Below, piece after piece: positions 1 to 64,000 of a stretch of DNA of 64,000 nt (its first letter is position 1; each line of letters starts with the position of its first letter). The translations under genes and the position numbers were made by a program. Origin of the DNA: a bacterium. Lineage in GTDB: Bacteria; Patescibacteriota; Minisyncoccia; UBA6257; WO2-44-18. The notes beneath the pieces are model-generated. The model searched no databases and had not been told where the DNA came from. It was given only the letters and a program-made list of their open reading frames with translations. The stretch lies in contig JAUSKF010000004.1 of NCBI GenBank assembly GCA_030646995.1, positions 84,404 through 148,403 of the forward strand. The letters are read 5' to 3'.

Positions 1-209
1 TCTCCGTTGAGAGCCATGCCTGCTTTCAACACCGATTCCACGGCTTTTTTATTTATCACTGGTAGAGTTCCGGGGTGACCAGTACAAATCGGGCAGATGT
101 TTATGTTTGGATGTTTCTCTTCTGGGTCGTTAAGACAATCACAAAACATCTTGGTTTGCGTTTTCAGCTCCGCGTGAACTTCCAGACCAATTGTGGGTTT
201 ATATTGCAT
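1..209 (-). CDS. gatB: Asp/Glu-tRNA amidotransferase subunit B, N-terminal part (runs off window)
   Basis: Manual translation MQYKPTIGLEVHAELKTQTKMFCDC...NICPICTGHPGTLP; not in the ORF track. Confidence 0.95.
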   Translation of the reverse strand, partial: MQYKPTIGLEVHAELKTQTKMFCDCLNDPEEKHPNINICPICTGHPGTLPVINKKAVESVLKAGMALNG

Positions 210-280
210 ATTTCTCGTTAGTCTTATTATACTTCAACCAGGCTCATTGAAAAAAGACCCCTAGAAATAGAGGAGGCAGG

Positions 281-1213
281 ATGAGACTTCGAGAGAAGAT
301 TATGTATTGCGCTATGCCGACCCGATTGACTCATTTGAGCGCCAAGGTGCGCCGAATTGCCTGGCAGGCCGGCTTTGCTCCATCGATTCCTTTTGATGTA
401 GGGCCTTTCAAATATTTTGAAGGCGGCATTATTGGACGGACGGAAACCCTGCGCTTTATGATCGATTATATGAAAATCTGCGGAACGGTCGGAATTTTCG
501 GAATTTCCGAAGGCGTGATGGGAGAATTGAAAACCGCGCTCGATGAAGGAAAGAAGATCCGGGTTTTCCCGGGATTGGATCCCGAGTGGGATGCAATGTA
601 TGAAAAGTTGAAGTGCAAATACAGCGATCTTTTTGCCCGGCTACGCGGGCCGCATCAGTTGTTTAATCTCGTTGGAGCTAAAGCCATCGGAAAAACCTTC
701 TGGTCTAACTGGCTTCTCGAGCAACTCGGCGATTGTTTGGCTAGAGTGAAAAACACCACAACTCGCCAACCTCGCGATAAAAGAGATTATGAATCTTATC
801 GGTTCGTTACCAAAGAGGAGTTCTTGAAATCGCGAGCGGAACATAAATTTCTGGAAACGGTCTGGTATCACGACAATTACTATGGCTCCTCGCTCGGCAA
901 TATCCGGAAAGTGCTGAAGCACTGCAACGGCATCTGCGCGCTGACCCCAAAGGGCGCTATTGCGCTTAATCGGCATCGACTGGAGGTCAACCTGACCACT
1001 ATCCTACTAGTGGCAAAGTCTCCGGACATTCTGATGAAGAACTTTTCGCGCCGAAAGGATATCAACCCTGAACGGCAGAAACGGCTCTTGGAGGAAGCTC
1101 GCTCTTTTACTCTGCCTCCAAGCGTGCCCCATAAGAAAATCATAATCACCGGCAACAACGAGGAAGACGCAAAAAATATCTTGAAAATCGTAAAGCCTTT
1201 GATTGCAGAATAA
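281..1213 (+). CDS. Fusion of NDT-like (DUF4406/DUF7768-type) domain and guanylate kinase-like domain
   Basis: N-term CGTVGIFGISEGVMGEL..A; C-term P-loop GAKAIGKT, TTRQPR, YRFVTKEEF, FLE..YYG; SD GGAGG. Confidence 0.7.
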   Translation: MRLREKIMYCAMPTRLTHLSAKVRRIAWQAGFAPSIPFDVGPFKYFEGGIIGRTETLRFMIDYMKICGTVGIFGISEGVMGELKTALDEGKKIRVFPGLDPEWDAMYEKLKCKYSDLFARLRGPHQLFNLVGAKAIGKTFWSNWLLEQLGDCLARVKNTTTRQPRDKRDYESYRFVTKEEFLKSRAEHKFLETVWYHDNYYGSSLGNIRKVLKHCNGICALTPKGAIALNRHRLEVNLTTILLVAKSPDILMKNFSRRKDINPERQKRLLEEARSFTLPPSVPHKKIIITGNNEEDAKNILKIVKPLIAE

Positions 1214-1215
1214 TT

Positions 1216-1247
1216 AAAAACCGCCCTTTAGGGGGCGGATTTTTTAT
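1216..1247. terminator. Bidirectional intrinsic terminator
   Basis: AAAAA-CCGCCC-TTTAGG-GGGCGG-ATTTTTT between convergent genes. Confidence 0.8.
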
Positions 1248-1760
1248 TTACGAAGAGCTTCCACCGTTCAGCCACTTACGAAGCCAATTATCCCAGATGA
1301 CATCAAGGTCGGAGGTCTTCATCTTCGGACACTGGATAGTGAAGATTCTCTTTCTTTCTGTTTTGGAGATGATCGCCATAATGCAGTGCTTGTCGGTAGG
1401 CTTGAGCATAATCGTGGGAATCTCTTTGGCGTGAGAGTGAAAAACCTCGCCGAGAGTATTGTCGCCCACATACCCAAATTCCCTCTTCTGCCCTTCGAGC
1501 GGCAAGGGATTGAAGATTAGGCAAACACCACCCATATTCCCGACCTCGTTGATCTTGTCCAGATGGGTGAGCACCAAGCCAGAGCTTTCGCGAGGAGAAG
1601 TTTTCGGACGAAGCCGTTCAGGCTTCTTGATGATCTTCTTGCGATGGAATTTAAAATCCGGATAGAAGACCAGCACGCCCTTCTTCTCCAGAAAATTCAC
1701 AAATGATTGCAACTCCTCTTTGAATCGCTGACTGCAACAGATCACCAGTGGACGATACAT
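1248..1760 (-). CDS. Nucleoside 2-deoxyribosyltransferase-like Rossmann protein
   Basis: Start reassigned to MYRPL (GGAGG SD); motifs ICCSQRF, HLDKI, GYVGDNTLGEV. Confidence 0.6.
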   Translation of the reverse strand: MYRPLVICCSQRFKEELQSFVNFLEKKGVLVFYPDFKFHRKKIIKKPERLRPKTSPRESSGLVLTHLDKINEVGNMGGVCLIFNPLPLEGQKREFGYVGDNTLGEVFHSHAKEIPTIMLKPTDKHCIMAIISKTERKRIFTIQCPKMKTSDLDVIWDNWLRKWLNGGSSS

Positions 1761-1824
1761 TAAGCCTCCGAAGTAATCGAAGTTCTGCCTTAAAAATAAC
1801 AAAACAAAATCGAGATAGCAACGG

Positions 1825-2394
1825 CTAAACCAAATTTGAGGGAGGGGCCAAATGCTCACCAAATTTATCGTGCGGTAAGTCTTTAAACAATCCACCCGAG
1901 CCACGGGAACGTTTTATTCCGCGGCCTAGTACTTTTAAGATTGCCTCTGCTCCGCCTGGCCATTCTTCAAACTTCACTCCCTTCTGCGCAAACATTTGCA
2001 TTGTTGCTTCACGAGCTTTTGCGTTGGAATAGGTGCCGGCAGTAACCACCCTCGTAATTCCCTTTTGCATTAATACCTTCGAACAGTCCACGCAGGGCGT
2101 GCCCACTATGTAAGCGGTTGCTCCGCGTAAATCTTCCCGCACGGTATTTAAAACTGCGTTCACCTCACCATGCAAAGTGCGCACGCAATGGTTATTCTCC
2201 AAAAGATGCCCCGCTTCGTCGCAAGTCTCCAATCCCGACACGGACCCATTATATCCCGTGCCGACTACGTGCTTATCTTTATTTACCAAAACACAGGCGG
2301 TGCGTAGCCGATCGCAAGAGCCGCGATTGGAAAGCCACCAAGCCTGCACCAAGAAAGTTTCGTCCCAATTGGGTTTATGGCTCAAAGAATCCAT
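1825..2394 (-). CDS. dCMP deaminase / ComEB family zinc deaminase
   Basis: SC.R, GTGYNG, HGEVNA, PCVDC. Confidence 0.9.
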   Translation of the reverse strand: MDSLSHKPNWDETFLVQAWWLSNRGSCDRLRTACVLVNKDKHVVGTGYNGSVSGLETCDEAGHLLENNHCVRTLHGEVNAVLNTVREDLRGATAYIVGTPCVDCSKVLMQKGITRVVTAGTYSNAKAREATMQMFAQKGVKFEEWPGGAEAILKVLGRGIKRSRGSGGLFKDLPHDKFGEHLAPPSNLV

Positions 2395-2457
2395 TACTTC
2401 CTATACTACCAAACCATTCACTCTTTTAAAACTTTTTGGCGCAGGGCAGCTGCCTCT

Positions 2458-2527
2458 AAGGAACATGCCGGAGACGATTTTGATTGGTTTGTTTGTTAAT
2501 ACAAACGAAAAATCGTCGAGGGAGAAG
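2458..2527 (+). repeat. Structured repeat family A, copy 1
   Basis: AGGAACATGCCGGAG-stem-GATTGG-hairpin-stem-CGAGGGAGAAG; related copies at 41181(+) and 57673-57732(-). Confidence 0.7.
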
Positions 2528-2551
2528 AAAAACAGCCCGCAGGAGACTGTG

Positions 2552-2814
2552 GGCCCCTATTTCCACATATTCCATCTAATTTGGAAGCTAAAAAATGAGG
2601 CAAGTTCGCGAAGTGAGCCACAGCTTTACAAGCGTAAAGCTAGGCGAACGAACAAAGAAATTGGCCATTTTTTAGCTTCCCGAAGGGCGGGTTAATTTTG
2701 AATAGCTTCTTTGTTACTCGGATTAGACATAGAGTCTATGTCTGCATCCTCGTGGTCGCGAATCTATTCAAAATTAACTCCGCCAAATTGATGCGATATG
2801 TGGAATTAGGGGCC
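2552..2814. repeat. Y-shaped palindromic element, family B copy 1
   Basis: Terminal IR GGCCCCTATTTCCACATAT/ATATGTGGAATTAGGGGCC with two long internal hairpins. Confidence 0.75.
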
Positions 2815-2857
2815 AATTCTGTTTCCGAGGAGGCAGTTGACCGATAAGCCAGAAAGT

Positions 2858-3289
2858 TTATTTCTCTATTACCTCGATGCCCATATTCTTAGCAGTACCG
2901 GCGATAATTTTCATTGCCGCCTCCACATCATAAGCATTCAAGTCAATCATTTTGCGCTCGGCAATCGCCCGCAAGTCAGCTTTGGTAACTTTACCAACTT
3001 TGGTTTTCAGCGGATCACCAGAGCCTTTTTCAATGCCGGCAGCTTTCTTCAACAAAGCGGAAGCCGGAGGAGTCTTCAATTTGAAATCAAAGCTACGATC
3101 TTCATAAATCGTAATTTCCGCCGGGACTACGTCGCCAATCATTTCCTTTGTGGCGTCGTTGAACTTCTTGCAGAAGTCCTGAATGTTTACGCCGTGCTGA
3201 CCTAAAGCCGGGCCGATCGGCGGCGCTGGGTTGGCCTTACCGGCCTCAATCTGTAACTTTAATACTGTTTTAACTGGTTTTCCTGCCAT
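2858..3289 (-). CDS. rplK: 50S ribosomal protein L11
   Basis: [17 protein letters not shown]. Confidence 0.99.
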
Positions 3290-3312
3290 AAATTAAGTAA
3301 AGAGATTATAGC

Positions 3313-3867
3313 TTATAACTTTTGAACCTGCAAGGAATCAAGCTCTACCACGGTGTCGCGTCCGAAAATTGCCACCAGCACCTTAACTTTGCCCTTTTCC
3401 TCATCAACCTCCGCCACCTTAGCGTCGTAGTCCTTGAAAGGACCATCGGTGATTTTGACAGACTCACCCACCTGCAACTCTACTTTGAACTTTACTTCCT
3501 CCTCTCCGCCGCTGATTCGCTTCAACAAAGATTCAATCTCGTCTTTAGAAAGAGGGGTCGGCTTGGTACTGTCCGGACCCACGAAACCGGTAACACGTGG
3601 CGTGTTGCGCACGACATACCAAGTGTCTTCGGTGAGAATCATTTCCACCAGAACGTAACCGGGATAAATTTTTTCCTCCACGGCGCGACGCTTGCCGTTC
3701 TTAATCTTAATCATCTTCTCTTTCGGAACGATAATGTTAAAAATCTTGTCTCCCATAGCCAAAGACTCCACGCGTTGCGTTAAGTAGCGCGCTACGGCAT
3801 CTTCGTAGCCCGAATAAGTGTGTACGGCAAACCACTCCCTTTCTTTTTTAGTTTCTACCTTATCCAT
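3313..3867 (-). CDS. nusG: Transcription factor NusG
   Basis: WFAVHTYSGYE, YPGYVLVEM, KOW domain. Confidence 0.99.
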   Translation of the reverse strand: MDKVETKKEREWFAVHTYSGYEDAVARYLTQRVESLAMGDKIFNIIVPKEKMIKIKNGKRRAVEEKIYPGYVLVEMILTEDTWYVVRNTPRVTGFVGPDSTKPTPLSKDEIESLLKRISGGEEEVKFKVELQVGESVKITDGPFKDYDAKVAEVDEEKGKVKVLVAIFGRDTVVELDSLQVQKL

Positions 3868-3875
3868 TTTTATTA

Positions 3876-4058
3876 TTAAATAATTTGGCTAAGCAGATAA
3901 GCGAACGCGGTGTCCAAAACTCCCAAAAACATTGCTATGGCAACCGAAAAAACCACTACGATCATCGTTAGCCGCATTGTTTCTGAAAAAGTGGGCCAAT
4001 TAACCCTTGTGAACTCCTGTCTGGCCTCCTGCCAAAAAGCTGTAACCTTACTAAACAT
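3876..4058 (-). CDS. secE: Preprotein translocase SecE
   Basis: EFTRVNWPT plus TM helix; upstream of nusG. Confidence 0.95.
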   Translation of the reverse strand: MFSKVTAFWQEARQEFTRVNWPTFSETMRLTMIVVVFSVAIAMFLGVLDTAFAYLLSQII

Positions 4059-4066
4059 TAATACCT

Positions 4067-4095
4067 ATTCTATATCACGATTAAGAAAAAGTCAA
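4067..4095 (-). promoter_or_regulatory. Sigma70 promoter for secE (near-leaderless)
   Basis: TTGACT-17-TAGAAT, 8 nt before the ATG. Confidence 0.7.
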
Positions 4096-4160
4096 CGTCA
4101 GACTGACAATATAGGCTTAATTATGCTACAATAACGCCAGCACCAAAAATAGGAACGGCT

Positions 4161-4505
4161 ATGAACATTGACTGGTACGGGAATGACGGCAGCTGCAATC
4201 CTCTCCCAGGAACTATGGCGACAGCCACTTGCGGAGTTTGTGGCTCGCCGATGAACGTCGAAAGAAACGTTCTTGCCCCAACCGGCCTCGCAGAAGCTAT
4301 GTCCGGCAATAAGCATCTACACGATCGGTTCACCCGCCCCAATAAAACCCGGGATTGGCATGCGGAAATTAATCGCCTCCTAATGGCGATATACATAAAA
4401 GAAATCGATGCGCTGGTGAGTTTCGAAAAGATTAATCTCGAGGAACTTAGGAAAGATGCCGCAAAAAAGATCTTAGAAATTCTCAATGCCAACGGAATAA
4501 AATAA
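4161..4505 (+). CDS. Hypothetical protein (CxxC and HxHD motifs)
   Basis: Own promoter-like TACAAT, AGGA SD, terminator at about 4505-4540. Confidence 0.65.
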   Translation: MNIDWYGNDGSCNPLPGTMATATCGVCGSPMNVERNVLAPTGLAEAMSGNKHLHDRFTRPNKTRDWHAEINRLLMAIYIKEIDALVSFEKINLEELRKDAAKKILEILNANGIK

Positions 4506-4590
4506 ATCGCCCCGACTCTGTCGCGGGCGGTTTTTTATTAAAAAGCGCATCGCGCTACATACTTGGCCAACTACCACCTAATAATTTAAT

Positions 4591-4748
4591 CGAGGCAGAC
4601 ATTTCTTCCCCGAAACCCGAGCGAGCTTAATCGGCTTTGGAGGTTTTTGTATAATATATCTTTAACAAAAACCCGATTAGCGCGAGCGCCAAGCGGAGTT
4701 CGCCGCAGGAGCGAATGAAGCGGGTTGAGGGAAGAGATGTCTGCCTCG
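4591..4748. repeat. Long branched inverted-repeat element abutting the gyrB stop
   Basis: CGAGGCAGACAT...ATGTCTGCCTCG closing stem with internal hairpins. Confidence 0.65.
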
Positions 4749-6743
4749 TTAAATATCCAAATTCTTTACGTACTTAGCCCGGCTCTGAATAAATTGCTTA
4801 CGCGGCTCAACTTCTTCGCCTAAAAGAATATCAAACAGACGGTCCGCTTCTTTGGCGTCGTCAATCACCACCTTCAATAAAGTACGATTAGCGGGATTCA
4901 TCGTGGTTTCCCAAAGCTGTTCCGGGTTCATTTCTCCAAGACCCTTGTACCGCTGGACGTTAAGACCCTCTTTCGGCAACTTATCCATCTCGGCCTGCTT
5001 ATAAATATATTTCACCTCTTTCCCCTTCTGCACGTGATACAACGGCGGCTGGGCGATATACAAATACCCGCCTTCAATAATCGGCAAGAAATGACGGTAG
5101 AAAAGCGTGAGCAGAAGCGTGCGGATGTGAGAGCCGTCCACGTCGGCATCAGTCATCAGTACGATTTTGTGATAGCGAAGCTTTGTGAGATCGAAAGATT
5201 CAGCAATGGCGGTACCGAGAGCAATCACCAAAGATTTAATTTCTTTGTTGAGCAACATTTTATCAATACGGGATTTTTCCACGTTCAAAATCTTGCCCTT
5301 CAACGGCAAGATAGCTTGCGTGCGGCGGTCGCGGCCTTGCTTGGCGCTTCCACCGGCAGAGTCTCCCTCAACGATAAACATTTCTGAATCTTCCGGATTC
5401 CTCGAGCTGCAATCAGCCAATTTACCCGGCAGGGTCAGTCCTTCGAGGACACCCTTACGCAAAACGGTATCCTTAGCAGCTTTCGCGGCCTTACGCGCCT
5501 TGGCGGCGAGCATACAACGCTCAATTACACGGCGGGCGTCCGCGCTATAGCGCTCCAAGAAATCCTTCAAAGCTTCACCGGTCACAATTTCCACAGCCGT
5601 GCGAGCTTCGGTGTTGCCTAAGCGAGCCTTGGTCTGACCTTCAAATTGAGGCTCGCGAAGCTTCACAGAAACAATCGCAATCAAACCTTCACGCACATCA
5701 TCACCGGTGAAATTCTCATCATCTTTGCGAATGTATTCTCCAGAGCGGGCGTAATCGTTGAGCGAGCGGGTAAGAGCCGAGCGGAAACCGGTGAGATGCA
5801 TACCACCGTCGGGAGTGTAGATATTGTTGGCGAAGCTCAACTCCTGAATTTCCATCTCACTGTTGTAAATGAAAGCCACCTCCACCTCAACGTTCTCGGA
5901 ATCTTTTTGGATATAAAAAGGAGTTTCCTGCAACGGTTTTTCTCCTTTACTCAAATATTTAATGAAGGAAAGAAGGCCACCGTCGAAATAAAAGGAGTGG
6001 AACTGCTCATCTTTTTCATTCCGCAAATCCACCACTTCCAAACGGATGCCCTTGGTCAAGAAGGCCTGCTGGCGAAGATGGTCAAGAATACGCTTTCTAT
6101 CAAATGGATTATCTTTTCCTGTGGCGGCCGGAAAGATTAACGGGTCGGGCTCAAAAGTAACTTTGGTACCGGTGGTTTTAGAACTGCCGATTTTTTTTAC
6201 TTTATATTGCGGCTTGCCCTGCTTATATTCCTGCGTGTAGACTCCTCCATCGCGGTTTACTTCCACCTGCATCCAGCTGGATAACGCGCACACTACGGAA
6301 ACACCCACACCATGCAAACCGCCTGACACTTTATAAGACTCGCCGCCGAATTTACCACCAGCGTGCAAGGTGGTCATCACAGTTTCCAATGTGGATTTTT
6401 TCGTTTGCGGGTGAACTTCTACCGGAATACCGCGGCCGTCGTCCACTACCGAGATACGGTTTTGAGGCAACAATTCGATTCGGATATTTTTCGCATATCC
6501 GGCCATGGCTTCATCAAAAGAGTTATCCACGACTTCCCAGATCAAATGATGCAAACCGGCGAGATCAGTCGTGCCGATATACATACCCGGGCGCTTCCTG
6601 ACAGGGTCCAAACCCTCCAAAACGTAGATGTCTTTCGCGGTATAAGAGCCGGGCTTATTTGAGTCCTTAAGGGAAAGCTTCTCGTCCTTCACTTCGGTTT
6701 TTCGGATCTCACTTTTTGGTTCTTTTTCCTCTTTTTTCGCCAT
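4749..6743 (-). CDS. gyrB: DNA gyrase subunit B
   Basis: VRKRPGMYIG, EGDSAGG, MTDADVDG, QRYKGLGEM. Confidence 0.98.
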   Translation of the reverse strand: MAKKEEKEPKSEIRKTEVKDEKLSLKDSNKPGSYTAKDIYVLEGLDPVRKRPGMYIGTTDLAGLHHLIWEVVDNSFDEAMAGYAKNIRIELLPQNRISVVDDGRGIPVEVHPQTKKSTLETVMTTLHAGGKFGGESYKVSGGLHGVGVSVVCALSSWMQVEVNRDGGVYTQEYKQGKPQYKVKKIGSSKTTGTKVTFEPDPLIFPAATGKDNPFDRKRILDHLRQQAFLTKGIRLEVVDLRNEKDEQFHSFYFDGGLLSFIKYLSKGEKPLQETPFYIQKDSENVEVEVAFIYNSEMEIQELSFANNIYTPDGGMHLTGFRSALTRSLNDYARSGEYIRKDDENFTGDDVREGLIAIVSVKLREPQFEGQTKARLGNTEARTAVEIVTGEALKDFLERYSADARRVIERCMLAAKARKAAKAAKDTVLRKGVLEGLTLPGKLADCSSRNPEDSEMFIVEGDSAGGSAKQGRDRRTQAILPLKGKILNVEKSRIDKMLLNKEIKSLVIALGTAIAESFDLTKLRYHKIVLMTDADVDGSHIRTLLLTLFYRHFLPIIEGGYLYIAQPPLYHVQKGKEVKYIYKQAEMDKLPKEGLNVQRYKGLGEMNPEQLWETTMNPANRTLLKVVIDDAKEADRLFDILLGEEVEPRKQFIQSRAKYVKNLDI

Positions 6744-6815
6744 AAGCAATACATAGATTATAGCAAAATTATGGGGAAAAGAATAGTATAAAAACAGTAC
6801 CTTTTGGGAGCAATT

Positions 6816-7124
6816 ATGAGCCTCAGCGAAAACGAGGAAAAAGCCTTGAAATTAAGCGAGGAGATGCATGGTTTGCTGGAAAAATGGCTCGGTAAAGATG
6901 GACCGGAGTGCAATGCGGCAATTCAACGCGTTGGCGCAATCAAAAAAGAAATTAATTCTTTCGGTTTCTGGGTAGATTGGCTGGCCAGCATGAAGCTGCA
7001 GCCAAACCCCGACGACAATAAGTTCGAGGTGACAGTAACCGTTTCCAGGCCTCGGCCGGATCTCACTCCACAAGAGAAAGAAATCTACGATATCTGGTTC
7101 AAGCAAATGAACGGAATGAAATAA
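6816..7124 (+). CDS. Hypothetical protein
   Basis: GGGAG SD, ORF, terminator 7127-7151. Confidence 0.6.
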   Translation: MSLSENEEKALKLSEEMHGLLEKWLGKDGPECNAAIQRVGAIKKEINSFGFWVDWLASMKLQPNPDDNKFEVTVTVSRPRPDLTPQEKEIYDIWFKQMNGMK

Positions 7125-7153
7125 CTAAAAGAGGCCTTAGGCCTCTTTTTTGT

Positions 7154-9169
7154 TTAACGTATCTCCGCTCCGAATTTCTCTTCAAGTACAGAAGTAATTT
7201 TTACCATTTCAGCATTCACTTCTTCGTCGGTGAGAGTGTGGTCGTCGGCTTGGAAAACCAACCGGAAAGTTAAGCTCTTGTGATCTTTCTTAGTGTTCTT
7301 GTTTTCTACCGAAGGATCATAGTAATCGATAAGATCCACGTCGTCTAAAAATTGTGGAGCGGCATTTTCCATCGCCTCCATCAGTTTATCCACGCGAGTT
7401 TCCTGATTCACGAATACCGAAATATCCCTATCCACCGAAGGATATTTAGAAAGCGGCTCATATTCTTTTTCCTCCTCTACTAATTTCAAAAGCTTATCCA
7501 AGAAAATCTCCGCTACTGCCGTTCCTTCGGAACCACGCGGAATTCCCAAATAACCGAGTACCTCATGATTGGCTTCAACGCGCAATCCACGATCCTGCTC
7601 TAAGTGCTTCAAATCCCAATCAAGGTCACGGAAAAAGAAATCGGTAAGGCCAACAGACTTCAGTAATTCATCAAGCAGGCCCTTCAATTCCAGAATCGGA
7701 TTTTCCGATTTTGAAGCCAGCGCCACCCCCAACATTGCCTCTTCTTTAAAAATCCCCTCTTTTTCGGTAAACACTTTTCCGACTTCAAAAATCCTCACGG
7801 AATCAAAGAATCGGAAGTTGTCTTCCACATTTTTTATCAGAGCCACAGTTAAATCAGGACGCAAATATTGGAAATCGGCGCTCACAGGATTCAGCAACGC
7901 CGGCGCGCCCCACCACTTCGGATCGGCGTATTTAGTCAGATCTTGCCTAGATAGAAAGGTATGGTTATAAACCTCACTCAAACCAAAACCCTGCAAAACT
8001 CCGCGTAATTTATCTTTTAATACAATATTCTCTTCTTTGTGCGCCGCCTTAATTGGAACGTGCGGGGCTTGGGATTCAAGCTTCTGGTAACCATAGAGAT
8101 TCACAACTTCTTCAACTAAATCCTCAAAAATCGAAACATCATTCCGCCAAGCGGGAATTTCCACAAATCGGCCGGTAATCTTGAAGCCGAGTTTTTTCAG
8201 ATACCCCAAAGCCGCCTTTTCTTCCAGCGACAATCCGGTCAGCTGATTGAAACGTTTGATATCAAATTTCAGCAGACGCTTCGGGTTCTTGGAATAATTT
8301 ACATCTGTCAGTTCACCAATTTTTGCCTTCGTTTCGTCTTTCAACAAAACCGTAGCTCTCTTCATCGCTACTTCGGCAAGCATAGGCGACAGACCGTGAG
8401 AAAATCGGCCGGAAGCATCAGTAAATAAATTCAAATCTCTGGCAGTCTTATAAATTGAAGGACCGTCGAAGCTGGCAGCCTCCACAATAATTTTCCTAGT
8501 GTCTTGGCTGACTTCCGCGCGCTTCCCTCCTTTTATTCCGGCAATCGCCAGCGGGCCCTGAGAATCAGCAATAACGAGATGGCTAGAATTCAACTTGTGG
8601 TCGGCGCCGTCGATGGTGCGAATCGTCTCCCCTTCTTGCGCCATCCGGACTTCAATCGGACCCTTCACTAAATCGGCGTCGAAAGCGTGTAGAGGCTGGC
8701 CGGTTTCAAGCATCACGTAATTCATCACGTCTACCACCGAATTAATCGGGCGCTGACCGCAGGCCATCAAAATATTTCTTAGCCACTCGGGAGAAGATTT
8801 TACAGCCGGAACTTCCAAATATCGCCCGATGTAGCGGCTACAGGCTTTCTTAGAAGAAATTGATATTTCGACAGCGGGATTTTTTAATTCTGCTTTCGGA
8901 TCACGCCCAGCCGATATATCCACTAAGCTGCCGCCAAAAAGCGCCGCGCCCATCCGCGCGATTCCCCAGTGGGAGGAGGCGTCGGAATAGCGATTCGCGG
9001 GAATGGAAATTTCCAATGTATCAGAAGCGCCGCCCTGCCCAGGCAATCCCTGAAGCACGGTTGGCACATCTTCCGCTTCAAAGGCATGAAAATTCAGCTT
9101 TTCTATTAAAGCTTCTTTGGAGGAAATTTTCGGCGCCAGTTGTTTGAGTAAACTATATGAGAATTTCAT
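7154..9169 (-). CDS. pheT: Phe-tRNA ligase beta subunit (compact form)
   Basis: B3/4 GQPLHAFD, B5 DLVEEV, FDX-ACB RDIS. Confidence 0.97.
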   Translation of the reverse strand: MKFSYSLLKQLAPKISSKEALIEKLNFHAFEAEDVPTVLQGLPGQGGASDTLEISIPANRYSDASSHWGIARMGAALFGGSLVDISAGRDPKAELKNPAVEISISSKKACSRYIGRYLEVPAVKSSPEWLRNILMACGQRPINSVVDVMNYVMLETGQPLHAFDADLVKGPIEVRMAQEGETIRTIDGADHKLNSSHLVIADSQGPLAIAGIKGGKRAEVSQDTRKIIVEAASFDGPSIYKTARDLNLFTDASGRFSHGLSPMLAEVAMKRATVLLKDETKAKIGELTDVNYSKNPKRLLKFDIKRFNQLTGLSLEEKAALGYLKKLGFKITGRFVEIPAWRNDVSIFEDLVEEVVNLYGYQKLESQAPHVPIKAAHKEENIVLKDKLRGVLQGFGLSEVYNHTFLSRQDLTKYADPKWWGAPALLNPVSADFQYLRPDLTVALIKNVEDNFRFFDSVRIFEVGKVFTEKEGIFKEEAMLGVALASKSENPILELKGLLDELLKSVGLTDFFFRDLDWDLKHLEQDRGLRVEANHEVLGYLGIPRGSEGTAVAEIFLDKLLKLVEEEKEYEPLSKYPSVDRDISVFVNQETRVDKLMEAMENAAPQFLDDVDLIDYYDPSVENKNTKKDHKSLTFRLVFQADDHTLTDEEVNAEMVKITSVLEEKFGAEIR

Positions 9170-9173
9170 TCCG

Positions 9174-10160
9174 TTAGAATTGATTTATAAATCTTAAATC
9201 GCCGGAATAAAACATCCGGATATCAGGAATTTTATATTTAATCATCGCCAATCGCTCCAGCCCGAATCCGAAAGCAAAGCCCTGATATTTTTTTGGATCA
9301 AGCTTCACTTTATCCAGAACCGAAGGATGCACCATTCCGGCTCCCATCACCTCCAACCACTTGCCGTTGAATTCCACATCTACCTCCAAACCCGGCTCCA
9401 CGAACGGGAAATAACTAGGCCGGAAGCGGATTTTAGCTTCACGCCCGAAGAATTTTTTAAAGAATTGCTCGATTACATATTTAAAATTCGCCAAATTCAC
9501 ATTTTCACCGATCATTAAGCCTTCTACTTGATGGAAATTGATTTCATGAGAAGCATCGGTCGCCTCAAAACGAAAAACTCTACCCGGCACGATAATTTGA
9601 AAAGGCGGCTGATTCTTTTCCATATAGCGGATCTGCATCGGGCTGGTATGTGTGCGCATCAGCATTTTCCCCAAGTTCTCTTTCTGCCCAAGCCAAAAAG
9701 TGTCCCACATATCGCGCGCGGGATGATTGGCGGGGATATTCAAAGCATCGAAATTATAATATTCAGTTTCCGCCTCCGGTCCTTCCACCACGGAAAAATT
9801 TAAGCCCAAGAAAATTTCTTTAATCTTATTTTCGATCTGTGTGAGCGGATGCAAATGACCCACCGGCATCTTTTTTCCGGGCAAGCTGACATCTACTTTC
9901 GCAATCGTTGGCGCTGATTTTTTCGCCAGCTCCGCCAATTTTTTTTCTAACGCTGATTCAATCTCCATACGCAAAGCGTTGGCAGCAGGGCCAACTTTTT
10001 GTTTCTGGGCAAGTGACAAATCCTTCAAAGATTTCAAAACTCTATTCAACTCGCCATCCTTCCGGCCAAGATATTGAACCTTGAGGTCCTCAAGGCCCTT
10101 AACGTCTTTTACCGCCTTAATATCTTTCGCAAAAGCACTCTTTAGCTTAGATATGTCCAT
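9174..10160 (-). CDS. pheS: Phe-tRNA ligase alpha subunit
   Basis: HPARDMWDTF, RTHTS, FPFVEP, GLERLAM. Confidence 0.99.
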   Translation of the reverse strand: MDISKLKSAFAKDIKAVKDVKGLEDLKVQYLGRKDGELNRVLKSLKDLSLAQKQKVGPAANALRMEIESALEKKLAELAKKSAPTIAKVDVSLPGKKMPVGHLHPLTQIENKIKEIFLGLNFSVVEGPEAETEYYNFDALNIPANHPARDMWDTFWLGQKENLGKMLMRTHTSPMQIRYMEKNQPPFQIIVPGRVFRFEATDASHEINFHQVEGLMIGENVNLANFKYVIEQFFKKFFGREAKIRFRPSYFPFVEPGLEVDVEFNGKWLEVMGAGMVHPSVLDKVKLDPKKYQGFAFGFGLERLAMIKYKIPDIRMFYSGDLRFINQF

Positions 10161-10261
10161 TGCCTACAATTATAGCAAAAGGGCTCTGTTAAGGCTAATT
10201 TTAACGCTAAATTGCCCTATCTGGCCCTATTTACTATTCACTATTGCCTATTCCCTAACCC

Positions 10262-11248
10262 CTATCTTAAAAACTTAGCGGCGTCGTTGGGGTCAACGGA
10301 ATTTAGCTCAACTCCGGAGCCTTGTTCAAAGGCCGCCCGAATAGAGACCTTCGGATACACCTCAATATGCCAATGGTAGTGGCCATATTTTTTCTTGTCT
10401 TTAATCGGAGCGGTGTGAATGAAAAAATTATAATCCGGATCTTTAAGTTTATGCTCCAGTCTTTTTAGAACTGTCTGCAAAGCCTCAACCACGTAAGCGA
10501 TGTCTTCGTCATAAGAATTTTCAAAATTCGGCAGATGTTTTTTCGGGAAAATACGCACCTCAAACGGCAGACGGGATACGAACGGCGTAAAAGCAATCGC
10601 TCCCTTGTTTTCAAAAACAATTCTTTTTTTATCCTTTGTTTCCCAAGCTATCATTTCGCAATGAACGCATTTTTTATTTTCTTTGTAATATCGGGCAGAT
10701 CCCTGCAGAGAGTGATTTACATCCGGCGGAACAATTGGCATCGCCAACAATTGATAATGCGGGTGATAAACCGAAGCGCCGGCGGTCGGACCCCAATTGT
10801 GGAAAATAAGCGTGTAAGCGATGCAGGGATCGCCGTAGAGCATCAAGTAGCGGTCACGGAATACCTGAAAGACCTGATTGGCATCTTCTTTGGAAAGCTT
10901 CGCGAAATTTTTATGATGATCTCTGGTAATTATCAAATCGTGATGCCCGACTCCCGGCAAAACTGAATATGGGCCGTTCTTAGAAATGGTCCCGCAAACT
11001 TTCTGATGTACTACTGCCGGATATTTATTTTCCAAAACCTGAATCTGCCATTTTTTCCGTTCGGGGTAAGTCAGAATCGGCTCACGATTTCCTCCTGCTT
11101 GCGGATCCTCAAACGGGCACTCTTTAATAGACGCTTTTCTGCGCTTCACTAAACGGATAGCGGATTCATGCGGGCGCTTGGAACGCCCCGGTGCCATAAT
11201 AATCCAGTCACCCGATACCATATCCTGCCTAAGTTCTGATTTTTTCAT
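10262..11248 (-). CDS. galT: Galactose-1-phosphate uridylyltransferase family
   Basis: CPF, NKYP, GASVYHPHYQ, HWHIE. Confidence 0.9.
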   Translation of the reverse strand: MKKSELRQDMVSGDWIIMAPGRSKRPHESAIRLVKRRKASIKECPFEDPQAGGNREPILTYPERKKWQIQVLENKYPAVVHQKVCGTISKNGPYSVLPGVGHHDLIITRDHHKNFAKLSKEDANQVFQVFRDRYLMLYGDPCIAYTLIFHNWGPTAGASVYHPHYQLLAMPIVPPDVNHSLQGSARYYKENKKCVHCEMIAWETKDKKRIVFENKGAIAFTPFVSRLPFEVRIFPKKHLPNFENSYDEDIAYVVEALQTVLKRLEHKLKDPDYNFFIHTAPIKDKKKYGHYHWHIEVYPKVSIRAAFEQGSGVELNSVDPNDAAKFLR

Positions 11249-13053
11249 TAGAGTGAAGATTTTCCGTTACTAATTCTATTGTCATAATACCATTGCATTA
11301 CATCACGCGCGACAGGAACGGCGTTCAAACTCCCCTCTCTGGAGTTTTCTATCAGAACCAGTACAGCAATCTCGGAATTTTCCGCCGGCGCATAACCTAC
11401 AAAGAAAGCATTAGTGCGGGTATTATTGGCAACCTGAGAACTTCCGGTTTTACCGGCGGACTTCATCGGCAGATAAACCAACATGTTCGCCGTGCCATAT
11501 GGCTTGCTTACTGCATCTTCCATTCCCTGCCGGACTTCCTTCAACTCCGACGCCCAGTCGGAGTAATCAAACAAAACTTCGGGGTCATTCTGCTTATTTA
11601 CCAGATGCGGGCGGAAAATTTTACCGTTATTGGCGATGGAGGAAATGAAATTAATTAATTGAAGCGGGGTCAGCTGAAGGTCGCCCTGCCCGATACTCAC
11701 GTTGTAGGTGTCACCGATGCGCCAGATTTGACCGGTGCGTTTCTCTTTTTCTTCCGGCTCGGGCAAAAATCCGCTACTCTCCGACAAAAGATCTATTCCG
11801 GTTTTTTGCCCCAATAAAAACTTCTCCCAATAACCACGCAATCTTTCTATTCCTAAGCCCTTGAATCCCTGAAATCCACCCCCTAATTCATAAAAATAAA
11901 CGTTGCTTGAGCGCGCCAACGCCGAACGCAAATCAACCCAACCATGAGCTTTCCAATCCAAAAATCTACTTGGATTTTCCGGAACATAGGGATTAGGAAT
12001 CTCAATTGATCCTGTAGATAAAATCTGAAAATCCGGCTCCACGATTTTCTCATGTAAAGCAGCTAGGGCAACTAAAGGTTTGATTGTAGAGCCCGGAGTA
12101 TAAGTGCCCGAAACGGCACGGTTAAATAATGGCTGACTGCGGCCAACAAGATACTTAGAAACGTTATTGTTATCGAAGCTCGGCAGGCTAACCATTGCCA
12201 GCACTTCACCACTCTGCGGGTCTAGGGCTATTCCCACCCCCGCTTCCCGGCCCAAGCCCGCCAGAGCAGATTTCATTCGATCATAGAAAAATTTCTGCAG
12301 CTGACTATCTAAAGTCACCACAAGATCTCCACCGGCTCGCGGAGCCTCTGCGACTTTTCTATCCAAAGTTTTCCCCAACGCATCGCGATAAATAAACATT
12401 TTTCCATCAATACCACGTAAAATTGAATCGTAATAAGCCTCTATGCCATCTTTCCCGACGAGATCCTTGGAAGAATCCGACTCGCCGACATATCCCAGCG
12501 TGTGACTATAAACCGGACCGTCAATATATTCGCGGACATAGTCGGAAGTAATTTCAATTTCCGGAAAATTTAGACTATTTAAAGAAATGGTTTGAGAGCG
12601 GCTAATGTTGCGCGCAAGAGGAATAAAATTTCTTTTTTCCAAATTAGCTTTACGCACAAACTCCTCCAACTCTTCCGAATCGGAGCCAAGCACGTGAGCA
12701 ATCTCCCCAATCATCGCCGACCAGTCTTCGTTCTTCTTTAAAAGATCAGCGACATTCAAAAAGGCGCTGAAGGAATTTTTATTTTCTACCAACGGATTAC
12801 CAAAGCGATCTTTGATGATACCTCGTGGCGCCGGCAATTCCACTTCCCTGTGCAAATTCACCAAAGCGCGCTCCTGATAAAATGAACCGCGCGCGACATT
12901 AAGATAGGCTGAGCGGCCAAAAGCAATCAAAGCGAGGGCAACTACTACTGCGCCCACCAATAAAAAAGTCCGCCGAGAAAGCGGCCGCTCCAGATAATCC
13001 GACTCTTGTTGCTCTTCATTGAACAACAAATCTTCTACGTTCAACTCCTTCAT
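11248..13053 (-). CDS. mrdA: Penicillin-binding protein 2
   Basis: PRGIIKDR, STIK, SSN, KTG; in the mreBCD operon. Confidence 0.92.
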   Translation of the reverse strand: MKELNVEDLLFNEEQQESDYLERPLSRRTFLLVGAVVVALALIAFGRSAYLNVARGSFYQERALVNLHREVELPAPRGIIKDRFGNPLVENKNSFSAFLNVADLLKKNEDWSAMIGEIAHVLGSDSEELEEFVRKANLEKRNFIPLARNISRSQTISLNSLNFPEIEITSDYVREYIDGPVYSHTLGYVGESDSSKDLVGKDGIEAYYDSILRGIDGKMFIYRDALGKTLDRKVAEAPRAGGDLVVTLDSQLQKFFYDRMKSALAGLGREAGVGIALDPQSGEVLAMVSLPSFDNNNVSKYLVGRSQPLFNRAVSGTYTPGSTIKPLVALAALHEKIVEPDFQILSTGSIEIPNPYVPENPSRFLDWKAHGWVDLRSALARSSNVYFYELGGGFQGFKGLGIERLRGYWEKFLLGQKTGIDLLSESSGFLPEPEEKEKRTGQIWRIGDTYNVSIGQGDLQLTPLQLINFISSIANNGKIFRPHLVNKQNDPEVLFDYSDWASELKEVRQGMEDAVSKPYGTANMLVYLPMKSAGKTGSSQVANNTRTNAFFVGYAPAENSEIAVLVLIENSREGSLNAVPVARDVMQWYYDNRISNGKSSL

Positions 13054-13517
13054 CTTTTGAATATATTCTCTTCATTATCGCCTAATTGCCGTAAAAGGTC
13101 ATAAAACAATAAACTAAAAATTGAGGTGTAGAAAATCTCCATCCCCACCGCCAAGGGAGCGCCAATAAGATATCCGAAGTCTGCAATTAAATAAAAAATT
13201 ATAATCGCAGAAGCTGCCAAAGCCAGATTATTTACTGATTGACGCCAAGGCAAAACTCGGCCAATAAAATAGAAGATGGCCAGCAGAAAAACCCAGATTA
13301 ACAAGTCCAACTGAAAACCGGACTCAAAGCGTAGAAACAAAATAGATTCAACCACTAAAAAAATAAAAACGGGAAAAGAAGTTACGAAAAATGAAGCGGC
13401 CACCAAAACCGCAAGTAAAAGATTGGGCTTGATTCCGAGAACGGAAAAAAGGCCGGTGTTTTGCAGTAGCCCGGCCAACGGAACCAAGGTAGCGGCCAGA
13501 ATAGTTCTTTTAATCAT
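13050..13517 (-). CDS. mreD: MreD-like membrane protein
   Basis: Polytopic, IKPNLLL, located between mreC and pbp2. Confidence 0.75.
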   Translation of the reverse strand: MIKRTILAATLVPLAGLLQNTGLFSVLGIKPNLLLAVLVAASFFVTSFPVFIFLVVESILFLRFESGFQLDLLIWVFLLAIFYFIGRVLPWRQSVNNLALAASAIIIFYLIADFGYLIGAPLAVGMEIFYTSIFSLLFYDLLRQLGDNEENIFKR

Positions 13518-14119
13518 TTCAACAAAACCACCACACTCCTCAAATCTTTAGAGTTATAAGGGAAAATCAATCCCGCCTCTTTGAAAGAATGGGCGACTAA
13601 ATTATTAACCTCCGCCACTTCTCCCACTTTTAATCCGTAAGGTAAATCCTTTTTTGCTGATATAACCTGATCACCAATATTTATCTCCTGATCTTTATCA
13701 ATCAAGGTCAGTTTTGGATCTTGGCCGCCAACCAAGAGAGCATCATGCTCCATAACTCCAATTCTCACAGGTAAAGACCAATCTTTATCAAAGATAGTCC
13801 GCACCAAAGACTGATCTTCTGAAACTTCAATGATCTGGCCAATTAAAATATTCCCCTCCAGCGTGACGGGCATACCAACCCTGACTCCGTGAGTTGCTCC
13901 CGCATTGATGGCAATTAAATGTTTATAGTTCAACGGAAAAGAGGAATAAACCAATGCGGAAAGCCCAATTCGCTTACCCTGCTGAACCAGCTCCGGTTGA
14001 GACAGAGGACGCAGTCCCACCAAAGAAGCTAGGTTATTTTTAAATCCTGTAAAAAAATTATTTACCAGGAAAAATGCCGCAATACCAATGAGTATTAAGG
14101 CGGAAATAAACCTGCTCAT
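13514..14119 (-). CDS. mreC: Rod shape protein MreC
   Basis: INAG..GV.VGMPV, LIGQI, PYGLKVG. Confidence 0.88.
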   Translation of the reverse strand: MSRFISALILIGIAAFFLVNNFFTGFKNNLASLVGLRPLSQPELVQQGKRIGLSALVYSSFPLNYKHLIAINAGATHGVRVGMPVTLEGNILIGQIIEVSEDQSLVRTIFDKDWSLPVRIGVMEHDALLVGGQDPKLTLIDKDQEINIGDQVISAKKDLPYGLKVGEVAEVNNLVAHSFKEAGLIFPYNSKDLRSVVVLLK

Positions 14120-14122
14120 AAA

Positions 14123-15172
14123 CTAAATTTTTATATCTCTCGGCCGAAGAGGGTTATCTATGATTTGCTGATACTTGGCTAAATTCTCTACAGCTACACC
14201 GGTGCCGCGCGCCACGCAGGTAAGCGGATCGTCCACGATATTTGCCGCCACGCCCAACTCGCGGGCGATCAAAGCATCCATTCCTCGCAGTAAACTTCCA
14301 CCACCGCAAAGATAAACTCCTTTCTTTAAAATGTCGCCGGCCAATTCCGGAGGCGCCAACTCGATGACTTCTTTAACCGCTTCAAGCATCGATTTCAAAG
14401 ATTTCACGATCGCCGCGCGCACGTGAGTCTCCCGCACGATCGCCTCTCTAGGCAAACCGCTGGCCAAATCTCGGCCCCGCACCGCCATTTCCATCTTGTC
14501 GCTCTGCGGAATAGCCGAACCGATGTTGATCTTTAGCTCCTCGGCAGTCGGCTCACCAATGGCCAATTTAAATTCATCGCGCACGAAACGCATAATATCG
14601 TCGTTTAATTTATCACCGGCTACTTTCAAACTCTTGGCGATCACTGATCCACCCATAGAAATAATAGCGACTTCGGTCGTGCCGCCACCGATATCAATGA
14701 TCATATTCGCAGTCGGCTCATCGATCGGCAGGCGCGCACCCAAAGCGGCGGCGATCGGCTCTTCAATTACATAAGCGCGGGAAACTCCGGCGCCCACGAC
14801 GGCGTCTTCTACGGATTTTCTTTCTACTTCAGTTAAATTGCTCGGCACGCCGATGACGGCTTTTTGGAAGCTGTAAAAAATACTGGTGCCGCCTAAGCGC
14901 TTCAAGAAATGGCGGAGCATTTCCTGCGTCATTTCAAAATCAGAGATAACTCCATTGACCAGCGGGCGAATTACATTGATGTGCGCCGGAGTGCGGCCGA
15001 TCATTTTGCGCGCTTCGTCGCCGATAGCGAGGATCTGATTAGTTTTCGCGTTGACTGCGGTGATCGAAGGCTCGTTGATCACGATTCCCCGCCCCGCGAG
15101 ATAAACTAGCGAGTTCGCCGTGCCTAGATCGATACCGACATTTTTAGAAAAAAAGGCCAATGGGGATTTCAT
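14123..15172 (-). CDS. mreB: Rod shape protein MreB
   Basis: GIDLGTAN, DIGGGTTE, GGGSLL. Confidence 0.97.
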   Translation of the reverse strand: MKSPLAFFSKNVGIDLGTANSLVYLAGRGIVINEPSITAVNAKTNQILAIGDEARKMIGRTPAHINVIRPLVNGVISDFEMTQEMLRHFLKRLGGTSIFYSFQKAVIGVPSNLTEVERKSVEDAVVGAGVSRAYVIEEPIAAALGARLPIDEPTANMIIDIGGGTTEVAIISMGGSVIAKSLKVAGDKLNDDIMRFVRDEFKLAIGEPTAEELKINIGSAIPQSDKMEMAVRGRDLASGLPREAIVRETHVRAAIVKSLKSMLEAVKEVIELAPPELAGDILKKGVYLCGGGSLLRGMDALIARELGVAANIVDDPLTCVARGTGVAVENLAKYQQIIDNPLRPRDIKI

Positions 15173-15232
15173 TGCTTAAATAAAGTACCTACATTTTAAT
15201 TCACTGGAAAAAATTTGTCTAGGAAAGTTTCT

Positions 15233-15425
15233 AGCTTTTGGTACCCTCAGGAAATTGCTTCTCAGAGATGGTGTAGTCCCGCTCCAGCGGCGGGACTCAC
15301 CTCGTGTCTCGCTCCGCCACTTCCGATTACGGAAGAACCGAGCTGGCGAAGCTCCGACACGCTCCTCGAACCAATATGCCTTCGACCAAAAGCTCGCAAC
15401 AGCAACCACTACCCCGCGGGGTAGT
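15233..15425. repeat. Branched structured intergenic element
   Basis: AGCTTTTGGT...ACCAAAAGCT closure, internal hairpins, palindrome ACTACCCCGCGGGGTAGT. Confidence 0.55.
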
Positions 15426-15470
15426 AGGAAGAAAAAAACCGCCACATCTTTCGACGTAGCGGCTTCACGA

Positions 15471-15833
15471 TTAAGAACTCACCTCCCCGAGTAACACCCA
15501 CTGATGCTCCCACTCCATCACCGTTTTGCCGGAACGGCTGATATGCGCAGGATAGTAGCGGATCTGATAACGTTTCCGGTTGTGCTTGATGACGCTACGC
15601 GACTTGGCGTTGGGATGAAGAGCGTCAATCTCCAGCTGAAGCTTCTCTTCCTCCGTACGCTCGATTGCCCCACTCTTCTTCAAGTCTTCCTCGATCCAAC
15701 GAAGCTGGTTGGCGGCATTATGGATTAGAGACGAGTACTTGTTGGGATTGTTACTCGAATCGTTGGCAGACCATTCATTACAACGACGCAGTTCCTCATA
15801 CGCCCTCGCCAAATCGTCGAAGGTATAAGGCAT
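15471..15833 (-). CDS. Hypothetical orphan protein
   Basis: TTGACA-18-TATATT promoter, GGAGG SD, terminator. Confidence 0.75.
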   Translation of the reverse strand: MPYTFDDLARAYEELRRCNEWSANDSSNNPNKYSSLIHNAANQLRWIEEDLKKSGAIERTEEEKLQLEIDALHPNAKSRSVIKHNRKRYQIRYYPAHISRSGKTVMEWEHQWVLLGEVSS

Positions 15834-15973
15834 GGGAGGCCTCCAAAGAGTTTCTAGGTTGTTTTGAATCTACGCACAATATAGCACAAATGTGCCTATT
15901 TTGTCAATAGCTCGTAAGCCGGATTCAACCTTCAAGTGCAACACCCAATGCTTCTAGCCGCCTTCCGTAATCA

Positions 15974-17191
15974 CTAAACTCTAGTCGCTGTTTTAATAAG
16001 CTCCTTAATGCCAACTAACTTCACCTTATCCGAGTCACGGCGTTTGAGTTCGATCTTATCTCCGGTTTTCGGGCTGACCACGGCGCGCCAAGTGATACCC
16101 AAAAGATCGGCATCAGCAAATTTTGCGCCAGCGGAAGTATCACGATCGTCGTAGAGCACTTCTACTCCGGCTTTCACCAGTTGCTTGTAGATCGCGTCAG
16201 CGGATTTATTGATGCCAAGCAAATGAATCTTGAATGGCGAGACAGCTTCCGGCCAGATAATGCCATTGGCGTCGTTGTAGACTTCTACAATCGTGCCCAT
16301 TACGCGAGTCGGGCCAATTCCATAAGAACCCATTATCACCGGCGACTGCTCCCCTTTTTCATTGGTGAACTTCAAACCAAAGGCTTCCGAAAAGCGAGTC
16401 CCCAAACGGAATACGTTGCCAACTTCAATCGCCTTTTCTTCTTTCACTTCCGCGTTGCACTTCGGGCAAAGATTTCCGCCACGCACTAAAGCAATTTCTT
16501 TGTTCTGCGCGAAATCACACTTGGTGCAATAAACGATTGTGTCCTCACCCACAGGAGTCGGCACCTGAAATTCGTGAGTGTAGTCTTTGGTAAAAGCGCC
16601 ACCGGAAGCTTCGGTTAATTTCGCTTTCAACCCAACCCGTTTGAAAATTTTGTGATAAGCCTTAATTACTTTTTCGTAATAAACATTCAGATCTTCCACG
16701 GAAGTATGGAAGCTGTATAAATCTTTCATAGAAAACTCGCGGCCTCGAAGAATACCGCTCTTTGCCCGAGCTTCGGCCCGGAACTTCGTCTGAATCTGAT
16801 AAGCCGAAAACGGCAAGTCTTTGTAAGAGTTAATGAAATGGGTAGCAATGGAAGTAATTACTTCTTCGTGTGTCCAACCCAAACCAATATCTTCGCCAAA
16901 TGGAGATTTGAATTCATAGGCCACGTCGGTGTGCCAACGCTTGGATTTTTCCCAATATTCTTTCGCCACCAAGGCCTGCATCAGCATTTCCTGCCCGCCG
17001 ATGGCGTTCATCTCTTCTCGAATTATCTGATTGATTTTATTTAAAACCCGATAACCCAATGGCAAATAAGAATAAACACCGGCAGACATCTTGCGCACAA
17101 ATCCGCCACGCGTAAGCAGTTTAGCGTTGACCGCCTCTTCTTCTTTCGGAGCAGTTTTAGAAGTTTTCGTGAAAAGCTCGGATTGCTTCAT
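15974..17191 (-). CDS. proS: Prolyl-tRNA ligase (no editing insertion)
   Basis: THEE, QTKFRAE, GREFSMKDLYSF, MGSYGIG. Confidence 0.96.
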   Translation of the reverse strand: MKQSELFTKTSKTAPKEEEAVNAKLLTRGGFVRKMSAGVYSYLPLGYRVLNKINQIIREEMNAIGGQEMLMQALVAKEYWEKSKRWHTDVAYEFKSPFGEDIGLGWTHEEVITSIATHFINSYKDLPFSAYQIQTKFRAEARAKSGILRGREFSMKDLYSFHTSVEDLNVYYEKVIKAYHKIFKRVGLKAKLTEASGGAFTKDYTHEFQVPTPVGEDTIVYCTKCDFAQNKEIALVRGGNLCPKCNAEVKEEKAIEVGNVFRLGTRFSEAFGLKFTNEKGEQSPVIMGSYGIGPTRVMGTIVEVYNDANGIIWPEAVSPFKIHLLGINKSADAIYKQLVKAGVEVLYDDRDTSAGAKFADADLLGITWRAVVSPKTGDKIELKRRDSDKVKLVGIKELIKTATRV

Positions 17192-17240
17192 TAAGTAGAA
17201 ATCTAACAAAAAAGCGGCCTTTAATAAAGGCCGCTGGGAT

Positions 17241-18266
17241 TTACTTACCTGCTTTCTCTTCTTTTTCTTTTTCGGCTTCCTTCTTCAAAAAATCTTCGTG
17301 AAACTCGTAGCGGTAAACGTACTTCCTTATTATAGAGAAGGATTCGGTGCCGTCTTGCGAGAAGTCCAAGCTCCAATCTTCCTCTGATTTACGAGGATAA
17401 TTGATATTGTACGCAATCTCGCTTTCCTGGCTCAACAACTCGATTCCATGAAGCTTGGAGTAGGCGCGTTCGATTTCGGAGCGTCCAATAGGAGTGCGGT
17501 AAAGATACTTGCCATCCACGATTTCGTTCGAGAAGATGGTTCCCTTTACCTTATCTCCTCGTTCGTCGTACTCCTCTTTATGGCAAATTGCTCCTCGACA
17601 ATCATAGTCGTAGCGGATCTCGAGAGAGTTATCTTCGCGATAAATCCGAAAATCTTCATAGTGAGTAACATCGTCTTTCTTATCCCACTTATAGGAATCC
17701 TGATAGATCGAAAGCAGCTTTCCGTTTCCGTGAGTCGGATTACGCTGACCGGGCTGGCTCCAGTTTGCGTATTTGTAAGTAAGCCTCCGAACTCCCCAAC
17801 GATCAAAGGCCTCCATCGATATCGGCAGACCTTTTTCGTTGAACTGCCACGTCTCTTCGGGGTCACTCCTTAAATCTCCCTCAAGCTCACATCGCCAAAA
17901 AATCACAGTAAAAGCGCCATCGCCACGGTATTTATACTCCCAGAACTTTTCACGAACCCCGTTCAGTAGGTAGGTTTTCTCTAAAATCCTACCCCTCTCA
18001 TCTAGTTTGTAGGAAAACAATTCCATAATGTTCGGACAGCATCCTTCCCTGTTGACATATTCCGTCTCGATAGAAATCAATCGCTGATTTTCATCAAAAG
18101 CAAAAATTTCCTTCTTGTATATTGGAGGCGCGGCCTCTTTGCTAACATGGGAAAAATAAAAATCTCTGTGAATCTTCTTCGCGCCTTTCGGGGCAGTGAC
18201 TATTTCCGGAGGTTCGGCAAAAGCGGAAATGCCAAAAAAAATCACGAACAGGAAGCTGAATTTCAT
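17241..18266 (-). CDS. Secreted YD/RHS-like repeat protein 1
   Basis: Start MKFSF (AAGGA SD), signal peptide AFA, YDERG/LDERG repeats. Confidence 0.75.
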   Translation of the reverse strand: MKFSFLFVIFFGISAFAEPPEIVTAPKGAKKIHRDFYFSHVSKEAAPPIYKKEIFAFDENQRLISIETEYVNREGCCPNIMELFSYKLDERGRILEKTYLLNGVREKFWEYKYRGDGAFTVIFWRCELEGDLRSDPEETWQFNEKGLPISMEAFDRWGVRRLTYKYANWSQPGQRNPTHGNGKLLSIYQDSYKWDKKDDVTHYEDFRIYREDNSLEIRYDYDCRGAICHKEEYDERGDKVKGTIFSNEIVDGKYLYRTPIGRSEIERAYSKLHGIELLSQESEIAYNINYPRKSEEDWSLDFSQDGTESFSIIRKYVYRYEFHEDFLKKEAEKEKEEKAGK

Positions 18267-18386
18267 GACTTTTCCTTTCAAAGAATCCCTCACATAATTT
18301 ATGTAAGGGACAAGTCTGGGGAGATTATACCAGAAAACTACCCAAAAGAAAAGCCCCACGTTCTCTAGAGACCGTGGGGCTTAAAA

Positions 18387-19214
18387 TTATTTCTTCAAAA
18401 AGTACTGGAGCTTGGCGCGCAAAGTGCCACCCTTAACCCATTGCCCGTTCTTCATCGCATAGGAAGTAGAAACATCTTCCGTCTTCCTTTCGCCCAATAT
18501 GGCCAGATCCGCATAAGTCGTCGAGTAAACACTCTTGCTTACGGGATTCTTACCGACTTCATCATAGCGAACAGACTCTTTCTTGTCGCCACGGTCATTG
18601 TAGCTGGTGGTTTCACGGAGAACATCGCCACTGTAGACTTCTTTCTTCTCCAGCTTGCCGGCATCGGTATATTCATAAACCTCCCAAGAAATCGGCTTAG
18701 TGGCGCCGTCAGGAGTTTCCTCCATCTTCACAAGTTTGCCGTCCTTATTATAGGAAAATTTCTTGACGGTCTTGTATCCTTCCAATTTCAATTCCACCGT
18801 AAGAAGATTTCCTTTGTCGTTCCACTTTTCGACATAAATTGAATCTTCAGAGCGCTCCCCTTCGTCGTCATAAGAATAACCATTCAACTCCCAGCTACCA
18901 TCTTCGTTGTAGGTGTAAACCCAGACGCGCCCCAACTTTCCATCAACATAATCGGTGCGCTCCGCAATCTTTCCATCAGCGCCATACTTATGAGTGTACT
19001 TAAAATCGAGAGCAAATATTCCGCTGGTAACCACGCCGACCAAATCACCTTCCTCGTAAGACCGCACGGCATGAATCAACGACTGCGAATCACCTCCGGA
19101 ACTTTCAAGAAAAATTTCAACTTCAACATTCTTGAGATTCGGATTTTCCTTGGCAAAAGTGGTGTCCTGAGCAAATACGGGAGCGGAAATAAGTAGCAGA
19201 GCAAAAAGCTTCAT
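18387..19214 (-). CDS. Secreted YD/RHS-like repeat protein 2
   Basis: Signal peptide VFA; YNEDG, YNKDG, YTDAG, YNDRG repeats. Confidence 0.8.
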   Translation of the reverse strand: MKLFALLLISAPVFAQDTTFAKENPNLKNVEVEIFLESSGGDSQSLIHAVRSYEEGDLVGVVTSGIFALDFKYTHKYGADGKIAERTDYVDGKLGRVWVYTYNEDGSWELNGYSYDDEGERSEDSIYVEKWNDKGNLLTVELKLEGYKTVKKFSYNKDGKLVKMEETPDGATKPISWEVYEYTDAGKLEKKEVYSGDVLRETTSYNDRGDKKESVRYDEVGKNPVSKSVYSTTYADLAILGERKTEDVSTSYAMKNGQWVKGGTLRAKLQYFLKK

Positions 19215-19304
19215 GACTCTCCTCCTCTTCTTTTAATTAACTAAGAATAATTTTATATAAAAAAATCCCGCCTTACAAGGCGGGCATTCAAAATTTACTG
19301 ATGG

Positions 19305-20135
19305 TTACTTCGCGTATTCATACTCAAAAGTGCTGCGACCCGAGGCTCGCGGAATCTTTTCATCTCCGACAAAAACCTTCCAAATTTCACTAATCCGCTT
19401 ATCGCCAGCTTTGTAACCAGGAGTAATTTCTACCCGCTGGGCGACATTACCCAAACCATCGTACTGCGCAAACGAAATCATATCGCCGCGGGTGTTGAAA
19501 ACCGCCTTATCTACAGGGTCGCCATCACCGGAATTTGTCTTGGCTTCCTTGAGATGGCCATTGGCGTAGTAGGAGTAGGTCACAATTTCATCCACTTCCT
19601 TGGTGCCATTCATGGTCGAGGAAAGAGTGGATTTAGTCAGTTTACCCGCAACGTCATATTCGTTTTCACGCCTACGAACCAACCCGGAAACATGAACATT
19701 CTCAGCCGAGAGCCATCGGCCGCCGATGTCGTAAGCATAGTCGACAACCGTTCCGGAAACTTCTTTCCCGTCGGCATCACAACGATAAACCCTCACCTTG
19801 TAACTGCCGTCTTCGACGTAAGTGTAACTAAACTTTCCATATAGCTTACGATCAGCATCAAGCTGTCGCCGCTCTTTCGGATGACCCTTGTCATCGTAGT
19901 CATGCTCATAGTAATTCACGCTATTACTTGGACCCTCTACGGTAATAGAAACCAGAACGCCGTCCTTATAACTTTCGGTACGGGTCAGCATCAGAGTGCC
20001 TTCTGGGTCTGCGCTATCAATGTAGAACTTAGAAATTTTCTTGGAAATCTTTTCATCAACTTTCTTGAAGAAATCCTCGGGATCGCTCGCCAAAGCGAGA
20101 CCGGCGAAAAACAACAGAAAGAGAAAGCTTTTCAT
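19305..20135 (-). CDS. Secreted YD/RHS-like repeat protein 3
   Basis: Signal peptide ALA; YDDKG, YDIGG, YDVAG, YDGLG repeats. Confidence 0.8.
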   Translation of the reverse strand: MKSFLFLLFFAGLALASDPEDFFKKVDEKISKKISKFYIDSADPEGTLMLTRTESYKDGVLVSITVEGPSNSVNYYEHDYDDKGHPKERRQLDADRKLYGKFSYTYVEDGSYKVRVYRCDADGKEVSGTVVDYAYDIGGRWLSAENVHVSGLVRRRENEYDVAGKLTKSTLSSTMNGTKEVDEIVTYSYYANGHLKEAKTNSGDGDPVDKAVFNTRGDMISFAQYDGLGNVAQRVEITPGYKAGDKRISEIWKVFVGDEKIPRASGRSTFEYEYAK

Positions 20136-20235
20136 TTTCTATCCTTTCAAAGTAACCAAGGATTATTTTATAACAAACCCCGTAAAATGGCTACGCCATC
20201 ACGGGGCAAGAAAAAAGCCCCGTAAAGACGGGGTC

Positions 20236-20505
20236 AGCCCCCTATTCCCACATAAGCTCTAGCAGCGTTGTGAGGTATAAATTCTTTATTTCGAGGAAGC
20301 GAATTTTGAGGCATAGACTCTATGCCCAAGATGAGCTGACATAGAAATAAAGAATTTTAACCACAACCCTCTGGGATGCGGGATTTTATTATTTATTACT
20401 TCGTTTCTCGGACTTGGAGTAGACTTCTACATCTGCGTCCTCAAAGCCTCGTACTAAATAAAAAATCCCCGCATCGCTGCGGAGAATATGTGGGAATAGG
20501 GGGCT
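20236..20505. repeat. Y-shaped palindromic element, family B copy 2
   Basis: AGCCCCCTATTCCCACATA/TATGTGGGAATAGGGGGCT terminal IR, two arms. Confidence 0.75.
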
Positions 20506-20508
20506 AAG

Positions 20509-21345
20509 CTACTTCTTCTCGTAAAACTCATACTGATACAAGACGTGGCCGCGTTTCAACGCCAGCGCCCTCTTCTCTATTTTACTGTCCATCCATTCAT
20601 CTTCGGTAATCCGTCCGTCCTTGTCGTAGGTGTACTCATGAGCCAGCTTAGCCACCACCTCGCCACCATAGTAATCGTAAACGGCGCGCTCCTCCAGGTC
20701 TCCGGCAAGGTTGTAGCTGGATTCTGCGGACAGATAGCCCATGTGGTTGACGGTAGTCGCGCGACGCAACTTACCGTCCTTATCGTATTCGAAATCAGTA
20801 GTATTCCGAATCTTTCCCTCAATCACTTCCTCGCTCTTCTTTAGTACTCCGTCATCGCTGTAATGATTGACGATCTTGGTTTTAGAGCCGCGGCATTGAG
20901 CGCATTCCCATTCTTTCAGGAGCCCCTTCTTGTCGAAGCGTGAGATGTAAAGCAAATCTCCCGTGGCAAGAATGATTCGCTGCTCAATCTCCAAATTGCC
21001 GTCAACGTCTCTCTTGTATGTCCAACGCTCTAAAGTCTTTCCTTTGTCGTCAATCTCCAATCGTTCCTTAATCTGGCCATCATCTCCATAGATATGTTTA
21101 TAGATAAGTTTTTCGGTCTTGCCGGTGGAATCCGAGAGCTCCTTATTTACCAAATCACCCCTATCATCAAAGGTTTCGGTAACCTTGCGGTCAAAATACT
21201 GCACGGTCGGATTCTTATCATCTTCATCCCAATATTCGGTGATCCGTGCTTTCATTCTCGACGGGGGCTTTTCGAAATCAGCAACTTCAGCAAAAAGACT
21301 TCCTCCGTAAAAACAGGCGAACACGATAACGGACAATTTGTGCAC
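20509..21345 (-). CDS. Secreted YD/RHS-like repeat protein 4
   Basis: GTG start with AGGAGG; FDDRG, YGDDG, YDKDG repeats. Confidence 0.8.
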   Translation of the reverse strand: MHKLSVIVFACFYGGSLFAEVADFEKPPSRMKARITEYWDEDDKNPTVQYFDRKVTETFDDRGDLVNKELSDSTGKTEKLIYKHIYGDDGQIKERLEIDDKGKTLERWTYKRDVDGNLEIEQRIILATGDLLYISRFDKKGLLKEWECAQCRGSKTKIVNHYSDDGVLKKSEEVIEGKIRNTTDFEYDKDGKLRRATTVNHMGYLSAESSYNLAGDLEERAVYDYYGGEVVAKLAHEYTYDKDGRITEDEWMDSKIEKRALALKRGHVLYQYEFYEKK

Positions 21346-21392
21346 GGCTGCCTCCTTTAAAAAGCTGGAATTAGGATAGCGGTTTTCTAAAG

Positions 21393-22406
21393 TTAGAACA
21401 AGTGGACAACGTCCCGAATAGTAACGGCAATTATCAGCAGGAGGAGAACAAGAAACCCGGCGGCATTAACAGATCTTTCCATCTCCGGACGCAACGGCGA
21501 GCCTTTAATTTTTTCAAGAATAATAAACAAGAATCTTCCTCCGTCCAGTGCCGGAAATGGAAAGATATTGAGAACCGCCAAATTTAAAGAAATCAAAGCA
21601 ATCAACTGAACAAGATAAATAAAGCCCATTGAGCCGGCCTGGTTGGCGATGCCAAAGATGCCGATTGGCCCCACGAAATCCACCAGCAACCGGCCTTGAG
21701 TAATCAGTCCCCAGAAAAGATTCGCAAAGGCCGCCAAAATTCCACCCACAATCATCAACGAAGCCTTCAATCCCTCCCAAAGACTAGCCAACAAAGAATG
21801 CCGCTCTATCCCCGCCTCCACTACCGCCACTCCCAACGCCCCCTCTCCGGAAACTCTTGGTGTAGCTTTAATTTGCAACTCTTCCCCTGCCCGACTAATG
21901 TTCAAAACGATTTCTTTCCCGCGATTCTGATTTATAAAAGAAACGAAATCGCTTCCATTTTGAAAATCCTTCATCTGATCATTAGCCAAAATTCCCACCG
22001 CTTCCGCCGGGCTACCCGGAAGAATTTCCGACACCACTACCACCCGCGGAGTGCCGACAGCGAAAATTAAAGACATCAACATCCAACCCAAGAAGAAATT
22101 CATTGCCACACCGGCGACGATTACCAAAGAGCGTTTCCAAATCGGCTGCACAAAAAAACTTCGCGCGCGCTTCTCCGCATTTATTTCTTCCCACTGATTC
22201 TCTCCATAAAGACGCACGAATCCGCCAAAAGGCAGAAGATTCAGGCTATAAATAGTCTCTCCGATTTTTTTTGAAAATAGACGCGGTGGAAATCCAAAAC
22301 CAAACTCCTCCACCAAAACACCGAACTTGCGAGCCGCCAAAAAATGCCCAAACTCGTGGATTAAGATCAGTAACGAAATACCGATAATTACAATTAAAAT
22401 GTCCAT
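21393..22406 (-). CDS. rseP: RIP metalloprotease RseP (M50 with PDZ)
   Basis: HEFGH, GFPP, PALDGG. Confidence 0.95.
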   Translation of the reverse strand: MDILIVIIGISLLILIHEFGHFLAARKFGVLVEEFGFGFPPRLFSKKIGETIYSLNLLPFGGFVRLYGENQWEEINAEKRARSFFVQPIWKRSLVIVAGVAMNFFLGWMLMSLIFAVGTPRVVVVSEILPGSPAEAVGILANDQMKDFQNGSDFVSFINQNRGKEIVLNISRAGEELQIKATPRVSGEGALGVAVVEAGIERHSLLASLWEGLKASLMIVGGILAAFANLFWGLITQGRLLVDFVGPIGIFGIANQAGSMGFIYLVQLIALISLNLAVLNIFPFPALDGGRFLFIILEKIKGSPLRPEMERSVNAAGFLVLLLLIIAVTIRDVVHLF

Positions 22407-22410
22407 TGGT

Positions 22411-22492
22411 TTAGTGTTTCGTATAAAGTATACGGTATTAAGTATTGGGGGAGAATTTATACTTAATACATCACACTGAATACTAAATACTA
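22411..22492. repeat. Heptad GTAT/ATAC periodic inverted repeat
   Basis: About 5 GTAT units at 7-nt period, then about 5 ATAC units; also at 47413 and 49852. Confidence 0.7.
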
Positions 22493-23044
22493 TTCGGAGA
22501 TCTCCTCAATCTTAGCAGAAAGAGAAACTTCAATCTCGCTGTTTGTTTTATCTACGGACTTTTGCGCCTTTTCGCGCGATTTGAATTTCTGATCTTCGGT
22601 AATTAATTTTTCCTTGAAAGCGGACTCAATCTTTTTATTTACATCATCACGCCCGGCGCGGACTTTTATCTTGGCCTCCTCGGTCAGACGCTTGGCCAAT
22701 TTAGTCAATTCTTCACGGCGTTCATCCGTCAGGGCCGGCAAATTAATCCGGATAAGATTACCGTCGGAATTAGCGGTTAATCCCATCCCGGAAGTTTCAA
22801 TAGCCTTAACCACCGCGCTCAAGGATTCTTTATCCCAGACGTTGATATCAATTTCACGGGGAGGAAGAATGCTGATTGCGCCAAGTTGCTGAACAGTAAA
22901 ATCCTGATCCATATACCGGACTTTCAGGTTATCCACCAGTTTTGGGCTGGGCCGGTTGGTACGGACTCCGGAAAGTTCATTTTTCAGATAATCCACGATC
23001 GCTCTTAAATTTTTCTCGAAATCTTTTATTAGTTGTTCTGTCAT
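22490..23044 (-). CDS. frr: Ribosome recycling factor
   Basis: RTNR, LPALTDERREEL. Confidence 0.97.
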   Translation of the reverse strand: MTEQLIKDFEKNLRAIVDYLKNELSGVRTNRPSPKLVDNLKVRYMDQDFTVQQLGAISILPPREIDINVWDKESLSAVVKAIETSGMGLTANSDGNLIRINLPALTDERREELTKLAKRLTEEAKIKVRAGRDDVNKKIESAFKEKLITEDQKFKSREKAQKSVDKTNSEIEVSLSAKIEEISE

Positions 23045-23102
23045 AAGAAAAAGAATAAATGAAAGGCTGAAAAATAAAAAGCCCCCATTCGGGGGTGGTA
23101 CT

Positions 23103-23528
23103 TCATGCGGCGGGGTAAGCTCGCATCAGCTTGTCGATGCCGCACCAGTTCTCCTGGTCCAGCAGGATGAAATCCAGGACCCACTTTCCCGTATCGCTGT
23201 TATAGCCCAAGAAAGGAACACGGCGCTTGCCTTGCGGATCATTCCAAACAGTACCGGGAAAAATCAGATAGAAATTCGTCCAGCTATGCGGAATGAAATT
23301 CTGACGCTCGAGCAACGCCTCAGCGTGTCTCTGGCCAAGATTGGCATCCAGCTCAAGAGCGCGGATGGCCATACGGTTACCATGGATCAGTCCTTCTTCA
23401 GGATGATGAAACCCGCAGATATCCATAACCACCAGATCATGCTCAACCTCGACATCCCTTTTCAATTTCCAGCCCCTCTCGCGCATGTCGCGGGCGAAGG
23501 GCTTGTCGGCAGTGATGACTGCGTACAT
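23103..23528 (-). CDS. Hypothetical protein
   Basis: Start reassigned to MYAVI (GAGGAGG SD); the longer ORF-track start crosses a terminator. Confidence 0.7.
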   Translation of the reverse strand: MYAVITADKPFARDMRERGWKLKRDVEVEHDLVVMDICGFHHPEEGLIHGNRMAIRALELDANLGQRHAEALLERQNFIPHSWTNFYLIFPGTVWNDPQGKRRVPFLGYNSDTGKWVLDFILLDQENWCGIDKLMRAYPAA

Positions 23529-23578
23529 GAACGCCTCCTCAAATGTGCCGTCGGCTACTATAACACAAACGCCTAGGA

Positions 23579-23928
23579 TAAAAAATACCCCCGCCAGCAT
23601 GCTGCTGGACGGGGGTTTGAGTTTGCGCCGCAATGGCAGCAACTTCGGACAGACGACCCGATCAACAATCGGGAGCCTTTTCCGGAAACTGCCTGCGGCA
23701 GTACATAAAAATTTATTAAAGAACCCCGCTCGGTTCCCGGCGACTTTGGGGAGATGTCGCTTTGGGGGAGGTGCTCGCCGGTCGCTTATCGCTCGTATGC
23801 CACTGCTGCCACCAGAGCAACAGCTCACGCCTTAGAGGCCGCGATCGCATATGAATTAACGAGCCAAGTACCGGCGTCTCGGGTTTTCGGGAGCCCGAGC
23901 GGGGCGGATATACTTTCTGATTTGCTGT
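23579..23928 (-). ncRNA. Candidate structured ncRNA 1 (about 350 nt)
   Basis: Promoter upstream, nested stems, terminator ACCCCCG...CGGGGG-TATTTTTT. Confidence 0.6.
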
Positions 23929-23933
23929 AAGCA

Positions 23934-23962
23934 ATTTTAGCAAGAAATCTTCTGCTAGTCAA
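23934..23962 (-). promoter_or_regulatory. Sigma70 promoter of candidate ncRNA 1
   Basis: TTGACT-17-TAAAAT with extended TG. Confidence 0.7.
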
Positions 23963-23970
23963 TGGCTCCG

Positions 23971-24051
23971 CTATTTGCAGACAATCGGCAAAAAGTAGAT
24001 CAAAACACCCGTAAAGATGGTGAGTAAGATTATTCCAAAAGCTTTGTCCAT
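23971..24051 (-). CDS. Possible 26-aa hydrophobic small protein
   Basis: MDKAFGIILLTIFTGVLIYFLPIVCK, 10 nt after the holB stop. Confidence 0.3.
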   Translation of the reverse strand: MDKAFGIILLTIFTGVLIYFLPIVCK

Positions 24052-24061
24052 TACTTTAATT

Positions 24062-24775
24062 TTATACCTCTAATAGCGCCGCTTCAAGCTGAAGCCGCTT
24101 ATTCAAATTAAATTCACTCATTAAAGCCCAGCGCCGCGATAAAGCCTTTAGTCCTTTCCAATTTTTTACCGGATCTTTTTGCAATTCCATCATCATCCCG
24201 CGCACGAAATCATCCACTAAGCGAGGCTCTTCTTCGGTGCGCTCAATAAGAGTTTTGAGAAATTCTTTTCTTTTCGCGGGCGCGGTTTTCATAAATATTC
24301 CCACTTCTTTTACTTCCGCCTCAACAACATTCTCCCCAGCCAAAAATATGCGCTGAAAACGCGACTGAACGGCGGGCGACAAAGCGCCTGGGTCTTTTAA
24401 AAGCAATACCAACAGGGCCCCGGCGGGCGGCTCCTCGGCGATCTTCAAAATTGCGTTCTGGGCGTACAAAGTCAGAGCGTGAGCGTTATCAATTACCAAT
24501 AATCGGCGAATGGAAACAGCGGGTCGTTGCCATAAAAATTCCGAGGCTAACCGAATTAAATCAATCCCGCCATCGGCGTGAGCATCATAAAAAATACTGT
24601 CATTTAAAACCCGAGTCGGCGCCTCCCAGTTCCCTGCTTCTAAAAAATTAGCCAAGCATTTTGCCGCTACTAGTTTTTCTTTCTCTGTGCCGTGTCCGAA
24701 AAAAATATAACTGTGCGAAAGACGCTCATCTTTTATCAAGTCGGAAAAAAGTTTTTTTAAATCCCCTGCTTTCAC
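24062..24775 (-). CDS. holB: DNA polymerase III delta-prime-like clamp loader subunit
   Basis: HSYIFFG, IDNAH, QNAILKIAEEPP, SRF. Confidence 0.8.
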   Translation of the reverse strand: MKAGDLKKLFSDLIKDERLSHSYIFFGHGTEKEKLVAAKCLANFLEAGNWEAPTRVLNDSIFYDAHADGGIDLIRLASEFLWQRPAVSIRRLLVIDNAHALTLYAQNAILKIAEEPPAGALLVLLLKDPGALSPAVQSRFQRIFLAGENVVEAEVKEVGIFMKTAPAKRKEFLKTLIERTEEEPRLVDDFVRGMMMELQKDPVKNWKGLKALSRRWALMSEFNLNKRLQLEAALLEV

Positions 24776-24789
24776 TAACTAAGTATAAC

Positions 24790-25797
24790 CTAGCGCTTGT
24801 TCAAAAGCGTTCGCTTGTAGACTTCCAGATGATTCAGAATCAAGCCGGTACCCTTGGCAACGCAATAAAGCGGATCTTCAGCGACGTAGGTCTGCACGCC
24901 GGTCATCCGCCGGAAAAATTCATCAATATAACGCAGATGCGCGCCGCCGCCGGAAAGAATAATTCCCTTTTCCATAATATCCGCTACCAATTCCGGAGGA
25001 GTGCTATTGAAAACGCTTTGCACGGAAGCGGCAATGTCGAGCAAGTGCGGATTAAGCGCTTCAGCAATTTCGTTGGAGGTGATTACTAAATCTCTAGGCA
25101 AGCCCGAAACTAAATCCCGGCCACGAAGACGGTATTCCAATTTTTCTTTAGTCGGCAAAGCGGAACCGATTTCAATCTTCACATTTTCCGCGCTCTGCTC
25201 TCCCAAAAATAGAGAGTACTTTTTCTTAATATAATCCATAATCGCCTGATCGAATTTATTTCCGGCAACCCGCAAGCTGGCCCAGGAAACAATTCCGCCC
25301 AAAGCAACCACGGCCACCTCGGAAGTGCCGCCGCCGATGTTGATAATCATATTGCCGGAATAGTTGTTAATCGGAACGCCGGCACCCAGCGCGGCCAAAA
25401 TGGGTTCTTTTACGATATAAGCCTCTTTGGCGCCCGCTTCTTTGGCGGCGTTTATTACTGCGCGTTTTTCGGTTGGAGAAATACCGGCAGGAACGGAAAT
25501 TACCACCTCGGGCTTAAAGAAATTAAATGAGCCGGAGGCCTTAGCGATGAAATACTTCATCATCGCTTTGGTGATGTAGTAGTCGGCAATCACGCCTTCC
25601 TTGAGCGGACGATACGCCACAATGTTGTCGGGTGTACGGCCGATCATATCTTTGGCTTCGCGGCCAACAGCAAGAACGGTGTTGTCGGGTACACTCAAGG
25701 CAACGATGGTTGGTTCGTTGATAATAAAACCCCGGCCCGGCACGAAAACAATCGTGTTGGCGGTTCCTAAGTCTATTCCGATTTTTCGTGTAAACAT
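24790..25797 (-). CDS. mreB: Second MreB/Mbl paralog
   Basis: GIDLGTAN, IGGGTSE, SGGGAHL. Confidence 0.93.
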   Translation of the reverse strand: MFTRKIGIDLGTANTIVFVPGRGFIINEPTIVALSVPDNTVLAVGREAKDMIGRTPDNIVAYRPLKEGVIADYYITKAMMKYFIAKASGSFNFFKPEVVISVPAGISPTEKRAVINAAKEAGAKEAYIVKEPILAALGAGVPINNYSGNMIINIGGGTSEVAVVALGGIVSWASLRVAGNKFDQAIMDYIKKKYSLFLGEQSAENVKIEIGSALPTKEKLEYRLRGRDLVSGLPRDLVITSNEIAEALNPHLLDIAASVQSVFNSTPPELVADIMEKGIILSGGGAHLRYIDEFFRRMTGVQTYVAEDPLYCVAKGTGLILNHLEVYKRTLLNKR

Positions 25798-25813
25798 TTT
25801 TTTGTGTACTTTG

Positions 25814-27124
25814 TTAGTCGTTAGTCGTTAGTCGTTTGATGTCTGCCCCTAGTTTCCGAAGTCGCTCATCCAAATTTTCATATCCCCTGTCCAATTCTTC
25901 AATACCATCAATCTCCGATTCTCCTTCGGCAACAAGAGCCGCGATGACGTGAGCAATTCCGGAACGAAGATCTCTTACGGTCAACTTCGCGGAATGCAGC
26001 TTACTCGGCCCCGTGATCTCTGCGCTGTGAAGAAAAGTTTTTCCGGCGAACCGGCAGGGAACCTCCCCTAAACACTTTGCTTGTACTTTAATCTCCGCGC
26101 CCATTAAATTCAAGTCTTGCGCATAACCGAAGCGATCTTCGTAGACTGTTTCATGCAGCGTGGAGACTCCGTTAGCTTGGGTAAGTAGGACTGCCACCGG
26201 CTGCTGCCAGTCGGTCATAAACCCAGGATAAGTATCAGTTTCAATGGCAGTCGGGCGAAGCGGGCCATCCACGGCTTTCCAAAATTCAATTCCGCCATCC
26301 GATACTTGATAGTCTCCACCCACGCGGCGCAAGACACTCAAAAATGTTGAAAGTGTTTCCTGACGCGCATCTTTCACTAAAATCCGTCCGTTGGTGGCTA
26401 CTGCCAAGCAAGCAAAAGAAATCGCCTCATTACGGTCGGGCATAATCCGGTGAGTAGCTCCGTGTAAACTTTCTACTCCATCAATATAAATTGTACGGTT
26501 GGCGCCGAATTCGATAATCGCGCCCATTTTTTGAAGCAGTTTTATCAAATCCAGAATTTCCGGCTCAAGAGCCGCATTTTGTATTTCGGTGCGCCCCTTG
26601 GCCAAAACAGCCGCTAAAATTGTATTTTCGGTGGCGCCGACGCTGGGATAGCGCAACCTTACTTCCGTCCCATGCAGGCCATCTGGGGCAATGGCAACAT
26701 AACGATCCTCAAGTACTTCGATCTTGGCGCCCATCGCGGTTAGGGCATCAATGTGAATATCCACGGGGCGTGGCCCAATCTTATCTCCGCCCAACATAGG
26801 AACTTCAGCCTTGCCAACGCGAGCCAACAACGGGCCTAGGGCGAGAATTGGAATCCGATTCCGACGAGTCAAAGAAACTACTTTGAAATTAGTAATTTCC
26901 GGAGTTTCAATAGTAAGAGTATTGCCGCTCTTGGAGATATGACTGCCAACGGCCCGGCAAAGCTCTTCGGTGATTTTTGCATCGCCGATATCAGGGAAAT
27001 TTTCCAAAATGCACGGCTCGGAAGTAAGAAGCGAAGCAATCAGCATTTTCGTCGCCGCATTCTTCGCGCCGGCCAATTTTATTTCGCCCGAAAGCTTATT
27101 TCCACCCCGAATTAAAAACCTCAT
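25814..27124 (-). CDS. murA: UDP-GlcNAc enolpyruvyl transferase
   Basis: GAKNA, GGDKIGPRP, SVGATEN, YPGFMTD. Confidence 0.96.
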   Translation of the reverse strand: MRFLIRGGNKLSGEIKLAGAKNAATKMLIASLLTSEPCILENFPDIGDAKITEELCRAVGSHISKSGNTLTIETPEITNFKVVSLTRRNRIPILALGPLLARVGKAEVPMLGGDKIGPRPVDIHIDALTAMGAKIEVLEDRYVAIAPDGLHGTEVRLRYPSVGATENTILAAVLAKGRTEIQNAALEPEILDLIKLLQKMGAIIEFGANRTIYIDGVESLHGATHRIMPDRNEAISFACLAVATNGRILVKDARQETLSTFLSVLRRVGGDYQVSDGGIEFWKAVDGPLRPTAIETDTYPGFMTDWQQPVAVLLTQANGVSTLHETVYEDRFGYAQDLNLMGAEIKVQAKCLGEVPCRFAGKTFLHSAEITGPSKLHSAKLTVRDLRSGIAHVIAALVAEGESEIDGIEELDRGYENLDERLRKLGADIKRLTTND

Positions 27125-27191
27125 GAGCGTAAGTATAACCCAAAATTAGAATTTTGGGTTTAACGGTTTTGGCGACCCCGCTGAGCGGGGT

Positions 27192-27593
27192 TTAGCCACG
27201 CTTAGCGTGGCGAATCAAAACTACCGTCATCGCCGCTCCCGCTAAACCCAAAGACAGATCACTAAAAGTATCAGAGGCCGGCTCTTGCGGCATACCGGTA
27301 AGAATATTCACAAAATATTCATAAAACTCCCAGCCCACCGCCACAAGAGCAACAACGCCCAGAGTTAAAATGAGGAACGGTAATAACCGGCCGCTCAACT
27401 CACCAAAATATTTCTGACCCGCAAAATACAAGAACGATACGGAAATGAATCCCCCACCCAAACAATGCATAACCATATCCAAATACCACGGGCGAAAATT
27501 TATAATTTCGTCAAAATACCAAACATCGAAATACACCAATGAAACCATCAAGGCCAACCAAAAGAGCAGGACGGTTTTTAACGTTTGGCCCAT
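27192..27593 (-). CDS. Membrane protein (DUF2238/VanZ-like)
   Basis: D..MH..GG, WEFYE, DT.SDL. Confidence 0.7.
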   Translation of the reverse strand: MGQTLKTVLLFWLALMVSLVYFDVWYFDEIINFRPWYLDMVMHCLGGGFISVSFLYFAGQKYFGELSGRLLPFLILTLGVVALVAVGWEFYEYFVNILTGMPQEPASDTFSDLSLGLAGAAMTVVLIRHAKRG

Positions 27594-27985
27594 TGCGGAG
27601 CTCGGCGAGCTTTGAGCAATCCGTACTTTTTGCGCTCAACAATACGAGAATCACGGGTCAAGTAACCGGCTGGCTTCAACAACTTACGAAGGTCAGGCTC
27701 AAATTTAACCATAGCGCGGGCGACGGCATTCTTTACTGCGTCAGCTTGTGCATTAATTCCGCCACCATGAACCATAACACTGGCGCCAACACGAGTTTTC
27801 AAATCAGAAATCTCAAACGGCAAAAGAGCCGTGAGTTGATTGCGCAACGACGTTTTGAAATATTCTTTATAATCCTTATTGTTTACAGTCAAACCCTTTC
27901 CGGCAAAAACACGAGCAGAGGCATTGGCGCTTTTACGGCCACCTTTAGCTTGGAAGAAACGGACAATTGTTTTTTTCTCGGCCAT
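27578..27985 (-). CDS. rpsI: 30S ribosomal protein S9
   Basis: GGRK, ERKKYGLLKARRAPQWAKR. Confidence 0.98.
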   Translation of the reverse strand: MAEKKTIVRFFQAKGGRKSANASARVFAGKGLTVNNKDYKEYFKTSLRNQLTALLPFEISDLKTRVGASVMVHGGGINAQADAVKNAVARAMVKFEPDLRKLLKPAGYLTRDSRIVERKKYGLLKARRAPQWAKR

Positions 27986-27986
27986 A

Positions 27987-28328
27987 TTATTTTTCTATAG
28001 TTAAAAGATTCAAACGTTTTTGTTTCAAAAAATTCTGCGGCAACATACGCTTCACGGCCAACATCAAAACTTTCTCCGGAGATTTTGCAAAAGCCTCCTG
28101 GTAAACCTGCTCTTTCAAGTGACCCATATAGCCAGTGTGGCGATAGTAAATCTTTTGAGTCATTTTCCGACCGGTGACTACAATCTTCGAAGCGTTCTTA
28201 ACAACCACCTTATCTTTTCCGGGGTTGCGTGGCTGATAATCAGGATGCATTTTGCCCTGCAAAATCTGGGCAATCTGTGATGCCAAGCGTCCTAATTTCT
28301 GATCTTTTGCGTCAATTACGTATTGCAT
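27987..28328 (-). CDS. rplM: 50S ribosomal protein L13 (short)
   Basis: LGRLAS, YRHTGY, VKRMLP. Confidence 0.97.
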   Translation of the reverse strand: MQYVIDAKDQKLGRLASQIAQILQGKMHPDYQPRNPGKDKVVVKNASKIVVTGRKMTQKIYYRHTGYMGHLKEQVYQEAFAKSPEKVLMLAVKRMLPQNFLKQKRLNLLTIEK

Positions 28329-28346
28329 TGTAGGATATTCTTATTG

Positions 28347-28370
28347 TTTAAACGTTTAAATATTTAAAGA
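28347..28370. repeat. (TTTAAANN)x3 junction repeat
   Basis: Also at 28750, 30220, 30718 and 31143. Confidence 0.8.
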
Positions 28371-28383
28371 TATGATATATGAG

Positions 28384-28731
28384 TTACTTCACAAACTCAA
28401 TCACCGCCATCGGGGCGGCATCTCTCATGCGGGCCTTGGCCAACTTAGTGATGCGCAAGTAACCGCCGGCGCGATTCTGATAACGAGGCGCGACGTCAAA
28501 ATAAAGCTTCTTGGCAGATTTCTTAGGCAAAGCGGCAAGCAAGCGTCGAAGTGATGCTAATTGCTGCTTTTTGGCGATGGTAACCATTTTTTCCACCATC
28601 GGGCGAATTGCTTTGGCGCGCGCAACCGTAGTCGAAATCTTTTCTTTCATAATCAAATTATTAGCCAATCCTTGCAGGAAAGACTTTCGACGACCCATCG
28701 TACGATTAAATTTTCGCGCGTGCTTTGCCAT
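28384..28731 (-). CDS. rplQ: 50S ribosomal protein L17
   Basis: TTVARAK, GGYLRI, DAAPMA. Confidence 0.98.
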   Translation of the reverse strand: MAKHARKFNRTMGRRKSFLQGLANNLIMKEKISTTVARAKAIRPMVEKMVTIAKKQQLASLRRLLAALPKKSAKKLYFDVAPRYQNRAGGYLRITKLAKARMRDAAPMAVIEFVK

Positions 28732-28776
28732 TGTAGTATATTTCTATTATTTAAATGTTTAAATATTTAAACATCT

Positions 28777-29559
28777 TTACTCTTCTTTCTTCTTTTTCTT
28801 AGAGGCCTTTTTCGCTTTCTTTTCCTCTCCTTCTTCTGCAGCAACCGCAGACGCCTCTACTTCTTTGACTTCCACACCGGAAATCTTAACAAAGTGATCC
28901 TGCAAAATATTACTGGACTTTCTCAAAGCGGAAGATGGGGTGATACTGCCGTCGGTTGCGATAATCAAGCGGAGACGGTTGTAGTCAGCGCGCTCCCCTA
29001 CCCGCATATTTTCTACCGAAAAATTTACCTGTACTACCGGAGAGAATAAAGCGTCGATAGCGATAACACCAATCGGCAACTTATCGCTCTTACGGGATTC
29101 AACCGGCAAATAACCCAAACCCTTCTCCACGGTGATTTCCATATCTAATTCAGCATCCTTGCTGGTCAAGGTAGCAATGTGAACGTCGGAGCTAATCAGG
29201 TCAACTTGAGAGTTGGTCTTGATGTCGGACGCAGTCACAACTTTTTCTCCCTTAATCTTTAAAATCAAAACCTGAGGCTCGTCGGTGTGAATTCTAAAGC
29301 GAACTTTTTTCAAATTTAAAGCTACTTCCACCATGTCCTCCTTCACTCCTTCAACGGTAGAAAATTCATGGCTGGCTCCTTTGATTTTTACTTGAGTAAT
29401 CGCGGCGCCCGGAAGAGAAGAAAGCAAAACACGACGCAAAGCATTGCCAAGGGTTAAACCATAGCCACTGTACAATCCCTCAATTTCAAAAACCCCCTCT
29501 TTATCGGTTTCCGAGACCTTTTTGATTCCAACCGTCTCACTTAAATATTGATATTCCAT
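28777..29559 (-). CDS. rpoA: RNA polymerase alpha subunit (NTD only)
   Basis: GYGLTLGNALRRVLLSS, HEFST, IDALFSPV. Confidence 0.97.
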   Translation of the reverse strand: MEYQYLSETVGIKKVSETDKEGVFEIEGLYSGYGLTLGNALRRVLLSSLPGAAITQVKIKGASHEFSTVEGVKEDMVEVALNLKKVRFRIHTDEPQVLILKIKGEKVVTASDIKTNSQVDLISSDVHIATLTSKDAELDMEITVEKGLGYLPVESRKSDKLPIGVIAIDALFSPVVQVNFSVENMRVGERADYNRLRLIIATDGSITPSSALRKSSNILQDHFVKISGVEVKEVEASAVAAEEGEEKKAKKASKKKKKEE

Positions 29560-29586
29560 AAGTTTTTTATTCTTTATATTTTACCT

Positions 29587-30201
29587 CTATTTACTATAAA
29601 AGTCAACCACAAGGTTCACATCAAACGGGATGTCGAAATCCTTAGGAGCGGAAAGCATCTTTCCCTCTTGTTTGTCAGCATCGACAGCCAACCAAACCGG
29701 AGCTTCGTATTTCTTTAGTTTTTCTCCCAAATCTTTGAAAAGCGGGTGTTCTTTAGACTGCGGACGAATGGAAACAATGTCTCCGGCTCGAAGCTGAATT
29801 GAAGGAATCGTGGCTTTGCGTCCATTCAACATAATATGGCCATGACTAACTAACTGGCGGGCAACGGAACGGGAAGCAGCAAATCCAACGCGATAGACCA
29901 CGTTATCTAAACGGCTTTCCAACAAGCTGATAATCAACGGACCGGTGACGCCGGGGTTACTGGTAGCTCTTTTTACGATCAAACGCATCTGATTCTCACG
30001 AATACCATAGGTATAGCGGATTTTTTGTTTCTCTTTCAGTTGAGTTCCAAATTCAGAAAGCTGTTTGCTAAAAGATTTACCGTGAGCTCCCGGTTTATGC
30101 GGCCTGCGTGAAGTAACGCATTTTGGAGAATTACAACGCTCCGCTTTCAAAAAAAGCTTTGTGCCTAGCGAACGTTCTCTTTTTTCTCGTGTATCAAACA
30201 T
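29587..30201 (-). CDS. rpsD: 30S ribosomal protein S4
   Basis: EKQK, LESRLDNVVYR. Confidence 0.98.
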   Translation of the reverse strand: MFDTREKRERSLGTKLFLKAERCNSPKCVTSRRPHKPGAHGKSFSKQLSEFGTQLKEKQKIRYTYGIRENQMRLIVKRATSNPGVTGPLIISLLESRLDNVVYRVGFAASRSVARQLVSHGHIMLNGRKATIPSIQLRAGDIVSIRPQSKEHPLFKDLGEKLKKYEAPVWLAVDADKQEGKMLSAPKDFDIPFDVNLVVDFYSK

Positions 30202-30243
30202 GGATGTATATTTTTATAATTTAAAAATTTAAATATTTAAACA

Positions 30244-30696
30244 TTAAATGCGGCGGACTTTGGGTGGTCTTGGACCGTTATGCGGAATCGGGGTTACGTC
30301 TTTAATAGAAAGGATATTGAAGCCATGGTTCGCCAAAGTGCGGACCGCGGAATCCCGGCCTCCGCCTACTCCGCTGACTACCACGTGCACATTGACCGGA
30401 CCGGACTTTTTCAACTTCTCAGCAATCACGGCGATTATCTTCGAAGCGGCAAAAGGAGTGGCCTTTTTCGGACCATTGAAACCCAAAGATCCGGCAGTGC
30501 TCCAAGCGAGTATATTACCTTTATCATCCGATACCGAAACTAGGGTGTTGTTGTAGGAAGCTTTGACGAAAACTTTGCCGGTATCAAATTTTTTGGAAAC
30601 CGACTTCTCGCTCGCCTTTGCAACAGCGGCTTCAGTCTTCTGGCCCTCTTTGAGGACTTCTTCGGTGGTTTGTTTTGTTGGTACTTTTTTACCCAT
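30244..30696 (-). CDS. rpsK: 30S ribosomal protein S11
   Basis: SYNNT, DVTPIPHNG. Confidence 0.98.
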   Translation of the reverse strand: MGKKVPTKQTTEEVLKEGQKTEAAVAKASEKSVSKKFDTGKVFVKASYNNTLVSVSDDKGNILAWSTAGSLGFNGPKKATPFAASKIIAVIAEKLKKSGPVNVHVVVSGVGGGRDSAVRTLANHGFNILSIKDVTPIPHNGPRPPKVRRI

Positions 30697-30741
30697 GTTG
30701 GTTGTGTATTTTTAGTATTTAAATATTTAAACGTTTAAATA

Positions 30742-31125
30742 TTATTTCAACTCGTTTTTACGTTTTCCACTGCCAGCGGTCTTACGAACATTGCCACGCA
30801 CAGTGCGGGAGTTAGTCTTCGTCCTTTGGCCACGGACCGGGAGCTTGCGGGAGTGACGCATACCCCGATATGACTGCAAATCTTTCAATAAATTAATGTT
30901 CTGCTTGATGATTTGACGCAACTCACCCTCAACTTTAAAATTTTTCTCTATATGCGCCTGAATCCGGTTTACTTCCTCAGGGGTAAGAGTCTTGGCACGC
31001 TTGCTCGGATCAATTTTTACCTTCTCTAAAGTCTGGATTGCCAGAGTCCGGCCGATGCCGAAAAGATAAGTCAGCGCTATATCAATACGCTTGTTGTCTG
31101 GAATATTTGATCCGGAGATTCTCAT
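30742..31125 (-). CDS. rpsM: 30S ribosomal protein S13
   Basis: LPVRGQRTKTN. Confidence 0.98.
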   Translation of the reverse strand: MRISGSNIPDNKRIDIALTYLFGIGRTLAIQTLEKVKIDPSKRAKTLTPEEVNRIQAHIEKNFKVEGELRQIIKQNINLLKDLQSYRGMRHSRKLPVRGQRTKTNSRTVRGNVRKTAGSGKRKNELK

Positions 31126-31178
31126 TGAAGTATATTTTATTATTTAAATATTTAAAGATTTAAACATGGCGCTTCACG

Positions 31179-31292
31179 CTAGCCCTGCCTCTGCTTATGC
31201 TTCGGGTTTTTGCAAACAACATAAACCCGTCCTTTCCGGCGGGTTGTCTTACAGTTAATGCAAATTACCTTTACGGATGAGCGTACTTTCAT
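31179..31292 (-). CDS. rpmJ: 50S ribosomal protein L36
   Basis: Manual translation [37 protein letters not shown]. Confidence 0.97.
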
Positions 31293-31345
31293 AAATACAA
31301 AAGATTTAGCAAGTATATACTAATATCGTAAAAAACGCAACTCGC

Positions 31346-31561
31346 TTAAAGACGCCGAATTATCCTAGCTCGAGTGTCCCCATAAGGACTGAATTCCAAC
31401 AGGACCTTATCTCCCGGCAAAATCTTAATATGGTGTATGCGCATTTTGCCTGAAAGATGGGCAAGTACCATTTTATCCGGAGGAACACTGACCCGAAAGG
31501 TGGCCGCCGGCAAAGCCTCTTCTACTCTCCCCTCAAGCACCCTGACGTTCTTTTCTGCCAT
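31346..31561 (-). CDS. infA: Translation initiation factor IF-1
   Basis: EALP, HLSGKMR, ILPGDKV. Confidence 0.98.
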   Translation of the reverse strand: MAEKNVRVLEGRVEEALPAATFRVSVPPDKMVLAHLSGKMRIHHIKILPGDKVLLEFSPYGDTRARIIRRL

Positions 31562-31597
31562 GTTGCGAGTAATTATAGCAAATTATGAGCGGTTAGT

Positions 31598-33145
31598 CTA
31601 ATCAACCGACACCGTAACTTTAGCGAGATTATTCGGAACCTTGGTAACCCAGAAAGGCCAGAGCGAGATGACTGCCGAATCTACATCCTTCATAGCCCCA
31701 ATCAGGCTCTTCAGCTCCACCTCTGACTTACCTAAGAACCGCGCCTTCAGAGCTTCGGCGTCGATATTTTTTGCCACAGAGCTTTTAAAATCAATCGGGA
31801 AGCTTATCCGGCCGGCGGCAAAATCCGCGCGAGCCTTTCCATAACTCAACTCATGACTCTTAATCACATACTCATCTTTTAATTCCTGATTAATCTTTTT
31901 CTCCAGCATCTTCATCATGTCAGCCTCTTTGAAGGCCACCGCATTAATTTGACCATCCGCCTTCACGCTAAAGTTGCCCGCCGAATCAACTTGAGTAATC
32001 ACCTCCTGCTTTAAAATACTAAAACCGGAAGCGCCGTCGATGATTTTAAAATCAGCCGGAATCTTTTTTACCAACTCATCATTCAATAGTTTTTCTAATG
32101 CCTCTGCTACGGCGGTTTTTCCTTTTTTGAGGTCAGCATCGGTCGGAAAAGCGGTCTCTCCGATAAATCCACCGGTCATCGCCGATTTTGATTCACCATA
32201 GAAAGCCTGATATTTTGGCGTGCCTTTAAATCCGGGGATGCTCAAATAACTCACGGGTCCGATATTATATGAAGCCCCTGCCTGATCAGCGACTACCGTA
32301 GCCTCCAAACTTGAAGCCACTATCTTCCCCTCCACAATTTTTGCCGCCGGCACGATAATGCTTTGCGCTAGGCGGAAGATTTTTCCATCCGGAGCGATAA
32401 AGCGGGTAGTTGCTACTAAGGGTTGCGGGTCGGAGCTGTAGGCGTTGAAGATGGTAATGGTACCAGTAGCTTTCTGTTGGACATTCTTCTTTCCGGTAGC
32501 CGGAAAGGAAAGCTGATGGGATTTCTTTTCAGAAAAAGATTGGCCGGGAATGGTAGCGAGCGCCGGATCGATTACCGCTGATTTTTCCGCCCTCACTGAA
32601 TCTTTGTAAGGCCAGACCTGTTTGACGCTCACGATTTTTATCTCCGCGCTAGGAAGCACGGTCGCGGCCACGATGCCCGCAACTACTACAACCGCCAGTA
32701 CTGCTCCCCCGCCGATAAAACCGGTCAGCCGGCCACGAATGCGAGCCGCAATGGGCTTCCGCTGAACCGACTCCACCAGTTTCTTTTTTTTGATATCCGC
32801 CTCTTCATCATCTTCTCGGCTTTTTTTGGAAGAAACGATATCGTAAAACTGGCGGCGAGAACGTGACAAAATCGGGTTCAACGATTCCAACCCCGAAAGA
32901 CTGGCCAACTCAATAACCTTATCATCCACCGATTCAATCACAATTTTCTTTTTCAAAAGCTTTGACTCTCTGGAGATGAGATGGAAATTAGAAAGCGAAT
33001 CAGCCAACTTGGAAAATCGGGGAATACTTAAAACGATTTCTTTGGCGTCGGAATCGATTAATTTTTCTACTACCAAAGCCACCTCATCGCTTTTGCCGAC
33101 GGCGATTTTTTTAATTCGATGGATGTTTGGTTTCGTGGGACTCAT
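31598..33145 (-). CDS. Membrane-anchored baseplate-J-like domain protein
   Basis: Cytoplasmic alpha/beta N-domain, one TM, ATG.ITIFN, A.QAG..YNIGP, MTGG, PFW. Confidence 0.7.
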   Translation of the reverse strand: MSPTKPNIHRIKKIAVGKSDEVALVVEKLIDSDAKEIVLSIPRFSKLADSLSNFHLISRESKLLKKKIVIESVDDKVIELASLSGLESLNPILSRSRRQFYDIVSSKKSREDDEEADIKKKKLVESVQRKPIAARIRGRLTGFIGGGAVLAVVVVAGIVAATVLPSAEIKIVSVKQVWPYKDSVRAEKSAVIDPALATIPGQSFSEKKSHQLSFPATGKKNVQQKATGTITIFNAYSSDPQPLVATTRFIAPDGKIFRLAQSIIVPAAKIVEGKIVASSLEATVVADQAGASYNIGPVSYLSIPGFKGTPKYQAFYGESKSAMTGGFIGETAFPTDADLKKGKTAVAEALEKLLNDELVKKIPADFKIIDGASGFSILKQEVITQVDSAGNFSVKADGQINAVAFKEADMMKMLEKKINQELKDEYVIKSHELSYGKARADFAAGRISFPIDFKSSVAKNIDAEALKARFLGKSEVELKSLIGAMKDVDSAVISLWPFWVTKVPNNLAKVTVSVD

Positions 33146-33184
33146 ATATTTTTATTTCAGAATGTCGATATATCGAAATTTCAT

Positions 33185-34360
33185 CTAGACAGGCGACAGC
33201 CAACGTACCCGTCGCTTAGCCATCTGGCTCATCCGATCGTCTTGCGGGGCAAGGTACCATTCCAAAACATTCGCAAGTAGGCCGAAGGAATTCTTAGACT
33301 GGGCTGTATGCTTAAATTTTATATCAAAGCCGAAGTTTTTGCTAATTATGTCAAGGTCAAGAAGCCGTAATTGGGCCGGCTTACCAAGCTCACCGCGAAA
33401 ATTCGCCACAAACATCGCCGGCAGGTCAAAGGACGGGTTTACAAATACCAAATTGGTATCCATTTTTTTAATCGCCTGTCCGATACCGTTAGCCAACATC
33501 TGTAATTCCCGGCCGAGCAAAGCCTCAACTCGCCGCTTGAAAGTTACAGAAATAAAACCTTGATTATACAAGCCAATAACTTTGGCCGCGGTCTCAGAAT
33601 CCACGGAAAGATCGGCGGCCAAAGAAGCATTAAGGTTATTTTCTCCCCAAGGGAAATGATCCCAATAAGAATTTTGCGATCCGGAGGAGGCAAACATTAA
33701 AGTTTTTCCGGGAAAAATGTTGGCTACGGCAAAATTTTCCGCCGCCTCTGATTTAGCAATTACGTTAGCCCAAGCCGTGCCGTTCTCCGAAATAAACACC
33801 ACCTGATTGATCGGCAGGGAATCTTTCAATGACTCGGCGAATTGCCGCAGTAAAAAAGTTTGGCTGAAAAGAATTTCTACCGTCTTCGCCTTGAATCCAA
33901 CCGGATTCACTACCTTGTGCCCATCTAATCGCACTCCCCGGATTTTCACGTCCGACAGCACTACGTCGAGATCGCTAGTTGACATTTTTACGGCCACCCT
34001 ACTCCGCTGACGATCAAAAAATTTCCAGATTGCTTGAGAGATAAGATTGTCCAACTCCGGCTCATCGATAAGCTCCTTGAAACGATCACGCACTAGAACT
34101 ACGGAAGAATAAATAGTAGTAGCTAAATGCGAGTCTAATCCCAAAATTATTTTGTATTGCGCCAGCCGGCCGAACTTTTTCAGAAGCTTTTTGAGGTCCG
34201 GGCCGGTATGCGTTTTAATGAATTTGAGTTCTTTATTATCAAAATTAGCTTTTATATAGGCCACCCGATTGCTATTCTCCAGAATTTCGACGACCAAAAA
34301 CCTATCATCCTTTCCTCTCAATAACGACGACAGTTTTGTTTTTAGTAGGTTAAAATCCAT
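33185..34360 (-). CDS. Divergent FtsA/PilM-like actin-fold protein
   Basis: LDGHKVVNPVG, FPWGENNL..SLA..L; phosphate motifs degenerate. Confidence 0.55.
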   Translation of the reverse strand: MDFNLLKTKLSSLLRGKDDRFLVVEILENSNRVAYIKANFDNKELKFIKTHTGPDLKKLLKKFGRLAQYKIILGLDSHLATTIYSSVVLVRDRFKELIDEPELDNLISQAIWKFFDRQRSRVAVKMSTSDLDVVLSDVKIRGVRLDGHKVVNPVGFKAKTVEILFSQTFLLRQFAESLKDSLPINQVVFISENGTAWANVIAKSEAAENFAVANIFPGKTLMFASSGSQNSYWDHFPWGENNLNASLAADLSVDSETAAKVIGLYNQGFISVTFKRRVEALLGRELQMLANGIGQAIKKMDTNLVFVNPSFDLPAMFVANFRGELGKPAQLRLLDLDIISKNFGFDIKFKHTAQSKNSFGLLANVLEWYLAPQDDRMSQMAKRRVRWLSPV

Positions 34361-34431
34361 CCATTTTTAGGTGGAGGTCACTTAAGTTAAGTATACCATC
34401 TCAAACACCAGTATTTACGCGCTACTCGAGC

Positions 34432-36195
34432 CTATTCTACAATTCCCCTGATACGGCGAACTCCAGCGGAAACTGCCTCTTCTTTGGCAATCTTAAACTT
34501 CCCTATCGTTAGGGTGTTAGACACGTGGGGACCGCCGCAGAATTCTTTGGAAAATGCCGAAGGAATATCGTGGCCGACATAATAAACCTTCACGCGCTCG
34601 GGGTATTTATCCAAAAAGAAATGGAGCGCCCCGGTTTTCGCGCCTTCTTCTTTCGCCATCTCCTCAAAACCCACCGGCAGGTCTTTCTGGATCTGCTCAT
34701 TCACTAAGTCCTCCACTTCTTTAATTTCTTCGACTGTCAGCTTCCGCGGGAAGATAAAATCAAAACGAGTACGCTCTACGGTGATATCAGAGCCTTTTTG
34801 CTGAACTTCATTGCCCAAAACTTTCCGAAGCGCCGCCTGCATCAAATGAGTCGCAGTGTGCAAACGAGTTACTTTCTTTAATTCCTCGGCGTCTTTCGCT
34901 TTCAATTCTCCAGTGTCCAGAAGCAGACCATGACCGCCGAATTTCTTTTCTACGCCCGCGCGAGAAATTTCTTGATGCTTTTTAAATTCTTCATCAAACT
35001 CGGTGCGATCCAATCCCTTGCTCGCCTCCGGAGCCAACTCTTTAATCAACTCAAATGGCAGACCGAAAGTTTCGTAAAGATAAAAGCCTTCTTTAGAACT
35101 GATGGCGGGGTATTTTTTAATTTCTTTCACGCCGAGCGCGATTGCCTGCTCGAACTTATCTTTCTCCGCCTCCAAGACCTCCAAAATCCTCAACTCTTTA
35201 ACTTCCGGATAAATATTGCCGAATTTTTCTTTCACCCACTCCACCGCCATCCCAAAGAGATTCCCGTGAACATCGTGGATGGTCTGATAAGCCAAAACGC
35301 GGCGAAGTAGGCGACGCAAAATATATCCTGCCTCTTTATTAGAGGGACGCACGCCGTCGGCGACCAAGAAAATGGAGGAGCGAAGATGGTCGGCGAGAAT
35401 ACGAACAACTCGATCTTCAATTCCCGGCGCCATCTCGCGGATCTTGGCGATTAGATCGCTGAAAACATCTGTCTCAAAAACACTCGGCGCGCCCTGCATC
35501 ACCGTTACCAACCGCTCAAAGCCCATGCCGGTATCAATGCCAGGGGTTTTCAAATTTTCCAGAGTCTTGTCGGACTTTTGGTAGAACTGATTGAAAACAT
35601 TGTTCCAAATCTCCACCCCCTCGCCTTTTTTCGCCTCCTCGGCAGTCTTAGCTACATAAATTTCAGTGGTCGGCCCGCAAGGACCTTCACTGCCGGTTGG
35701 ACCCCAGAAATTGTCGGCTCGGCCACGTTTAAATATTTTCTCCACCGGCATGCCGAGTTCTTTGTGCCAGATATCAAAAGATTCGTGATCATATGGAACT
35801 GCTCCCTCCCCGGCAAACACGGTGACATAAACCAATTCCGGATTCACTCCGAGAACTTTCGTGACATATTCATACGCCCAATGAATCGCTTCTTTTTTGA
35901 AATAACCGCCAAAAGAAAAATTGCCGAGCATTTCAAAAAAAGTGAGATGAGTTTTATCGCCGACTTCATCAATATCGGAAGTGCGGAAACATTTCTGGAC
36001 AGAAGTCGTACTTAAACTGCCGAAATCTTTTTGCGCGTTCAGTTCTCCGATAAAATATGGCTTGAACTGCTGCATACCGGCAGTCGTCAAAAGCACCGAG
36101 GGGTCGGTTGGCAACAATGACGAAGACGGCACGACAGCGTGCCCTTTGGACTTGAAGAAGTCCAGAAATGATTTACGAATCTCCTCGGAGGTCAT
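34432..36195 (-). CDS. alaS: Alanyl-tRNA ligase lacking the C-Ala domain
   Basis: TTAGMQ, HLTFFEMLGNFS, HTATH, CGGPH. Confidence 0.98.
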   Translation of the reverse strand: MTSEEIRKSFLDFFKSKGHAVVPSSSLLPTDPSVLLTTAGMQQFKPYFIGELNAQKDFGSLSTTSVQKCFRTSDIDEVGDKTHLTFFEMLGNFSFGGYFKKEAIHWAYEYVTKVLGVNPELVYVTVFAGEGAVPYDHESFDIWHKELGMPVEKIFKRGRADNFWGPTGSEGPCGPTTEIYVAKTAEEAKKGEGVEIWNNVFNQFYQKSDKTLENLKTPGIDTGMGFERLVTVMQGAPSVFETDVFSDLIAKIREMAPGIEDRVVRILADHLRSSIFLVADGVRPSNKEAGYILRRLLRRVLAYQTIHDVHGNLFGMAVEWVKEKFGNIYPEVKELRILEVLEAEKDKFEQAIALGVKEIKKYPAISSKEGFYLYETFGLPFELIKELAPEASKGLDRTEFDEEFKKHQEISRAGVEKKFGGHGLLLDTGELKAKDAEELKKVTRLHTATHLMQAALRKVLGNEVQQKGSDITVERTRFDFIFPRKLTVEEIKEVEDLVNEQIQKDLPVGFEEMAKEEGAKTGALHFFLDKYPERVKVYYVGHDIPSAFSKEFCGGPHVSNTLTIGKFKIAKEEAVSAGVRRIRGIVE

Positions 36196-36379
36196 TCAAT
36201 GATTTTATAGATTCCAAAGACAATTCTCAAGTTAATACAATATGGTAATCCTACGCTACGCTCAGGATTGCTACTGCTAACCAAATTTTCTGCTTCTTTG
36301 AATTGAAAATTTGGAGCAGTAGGTAAAAAAATCCCCTCCGGTTTTTACACCGAAGGGGAACTGGCCTCGTGAACTATGC

Positions 36380-36799
36380 CTACACGAGCATGTATTTGAC
36401 GGCGGTCTCCATCACCAGCGACGCCGCCTTCAGGCTAGTGAGCCGGAGCTCACCCACCCAGAAGATCGGGGTGCCGGAGTACGACAGTTGGATCTTCAGC
36501 TCCTGCTGAAGAACCAACTCCTCCCCGGTCGGCATCTGGATACGATACTCCAGAATGCCGGTCGGGATATCCCCGAACGCGCTCTCTTCGGGCGCGCACC
36601 GGAGGTTGGCCATGACCCGCACTCCGCTCTCAAAGAAGAGAACGAAGTCCGGGTCGCACTTCAGCGCCCGCTCGACACCCTCCACGATGGAGGGCGCCAG
36701 CTTCTGGATCTCCGCGAATTCCTTCGCGAAGGTCCGCCCCGCCGGGGAAAGCTCCGACAACGACCTGACTGCCCGTCTGCTCGTCGTGGTGTTGCTCAT
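36380..36799 (-). CDS. Hypothetical orphan protein (GC-rich)
   Basis: AAGGAG SD; terminator 36326-36360. Confidence 0.7.
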   Translation of the reverse strand: MSNTTTSRRAVRSLSELSPAGRTFAKEFAEIQKLAPSIVEGVERALKCDPDFVLFFESGVRVMANLRCAPEESAFGDIPTGILEYRIQMPTGEELVLQQELKIQLSYSGTPIFWVGELRLTSLKAASLVMETAVKYMLV

Positions 36800-36875
36800 A
36801 ACTTTTCTCCTTGAGTAGAATTTCTTGATTAGGCGATCGATCCGCGATGGACCGATCTAGCCCCGGAACCGGCGA

Positions 36876-37259
36876 CTACAGCATACGCAGGCGACCCGCC
36901 ACCGTGATGGCAATAATCACCGGCTTGACCTCCGGCCCACGATTCATCCGGTAGGCCCACTCTCCGGAACTGGTGTTCCGGACCCTGACCGTACACGCGC
37001 CCGACGGCGTTCTAGTGCTATCGGGTTTCAGGATCCAAACCCCAATCTCCAGCTGGAGATTGGCGCCGTGGCCGGTCTGGAAGCTCGAAAAGACGAGCTT
37101 CGATTTCAATCGGCCACCAACCTTCAGAAGATCGTCGATCTGCTCGACGATTTTCTGTTTCAGCCGCCCCCAGCCCGTCATGAGCTGGTGCTGAACCTCG
37201 TCGGCGGCAATGCCAATCCGAGGCCGGTCGTAGAGCGTAAAGCATGTGTTGACGGCCAT
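36876..37259 (-). CDS. Hypothetical orphan protein (GC-rich)
   Basis: AGGAGG SD; TTGACA-17-TAGACT promoter at about 37321-37349. Confidence 0.7.
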   Translation of the reverse strand: MAVNTCFTLYDRPRIGIAADEVQHQLMTGWGRLKQKIVEQIDDLLKVGGRLKSKLVFSSFQTGHGANLQLEIGVWILKPDSTRTPSGACTVRVRNTSSGEWAYRMNRGPEVKPVIIAITVAGRLRML

Positions 37260-37364
37260 ACACCTCCTCCTAAATTAGTTTTCAAGGTTAAGCTTAGATC
37301 ACCTCAATCCAAGCCAAGAAAGTCTAGCATACTTGAGCCTATTTGTCAAGGGCTCATGGCTTCC

Positions 37365-37504
37365 TACCCCAAGCTCCTCATAAGACCTTCGGCGGCCAAA
37401 CCGCGACTTATTTAAGCTATTTTTTCGGCCCTAAAATTGGGGTGCGCCAAAATAGCTAAACGCACGGGGCTACGCCTCGGAATCTTATTCGGAGCATTGG
37501 GGTA
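37365..37504. repeat. Rod-hairpin family C, copy 1
   Basis: GACCTTCGGCGGCCA..CCGCGACT...CGCACGGGGCTACGCCTCGGAATC. Confidence 0.75.
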
Positions 37505-37544
37505 AAGCCTGATTCGCTTTGTTAAAACTGGAACCAAGAATCCC

Positions 37545-39305
37545 CTACTCGCTCACTTCTACGGCCCCGCCCATGCCCGGGTTTAAATGGTCGTGATACT
37601 TCCAAGAACCTGCCTTTTCAAATACAAAAGAATAAGACTCCCCCTCGCTTAAACCGCCCAGGGAATCAAAGCCCGGTAAAACTAAATGGGTTGGGTGCGA
37701 CGCCGAAGCCGGCCAGTGTGGACGAATATCTTTATTCAACCAGGTAACTTTCGCGCCAGCCGCAACTTGAATCATCGGAGGCTCAAATCCGGTGGTAGTG
37801 ATAAAGACCGTAATTGATTCCGGCTGAAGAACGGAGGTAGTTTTAATGGGCACATGGCCGATTGCTTCATTGGCCGGAACAGAATTCAACGCTTTGGGAA
37901 CTTCAATCGATTTAGGATTTTCTAAAGCTCTAAAAAATTCTTCAATAGTAGAAAGAAGAATCTTAACTGTCCGCAGGGAAGCCGCGATGCTTTCCGGAGC
38001 CTCTTCTCTTTCGATTGATTTAGCCAAGGCAACAATTCTTCGCTCGGCCTCGCTTAGCAAAGAGAATAGTTTCGGATTCTGCTCTTTAGTAAAGTCGGAC
38101 TTATTTACCTCGGAAAGCCAAAAGTCATATACCTTATTAATATTTTCCAAATCACTCTCGGCATCCGATATATCCGGATTCAGCTGATTAATCGCATTTT
38201 TTAAAGCGGCCTGGGCGGCGGTAGCCTGTCCGAAAGCTCCTCCATAATTACCTTCTTCTAAAAACTTCTCGGCTTGCAAAAGACCGAATTTTGCCCGCTC
38301 CACCAGCTCCTTGGGAGCGTTTTTTACGGATACCCGCTCACTAATCATCTCTTCCACCCTGGCCAGCAAGTCTTGCGCTTCGGCCATGGCCTGTTTGGCC
38401 CGTTCTTCGCTGATGCCTCCGGCATCTTCAATCTTGGATAAAATTCTCTGGCGAATAATATTTAATTCGTTACGCAATGCCGAGGTAAGCACTTTTTCTC
38501 GAACTTCATCAATAAGCCGTAATCGACGCAAACGATCTCCGGACAACCCGCTTAAATCCCCCAATTCCCCGCCAGCCAATACTAATCCCTCCAATTTTCC
38601 ACCAAATTTCAAAAGTAAATCCTCGCGTAGAAAAGAAACGGATTTTTCCGCTTCTCCTGAAAGCGCTTCTCCTAAACGATCCGCCAAATCGGCGGCCCGC
38701 AACTCTCTGAAGGGATCGTTAAGCTCCTGAACCTCCAAAAGAAATTGAGCCTTGAAGTCTCGTGGGTTAACCAACCGAATCGGCGCCTGCGCCAAAGCAG
38801 CTGCCAAGGAATCAACCGCTTTTTCTATTTTCTCTAATGAAGCTTTTTCATTCGAATATTTATTGGACAAATCTTCCAGCAATCGGAAGTGGCGCAATCC
38901 CTGTGAAATCAAATCCTCCGAAATAGCCGACAATTTGGAGCTTCCGAGCTCGTCTTTGATGGCCTCGAGATTTTCCATCAGCCGGGAAAGGCTATCCAAA
39001 TAACTATCCAATGCGCGATCAATGGCAAAAAGATTGCCGGTGGCAATTTCCTCCAGCTTCTTAAGTTCTGCCGCTTTTTCGTTCAAAACATTCAACTCCA
39101 ACTGGGCACGATTGCTGGCGCTAGCCGAGAGTAACTTGCGGAAACCCCGTCCCCATTCTTTCAAAAAATAGAAAGGATTCGAAGGCAAAAGACCGGAGCT
39201 TTGGATGCCCAAATCACCCCCTTCTTGAGCCAAAAGGAATGCCTGCGGGACCGTTATAGACAATGCAACGGCCGCCGTTATAAGTATCTTATGTAGTTGT
39301 TTCAT
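37545..39305 (-). CDS. Exported DUF5667-like helical protein with C-terminal cupredoxin
   Basis: Start MKQLH, signal peptide, GLLPSNPFYFLKEW, HWPASASHPTH, YHDHLNP. Confidence 0.8.
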   Translation of the reverse strand: MKQLHKILITAAVALSITVPQAFLLAQEGGDLGIQSSGLLPSNPFYFLKEWGRGFRKLLSASASNRAQLELNVLNEKAAELKKLEEIATGNLFAIDRALDSYLDSLSRLMENLEAIKDELGSSKLSAISEDLISQGLRHFRLLEDLSNKYSNEKASLEKIEKAVDSLAAALAQAPIRLVNPRDFKAQFLLEVQELNDPFRELRAADLADRLGEALSGEAEKSVSFLREDLLLKFGGKLEGLVLAGGELGDLSGLSGDRLRRLRLIDEVREKVLTSALRNELNIIRQRILSKIEDAGGISEERAKQAMAEAQDLLARVEEMISERVSVKNAPKELVERAKFGLLQAEKFLEEGNYGGAFGQATAAQAALKNAINQLNPDISDAESDLENINKVYDFWLSEVNKSDFTKEQNPKLFSLLSEAERRIVALAKSIEREEAPESIAASLRTVKILLSTIEEFFRALENPKSIEVPKALNSVPANEAIGHVPIKTTSVLQPESITVFITTTGFEPPMIQVAAGAKVTWLNKDIRPHWPASASHPTHLVLPGFDSLGGLSEGESYSFVFEKAGSWKYHDHLNPGMGGAVEVSE

Positions 39306-39478
39306 AGTAATTCCAGCTACACCTTGTTGAGAGCAGAACTTGCCTGCCGAAGGCATGGCTGGAGGCAAAAAGCTATCTAAAATGGGTAGATTTGGACTCT
39401 GCCCAACAAAAAAGGCCTTAACAGACCTTAGGGATACTATATCACAAAGGGTATCGGAAAACAATCCTCTTTGGGGAA

Positions 39479-40040
39479 TAAAAAAGCCCCCGTCTGCGTG
39501 AGCAAGCGGGGGTAAATCTGGGTCGCGTGGTAGCGGGTTGGGGGCGTAAGCCTCGCCATTGTCCTGCCCATCGGCAGGCATCGCGCTACCGACGCAACCT
39601 TTTCGAGAAAACTGCGCGCAGTCCGCGGTGTGGCCCCACCGCGGTGTAGAGGCCACTCATTCGCCTCTATGTTCCGGCGAGCCCCTGAGGGTACTCTATT
39701 CTCTCCGCGCCATCCAATTAAGCGGAGTTCTATAAGGCCGGAATTGACACGCACCACTCTTGTGATGCGGCTGCCAGGGTGGCTGCGCGCGCCCACCTGC
39801 ACCAAAAAGGATCCTTGTCCCTCGCGTAGATCATCAGACCTTACGCAAGGGACTTGTCCCATACATTAGAAATGTACGGTCTCTAACACTACAGTCATTC
39901 ACTAAAAGCACTTCGTTTTTCTAGCTTTATGGAACACACTGCGAAGCCCTAATCCCCCTTTATAGCGGGATGGGCAAGCCCGCCTGAGGCGGGTAAATAA
40001 AAGACCCTTTTTGATGCGGGTGGACTACTTAACGTTCTAG
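39479..40040 (-). ncRNA. Candidate large structured ncRNA 2 (about 400-560 nt)
   Basis: Consensus promoter, about 10 abutting hairpins, terminator ACCCCCG...CGGGGG-CTTTTTT. Confidence 0.65.
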
Positions 40041-40045
40041 GAGAG

Positions 40046-40074
40046 ATTATAGCGTATAACCTAATTCTTGTCAA
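40046..40074 (-). promoter_or_regulatory. Perfect consensus sigma70 promoter
   Basis: TTGACA-17-TATAAT. Confidence 0.85.
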
Positions 40075-40280
40075 GCCCCCACACCAAACGAGAAGTTTGG
40101 CTGAATTCTTTTGCTTCTCGTTGTGGTGTGGGGGTCAAGGGCTCCGGCATGTTCCTCGAAACTACTCCCTGCGCTTTGGAAAAAAACGCCTCCGAGACGT
40201 TCCTTGAAGATGTTTTCCCAAGATAGTAACCGACCGGTGTTATCCCGCGAGATAACACCCCATCGTTGACTATAAAAACA

Positions 40281-40311
40281 AAAATCCCCTACCTTCTGCA
40301 GAAGGTAGGGG
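40281..40311 (-). terminator. Intrinsic terminator
   Basis: CCCCTACCTTCTGCAGAAGGTAGGGG plus U tract on the minus strand. Confidence 0.8.
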
Positions 40312-40411
40312 CCGGATGACGTGTTCGCGCTAGTTTAGCGGGCGGCATCGCTTGGGATCAATCATCGCTGTTAGTTGCCCGCAAGGATCGCGACGCGAAC
40401 ACGCTGATTCG

Positions 40412-41014
40412 TTACTTGTTTGTTGAATCCTCAGCGGGAGTGTTCTCTCTGCGGATGCGATCCACGATCGCCTTGCGCTCCCGCCGGTTTCTTTCTGCCT
40501 CTTGATAGCCACACTCCACTTTTTCCAAATCGACCCTATCCCAATACGCCATTCGCTCCCAAACCTCGAACGGGACGCGCACATAGACATCGTCCCCGTC
40601 GGGGCTGATGAGTTGCGCCACAGACTCCCGCGGATCGACGAGCTGAAAGAGCTTGACCCTCTTCACCCGGTAACCGTCATAGTCGAGCATCTGTCGAAGC
40701 GTCAACTCCGGCCCGCGACGCGCCCGGAAAAATTCACCGAACTCGCCGAAGTACCAGATGCTGAACGCAAGCGCGAAGACCCCGGTGGAAATTAGCGTTG
40801 CAGGATGCGTGCCTACCGCCTTCAGCTTCGCCAGCGGCTTTCGGAAAGGGTACATGGCCACACCCACAACCTTCATGAAGGCGTTGCGCAGCCAGCCATT
40901 CCTCTGCTCCAGCATTCCTTCCAGCTCATCAATCCGCCTCTGCTTCTCGGTGCACAACTCCACATAATCCGGCTGGTCGACATACTTGGAACCGTCCTGC
41001 GGGGCTTCACTCAC
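40412..41014 (-). CDS. Hypothetical single-TM orphan protein
   Basis: GTG start after AGGAGG; TTGACG-17-TAATAT promoter. Confidence 0.7.
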   Translation of the reverse strand: MSEAPQDGSKYVDQPDYVELCTEKQRRIDELEGMLEQRNGWLRNAFMKVVGVAMYPFRKPLAKLKAVGTHPATLISTGVFALAFSIWYFGEFGEFFRARRGPELTLRQMLDYDGYRVKRVKLFQLVDPRESVAQLISPDGDDVYVRVPFEVWERMAYWDRVDLEKVECGYQEAERNRRERKAIVDRIRRENTPAEDSTNK

Positions 41015-41126
41015 AGCTTTCCTCCTTGTAAGGGACTGGCGAGATATTAGCATGTCAAACTGAATTCGTCAAACTATAAAAATCCCTGCCGGCAGGCAGG
41101 CCCTTCAATAAGAACAAAGCGAACGA

Positions 41127-41338
41127 GGTTACTTTTTGTTCTCGTAGCTCCTCAAAGCAGAGGCGAAGGCGTGTTGGTTCAAGGAACATCTCGGAGGCGG
41201 TTGGGCTTGGCTCGTTCGTTGTCCATATTTACGAACGAACAACCGCCGAGAGAGAAGAAAACCCCGCCGTTGGAGTGGGGTTATTCTGTGTCCGAGAATC
41301 AATACGCCAGAGCCCTTTGCGAGAGAATAAAAGTAGCC
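41127..41338. repeat. Long structured element containing family A copy 2 (41181-41257)
   Basis: GGTTACTTTTTGTTCTC...GAGAATAAAAGTAGCC closure just after the rpoD stop. Confidence 0.65.
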
Positions 41339-41347
41339 GAGTGAGCC

Positions 41348-42652
41348 CTAGTAGCCTTCTAAGGTGTGTGCCTTCCCGTGCCCCCGAATACGAACCAAAG
41401 CCTTAGCTTCAATCTGCCGAATACGCTCACGAGTAACGCCGAATTCCTTGCCCACTTCTTCCAGAGTGTGGGTCACGCCATCATCCAAACCAAAACGCAT
41501 GCTCAAAATCTTCTGCTCGCGGGGAGTCAGGTCAACCAAAATTTCTTTGATTTTGTCACGGAGTAAAGTTTGAGAAGCTACCTGTGAAGGAGTCAGGTTG
41601 CGGTCGTCGGGAATGAACTCCGAAAGGGTGGAATCCTCATCATCATCGCCTACTGGAGATTCCAAAGAAACGACGTCCTGGGAAATTTTCTGAATGTGGC
41701 GGATCTTTTCTACCGGTATATTCATCTCAATAGCAATCTCTTCCGCCAAAGGCTCACGGCCCAGCTCTTGTAGAAGACGGCGTTTGGCCTGCGTGTATTT
41801 AGAAATTGTTTCCACCATATGCACCGGAATACGAATGGTGCGGGATTGGTCGGCTAAAGCGCGGGTAATGGCCTGGCGAATCCACCAAGTGGCATAGGTA
41901 GAAAATTTAAAACCACGGCGATAATCAAATTTATCGACGGCACGGGATAAACCTATGTTACCTTCCTGCACCAAATCCAAAATGCTCAAATTCGGAGAGC
42001 GATTCACATACCGCTTGGCGATAGAAACCACTAAACGCAGGTTGGCCTGAATGAAATGACGGCGGGCTTCTTGGTCCCCTTTTTCAATTTTCTTCGCCAA
42101 CTCCCTTTCTTCCTCGCCTTTCAAGAGTGGGGTCTTACCAATTTCTTTTAAATACATCTGTACAGCGTCAGGCAAATGCTCGCCTACGGTCGCCTCCTCC
42201 AATTCTTTAGTGCTAATCTCTTCTTTCGGAAGTTCAATTAATTGATTGGTTTCTATTACTTTAATCTGGGACTCTTCGAGTTTGTCGTAAATCTCTTCTA
42301 AAAAGCTGATATCGTCTTCAACATGCGGAAAATAATTCAAAACCTCGCCGTCGGTCACGAAACCGCGACTTCGGCCTCTTTCGATAAGCTCACCCAAGGC
42401 CTGCAAATCAATTTCCCGTTTCGCGGCTTTTTTGCCGGTGAGTTTACCCTGTTTTGCATTAGATTTCTTCGAGAACTTCTCCACCTTCTTGGACTTCATA
42501 GTAATCCCCTTAGCCTTTCTAGACGCCTGCCTACCGGTAGGCAGGGCTTTTTTAACGGTTTTTTTGACCGTCTTTTTAGCTATCTTCTTAACTTTTTTAA
42601 GCTTGCTCCGTGAGAGCGAAGCAACTTTACGGGGTTTCAATTTTTTCACCAT
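41348..42652 (-). CDS. rpoD: Primary sigma factor
   Basis: [34 protein letters not shown]. Confidence 0.97.
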
Positions 42653-42674
42653 AAGTAGAAAACGACCCTGCTTG

Positions 42675-44426
42675 CTATGCCAAAGTCGCTTGTTTCTCTA
42701 AATTCTGCATTTCTTGAAGTACTTTGTCAAAGGCAGAGAGGGCCGCTGTAAGCTCAGCCTCATTATTCTTCTGCTCGGCGAGTTTAATAGACCAGAGCAA
42801 TTCCTGCTTATGGGAGCGCAAATTTTCCATCTTTAACTGACGCACCAACTCCAATAACTCGGCTTTGGCCTTAACTTCGTCGGATTCAAAGTCCAAACCG
42901 GATCGTAAGCTGACTAAATCAGCCACCGGCTTCAGTTCAACATTCAACGACAAAGATTTCGGGTCCCTACCGTGCTCCAAAATAGCCCTATAACTTTCCG
43001 GAATATGCTCAATGTTATTTTTTATATCTTCATAGAAAGCCGGATGATTTAACACTAGCGAAATAGTCCGCTGGCTAATCAGATCCTTGCGTGATAATTG
43101 CGGAAGTTTGGCTTTTTCGGCGGGCTCCACAGCCGAGTCGGTAAATTTCGGCGCCTCATCTTTGATGTTCAACATTTCTTCCTCCAGCGTTGTCTGAGCG
43201 ACACCACTCTGATCGGAAATAATTTTCAACCAATGCGAACGCTCCACTGGGCTAGCTATCACCCGAAGTCGGGATAAAAGCGCCCGTACATTCTTTTTCC
43301 AAACCAGCGTGTCGGAACGATTAGATATTTGATGCTGACTAATCAAATATTCCATCGCCGGCTTAGCCTCGGAAACCAGCTTCACCATCATTCCGGGATT
43401 CGCCTGCGCGATATCTGCCGGATCCTTCACGCCAAGATCCGCCGGCACCGACAAAACTTTAATCGAAAAATCGGCGGCATTTGCCAAATCAATCGTGCGT
43501 TCGGCGGCCATTTTTCCGGCGGCGTCCTGATCGAAAGAAAGTACTAAAGAATCCGAAAGGCGTTTGAGATTACGGAGGTGATCAACGGTGAGCGCCGTTC
43601 CGGATGTCGCCACCAAATTCTTCACTCCGTCCTGCCAAGACATTATCAAGTCCATCTGACCTTCCACTAGTACGGCGGTACGGCTGTCGCGGATAAAATT
43701 CTTGGACTTATCCAGGCCATAAAGTAGCTTCGATTTATTGAAAATTGGCGTTTCGGGCGAGTTCACATATTTCCCTAAATTTTCCGATTCAAATCCCGGC
43801 ATAATTCTTCCCGTAAAAGCGATGGTTTTGCCGAAAGAATTAATCAACGGAAACATTATCCGATTACGGAAACGGTCCCGAAAAGTACCGCGGTCGGTTT
43901 TCAGAGAAAGTCCGGCTTTTTCAATCGCGGTGATTGCATAGCCTTTGCCGAGTAAAAATCTGGTGAGGACTTCGGGTTGGTCGGGAGCGAACCCGATTTC
44001 AAACTCTGCTATAGTTTCCGGCTTCAGGCCTCGGGATTTTAAATATTCGCGGACGGCGGGGGTGAGTTGGGATTTGAAAAAGTCCTTAGCTAAGCGATTA
44101 GCTTCATATAAAACATTCAGGGCTTTCTGATCAGGTCCGGAAATTTGCCCGATATCCACGCCTGTTTTTTCCGCGAGAATTTTCAAGGCTTCAAAGAATT
44201 CTATATTTTCAAAACGCATCAAGAATGCAAAAATATCTCCTCCGACATTACAACCGAAACAATGCCACATCTGTCGGTCAGGCGAAACGATAAAAGACGG
44301 GCTCTTCTCTTTGTGAAACGGGCAATGGCCTTTGAGATTCTTTCCGGCAGGATTCAACGGCACGTAAACTCGGATAAAATCCGCGATATCCAACTTATCT
44401 TTTATCTGCTGGGTGTTATCCGACAT
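42675..44426 (-). CDS. dnaG: DNA primase
   Basis: [25 protein letters not shown]. Confidence 0.98.
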
Positions 44427-44532
44427 GCCTTGATTTTACTCGATTTATACCATTGTAGGCAATAAAAAGACCCAGCATGTCTCTAGATCGTTATGGTTCA
44501 ACAGTTTTTGATAATTCGAGAGAAAGTACTAC

Positions 44533-44877
44533 CTAAAAATCCATCGAGGACTCCAGCTTGGGCAAATTAATGGTGTCGATAAGAGCCATTTTCAAGCTAG
44601 CAGCCTCCTTTTCAATTACCGGACCGTCATAATCTCCGCTGTGCGCAGTTGAGCCTTTATAAACCGGCGCTTTCTGGTCAAGGTGCAGATTAACCACCAA
44701 TTTTTTCGTGGTTTTATTGAAAGAAGCATAGACGTGAAAACGCGGATACAAATTATCCGATAGGCCGCGATAAAAACGCCACTCCCCCGTTTTTTGGTCG
44801 TTGCCGTCAAAATGATAACCGACCGAACGCATCGAGTCGGTAAGATTCTCGGTGAAGTTTAGAAATTCAATTGTCAT
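44533..44877 (-). CDS. Conserved-looking hypothetical protein
   Basis: YPRFH, NLHLDQK, HSGDY. Confidence 0.75.
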   Translation of the reverse strand: MTIEFLNFTENLTDSMRSVGYHFDGNDQKTGEWRFYRGLSDNLYPRFHVYASFNKTTKKLVVNLHLDQKAPVYKGSTAHSGDYDGPVIEKEAASLKMALIDTINLPKLESSMDF

Positions 44878-45306
44878 TTATTTAACTCTTATTTCGCCGG
44901 TCATTGTGGCGGGATTGTCGGAGGAATGATAAGTGTAGGTGCCGGGGAAATTAAACAGATGAGTAAAAAGCTCGCCGTATTTAAGTTGGGTAGAATTCGC
45001 AAGTTTAGTCAGTAATCCGGCCGGTTGAGAATCAAAGTTCACGGAATGAAAAAGTTCGTCACCATTCTTCCAGAGAACCTTCGTCCCCGGGCTGACTACA
45101 ATCCTACGAGGATTAAAATCAAAATCTTTCATATCTACCAGCACCTCCGTGATTCCCCGCAAATCAAAATATCCGGCTGGCACCTCTTCTGTAAAAATAC
45201 CCTCCTCTTTCTCCGGCAGTCCCGATTGAAAATAATTAAAAAATACAAATAAACCGGCCAAACAAATAGCGGCGGTCAATACTCCAATTAGAAATAAACG
45301 CTTCAT
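44878..45306 (-). CDS. Membrane-anchored cupredoxin-like protein
   Basis: FNP, GTKVLWKN, HSV, PGTYTYH, MTG. Confidence 0.8.
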   Translation of the reverse strand: MKRLFLIGVLTAAICLAGLFVFFNYFQSGLPEKEEGIFTEEVPAGYFDLRGITEVLVDMKDFDFNPRRIVVSPGTKVLWKNGDELFHSVNFDSQPAGLLTKLANSTQLKYGELFTHLFNFPGTYTYHSSDNPATMTGEIRVK

Positions 45307-45375
45307 ACAAGAAAAGTCTAACGCAAATTCCGGTAATAAAAAACCTCTGCAATTACGCAGAGGCTTTGTTTGTTT

Positions 45376-46509
45376 CTAAAATGGCTTTATTTGCTTCAGC
45401 AAATCGGAAGCCGGATTAAACCTGAACTTCTTCACCGGTTCGAAGAAGTCACTACATTGCTCAAGCGCAAAGACAATCTCTTTCGCTTCTTCGCTAGTCA
45501 AACTTTCCTTCATTCCCTTCTCCAAAACTTCGATAGTGTATTTGGGGGAAAGAAGCTCGGGATCTCGGCCGGGCACTCTCTTGGCCCGCTCTTCGAGCAT
45601 CCGCCTCGGCAACTCTTTCGCAAGGAACCAAAGCGCATCGCGAAGTTTTGCATAAGTCTCAGAGCTTGTGTCAGCGTTGCATTCTTTCACGGCTCGGAGA
45701 ACCGACCGGAAAGAAGGCGGCCTCTTAACTGATGCCGCGCGGCAGGCCAACACTCCGCCGATGCCTCCGCCATCCGCCCTTTCTGGCGGAGGCGGATCCG
45801 CTTCAAGCACTTCGCAAGATGGCAGGAGAAGGATTGCCTCGGAATCAATCTCCTTCTCTTCGGGCTCGGCCGATGCCAGCCTGACATCGGAAACCAACAG
45901 CGAACAAGGCAGATTCAAATTTTTCAAAGATTGCGGGATGTGGTCGTAGGAAATAACATGTACCAATTTTCCGGCGACAATCAGCGCTTGCACCAGCTTG
46001 AAGAACGGCTCACCGCCATCCCCTGTGCAAAGCACTACTCCCTGAACGCGAGCATCGTTAGCCATCAGCAAACCGATTTCGCAAAGGGCCAAATCCGCAG
46101 AATCCTTCCCTTGTGGAACCAGAATCACGGAAGTGAAGTCGCGATCAATGAGGCACTGCATCATCCGAGAATTATCTTTGCGCATCGCCACCGGCTTCTT
46201 CCGAATGTCAGCGCTCTCTCCATGCACAACAGACTTCGGGGCAGACAGCGCAGCATCTGCGCGAATCAAAGGTCCAAATTGACCGGCAATTCGATCAGCT
46301 TGATCAATCGCTAGATTCAAAACCTTTACATCCGTCAGGCTGCAACCATCATCGTGCCTTGCCTGAATAGTCAAATTTTCAACGTCCATCAAGATGACAC
46401 TGCCCTTGAGCGTACTCGTCTCCGCATGCATGGCTTTTCCTCTCCAAGACAGCGGTGATATCTTACTAATTTTTTGCCAAAAAGTAAAGGGCTCGCTCGG
46501 TCTTTGCAT
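45376..46509 (-). CDS. NYN (PIN-like) domain protein
   Basis: MDVENL, GKDSADLAL, TGDG; start uncertain. Confidence 0.7.
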   Translation of the reverse strand: MQRPSEPFTFWQKISKISPLSWRGKAMHAETSTLKGSVILMDVENLTIQARHDDGCSLTDVKVLNLAIDQADRIAGQFGPLIRADAALSAPKSVVHGESADIRKKPVAMRKDNSRMMQCLIDRDFTSVILVPQGKDSADLALCEIGLLMANDARVQGVVLCTGDGGEPFFKLVQALIVAGKLVHVISYDHIPQSLKNLNLPCSLLVSDVRLASAEPEEKEIDSEAILLLPSCEVLEADPPPPERADGGGIGGVLACRAASVKRPPSFRSVLRAVKECNADTSSETYAKLRDALWFLAKELPRRMLEERAKRVPGRDPELLSPKYTIEVLEKGMKESLTSEEAKEIVFALEQCSDFFEPVKKFRFNPASDLLKQIKPF

Positions 46510-46649
46510 AACTTCTCACTCGACCTTCGGCGGCCATGCCGCGACTCACTTAACGAGATTTTTCCGGCCCTAAAGGGACACTTCGTTCCCGAAAAAATCT
46601 CTATTCGCACGGGGCTACGCCTCGGAATCTCGTTCGAAATTATGCAAAG
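46502..46649. repeat. Rod-hairpin family C, copy 2
   Basis: Same core as 37365 with different outer stems. Confidence 0.75.
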
Positions 46650-46691
46650 GCCTCATTCGCTTTATAAAAAATCTCCGCAAAAATGCGGAGA

Positions 46692-47339
46692 CTAATCATC
46701 ACGTCGAGGGCAGGACTCACCAAACAGATAACCGAAGGCCATAGCAAAGAGTCCGCCGGCTACCACATCCACAAGGTTGTGCTGTTTCACGGTTAGGGTG
46801 CTAATGGTAATCAATGCGCCCCAAAGCATGAACAGTACACCCTTCCGATAACGCCCGGCGGACATCAAGAGAAATGGCCCAAGTAAGCTGAAAAAGGCAT
46901 GCCCGCTGGGAAATTGATTGGCGGCCACATCGGTAGCCCGCAACCAGAGCACGGCGCCGTCAAAGTAATTCAGACAATGCACTACCGGCGTAGGATAATT
47001 ATGCGTCGTCGGCAGAAAGAAATAGAAAAGACTCAAGAGCAGACCACCGAGCATGTATGCCCAAAAAAGATTCCGAAGAACTAGTCGATTACGAACCGTC
47101 AGAAAAATTAGGGTGACTTGCAGATAGAGAGTCAGGTAAATTACTACCGTCCACGACACGAAAGGGATGGCCTGGTCGAGATGATAGAATGGCGTGACGT
47201 CTGGTTCCAAAATTAGAATTTTCGGAATAATTGCGTAAGTCGCGCCAGCCATTATCCAAAAGATAATAAGGGCCTTAAATTTCTCTCGCCAGCAAAAAAC
47301 AAAAGTATCTCGCACCTCCTTCCACCACTTCAATATCAT
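46692..47339 (-). CDS. PAP2 family membrane phosphatase/phosphotransferase
   Basis: NQFPSGH, KQH..VD; GAGGAGG SD. Confidence 0.85.
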   Translation of the reverse strand: MILKWWKEVRDTFVFCWREKFKALIIFWIMAGATYAIIPKILILEPDVTPFYHLDQAIPFVSWTVVIYLTLYLQVTLIFLTVRNRLVLRNLFWAYMLGGLLLSLFYFFLPTTHNYPTPVVHCLNYFDGAVLWLRATDVAANQFPSGHAFFSLLGPFLLMSAGRYRKGVLFMLWGALITISTLTVKQHNLVDVVAGGLFAMAFGYLFGESCPRRDD

Positions 47340-47521
47340 TTTTCAGCCTCCTCTTTGATTCAAAAAACTAGGAAGAGATTAGCACGTAGACTTGGGTTAG
47401 TAAACCCAAATCGGTATTTAGTATAAGGTATCCGGTATTAAGTATGCCCTCGCTCAAATACGGAATACTTCATACTTGATACTAAATACTAAAAATCCGG
47501 CATTGCCGGATTTTGTTTTTG

Positions 47522-47592
47522 TCGGGGCGCCGGGAATCGAACCCGGCCTATACGCACCCCATGCGTACGTACTGCCGATATACTACGCCCCG
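47522..47592 (-). tRNA. tRNA-Pro(GGG), CCA not encoded
   Basis: CGGGGCG acceptor, TACGC-ATGGGGT-GCGTA anticodon arm, GTTCGATTC T-loop. Confidence 0.95.
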
Positions 47593-47645
47593 ATATTTAC
47601 TTACCAACCAATCCTACTAAAAATCCCCTTCGAATGAAAGGGATT

Positions 47646-47876
47646 TTATTTTGCTGGAACTGTTTCTGGAGCTTTCGGCTTTTGGTACTTCGGAAGAGGC
47701 TTATTCTGACTCCTTAAGCATTGAGTACAAACCAAAGCTCTTACTCCGGAAGCGAGACGAGTCCTCTGCAAGTTCGGATATTTGCGAGTCCAATTGGTCG
47801 GGTTGTAGTGACCACGCAAAAGAACGCGGGTACCCGCCATCAGAGATCCTTTTTGACATACTGCACACTGTCTCAT
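47646..47876 (-). CDS. rpmB: 50S ribosomal protein L28
   Basis: MRQCAVCQKG...PNLQ...CTQCL. Confidence 0.88.
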   Translation of the reverse strand: MRQCAVCQKGSLMAGTRVLLRGHYNPTNWTRKYPNLQRTRLASGVRALVCTQCLRSQNKPLPKYQKPKAPETVPAK

Positions 47877-47931
47877 ATTGAATACTATGATAATCGATTT
47901 CTTGAAAGCGGTCAACTATAAAAAAATCCCC

Positions 47932-48522
47932 TTATGCGGGGGATCCAAATTTGAAATTCTTCTGATCCGGCTGGCGGAAGTTGAAGCCGAAGGACGCAGT
48001 CGTGACCATTGTGTCTTTGAAGGTGCGGCCAGTGTAGAGCGCGTCTTTCTTTCGAACTAGAGTAAGAAATCCCGTCGGGGCAAAGGGCGTCGTCGGCTGG
48101 ATTACCAGAAGATAATCTTCATAAGCCTCGCGCCCCGGATTCGGCAAATAAGCTTCGTTGACTACCATTCCGATTGCCTTCTGACCGGCATAATCAAAAA
48201 TAACTTCCGGCACATTGCCGCTAGTCACCTTGTCGATGTAATCCTGATTCAGAAAAAAATCGATCACTACCGAGACCAGGGGGATCTTCGAGAAAAGCTT
48301 AAGGAAAAACTGCCGCAGTTTCGGTTTACCAATCAGCCAACCAATGAACAGAATGCCTAGAGCATACACCGCCAAATTCAGTGGCAGGTTGATGATCTTT
48401 GCATCGCTGAACGAAATAACAAAGTTCGACAGCAACGACAAAGCCCAAATGATAAAAGACACCAGAATCGCAATTACACCCGACCAGATAAGACCGGCCT
48501 TAAACGTCTTCCAGATTTTCAA
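47932..48522 (-). CDS. DUF502-like membrane protein
   Basis: TMs, KIPLV, PTTPFAPTGF. Confidence 0.75.
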   Translation of the reverse strand: MKIWKTFKAGLIWSGVIAILVSFIIWALSLLSNFVISFSDAKIINLPLNLAVYALGILFIGWLIGKPKLRQFFLKLFSKIPLVSVVIDFFLNQDYIDKVTSGNVPEVIFDYAGQKAIGMVVNEAYLPNPGREAYEDYLLVIQPTTPFAPTGFLTLVRKKDALYTGRTFKDTMVTTASFGFNFRQPDQKNFKFGSPA

Positions 48523-48533
48523 GTGAAGCCCTC

Positions 48534-49061
48534 CTATTCTTTAGAAGCTCCTTTAGCTAAGGCCAAGTTTACTAACAAAGCGCTAAGAATACCAATGAGC
48601 GCGCCGGCCAAAATATCCAACGGCCAATGAACGCCCGCCACCACCCGAGCCACTCCTATCAGAAAAGCTCCAAGCAAAAAGAGACTCCCCTTCTTCTTAT
48701 CGAATAAAAATACCGCAAAAGCCAGGGCAAAAAATACGGATGCATGGCCCGATGGAAAAGACGCCACATTGCCATGATTAAAAACGGGAACTAGGTTCAG
48801 TTCTACAAACGGCCTAGCCCGAAAGAATAAAAATTGAATAACCTCCGCGATAATTCCACGGGAAATAATTACCGCCAACGCCAATAAGGAAAATTTATAA
48901 AAACGATGCCTCCAGCTTTTTTCCCACCAAAGAAGTCCGACAACCAACAAAATTAACAAGTAGGCCAAGTACTTACCAAAAAAAACTATCAATCCGTCCA
49001 TAAGGGCTGATTGATTGGCGAATCCGTGCAGGAAATTAAAAATAGCTAAATCGTATCCCAT
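48534..49061 (-). CDS. PAP2 / BcrC-like undecaprenyl-PP phosphatase
   Basis: RARPF, SFPSGH, RVVAGVHWPLD. Confidence 0.9.
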   Translation of the reverse strand: MGYDLAIFNFLHGFANQSALMDGLIVFFGKYLAYLLILLVVGLLWWEKSWRHRFYKFSLLALAVIISRGIIAEVIQFLFFRARPFVELNLVPVFNHGNVASFPSGHASVFFALAFAVFLFDKKKGSLFLLGAFLIGVARVVAGVHWPLDILAGALIGILSALLVNLALAKGASKE

Positions 49062-49154
49062 GTAAGTGTTCGCTAATAATGCTAATTATGACAAATAATG
49101 CCAATAAATCCTATTCGCATTATTAAATTAAATTCGTATTATTCGCGATTACTC

Positions 49155-49355
49155 CTAGCGGCGGACGAACGGAAGCAAACCCATATAGCGGGAGCGCTTA
49201 ATGGATTGAGCTAATTTTCGCTGATGTAATGCGCAAGTACCTGTATAACGAGGGTCGATAATTTTAGCTTGGCCGGAAGTAAACCGACGCACGAAGGCGA
49301 CGTCTTTGTAATCGATAACCTCGATATTCTGCGAGCAAAATATGCACTGAATCAT
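49155..49355 (-). CDS. rpsR: 30S ribosomal protein S18
   Basis: IDYKD, HQRK, LLPF. Confidence 0.96.
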   Translation of the reverse strand: MIQCIFCSQNIEVIDYKDVAFVRRFTSGQAKIIDPRYTGTCALHQRKLAQSIKRSRYMGLLPFVRR

Positions 49356-49383
49356 AAAGTAAATCTATTATAGACTAACTCAA

Positions 49384-49845
49384 TTAAAATGGCAAATCCT
49401 CCATCTTAATATCTTCGTCAATCTGAATAGTCGGAATCGGCTCAGCTCCGCCGGCTGGCGGACGGACATCAGCCGAATTAGCTGATTCCATAGGCTTACC
49501 GGAACTTCCTACACCTCCTGATCGCGGCCCTAATTCAATTCTGTCGGCTATAATCTCCGTGGTGCTACGGTTCTGACCCTGCTTGTCCTGCCATTTACGG
49601 GTCTGCAATCTGCCCTCCACTAAAGCCAATCCCCCTCTAGTTAAAAACTTACCGGCGATTTCCGCCGAACGGCCCCAAACGACAATATTATGATACTCCA
49701 CCTCTTCTTTCTTTTGACCCGCCTTGTCGGTCCAATAGCGATTAGTAGCCAAGCTGAAGCTGGCAACTTGCTGACCGCCGGGAGTACTGCGAAGAATCGG
49801 ATCAGCAGTCAACCGACCTAGAATAAAGACTTTATTGAGATTCAT
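49384..49845 (-). CDS. ssb: Single-stranded DNA-binding protein
   Basis: NKVFILGRL, EGRLQTR, DLPF tail. Confidence 0.98.
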   Translation of the reverse strand: MNLNKVFILGRLTADPILRSTPGGQQVASFSLATNRYWTDKAGQKKEEVEYHNIVVWGRSAEIAGKFLTRGGLALVEGRLQTRKWQDKQGQNRSTTEIIADRIELGPRSGGVGSSGKPMESANSADVRPPAGGAEPIPTIQIDEDIKMEDLPF

Positions 49846-49946
49846 ATGTGATTAGTATTAAGTATTTTGTATTAAGTATCAAGTATAATTCGCATACTGA
49901 ATACCGGATACTTTATACCTAATACTACTAAAATAGCCCCAATGGG

Positions 49947-50390
49947 CTATTTTAGAATTTCCTCAAGTTTCTCCGACAAGGCTTCGTTGCTGAGAGTAGT
50001 CGATGCGGGAGCTTTCCTTTCCACCCTTCCAGCCGTGGCCGGCTTTCCCGCCCCGGCGGGTAAACCGGCAACCTCGGCCTGCCCTGGCATAACCCTCGGA
50101 GCCGGCATTTTCACCGGAGGGGTGAGAATCAAGAATCTCAAAATCGGCTTTTTCAACTGGAGGGTTCCATGAATCAATTTCACCTCTGCCGGTTCAGCAG
50201 TAAAATGGCAAAAGCCAAAATACGCAGTAGCATGCTTTTTAATCGAGTAGGCCAAGGTAATGGAAGCTACCGATTTCTGATGAGTAATCTCAGCGCCATT
50301 CTCCTTCAAAACCGAAACTACCTCCTGCTCCGCCTCCGGAGTGTCTAAGAGATAAGAAATTTCGTATTCTTTTCTAGATTCCTCTTTCAT
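49947..50390 (-). CDS. rpsF: 30S ribosomal protein S6
   Basis: YE, LAYSIKK, ILRFL; rpsF-ssb-rpsR order. Confidence 0.92.
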   Translation of the reverse strand: MKEESRKEYEISYLLDTPEAEQEVVSVLKENGAEITHQKSVASITLAYSIKKHATAYFGFCHFTAEPAEVKLIHGTLQLKKPILRFLILTPPVKMPAPRVMPGQAEVAGLPAGAGKPATAGRVERKAPASTTLSNEALSEKLEEILK

Positions 50391-50414
50391 TTTTCTAGTT
50401 AGTAGATATTAGCG

Positions 50415-53400
50415 TTAAGCGACCGCCTCGTCAACTGGCTCTTCATCAGCCAGTACAGCGTTGAAGCCTGTGCCGACCGGAATCAATCGGCCGATGATTA
50501 CGTTCTCTTTCAAGCCACGCAAGCCGTCTACTTTGCCTTCAAGAGCTGCGGCAATCAAAACACGAGCAGTTTCTTGGAAAGAAGCGGCGGACAAGAAGCT
50601 TTCGGTAGACAAAGCAACTTTGGTGATACCCATCAACATCTGCACGGCTTTCGCGGGTTCTTTTCCGGCTTTCTTGATAGCGCGGTTTACCTCCAAGAAC
50701 TTAGATTTCTCCAGCACATCGCCCGGCACAAATTCAGTATCGCCGGATTCTTTTACCTTAACGCGGGAGAACATCTGACGCACGATTACCTCGATATGCT
50801 TGTTGTTGATGCTGGCACCTTCAGACAGGTAGATTCTTTGAATTCCATTGATGATGTATTTCTGAGCCGCCTCTGCGCCCTTCAACGAGAAAATTTCTTT
50901 CAGGTCTAAGTTGCCCTCACAAAGCTGATCTCCTCTCTTTACTTCATCTCCCGGTTTAACAAAGACATCCACCAAACGGGACACAGTGTACTCTTTGGTT
51001 TCTTTTTTGGAATTAACTTTAATAACCTTCGACAAACCTCGGTCTTCGATGGTATCCACGATTCCATCTTCTTCAGCCAAGAAGGCGCGTCCTTTCGGAG
51101 GGCGAGCCTCAAAAATTTCTTCAATACGAGGCAAGCCGTGAGTAATGTCAGATCCGGCAACGCCACCGATGTGGAAAGTTCTCATAGTCAGCTGGGTACC
51201 AGGCTCACCGATAGATTGAGCGGCAACTACACCAACAGCCTGACCAAGCTTGATTGCGCTATTGTTGCCCAAATCGTAACCGTAGCAAGCCGTGCAAACA
51301 CCATACAAAGTCTTGCAGGTAATCGGAGAACGCATTTTCACCGCTTCAATCTTAGACAAATTAACCAATTCAGCCTGCTCGCGATTAATCATTTCTCCTG
51401 CTTTAACCACGGTCTTGCCGTCTACTTTAATGTCTTCCAAGGAAGTACGGGAGAACAAGCGGCTGCCCAAAGTGCTGCCGAATTCCATTCCGTCAGCGCG
51501 ATCAACGGTAATACCCTCTTTGGTTTTGCAGTCCTCTTCACGAACTACCAAATCTTGGGACACGTCCACCAAGCGGCGGGTTAAGTAACCGGCAGAAGCG
51601 GTTTTTAAAGCGGTATCAGTAGAACCTTTACGGGCACCGTGAGTGGAAATGAAATATTCCAACACACCCAAGCCTTCTTTATAAGAAGAACGGATTGGCA
51701 ACTCGATTGGTTCGCCTTTCGGGTTTTGCACCAAACCTTTCATACCGGCCATCTGTACCGGCTGGGACCATGTGCCACGAGCGCCGGAATCAATAATCTG
51801 GTAAACGGAACTTTGCGAATTAAGAGTTTCCGGAACTAATTTAGCAACCTCTCCTTTAATCTTTTCCCAAACTGAAATTACACGGGCGCGGCGTTCGGAA
51901 TCGGTCAGTAAACCTTGCTGATACTGCTCCCGAATTTCCGACACTAAAACTTCCGCCTTTTTCATTAATTCGGGTTTCTGTGGAGGAATCACCAAATCAG
52001 CCATACCCCAGCTGATACCGGATAAAGTCGCGTATTCGAAACCTAAACGCTTGATACCATCAAGCACTTCGGCAGTCTTTTCAATTCCGTATTTGTGAAT
52101 TACAGCGGCGATAAGTTTCGAGAGCTCCTTTTTGCTCATCTTTTTATTCACGAAACCAAAGTCCGGAGGCAAAATCTGATTGAAGATTACGCGACCCAAA
52201 GAAGTGGTTTCCGCGTGAGGAGAACCAATCTTGATTGGAGCGTTAATCGCCAACATATCATGATGCTCGGCGGTAATAGCTTCCTCATTAGTAGAGAAAA
52301 TCTTTCCGGCGCCAACTGCGTCTTCTTTAATATTGGTCAGGTAATAGCAACCCAGAACGATATCTTGAGTCGGCACGGTAATCGGATCTCCGGTAGCCGG
52401 CTTCAGCAAATTAACGCTAGAAAGCATGATTTCTCGGGCTTCTTTTTGAGCCTGCTCGCCCAATGGCAAGTGAACGGCCATCTGGTCACCGTCGAAGTCA
52501 GCGTTAAAAGCGGAGCAAACCAAAGGAGGAATGCGGATAGCCAAATCTTCGGTCAGAACAGGCTGGAAAGCTTGAACACCCAAGCGATGCAAAGTCGGAG
52601 CGCGATTCAAAAGCACTTTGCGTCCCGCGATTACTTCTTCCAAGATTGCCCAGATTTCCGAAGGAGCTTGTTCGATTAAGCGGTTAGCATTGCGGATGTT
52701 GTAGGCCAATCCCCTTTCAATAACTTTATTGATTACAAACGGCTTGAACAATTCCAAGGCCATTTTTTTCGGAAGACCACACTCATTCAACTTCAAATTC
52801 GCGCCGATGACGATAACCGAACGGCCGGAATAATCTACGCGCTTACCCAAAAGGTTTTGGCGGAAACGGCCCTGCTTGCCCTTTAACATGTCCGCCAAAG
52901 AGCGGAGCGGGCGACGCTGGCTCGAAAGCTGTTGTGTTCCGAAGCGGGCGGAATTGTCGATTAAAGCGTCCACGGATTCCTGCAACATACGTTTTTCGTT
53001 GACCACGATTACATCCGGAGCTTTTAATTCCAAAAGCTTCTTCAAGCGGTTATTGCGGTTAATAACGCGGCGATATAAATCATTCAAATCAGAAGTCGCG
53101 TAACGGCCGCCGTCCAAAGCCACCATCGGACGCAAATCCGGAGGCAACACCGGCAAAACGGTCAAAATCATAGAAGCCGGATCAATGCCAGTCTTATAAA
53201 GAGAGGTGGCTAATTTCAAGCGGCGCAAAACCAACCGTTCTTTCAACGGATCTTTCACGGTCTCGGCTTCTTTCTTCATTTCGGAAACCAAAGCTTTCAA
53301 ATCCAAATTGGATAAGATTTTCTGCAAAGCCTCGGCGCCGGTGCCGGCTTGGAAGATATCCGCAAACCGCTTAGACAAATTAACGTATTCAACTTCGGTC

Positions 53401-53963
53401 AAAATCTTACCTACATACAAAGAAGCGATTTCCTTTTTCGCAGCCGACATACCGGCGCGCAATTCTTCCGTCTTCACGCCTTCTTTGCGGGCAGATTTCT
53501 TACGAGTAGAAAATTCTTTTTCCAAATCCTCCATCACCCGCTTTTTCGCGTCTTCTTTTACTGCAGTAATGATGTAAGAAGCGTAATAAATAACCTTCTC
53601 CAATTTCATTATCGGAGTGTCCAAAAGCACGCCAATCTTAGATGGGACGTTCTTGAAGAACCAAATGTGAGCTACCGGAGCGGCCAACTTGATGTGACCC
53701 ATTCTTTCGCGGCGCACAATCGCGCGGGTAACTTCTACTCCGCACTTGTCGCAAACCACATTCTTATAGCGAATACGGCGATATTTACCGCAATAACATT
53801 CCCAATCCTTAGTCGGACCGAAAATACGCTCGGAGAAAAGACCGTCTTTTTCCGGACGCTGGGTGCGGTAGTTGATGGTTTCCGGTTTGATGATTTCACC
53901 GAAAGACCATTTCAGAATGTCTTCAGCAGAGGCGAGTTTTAATTTAATGGCTTGAAAGTTCAT
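50415..53963 (-). CDS. rpoC: RNA polymerase beta-prime subunit
   Basis: [16 protein letters not shown]. Confidence 0.99.
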
Positions 53964-53973
53964 GTTTTTGTAG

Positions 53974-57180
<3,207 letters not shown>

Positions 57181-57440
57181 TAGGTGGTTATTATTTTTTA
57201 GGGTGACGTTTATATTAATGGCGACCCTGTCTAACCATTTTGGTTATTAAATTTTATTAAAATTGCGTCTTTCTTCCGCATGACTCTTCTACGGGGCTTG
57301 CCCCGCACCTTATTGCGTCATAGGCAGGCAAACTTCACGTCATAGAAAAGGTGCGGGGTCAAATTCAGAAAAACGCCAAAACCCAAACCACGCTTTTTAC
57401 CGATTTGAGCGTAGCTTATGGATTTCTTTAATTAGTTAAT

Positions 57441-57469
57441 AGTGTATACCCGTTGACAAAAATTGTCAA
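57441..57469 (-). promoter_or_regulatory. rpoBC promoter with a palindrome over the -35
   Basis: TTGACA-17-TACACT; TTGACA-N5-TGTCAA dyad. Confidence 0.65.
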
Positions 57470-57672
57470 GGGTGCGTTGGGGTGTGCCCGGTGCTACAAC
57501 AAATATGACCTAAGCACAAACCTCTATTTTCCACACAAACTTGCCGAAAGCTACTCTAATCTAGCCTGTTGGTTGTAGCACCGGGTGTGGATAACTCCCC
57601 TTGACCGCACTTGGCACTTTCGGGCGATCACTTCTCGGAAACGGCATAATTTGCTTCCAGCGAGCAAATTTA

Positions 57673-57732
57673 CCTCTCCCTCGGCGATTTGTCCCTAATG
57701 AGCCAATCCAAATCGCCTGCGGCATGTTCCTC
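57673..57732 (-). repeat. Structured repeat family A, copy 3
   Basis: AGGAACATGCCGCAG-GCGATTTG-GATTGG...CAAATCGC-CGAGGGAGAGG. Confidence 0.7.
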
Positions 57733-57907
57733 CAAGTAATCCGCCCTACGGCCAAGAGCAGTCTGCGTTGGTGCTGGTTGGGGAAATAAAAAATCCTATT
57801 CGCGCAGGGCTACGCCTCGGAATCGAGTCCGGAGTTTGGAACAGGGGCTCGCTAAGTTAGAAATCCGCCCACGCCACTTCGTTCACGAGATTCAGCCAAG
57901 CCTCAAT

Positions 57908-60283
57908 TTAAAATCCTGAAGGATAAGGCAAAGACCTTATATAGTCTTCCATAAATTGCCAATCAGGATTATCGCTCTTACCAATGGGAAGTTTAATTTT
58001 TTCGAAAGGCAATCTCATAAGCCTTACTTGTCTGCCATAGGCATACTTATACTTCAATTTACTTAGTATAGTTACCAAAAATAAAGAGCTGAATTTACTA
58101 AGCTCAAAGTCAATCGGAATAAGCGTGTGCACATTGTCGTCGCTGAAATATTTATAGTCATGATAAAAAACATTAAAAAACATATCGACGGTTATTTTAT
58201 TTTGAAATATCTTCTTCTTGCCTTGGAACTCCTCCAAAGAAATGTATTCGGAAACACCGTTGTTATTTTCTCCAGCTGTTATTAGTGGGATCTCGCCATC
58301 TATACGATCGGGCTTTGTCAATCTCTCCCCTTTCTCAAAGCGAAATAGATCACCCAAGCCAAACACTCTCCAACTGCGAGTATCTATTAATTGCTCCTTC
58401 TTAGTAGAATCTTTATTTTTTAACAAGAACTCAGCCATTTCGCTTTTCCCGTTTTTAAATAAAAACGCAGCTACATTCACTGTATTTTGAATAAATTCTA
58501 ATCCACTAATTCTTGAGAAATCAGTCTCGAGATACGCCTCAGCGCACCACTCATCATCTTTGGTGATCTTTTTAAGAACACAAAAACCAGGAATTTCTTT
58601 TTTCCCGTAAAAAGCCGCCAACCATGCTTCTCTTATATCTCGCCATTTGTCGGTAGCGACCCTGCCATCCCTTTTATCTTTTCTAAAACCATCATTTTTC
58701 CAATATCCGAACCAGCTCTCGTGATGCTCGTCGCTATCATGTGGGGTATGAGCCGTAAAAACCATAATACAAGTAACGGTTCCGATGGGGTAAAATAGGT
58801 CATCCGGCATACTCATCACCGCTTCTAATCTATGCTCGCTGAGAAGTTTTTCACGAAGTGGATGCTTGGTATCGATCGCTAGAGACATTGGCACAATTAC
58901 TATCCCCGTCGCGTTCTTACTCAACCCATCAAGCATGCGAATGACGAAATCCCACTCATGCAAATTGTCACCTTTTTGTGAATATGGTGGGTTCATAAAA
59001 CCCGCGTTCGCTTTATTTTTAATTTTATTGAAAAGAACGTCATCGAAACATGAACCTTGATAAAGATTAGTCTTCCCATCACCTCGCAAGATCATGTTCG
59101 AAACAGCTAGAGCAAACATTTGGGGTTCTTGCTCGATGCCAATAAGGGAGTTGGATAGTATTCTTCTTTTCTCTTCCGCCGAAACTTTTCCAGTCATTTT
59201 TTTCATCGCCGATATCAGAAAACCGCCAGTTCCGGCGCATATATCAAGAACGACTGAATTCTTGTCTAGTTTTGCCAACTCTGAGAATAAGTCGGTGATA
59301 TGTTTTGGGGTTAGAACAATACCAAGACCCTTACCATCACCTCCGGTATAACGAATAAATTCACCATAAAAATTGCCTATGATGTCAAAATCATAGTGAT
59401 CTTTGGTGAAGGGCTGAACGTGCATTTGTAAATCTCTGATTATGTGTAGTAAAGGGGATTCGTTTTTCTTGGCGTCAATCTTTTGTAACTCAGGATGGTG
59501 TGCTATAAAACTAAACGCGTTTACAACTGCTTTCTTCTTAGCTTCATGCGTGTCTCCAAGCTCCGCTTTATCTATAATCTTTTTTAAAGAATTAAATGTC
59601 TCGTTGGCCAATTCTTCTCCTTCGTATTTCTTGTATGCAACCTCAAAACCCTTATCCATGAGAGCTAATAAAACACCGCTAACTAGCAATGGCTTTTGGG
59701 CTTCAGTAATCTTCGCATAATCGCGCATGTAATCATGCAACTCCCGGGAAAAACGCATTAGATCAGAATGCCGGGACTTTGCTAACGCAGGATCAAATTT
59801 CGCACGCTCAATATACCTATTCCAAGGCAGTATTTTCTCGATTTTTCTATTATTTTCATCTAATAAATCTGTATAGGTAGAAGAGTTTTTAGGATATAAA
59901 TATGTACTTACTTTGTAATCACTTTCATCTTCGCCGCTAATACCAATGGCAATAACATTAAATTCCCGGGCCAGGTGACTACCATACAAAAGAGCGCCAT
60001 CAACTGCATAATCCTTGTACTGATCCCTGCTTTTTGATTCGTGATATTTTAAATCCGCTTTGCATTCGATGATTAGTAAAAAATCATTGTCGTCTTTTTT
60101 CCTAACAATAAACTCCGGCTTTCCCGATCCTAAACCAGACTTACTGGCATTTTTTAGTAATTTTTGGATTGTGGGATTGTCGCTTTTTTGTTCTTCAACA
60201 ACAAATTCTGCATTATCAAAAATACCCGCCTTTGTCAGAAGTTTACGAGATAGGTTTTCGGTTTTTTTCTCGTTCTTAGTCAT
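57908..60283 (-). CDS. Type IIG/BcgI-like restriction-modification fusion (endonuclease, N6-adenine MTase, one TRD)
   Basis: PEF..IECK, DICAGTGGF, NPPY, C-terminal TRD-like domain; AT-rich. Confidence 0.85.
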   Translation of the reverse strand: MTKNEKKTENLSRKLLTKAGIFDNAEFVVEEQKSDNPTIQKLLKNASKSGLGSGKPEFIVRKKDDNDFLLIIECKADLKYHESKSRDQYKDYAVDGALLYGSHLAREFNVIAIGISGEDESDYKVSTYLYPKNSSTYTDLLDENNRKIEKILPWNRYIERAKFDPALAKSRHSDLMRFSRELHDYMRDYAKITEAQKPLLVSGVLLALMDKGFEVAYKKYEGEELANETFNSLKKIIDKAELGDTHEAKKKAVVNAFSFIAHHPELQKIDAKKNESPLLHIIRDLQMHVQPFTKDHYDFDIIGNFYGEFIRYTGGDGKGLGIVLTPKHITDLFSELAKLDKNSVVLDICAGTGGFLISAMKKMTGKVSAEEKRRILSNSLIGIEQEPQMFALAVSNMILRGDGKTNLYQGSCFDDVLFNKIKNKANAGFMNPPYSQKGDNLHEWDFVIRMLDGLSKNATGIVIVPMSLAIDTKHPLREKLLSEHRLEAVMSMPDDLFYPIGTVTCIMVFTAHTPHDSDEHHESWFGYWKNDGFRKDKRDGRVATDKWRDIREAWLAAFYGKKEIPGFCVLKKITKDDEWCAEAYLETDFSRISGLEFIQNTVNVAAFLFKNGKSEMAEFLLKNKDSTKKEQLIDTRSWRVFGLGDLFRFEKGERLTKPDRIDGEIPLITAGENNNGVSEYISLEEFQGKKKIFQNKITVDMFFNVFYHDYKYFSDDNVHTLIPIDFELSKFSSLFLVTILSKLKYKYAYGRQVRLMRLPFEKIKLPIGKSDNPDWQFMEDYIRSLPYPSGF

Positions 60284-60478
60284 GGAAAACCCCCAAAGCA
60301 GTAAAAGCAAAATTATCTCCTATTGTTTGATTATATCATCTTCGCTTATATCGAAAACGGAAAAGAGTAAATAATACATATAGCAAAGCTATGCCGAGAA
60401 AGCTCCTCAGGGCGTGGATCCAATCCTCGCCCTAGCCGCCTTCTTCCATTTTACTCTCTAGGTTAGTAAATTCCTTTC

Positions 60479-61618
60479 CTACTTTATCGCCTTAATGAAA
60501 CTGATTAGTGCCTCGGTTGCTTCCGCGAGATCTATTGAAACTGGAACATCAATACCATGTGCAATATCGTGCCTTAGTCTAGTAATGGGCGTGATTGGAT
60601 CCTTTTTATTATCGGCTTTGCAGATTCGGCCTACTTTCTTTGATTTAAAATAAGCATTGAACATATACTCGTCAAAATCAGTGTAAGTATCACCTGTGTA
60701 CCTACCACTTTTTTCTTCACGGCGCTTTAAATATTCATATAATTCTAAATAGTAACTCTCGCTCGCTACTCCAAAAATGAGGTAATTAATCTCACCATCT
60801 GACTTATAAGGAAGCACCCCTACGCCATCCATTCTTTTCACGGCGGTCGCATCCTTCTTGGTATCATCGCGATATATTTGGTAAATTGCCTGCCCCTTAC
60901 CCAGCTCTATAAAATATGGATCATGGGTCGTAATAAGAACTTTCGCGCCCGGCCTTTGAGAAAGCTTAAAGAGGGCACCATATAAGCTCTTTTTCCATTT
61001 TGGATGTAGGTATGCTTCTGGCTCTTCGAAAACTATTAAAATTTTCTCTTCTTCTCTAATCTCTCTTTCGGCGTAGTACCGAATAAGCGCTGCAACTATG
61101 AGACGCTGCGCGCCCATTCCAATTTTTTCAAAATCCACCTCACCAACTTTTGTTTTATATAAATCTTTTACGAAGGCTTTTATCAGCTTAATAATCAAAT
61201 CTTCCTTAAAACTATCCTCGGATATCTTCAGATCAAACTCCTTCTTCTCCAAACCAAAATCATTCAAAATCCTATTTACTCCGCCAACAAATTCTTTTTT
61301 CGCTTTAGACGTTTCAAATTTATTCGCTAAATCCTTAAGCATACTTTTATCGAAAATCGGGCCGAGGATAAGCTTTAGGAGCTTAAAAAAATCAGTCGTT
61401 GTTGCGGAGGTCTTTGTTTCTTCGTTCTGTGGCTGAGTATTCTCTGCGGGAATAAAAATAGGCTCATATTCTCCCATTGCTTCATGATCCATAATTGCCT
61501 TAACTAAGCTTGTTTTTCCGCTATTATTCTCGCCAGCCAAAATTGTGTAATTTCCCAACTCTAATATTATTTCCTCGGTGATACTCGTCCCATCTTGCTT
61601 AGGTATAGTAAGTTTCAT
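60479..61618 (-). CDS. ABC-type ATPase with C-terminal HEPN-like domain
   Basis: GENNSGKT, GMGAQR, FEEPEAYLHP, TTH, RHDIAH (Rx4H). Confidence 0.75.
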   Translation of the reverse strand: MKLTIPKQDGTSITEEIILELGNYTILAGENNSGKTSLVKAIMDHEAMGEYEPIFIPAENTQPQNEETKTSATTTDFFKLLKLILGPIFDKSMLKDLANKFETSKAKKEFVGGVNRILNDFGLEKKEFDLKISEDSFKEDLIIKLIKAFVKDLYKTKVGEVDFEKIGMGAQRLIVAALIRYYAEREIREEEKILIVFEEPEAYLHPKWKKSLYGALFKLSQRPGAKVLITTHDPYFIELGKGQAIYQIYRDDTKKDATAVKRMDGVGVLPYKSDGEINYLIFGVASESYYLELYEYLKRREEKSGRYTGDTYTDFDEYMFNAYFKSKKVGRICKADNKKDPITPITRLRHDIAHGIDVPVSIDLAEATEALISFIKAIK

Positions 61619-61619
61619 T

Positions 61620-62882
61620 TTATTGAGCTTCATGTGCCCCGCTGCCATCTTCTAATTCCAAAGTTTTTATCTGTGGTAAAGAAACTAAACCGCTTAAATC
61701 CCCATACATGCCTACTGTGTTCGTAATTACTTTTTGAATTTGCTTTTCTCTCTCAGACCAAATCTTTTCATATGCCAGTCGTTCTTTTCTTAAACCTTCA
61801 CCCATATTAGTGAAAGCCTCAACGATTGCCTCTACCCTCTGCCTAAACTCCACGCCAGTTAAATAACTGTAAAGTACTTCCATCTTTTCATTCTTGCCAA
61901 CCGACATTGCCCTCTCCCTCGTGACTGCTTCTAAATTCATTCGTATGGCCGTAGCTAAAGCTATAGAAAGCTTCGTGTCGCAAATCCAAACTCCGTCTCG
62001 AAAAATAAATCCCTTCACCCCCTCCGGCAAAACCGCAGAAACAATCACTGCTACATCAGCCTTAATCGCTCTTTGATCATCTTTTAACTTCTGAATCCAT
62101 CCCTCGCTCCAAGCCTTGGTTTTTTTAGATTCCCAAACAATTTTTCCGCATAATCGACCGCCACGATCCAAAACTTTCTGAATAACATCGGCGCCGGTAA
62201 CTCCTTTGGGGACTGGCAAAATTTCATCAATCGGAAATTCAGATCTCAGTATTTCTTCAAGTTCCAATTCCAGAACCTCGCCCTGAGTTTGCTGCGATCC
62301 TTGTTCTAGCTTGCGCATCAAATCAGCGTTCGCTTTCGTAACGTCCGAGATTTTTTTATTCAGTTCGGCAATTTTATACCAACTTTCCTCTACGGCCTTT
62401 TTATTAGCTTCTTCTGATATCTTTTTTCGTTCCTCATCTAATTGCCTCTGCTTCTCTAGTTCAAAGTTCTTTTTGTCCTCTTCAAGTTTATTCTTCTCTT
62501 TGCGTAGCCGTAACTCATTTCCATTCGCTTCCTCTAACTTTTTATCCTTTTCTTTGAGCTGTTCATCTAAAAATTTTAATTCAGACAACTTTTGCTTTTC
62601 TGCCTCAGCTTGAGCCTGCTTCCGCAAAGCAGGTTTCTCAGCGGCAATCTTTTCGTTTACTTTCCTGTTAACCTCCGCTTGCGAGTTTTGTTGAGCCTCT
62701 AATAATTTGACCTGCCCGGCTTCTAATTCTTTTCTCTGTGTAGTAATTTCGGCTTCTTTTAGCCTGCTTTCTTCGCCAAATTCTTTTTTTAATTTTTCTT
62801 TTATTTGATGAGTCAAAACCTCATCCATCGAAAATAACGCACGGCATTTCGGACACTCAATTTTTTGCCCTGGGGTTTCCAT
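61620..62882 (-). CDS. DUF2130 family coiled-coil protein
   Basis: IECPKC, coiled coil, GSQQTQGEVLE, GAD, WESK.TK.W. Confidence 0.85.
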   Translation of the reverse strand: METPGQKIECPKCRALFSMDEVLTHQIKEKLKKEFGEESRLKEAEITTQRKELEAGQVKLLEAQQNSQAEVNRKVNEKIAAEKPALRKQAQAEAEKQKLSELKFLDEQLKEKDKKLEEANGNELRLRKEKNKLEEDKKNFELEKQRQLDEERKKISEEANKKAVEESWYKIAELNKKISDVTKANADLMRKLEQGSQQTQGEVLELELEEILRSEFPIDEILPVPKGVTGADVIQKVLDRGGRLCGKIVWESKKTKAWSEGWIQKLKDDQRAIKADVAVIVSAVLPEGVKGFIFRDGVWICDTKLSIALATAIRMNLEAVTRERAMSVGKNEKMEVLYSYLTGVEFRQRVEAIVEAFTNMGEGLRKERLAYEKIWSEREKQIQKVITNTVGMYGDLSGLVSLPQIKTLELEDGSGAHEAQ

Positions 62883-63007
62883 TTTGATTTTAATTGTTAC
62901 TGATTCTACCAGAAAATCTGGTATACAGGAACTCGCTGCGCCCCAGGAAGGAATCAAGTCTTCGGGAAATAAAAAGCCCCGCTTATTAGGCGGGGCCACT
63001 TTCTTAC

Positions 63008-63403
63008 TTAACCACCTAGGACGGGATAGTGCTGCTGATGGACGTGGTACTTGAATCCATGGAACTCGCTGATGTAAATCTTGTTCACCATATCGCCGCA
63101 TCGTTTTTCGGGTTGGCCAACTTCGATGCACAGATCACTGAACGGAATCTCGGGGAATGCTTCCCGCGCAAGCGCGATTAACTGACTCATCTTCGGAAGC
63201 ATTGCCAGCGATCGCGGACCCGCAACTGCGACGAAGGTGATTTCCACAACTCGCGCCGAATCCTTGAACTCGGTCATCACTGCCGTCGTCTTTGTGTCTT
63301 CCGCTTTCCCATTGGCCGACATGAGATGCGACAAATCCTTCGTCGCATTCACTTCCCGAGCTTTTTTCCACGCCGCCTTCAACTCCGGACTTGCGCCTTT
63401 CAT
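63008..63403 (-). CDS. Hypothetical orphan protein
   Basis: AAGGAGG SD, promoter TTGCTT-17-TATTAT, terminator 62971-62997. Confidence 0.65.
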   Translation of the reverse strand: MKGASPELKAAWKKAREVNATKDLSHLMSANGKAEDTKTTAVMTEFKDSARVVEITFVAVAGPRSLAMLPKMSQLIALAREAFPEIPFSDLCIEVGQPEKRCGDMVNKIYISEFHGFKYHVHQQHYPVLGG

Positions 63404-63539
63404 GGCCAACCTCCTTAATTGGGCTTAGCAGATAATAGCACGAATTAACCTGAAAAGCAACTATCTTTGGCCAGAGTCCACTATTGCCCTGCTGTGGACA
63501 AATTCGTTGACTATTGCGGAAATTCTGCTATATTTTAGG

Positions 63540-63592
63540 TATTAGGGCTTCGGCCTCCGAGGACCCCGCAGAAATGCGGGGTCCGATTTTTT
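63540..63592 (+). ncRNA. Candidate small RNA a
   Basis: TTGACT promoter; GGC-TTCG-GCC and GGACCCCGCA-GAAA-TGCGGGGTCC plus T run. Confidence 0.4.
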
Positions 63593-63709
63593 ATAATGAC
63601 TCTTTCCATATCGCTTTGAGAACTTTGAATTCTTCCTCGCCCAGAACCACCGCTGACCTTCTGTGGAAAAAGCACTTGACTATGCAGGCCTGCGGGTATA
63701 TAGTCTTAA

Positions 63710-63751
63710 TTGTAAAGGGTGTCCCAGGTGTGGGCGCCCCCTTTGCTTTTT
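63710..63751 (+). ncRNA. Candidate small RNA b, convergent with DUF3800
   Basis: TTGACT-17-TATAGT; bulged hairpin GTAAAGGG...CCCTTTGC plus T run. Confidence 0.45.
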
Positions 63752-64000
63752 ATGGGACTTTTATAAGATTTTTGCTTGATACCAACCTTATTAAACCCTC
63801 ATTCTTCTTTGTAAAATCGTCCTTAATTGCCCCGCCTATAATGTCTGACATTTGCATTGCATTTACATATCGAGAATCAACGTGCGTTATATGATTGATT
63901 CTTTCTCTATCTTTATCTTTGATGTACTTTTTCACTTTTTTCATTAGATAGTTGTCAAAGGAGTCGAATTTCCCATCTAGCAATCTCCGATCTGTTCGAT
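63750..64000 (-). CDS. DUF3800 family protein, C-terminal part
   Basis: DS....MQMSDIIGG motif. Confidence 0.65.
   Translation of the reverse strand, partial: RTDRRLLDGKFDSFDNYLMKKVKKYIKDKDRERINHITHVDSRYVNAMQMSDIIGGAIKDDFTKKNEGLIRLVSSKNLIKVP

Follow-up and report, generated by a model that had tools for sequence, protein, structure and literature searches.

In a 64,000-nt window of the genome (751 kb, 6 contigs, 97.8% complete) of an ultra-small groundwater bacterium of the CPR (Patescibacteria), a stretch on the minus strand running from about 23927 to 23580 bears sequence hallmarks that partly support its reading as a separate transcription unit of about 350 nt. We propose, with a probability of roughly 0.4, that this unit is an independent, strain-specific non-coding RNA (ncRNA); its predicted role is one in trans, and not that of a switch controlling the downstream gene. 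The unit is an orphan candidate that belongs to no known family, its function is a prediction, and its kind, the lineage-specific ncRNA genes of bacteria, is already known. The order on the minus strand is murA, mreB, holB, a gene for a 26-aa peptide, the RNA unit, a gene for a 141-aa protein, a terminator-like hairpin, frr and rseP, and the features on which the argument draws are collected in Table 1.

Table 1. Features of the RNA unit and its neighbours, in the coordinates of the window.
Feature	Position	Strand	Description
holB (DNA polymerase III delta')		-	PF13177
26-aa hydrophobic peptide gene	24051-23971	-	directly 3' of holB
Sigma-70-type promoter	23962-23934	-	TTGACT 23962-23957, 17-nt spacer, TG 23942-23941, TAAAAT 23939-23934
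A-rich 5' tail	23927-23906	-	predicted mostly single-stranded from unpaired probabilities
5' branched domain, ~185 nt	23905-23723	-	11-bp and 5-bp closing helices
Closing stem CCCCGCTCGG/CCGAGCGGGG	23904-23895 with 23733-23724	-	perfect 10-mer, extendable to 11 bp
Inner stem CGCCGGT/ACCGGCG	23876-23870 with 23782-23776	-	
Inner stem GCTCGT/ACGAGC	23864-23859 with 23796-23791	-	
C-rich motif 1 CUCCCCCAAAG	23770-23760	-	junction, predicted unpaired; within CACCUCCCCC, which contains CCUCC
C-rich motif 2 CUCCCCAAAG	23753-23744	-	loop of the GCGAC/GUCGC hairpin, predicted unpaired
AU-rich linker joining the 5' and 3' domains	23722-23700	-	
3' domain	23699-23627	-	irregular rod-like hairpin, ~75-85 nt
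Intrinsic terminator	23616-23580	-	13 bp in two stacked helices, 3-nt loop, A, then U6 23585-23580
Candidate extended -10 TGTTATAGT of the 141-aa gene	23565-23557	-	between terminator and Shine-Dalgarno (SD) sequence; read from the sequence
SD GAGGAGG of the 141-aa gene	23540-23534	-	5 nt, then ATG 23528
141-aa gene	23528-23103	-	ATG 23528, stop at 23103
Terminator-like hairpin and T-run	23095-23082	-	3' of the 141-aa gene; closes the island on its right side, after which frr (ATG 23044) follows
frr	23044-22490	-	PF01765

The promoter TTGACT-17-TAAAAT, with which the initial annotation had opened the unit, is indeed found there, on the minus strand. With its TG, it reaches a score of 10 of 12 and ranks first among the four promoter-like sites in 22400-25000. 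Sites of such quality number 49 in the genome (1.5 Mb, both strands), as against 5 to 18 in each of five composition-preserving block shuffles, which corresponds to an approximately fourfold enrichment and to roughly one site per 30 kb of strand. Since such sites are both rare and enriched over shuffles, it is unlikely that one was placed by chance 30 nt ahead of the first helix. The start of the RNA is predicted near 23927, and transcription from there would mostly end at about 23580, behind a terminator whose two stems pair 23616-23610 with 23593-23587 and 23608-23603 with 23599-23594.

Between promoter and terminator, the multibranched domain of about 180 nt that the initial annotation had described, together with its three named stems, appears in the minimum free energy (MFE) fold with pairing probabilities near 1, as the main helices of the unit do generally; the AU-rich linker, the 3' hairpin domain and the terminator that were said to follow could all be located as well. 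Two elements lie inside the closing helices of the 5' domain, a small GCGAC/GUCGC hairpin and a long inner arm composed of helices of 7, 4, 6 and 4 bp. The whole unit folds at -151.9 kcal/mol (z -5.28), and none of 100 dinucleotide shuffles was as good. Taken separately, the 5' domain (z -3.29) and the 3' domain (z -4.97) were likewise matched by none of 200 dinucleotide shuffles each, whereas a control of equal length within the neighbouring gene gave z -0.04, with 43 of 100 shuffles as good. The plus strand of the unit is also stable (z -3.77), and the numbers of G-U pairs (10 on the minus and 13 on the plus strand) do not discriminate between the strands. Because the plus strand folds well too, we assigned the strand by the promoter and the U-tract and not by the fold. 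The structure is the one predicted for a single sequence, and a single-sequence z-score of this kind can also stem from a decayed palindromic or mobile element.

An open reading frame crosses the region, which the initial annotation had dismissed as a spurious extension of the downstream gene. In phase with the 141-aa gene, 101 codons free of stops precede ATG 23528, and it could be that ribosomes read this frame, as a 241-aa ORF or as a leader peptide. An in-phase open stretch of this length was reached in only 1.8% of 3000 dinucleotide shuffles, which speaks for translation; the sole suggestion that we offer for it is that the predicted GC-rich helices are poor in stop codons. However, in a codon log-odds model trained on 179 long ORFs of the host genome, the extension scored -0.104 per codon, as compared with 0.19 ± 0.08 for real genes (first percentile -0.02) and 0.173 for the 141-aa gene. 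Stop-free wrong-frame controls averaged -0.02, and 84% of them scored at least as high as the extension. Neither did the extension resemble the N-termini of 151 proteins of the family (best E 1.2), nor does it contain a start codon backed by an SD sequence: GTG 23828 is preceded, at a distance of 2 nt, by AAGG only, and ATG 23600 falls within the loop of the terminator. We consider it very unlikely that this frame is translated, and the data support the conclusion that the 241-aa frame is spurious and the region non-coding.

The start at 23528, to which the initial annotation had assigned an SD sequence of its own, is supported by that strong GAGGAGG, by the existence of short family members and by the confident predicted fold of the 141-aa form (pLDDT 94.5). 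The family of this protein comprises 2499 representatives at E up to 0.001, distributed over CPR phyla and Dehalococcoidia/SAR202, and in some members the domain occurs in tandem, in 2 to 4 copies. The family includes both short and long forms: 30 of the 152 proteins examined have at most 150 aa, and many have N-terminal extensions. Searches of Pfam, NCBIfam, PADLOC and PHROG with the 141-aa protein gave zero matches. Structural comparison with VIA-align placed it next to a domain of Bdellovibrio Bd2740 (Z 6.0) and an invasin-family adhesin (Z 5.9), after which came many C-type lectin-like domains (CTLDs) and DGR variable proteins with Z of 4 to 5; by Foldseek, the TM values were 0.40-0.45 at E of at least 0.07. 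Judged by its predicted fold, the protein looks like a C-type-lectin-like binding module and not like an enzyme or transporter. Two other candidates were disregarded, namely the designed Pizza propellers, for which a PDB sequence search gave only summed-repeat matches and 0 stretches passing, and JetA, which matched one relative only, and weakly (E 0.0048).

We looked for relatives of the RNA at several levels. An Rfam scan, which had been proposed along with the initial annotation, was run and placed the RNA unit in no Rfam family: at gathering scores, Rfam 15 found a single match in the whole window, a tRNA at 47522-47592. At E up to 10, the segment 23400-24150 gave eight matches that scored 9.9 to 17.8 bits, well short of the gathering scores in every case, and that fell mostly on the terminator. 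The unit occurs once in its genome, its sole match there being itself, and BLAST in 60 relatives returned merely three chance matches of 21-22 nt. Two covariance models were then applied, R1 for the 5' domain (built from the single sequence) and R3 for the 3' domain. R1 matched none of 100 relatives, none of 150 genomes sampled phylum-wide and nothing in 39 loci, and R3 gave, in 100 relatives, one 35-nt partial match (E 0.035) that we took as chance. The RNA was unmatched in all four genomes of the same genus. A metagenome pattern scan for the double C-rich motif yielded eight loci, none of them alike (R1 gave them at most 12 bits, whereas the RNA itself scores 249.9). We rejected a dispersed structured repeat or MITE-like element, as there is one genome copy and R1 finds one place in the genome and none in 100 relatives. 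The sequence is contained in two groundwater DNA runs, one of them possibly the source sample, with zero variants; contigs of both runs were compared over 22400-25000, and in run X2 short pieces spanning 23046-23538 and 23567-23740 showed 0 differences, and 23792-23965 was uncovered.

This distribution bears on whether the unit might be a divergent housekeeping RNA, that is, the SRP RNA or the 6S RNA of the host. The models RF00169 and RF01854 (small and large bacterial SRP RNA) and RF00013 (6S RNA) indeed have zero matches in the 97.8%-complete genome, which leaves room for such a reading. However, a housekeeping RNA would be expected to be conserved at the level of the genus, whereas this one is found in none of the four same-genus genomes and in no other relative searched, and the nearest relative lacks it in the corresponding slot. 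It has not even a weak match to the SRP and 6S families at E up to 10, and the RNase P RNA (contig 3) and the tmRNA (contig 2) were found elsewhere in the genome by their Rfam models. Because the unit is not conserved even within the genus, we take it to be neither SRP nor 6S RNA and regard the opposite as extremely improbable; the SRP RNA of the host may be divergent or unassembled.

The initial annotation had left the choice between an independent ncRNA and an attenuating leader of the downstream gene. The hallmarks of a separate unit and its non-coding nature agree with the former, while the attenuator was weakened, there being no competing pairing and no Rfam riboswitch or leader. As a cis-acting leader or attenuator, the structure would be the 5' untranslated region of a transcript driven by the promoter at 23962 through the 141-aa gene and frr, and the terminator would be read through in response to a ligand, a protein or temperature. 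The layout resembles that of riboswitch and attenuator leaders, with a promoter, a structured domain closed by a long helix, a terminator, an SD sequence and a gene all on one strand and only 51 nt from the U-tract to the ATG. In addition, a -35 element for a separate promoter of the gene was not detected, frr also lacks room for a good promoter, so that read-through may matter, and in the relative G002 a different promoter-RNA-terminator unit directly precedes frr.

Such leaders, however, work by alternative pairing of terminator and antiterminator, of which we found no sign. When the transcript was cut after the 5' half of the terminator, that half was left unpaired in the MFE structure, and forcing it to be unpaired gave -126.9 kcal/mol both ways. 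As the 5' half of the terminator has no partner and a ban on its pairing costs zero energy, an antiterminator of the usual type is absent. An extra hairpin domain stands between the branched domain and the terminator, unlike in the usual expression platforms. There is no conserved aptamer, and raising the E limit to 10 brought no match to an Rfam riboswitch or leader. Upstream of the relatives of the 141-aa protein, no similar RNA occurs in 34 loci of CPR bacteria and Dehalococcoidia (best R1 E-value 2.4), and the gene product looks like a binding module, unlike the products of the genes that riboswitches usually control. Finally, the stretch that follows the terminator contains a candidate extended -10 (TGTTATAGT); it comes without a good -35, and our promoter scan requires a -35, so that the element is not among the sites of the scan. 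We therefore favour an independent ncRNA over a leader, which appears unlikely, and over a structured spacer, which is considered below, on account of the missing antiterminator and of this candidate -10 of the gene's own. The 141-aa gene would then be served either by this weak extended -10 or by read-through.

In an alignment with the nearest relative, whose frr is 87% identical, homology is lost behind the peptide gene, at about 23964, and comes back where frr begins, at about 23035, and the relative has about 60 nt in place of 926 nt in the same slot between holB, the peptide gene and frr. Given this break in homology on both sides, the RNA and the 141-aa gene form one accessory island of 926 bp that consists of the promoter, the RNA, its terminator, the 141-aa gene and a second terminator. 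Across 23100-23900 the GC content ranges from 0.51 to 0.565, above the genome value of 0.46, and phage and plasmid collections contained no match to the island. We also observed an imperfect 27-nt direct repeat (19/27) at 23007-23033 and 23933-23959, of which the former lies within the opening codons of frr and the latter within the spacer of the RNA promoter; the spacing of the copies, 926 nt, equals the length of the island. The repeat may be a recombination scar or may have arisen by chance.

An RNA, a terminator and a small protein gene that share an accessory island recall the type III toxin-antitoxin loci, and ToxIN-type loci have the order promoter, RNA, terminator, small protein gene. 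The RNA here would accordingly be an antitoxin against the protein encoded behind the terminator. Unlike ToxIN, however, the unit has no repeat array, as Tandem Repeats Finder (minimum score 30) returned 0 rows over 23000-24100, and the protein is not ToxN-like in the libraries searched, which included Pfam, NCBIfam, PADLOC and PHROG. Its predicted fold resembles C-type lectin domains rather than an endoribonuclease, and its relatives stand without such an RNA and often carry N-terminal extensions. We therefore give this pairing hardly any credence.

The slot in which the island sits varies between related genomes. holB adjoins frr in 17 of the 19 related loci, and in the 13 loci where peptide gene and frr have the same direction and nothing else lies between them, the gap measures 19 to 300 nt. 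Ten gaps were folded, from nine related loci and from G001, and each had its own long hairpin or branched GC-rich element, some with U-run ends. Strong promoters precede the slot elements in G001, G002 and G004. G002 and G004 have in common a unit of about 130 nt that immediately precedes frr and consists of a promoter, a branched RNA and a terminator (L050 2090-2257, minus strand; L051 1183-1362, plus strand). In the first hairpin of this unit, one double and two one-sided pair changes distinguish the two genomes. A model of this RNA (R2) found just these two of 40 relatives. Kinship with the RNA unit studied here was rejected, R2 having no match in the genome of the window. Beside the unit of this type in L050 lies an ORF of 367 aa on the opposite strand (2359-3462, plus strand), with a KxDG motif that we take to be ligase-like.

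These observations lend some weight to a different explanation, in which the stretch has no RNA function and is a fast-evolving structured spacer, for example an elaborate terminator or insulator of the holB-peptide operon or a decayed mobile or palindromic remnant, with a promoter that is fortuitous or inherited. In the nine folded loci and in L049 to L052, the same slot is filled by unrelated elements, long hairpins or branched GC-rich structures of which some have U-runs at their ends, and the orphan status of the RNA, which R1 found in none of the 100 relatives or the 150 sampled genomes, fits such a spacer. Against it, the single copy means that there is no repeat family, the promoter is of a quality both rare and enriched over chance and stands close ahead of the first helix, and the terminator is canonical and correctly oriented. 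Some 440 nt of functionless DNA would also be costly in a genome of 751 kb. A spacer is hence a doubtful reading, if one to be taken seriously, and the slot as such may either gather lineage-specific RNA genes or hold structured filler that simply turns over fast.

If the unit is indeed an independent ncRNA, its two C-rich motifs are the most apparent candidates for contact with other RNAs. Both motifs, CUCCCCCAAAG in a junction and CUCCCCAAAG in a hairpin loop, have unpaired probabilities of about 0.9 to 1. The shared motif CUCCCC(C)AAAG has two matches in the genome, both in the RNA unit (a local duplication), and the segment CACCUCCCCC around the first includes the anti-SD core CCUCC. In the proposed mechanism, the RNA would act through these two exposed motifs, whose partners would be G-rich ribosome-binding sites; sites of this kind occur rarely in the genome, and a strong one is found on the gene next door. 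This is the weakest step of our proposal. GGAG or GAGG precedes 13% of 253 roughly defined starts, as against 9% of random positions, and GAGGAGG, the site that the 141-aa gene carries, precedes 2.4%; the use of SD sequences in this genome appears low. The predicted duplex between the C-rich segment and the ribosome-binding site of the 141-aa gene reaches -17.5 kcal/mol and ranks among the best 2% of 253 sites, a value that 25% of shuffled segments equal, so that this duplex lends the idea no specific support. Of the complements sought across the genome, none lay at a start codon, and the one of 15/16 is antisense to an ORF. Beside dprA, where we looked for an anti-SD RNA in this genome, a long ORF follows directly. 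A short motif did not locate the 3' end of the 16S rRNA in the assembly, and the anti-SD sequence of the host is therefore assumed. The predicted exposure of the two motifs suggests, at low confidence, that they could pair with SD sites.

A wider conjecture can be attached to this. The RNA may be one of a fast-evolving class of Patescibacteria riboregulators with anti-SD-like motifs that silence the few genes with strong ribosome-binding sites, here the lectin-like gene acquired together with it, and the slot would be a nursery of RNA genes that differ from lineage to lineage. We offer it as a speculation that is quite improbable in this full form.

C-rich motifs that pair with G-rich ribosome-binding regions are characteristic of RsaE and RoxS. 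The unit described here resembles these RNAs in having its own promoter, an intrinsic terminator and two C-rich motifs in predicted unpaired regions. RsaE/RoxS are described as base-pairing sRNAs of Firmicutes with C-rich motifs (PMC6158497, PMC5419742), and RsaE as conserved across Firmicutes (PMC6158497). In contrast, our RNA is about three times longer, contains two large structured domains and is not conserved even within its genus, and the Rfam family RsaE is absent among the matches listed at E up to 10 for the unit.

Large orphan structured ncRNAs of bacteria, such as OLE, raiA and ROOL/GOLLD, are defined by wide conservation with covariation. Like them, the RNA unit spans several hundred nucleotides, is multi-domain and non-coding and was found by sequence analysis; unlike them, it is known from one genome, and it has no match to those Rfam families. 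To our knowledge, the genomes of ultra-small CPR bacteria contain very little non-coding DNA, hardly any regulatory RNAs have been described from them, and a literature search for regulatory RNAs of CPR bacteria gave no relevant result. If our proposal holds, an RNA gene of 350 nt that has its own promoter and moves with an accessory gene would imply that CPR bacteria acquire and lose genes for RNAs no less readily than genes for proteins. Should the C-rich motifs in fact target SD sites, the RNA would offer a way to control the minority of genes that use this signal.

Two further observations concern the genes on either side of the island. The frr start at 23044 has no SD sequence; about 37 nt (23045-23081) separate frr from the preceding terminator-like hairpin, and a -10-like TATTCT ends 7 nt upstream of the ATG, so that frr may be leaderless or reliant on read-through. 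At the other side, the 26-aa peptide gene has an SD-like AGAGGT and was detected by tblastn in 16 of the 19 related loci, and the peptide has no PHROG match. It probably encodes a conserved small membrane protein that annotation has overlooked.

Follow-up and report, generated by a model that had tools for sequence, protein, structure and literature searches.

What is transcribed from a consensus promoter when no evident gene follows it? The question is raised by a site in the 64,000-nucleotide stretch of DNA analysed here (the window), which belongs to the 751-kb, 98% complete genome of an ultrasmall, Patescibacteria-type bacterium (G000; the other four genomes of the genus are G001 to G004). 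On the minus strand, what we take from the translations to be dnaG and rpoD are followed by an orphan gene of 213 aa, then by the stretch in question and by a gene of 586 aa. The initial annotation had described a perfect consensus promoter, a large structured RNA with no credible open reading frame, and a strong terminator. The promoter is as described (Table 1), and is one of seven perfect promoters in G000, where 0.16 would be expected from base composition; the other six each have an ATG within about 80 bases, with a clear Shine-Dalgarno sequence in four. One of the seven, at C3:144801 (minus strand), stands back to back with the gene for RNase P RNA, and the gene it drives encodes a small protein.

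The homologous units in the other genomes carry TTGACA and TATAAT boxes in G001 and G003, a near-consensus promoter in G002 and a TATAAT box in G004. An A is found seven bases past TATAAT in all five genomes, which makes 40038 the likely start and gives an RNA of about 560 nt; as read from the sequence, the likely transcript spans 40038 to 39479. Its leader begins with AGAACGTT in all three genomes that have the 5′ module described below as domain A. The terminator was also borne out, with a hairpin at 39512–39487 and a U tract extending to 39479; the stem contains unpaired bases, and was hence missed by a simple terminator scan. Every homologous unit closes with a hairpin and a U tract. A weaker hairpin and U tract near the promoter had cast doubt on the 5′ end, but this sequence is the 5′ arm of a long helix (40025–40000 with 39816–39791) and forms a competing structure of only −3.8 kcal/mol when taken alone; the doubt is removed, and the start is placed at about 40038.

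The 562-nt stretch is predicted to fold with a free energy of −267.5 kcal/mol (z = −8.74), and none of 100 shuffled sequences is equally stable. Many intergenic regions of the repeat-rich G000 genome fold as stably per base, and it is therefore not the fold alone that is distinctive, but its conservation. All of the stems initially listed are present in the sequence and five of the six occur in the predicted fold (mean pair probability 0.95–0.99), although not all are simple hairpins: TTCCGGC/GCCGGAA and GGTTGCGT/ACGCGACC both close multi-way junctions, and ACTGC/GCAGT is a local palindrome that loses to a longer helix (39790–39783 with 39621–39614). In the predicted fold the RNA is composed of three modules, domain A at the 5′ end, domain B, and domain C before the terminator. 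The strongest feature, absent from the first list of stems, is the closing helix of domain A (pair probability 0.98), in which a C-A mismatch and a G-U pair are kept among homologues. The 14-nt loop of the conserved arm of domain A is unpaired in the predicted fold and has no partner that is kept across homologues, and we regard this arm as the best candidate for a protein-binding site. Domain B has a possible GGTGG/CCACC pseudoknot, whose formation would compete with pairing at the end of the domain A helix; this pairing could form in G000, G001 and G003 (5, 6 and 7 bp respectively), without covariation.

Table 1. Features of the locus, in window coordinates.
Feature	Position	Strand	Remarks
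Small membrane-protein gene (213 aa), upstream neighbour	40412..41053	-	Rare family; tandem copies here in relatives
Degenerate C-like structure, outside the RNA	40319..40404	-	After the small-protein gene, directly before a terminator (40311-40280)
Perfect sigma-70-type promoter, TTGACA-17-TATAAT	40046..40074	-	12/12
Predicted start A (40038) and 16-nt single-stranded leader beginning AGAACGTT	40023..40038	-	Predicted, unmapped
Domain A	39791..40025	-	22-25-bp closing helix (40025-40000 with 39816-39791) around a multi-way junction
Small inserted palindrome	39979..39993	-	Absent from G001 and G003 (alignment)
Conserved arm of domain A	39898..39934	-	Two short stems, internal loop, 14-nt purine-rich terminal loop
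Hairpin, apparent degenerate copy of a dispersed ~30-bp palindrome family	39859..39879	-	Present in G001, absent from G003
Domain B	39614..39790	-	8-bp closing helix around four arms; helix probability 0.95
Domain C	39521..39599	-	Three-way junction directly before the terminator
Intrinsic-terminator-like hairpin and U tract	39479..39512	-	-17.4 kcal/mol
DUF5667-like gene, downstream neighbour	37545..39446, start 39305	-	Weak DUF5667 match below cut-off

There are open reading frames in the stretch, one of 141 aa (39862–39437) and a 117-codon extension of the DUF5667 frame from 39656, but neither is conserved or has a Shine-Dalgarno sequence, and the upstream extension has a different length in each genome. 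That the RNA is an mRNA for the 141-aa frame or another small protein gains something from G001, which shares the ATG and the frame for 27 codons. The G001 frame stops after those 27 codons, however, G003 has no start, the ATG lies within a stem, and the shared part differs at loop positions, mostly by non-synonymous changes; we consider a coding role extremely unlikely.

The RNA has no match in Rfam 15 at gathering cut-offs, a tRNA being the only match in the window. In E-value mode there are weak matches to unrelated families of 12–22 bits in G000 and G003, and of at most 26 bits at the G001, G002 and G004 loci, all far below the cut-offs. RNase P and tmRNA, whose hallmarks, with those of SRP RNA, had been reported missing, are indeed elsewhere in G000 (C3:144831–145183, 100.1 bits to RF00010, and C2:48163–48478, RF00023, respectively). 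SRP RNA gives no Rfam match, and Ffh (PF02978) is found in none of the five genomes of the genus and in 14 of 14 controls. Y RNA was rejected likewise, with Ro60/TROVE (PF05731) in 0/5 of these genomes, which are 85–98% complete. The assignment as an unassigned structured non-coding RNA is upheld by the lack of an Rfam match, by homologues that keep the pairing without a conserved reading frame, and by the promoter and terminator kept in relatives. The literature searched holds no description of this RNA; supplements of motif screens could hold the motif, including those of preprint 10.64898/2026.10.21.760802, in whose main text Patescibacteria and CPR are absent. Another non-coding RNA candidate lies at C2:93264–93892 of G000, where a near-consensus promoter is followed by about 500 GC-rich, ORF-poor folded bases beginning AAACGTT.

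In all five genomes of the genus a folded unit running from promoter to terminator precedes the DUF5667 gene on the same strand, and each has a different set of modules. The unit of G000 combines A, B and C over 560 nt, and that of G003 (497 nt) joins a compact A to a rearranged B (B′) and C. In G001, a B-like unit of about 180 nt with a promoter of its own is followed by a 473-nt unit in which A is joined to an unrelated domain, E. In G004 (295 nt) a C-like module accompanies another unrelated domain, D, and the 189-nt unit of G002 consists of D alone. The initial idea of one large conserved molecule thus gives way to domains that occur in differing combinations, with some hairpins being inserted copies of dispersed palindromes. 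The homology of A and of C is clear between G000 and G003, and that proposed for B with the G001 unit and for C with the G004 module is based on short motifs, topology and position. The closing helix of B also stands under its own promoter in G001, where BLAST finds no homology between domain B and the unit, and the G004 module is a divergent full-length look-alike of C (10.4 bits, E 2.2). Domain A is about 230 nt long with its junction hairpins in G000 and G001 and about 111–128 nt in the compact form, which in G003 consists of a closing stem, an open 13+14-nt bubble and a terminal stem-loop. Its position is constant, always 16–17 nt past the start in the three genomes that have it, and C or C-like copies lie directly before a terminator in four of four cases. 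The degenerate C-like structure downstream of the small-protein gene in G000, whose fold was computed, is matched in BLAST by the G004 C-like module (E 7e-4) and has no match to the domain C model at E ≤ 5. The sequence GCAGGTG ends A and begins B, with one copy in G000, two in G003 and copies on separate units in G001, and this short shared sequence suggests that A and B were joined by recombination. Domain D (L069 760–900 in G004; L066 2693–2825 in G002) is likewise structured and uncatalogued; it has a conserved internal-loop stem and stands at the same locus behind the same type of promoter.

To gauge conservation we compared domain A with neutral sites. Of 75 core bases (the two helix arms and the central arm, selected because they are conserved), 68–70 are identical between any two of G000, G001 and G003. 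Fourfold-degenerate sites identical to G000 number 39 of 116 in G001 and make up 42–55% in three genes in G003, or 34–55% overall, and we conclude from the difference that domain A is under selection. The helix arms are identical at 21–22 of 22 and 14–15 of 16 positions, with one two-sided change, and the conserved arm at 32–34 of 37. Over the whole A alignment of G000 and G001, paired positions are identical at 108/114 and unpaired positions at 81/112 (Fisher p 4e-6); for G000 and G003, in whose alignment part of the G003 3′ arm is misaligned, the figures are 52/62 and 43/63 (p 0.06). The closing helices of domain C in G000 and G003 are identical at 30 of 31 bases, and we take the core of C, too, to be under selection. 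Covariation in the three domain A sequences is not significant, with 97% of cells pairing, two two-sided pairs, and 117 of 500 shuffles scoring as high. In a tree of 12 DUF5667 proteins the genus falls into three branches (G001, G000 with G003, and G002 with G004), which the tree does not order. G001 and the G000/G003 branch, both of which hold domain A, are about 1.3 changes per column apart; domain A is thus probably old in the genus, although no order of gain and loss follows from the tree. Promoter spacers and linkers have diverged among the A-bearing genomes, which argues against recent transfer.

This conservation bears on the possibility that the locus is a selfish or non-functional patchwork of palindromic mobile elements behind a strong promoter left by a lost small-protein gene. 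G000 is rich in strongly folding dispersed repeats; two hairpins of its RNA and one in the G003 unit, the latter with a short flanking duplication, match dispersed palindromes; module content turns over within a single genus, similar promoters drive small-protein genes, and a DGR template-like copy lacking a reverse transcriptase (RT) is present at the G001 locus. We nonetheless think a patchwork rather unlikely, because G000 has one copy each of the cores of A, B and C, domain A is conserved far above neutral sites, its distance from the start is kept in three genomes, and its non-standard helix pairs are kept. Apart from the small inserted hairpins, the several copies expected of a dispersed repeat or MITE are not found, and the dispersed repeats of G000 sit outside the promoter and terminator, just beyond the promoter. 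The palindrome at 39979 has a near-identical copy elsewhere in G000 and in G004. The inserted palindromes sit in junctions, which appear to tolerate them, and the cores are unchanged.

The family of ~30-bp palindromes has five copies in G000 (C2:67473, C4:102313, C6:39152, C6:57207 and C6:59420), and one copy is inserted in a DGR leader and is missing from related leaders. The 11-mer that opens domain B (39792–39782, minus strand) occurs twice in G000, the other copy (C1:56217, minus strand) forming a hairpin loop in a DGR leader that is kept in G004. We rejected a link to DGRs drawn from the shared hairpin and 11-mer, since the hairpin is one of the dispersed palindromes and chance may account for the 11-mer. 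The DGR template-repeat-like copy of G001 occupies, with its leader, the first 350 bases of the L068 minus strand, directly upstream of the RNA units, where the contig ends with no RT behind. In G003, L190 (C52) has an open reading frame of 651–694 aa with a weak RT match (E 9e-6), which differs from the RTs found in the DGRs of these genomes.

Comparison with other genera places the RNA in a variable setting. At six loci from other genera, rpoD lies directly before the DUF5667 gene in four, about 0.9 kb upstream with other DNA between in one, and the remaining locus has a different context; the RNA is therefore part of a genus-specific variable insert, which also holds one to four copies of the small membrane-protein gene and, in G001, the DGR template-like copy. 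The small membrane protein has no Pfam match and 15 matches at E ≤ 1e-10 among 1.8 billion representatives. Members occur in four of the five genomes, with no match in G001, and those of relatives are 23–28% identical to the window copy; the sources of the related proteins label them as Patescibacteria group. This single-membrane-span family forms tandem arrays of up to four behind rpoD (window 40412–41053, minus strand; L066 498–2629; L192 4241–5147). A structural model (pLDDT 69.5), in a search that barely covered the small beta domain, gave no match at Z ≥ 5 or E ≤ 0.001, and coiled-coil matches only, with no known RNA-binding fold among them.

The downstream DUF5667-like gene, whose C-terminus is presumably cupredoxin-like (a label read from the sequence, with no database match behind it), has its own extended −10 box (39441–39436, minus strand), directly 3′ of which is a leader with a short hairpin and U tract (39429–39405, minus strand). 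This leader (39446–39405, minus strand) is attenuator-like, and its layout is common to the genus and to other genera of the family, including those without the RNA. The whole 560-nt unit could alternatively act in cis, as a leader or attenuator governing read-through into the DUF5667 gene, since it lies directly upstream on the same strand in all five genomes and its GGTGG segment can pair in two ways. Such a role is improbable, because the gene keeps its own promoter and hairpin leader where the RNA is missing; moreover, although the gene downstream is the same, the modules upstream of it are entirely different, the terminator sequences vary between genomes, and no kept anti-terminator was seen.

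A further alternative is that the conserved inverted repeats act as DNA, either as single-stranded hairpins or as recombination sites of a variable island. The sequence of the long inverted repeat is kept, the locus is variable, and the stretch also folds with DNA parameters. Against this, a promoter and a terminator on one strand frame the unit in every case, that strand keeps its G-U pairs, and no homologue was found in the phage and plasmid collections searched; we regard a DNA element as very improbable. The sense strand folds better than the antisense by 30, 24 and 9 kcal/mol in G000, G003 and G001 respectively, and in six dispersed repeats the difference is at most 11 kcal/mol either way. 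This is a weak test, because the G002 and G004 units, which lack A, show no strand bias and the RNase P RNA of G000 folds better as its antisense.

Searches for homologues found domain A in three genomes of the genus, with the pairing kept, and no homologue outside it in the collections covered. A BLAST-type search of 61 relatives matched only promoters, terminators and short palindromes outside the genus. The helix pattern identified no new homologue in 21 genomes of the family, nor among 2 matches in viral contigs and 23 matches without the second arm in metagenome contigs. The loop pattern gave 42 matches over GTDB, comprising two known homologues and 40 without domain context, and none in viral contigs; with three mismatches allowed, it gave 9 matches outside G000 in 401 genomes of the phylum, against 5 control matches, and none was scored by the model. 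Model R1, applied to 41 relatives and to 150 genomes of the order, identified no new homologue, nor did model R2 in 150 genomes or the D+C DNA in 301 genomes, and a C-hairpin pattern found no C-like context outside G000 and G003 in 401 genomes. These samples overlap, and no model was built from more than two sequences; R1 recovered G000 at an E-value of only 2e-4, and at genome scale R2 failed to detect the G004 module, so that distant homologues may have escaped detection.

A base-pairing role finds little support: in an antisense scan of seven segments against G000, six were within the range of three shuffles each, and the seventh, the 5′ arm of C (−33.8 kcal/mol, compared with −27.6 to −30.0 for shuffled sequences), is paired in the fold. 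By elimination we arrive at protein binding. Our preferred interpretation, held tentatively and at somewhat less than an even chance, is that this conserved single-copy element produces a stand-alone, stable 560-nt RNA, made of three modules that fold independently, which likely binds a protein in trans through the shape and loop of domain A. Judging from the promoter, transcription from 40038 would be constitutive and at a high level. Domain A would be the working part, consistent with its fixed distance from the start, and its shape and loop would bind protein such that the RNA acts as a decoy or a scaffold; domain C, given its place before terminators, may protect the 3′ end. Modules could be shuffled by recombination at GCAGGTG between A and B, and the insertion of small palindromes into junctions would be tolerated. 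Recognition by a protein is suggested because sequence is kept on both helix strands together with a fixed mismatch and the partnerless 14-nt loop. No partner protein was found; the matches of the neighbouring small protein include no known RNA-binding fold, and its family has no match in G001. RNA polymerase is the first candidate, since domain A in its compact form resembles 6S RNA in outline, no 6S was seen in the order, and the locus lies behind rpoD.

The origin of large structured RNAs is open, and those known so far appear only in a final, conserved folded form; five sister genomes with different combinations of a few modules would offer a snapshot of RNA domain shuffling. That a reduced 751-kb genome keeps the RNA under one of only seven perfect promoters suggests a real function, although the weight of this is limited by a narrow distribution (one genus, with A in three genomes). 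A bolder proposition, which we put forward as unlikely, is that Patescibacteria evolve large RNAs by domain shuffling, with exchangeable modules behind rpoD that are linked through short sequences they have in common and give transcripts of 180 to 560 nt, and with A as a new decoy of RNA polymerase or another protein that replaces the apparently missing 6S. At 128 nt, the compact domain A is short enough to be synthesised, probed and assayed for binding.

How does this RNA compare with known elements? Dispersed palindromic or MITE-like elements include REP, ERIC and bcr1. Like these, the locus has very stable nested intergenic hairpins, a few of which belong to such families; unlike them, its core modules are single-copy, occupy one fixed locus with their own promoter and terminator, and are conserved over a saturated neutral divergence. 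In retron msr-msd RNA a long inverted repeat closes a multi-hairpin domain next to a reverse transcriptase, and the inverted repeat that encloses domain A is similar. A retron RNA was rejected, as there is no adjacent RT, the two RTs of G000 are in a DGR context with the nearest about 68 kb away on C1, and no G follows the 5′ arm.

The raiA motif RNA is a further large orphan bacterial non-coding RNA with which this one can be compared. OLE, ROOL and GOLLD share with it a size class of 500–600 nt, many helices and junctions, the lack of a reading frame and an unknown function, and GOLLD has a more and a less conserved half, as here (passages of PMC12286853). It differs from OLE, ROOL, GOLLD and the raiA motif in having no Rfam match, no tRNA-island or prophage context, and a distribution of one genus in the data searched; the domains are exchanged between sister species, with five module sets in five genomes, and no covarying tertiary contacts are evident, covariation not being significant with three sequences. 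An RNA-only multimer of the OLE, ROOL and GOLLD type would fit the size and helix density, and self-complementary hexamers are kept (AACGTT in the unpaired leader and GCGCGC in B), palindromic loops being described as bridging OLE and GOLLD multimers in a passage of PMC12286853. We think a multimer very unlikely, because no loop-loop partner is kept, GCGCGC is paired intramolecularly in G000 and G001, and the swapping and loss of whole domains would be hard to reconcile with a closed cage.

The closest comparison for domain A is with 6S (RF00013) and Ms1 RNAs, and a specific form of protein binding would be that A is a lineage-specific decoy of this kind, which binds RNA polymerase by mimicking an open promoter. 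The compact form in G003 has the closing stem, open centre and terminal stem-loop, within a stand-alone unit under a strong promoter that follows rpoD; 6S RNA exceeds the cut-off in none of 121 genomes of the order, although the model is not sensitive and scores in only 5 of 14 control genomes; and new polymerase-binding RNAs unlike 6S exist, according to a passage of PMC11077062. Several differences make this distinctly unlikely. None of the five genomes of the genus has an RF00013 match at E ≤ 1, and compact A, at 111–128 nt, is shorter than the 6S rod with its open bubble, for which the same source gives about 180 nt and 160 nt at the shortest. The centre of A is filled by hairpins in two of the three homologues (G000 and G001), two more domains follow it, and it is missing from two of the five sister genomes, unlike a housekeeping regulator. 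We conclude that the kind of RNA is known and the family is new, and that shuffling of its domains among sister species is the unusual part.
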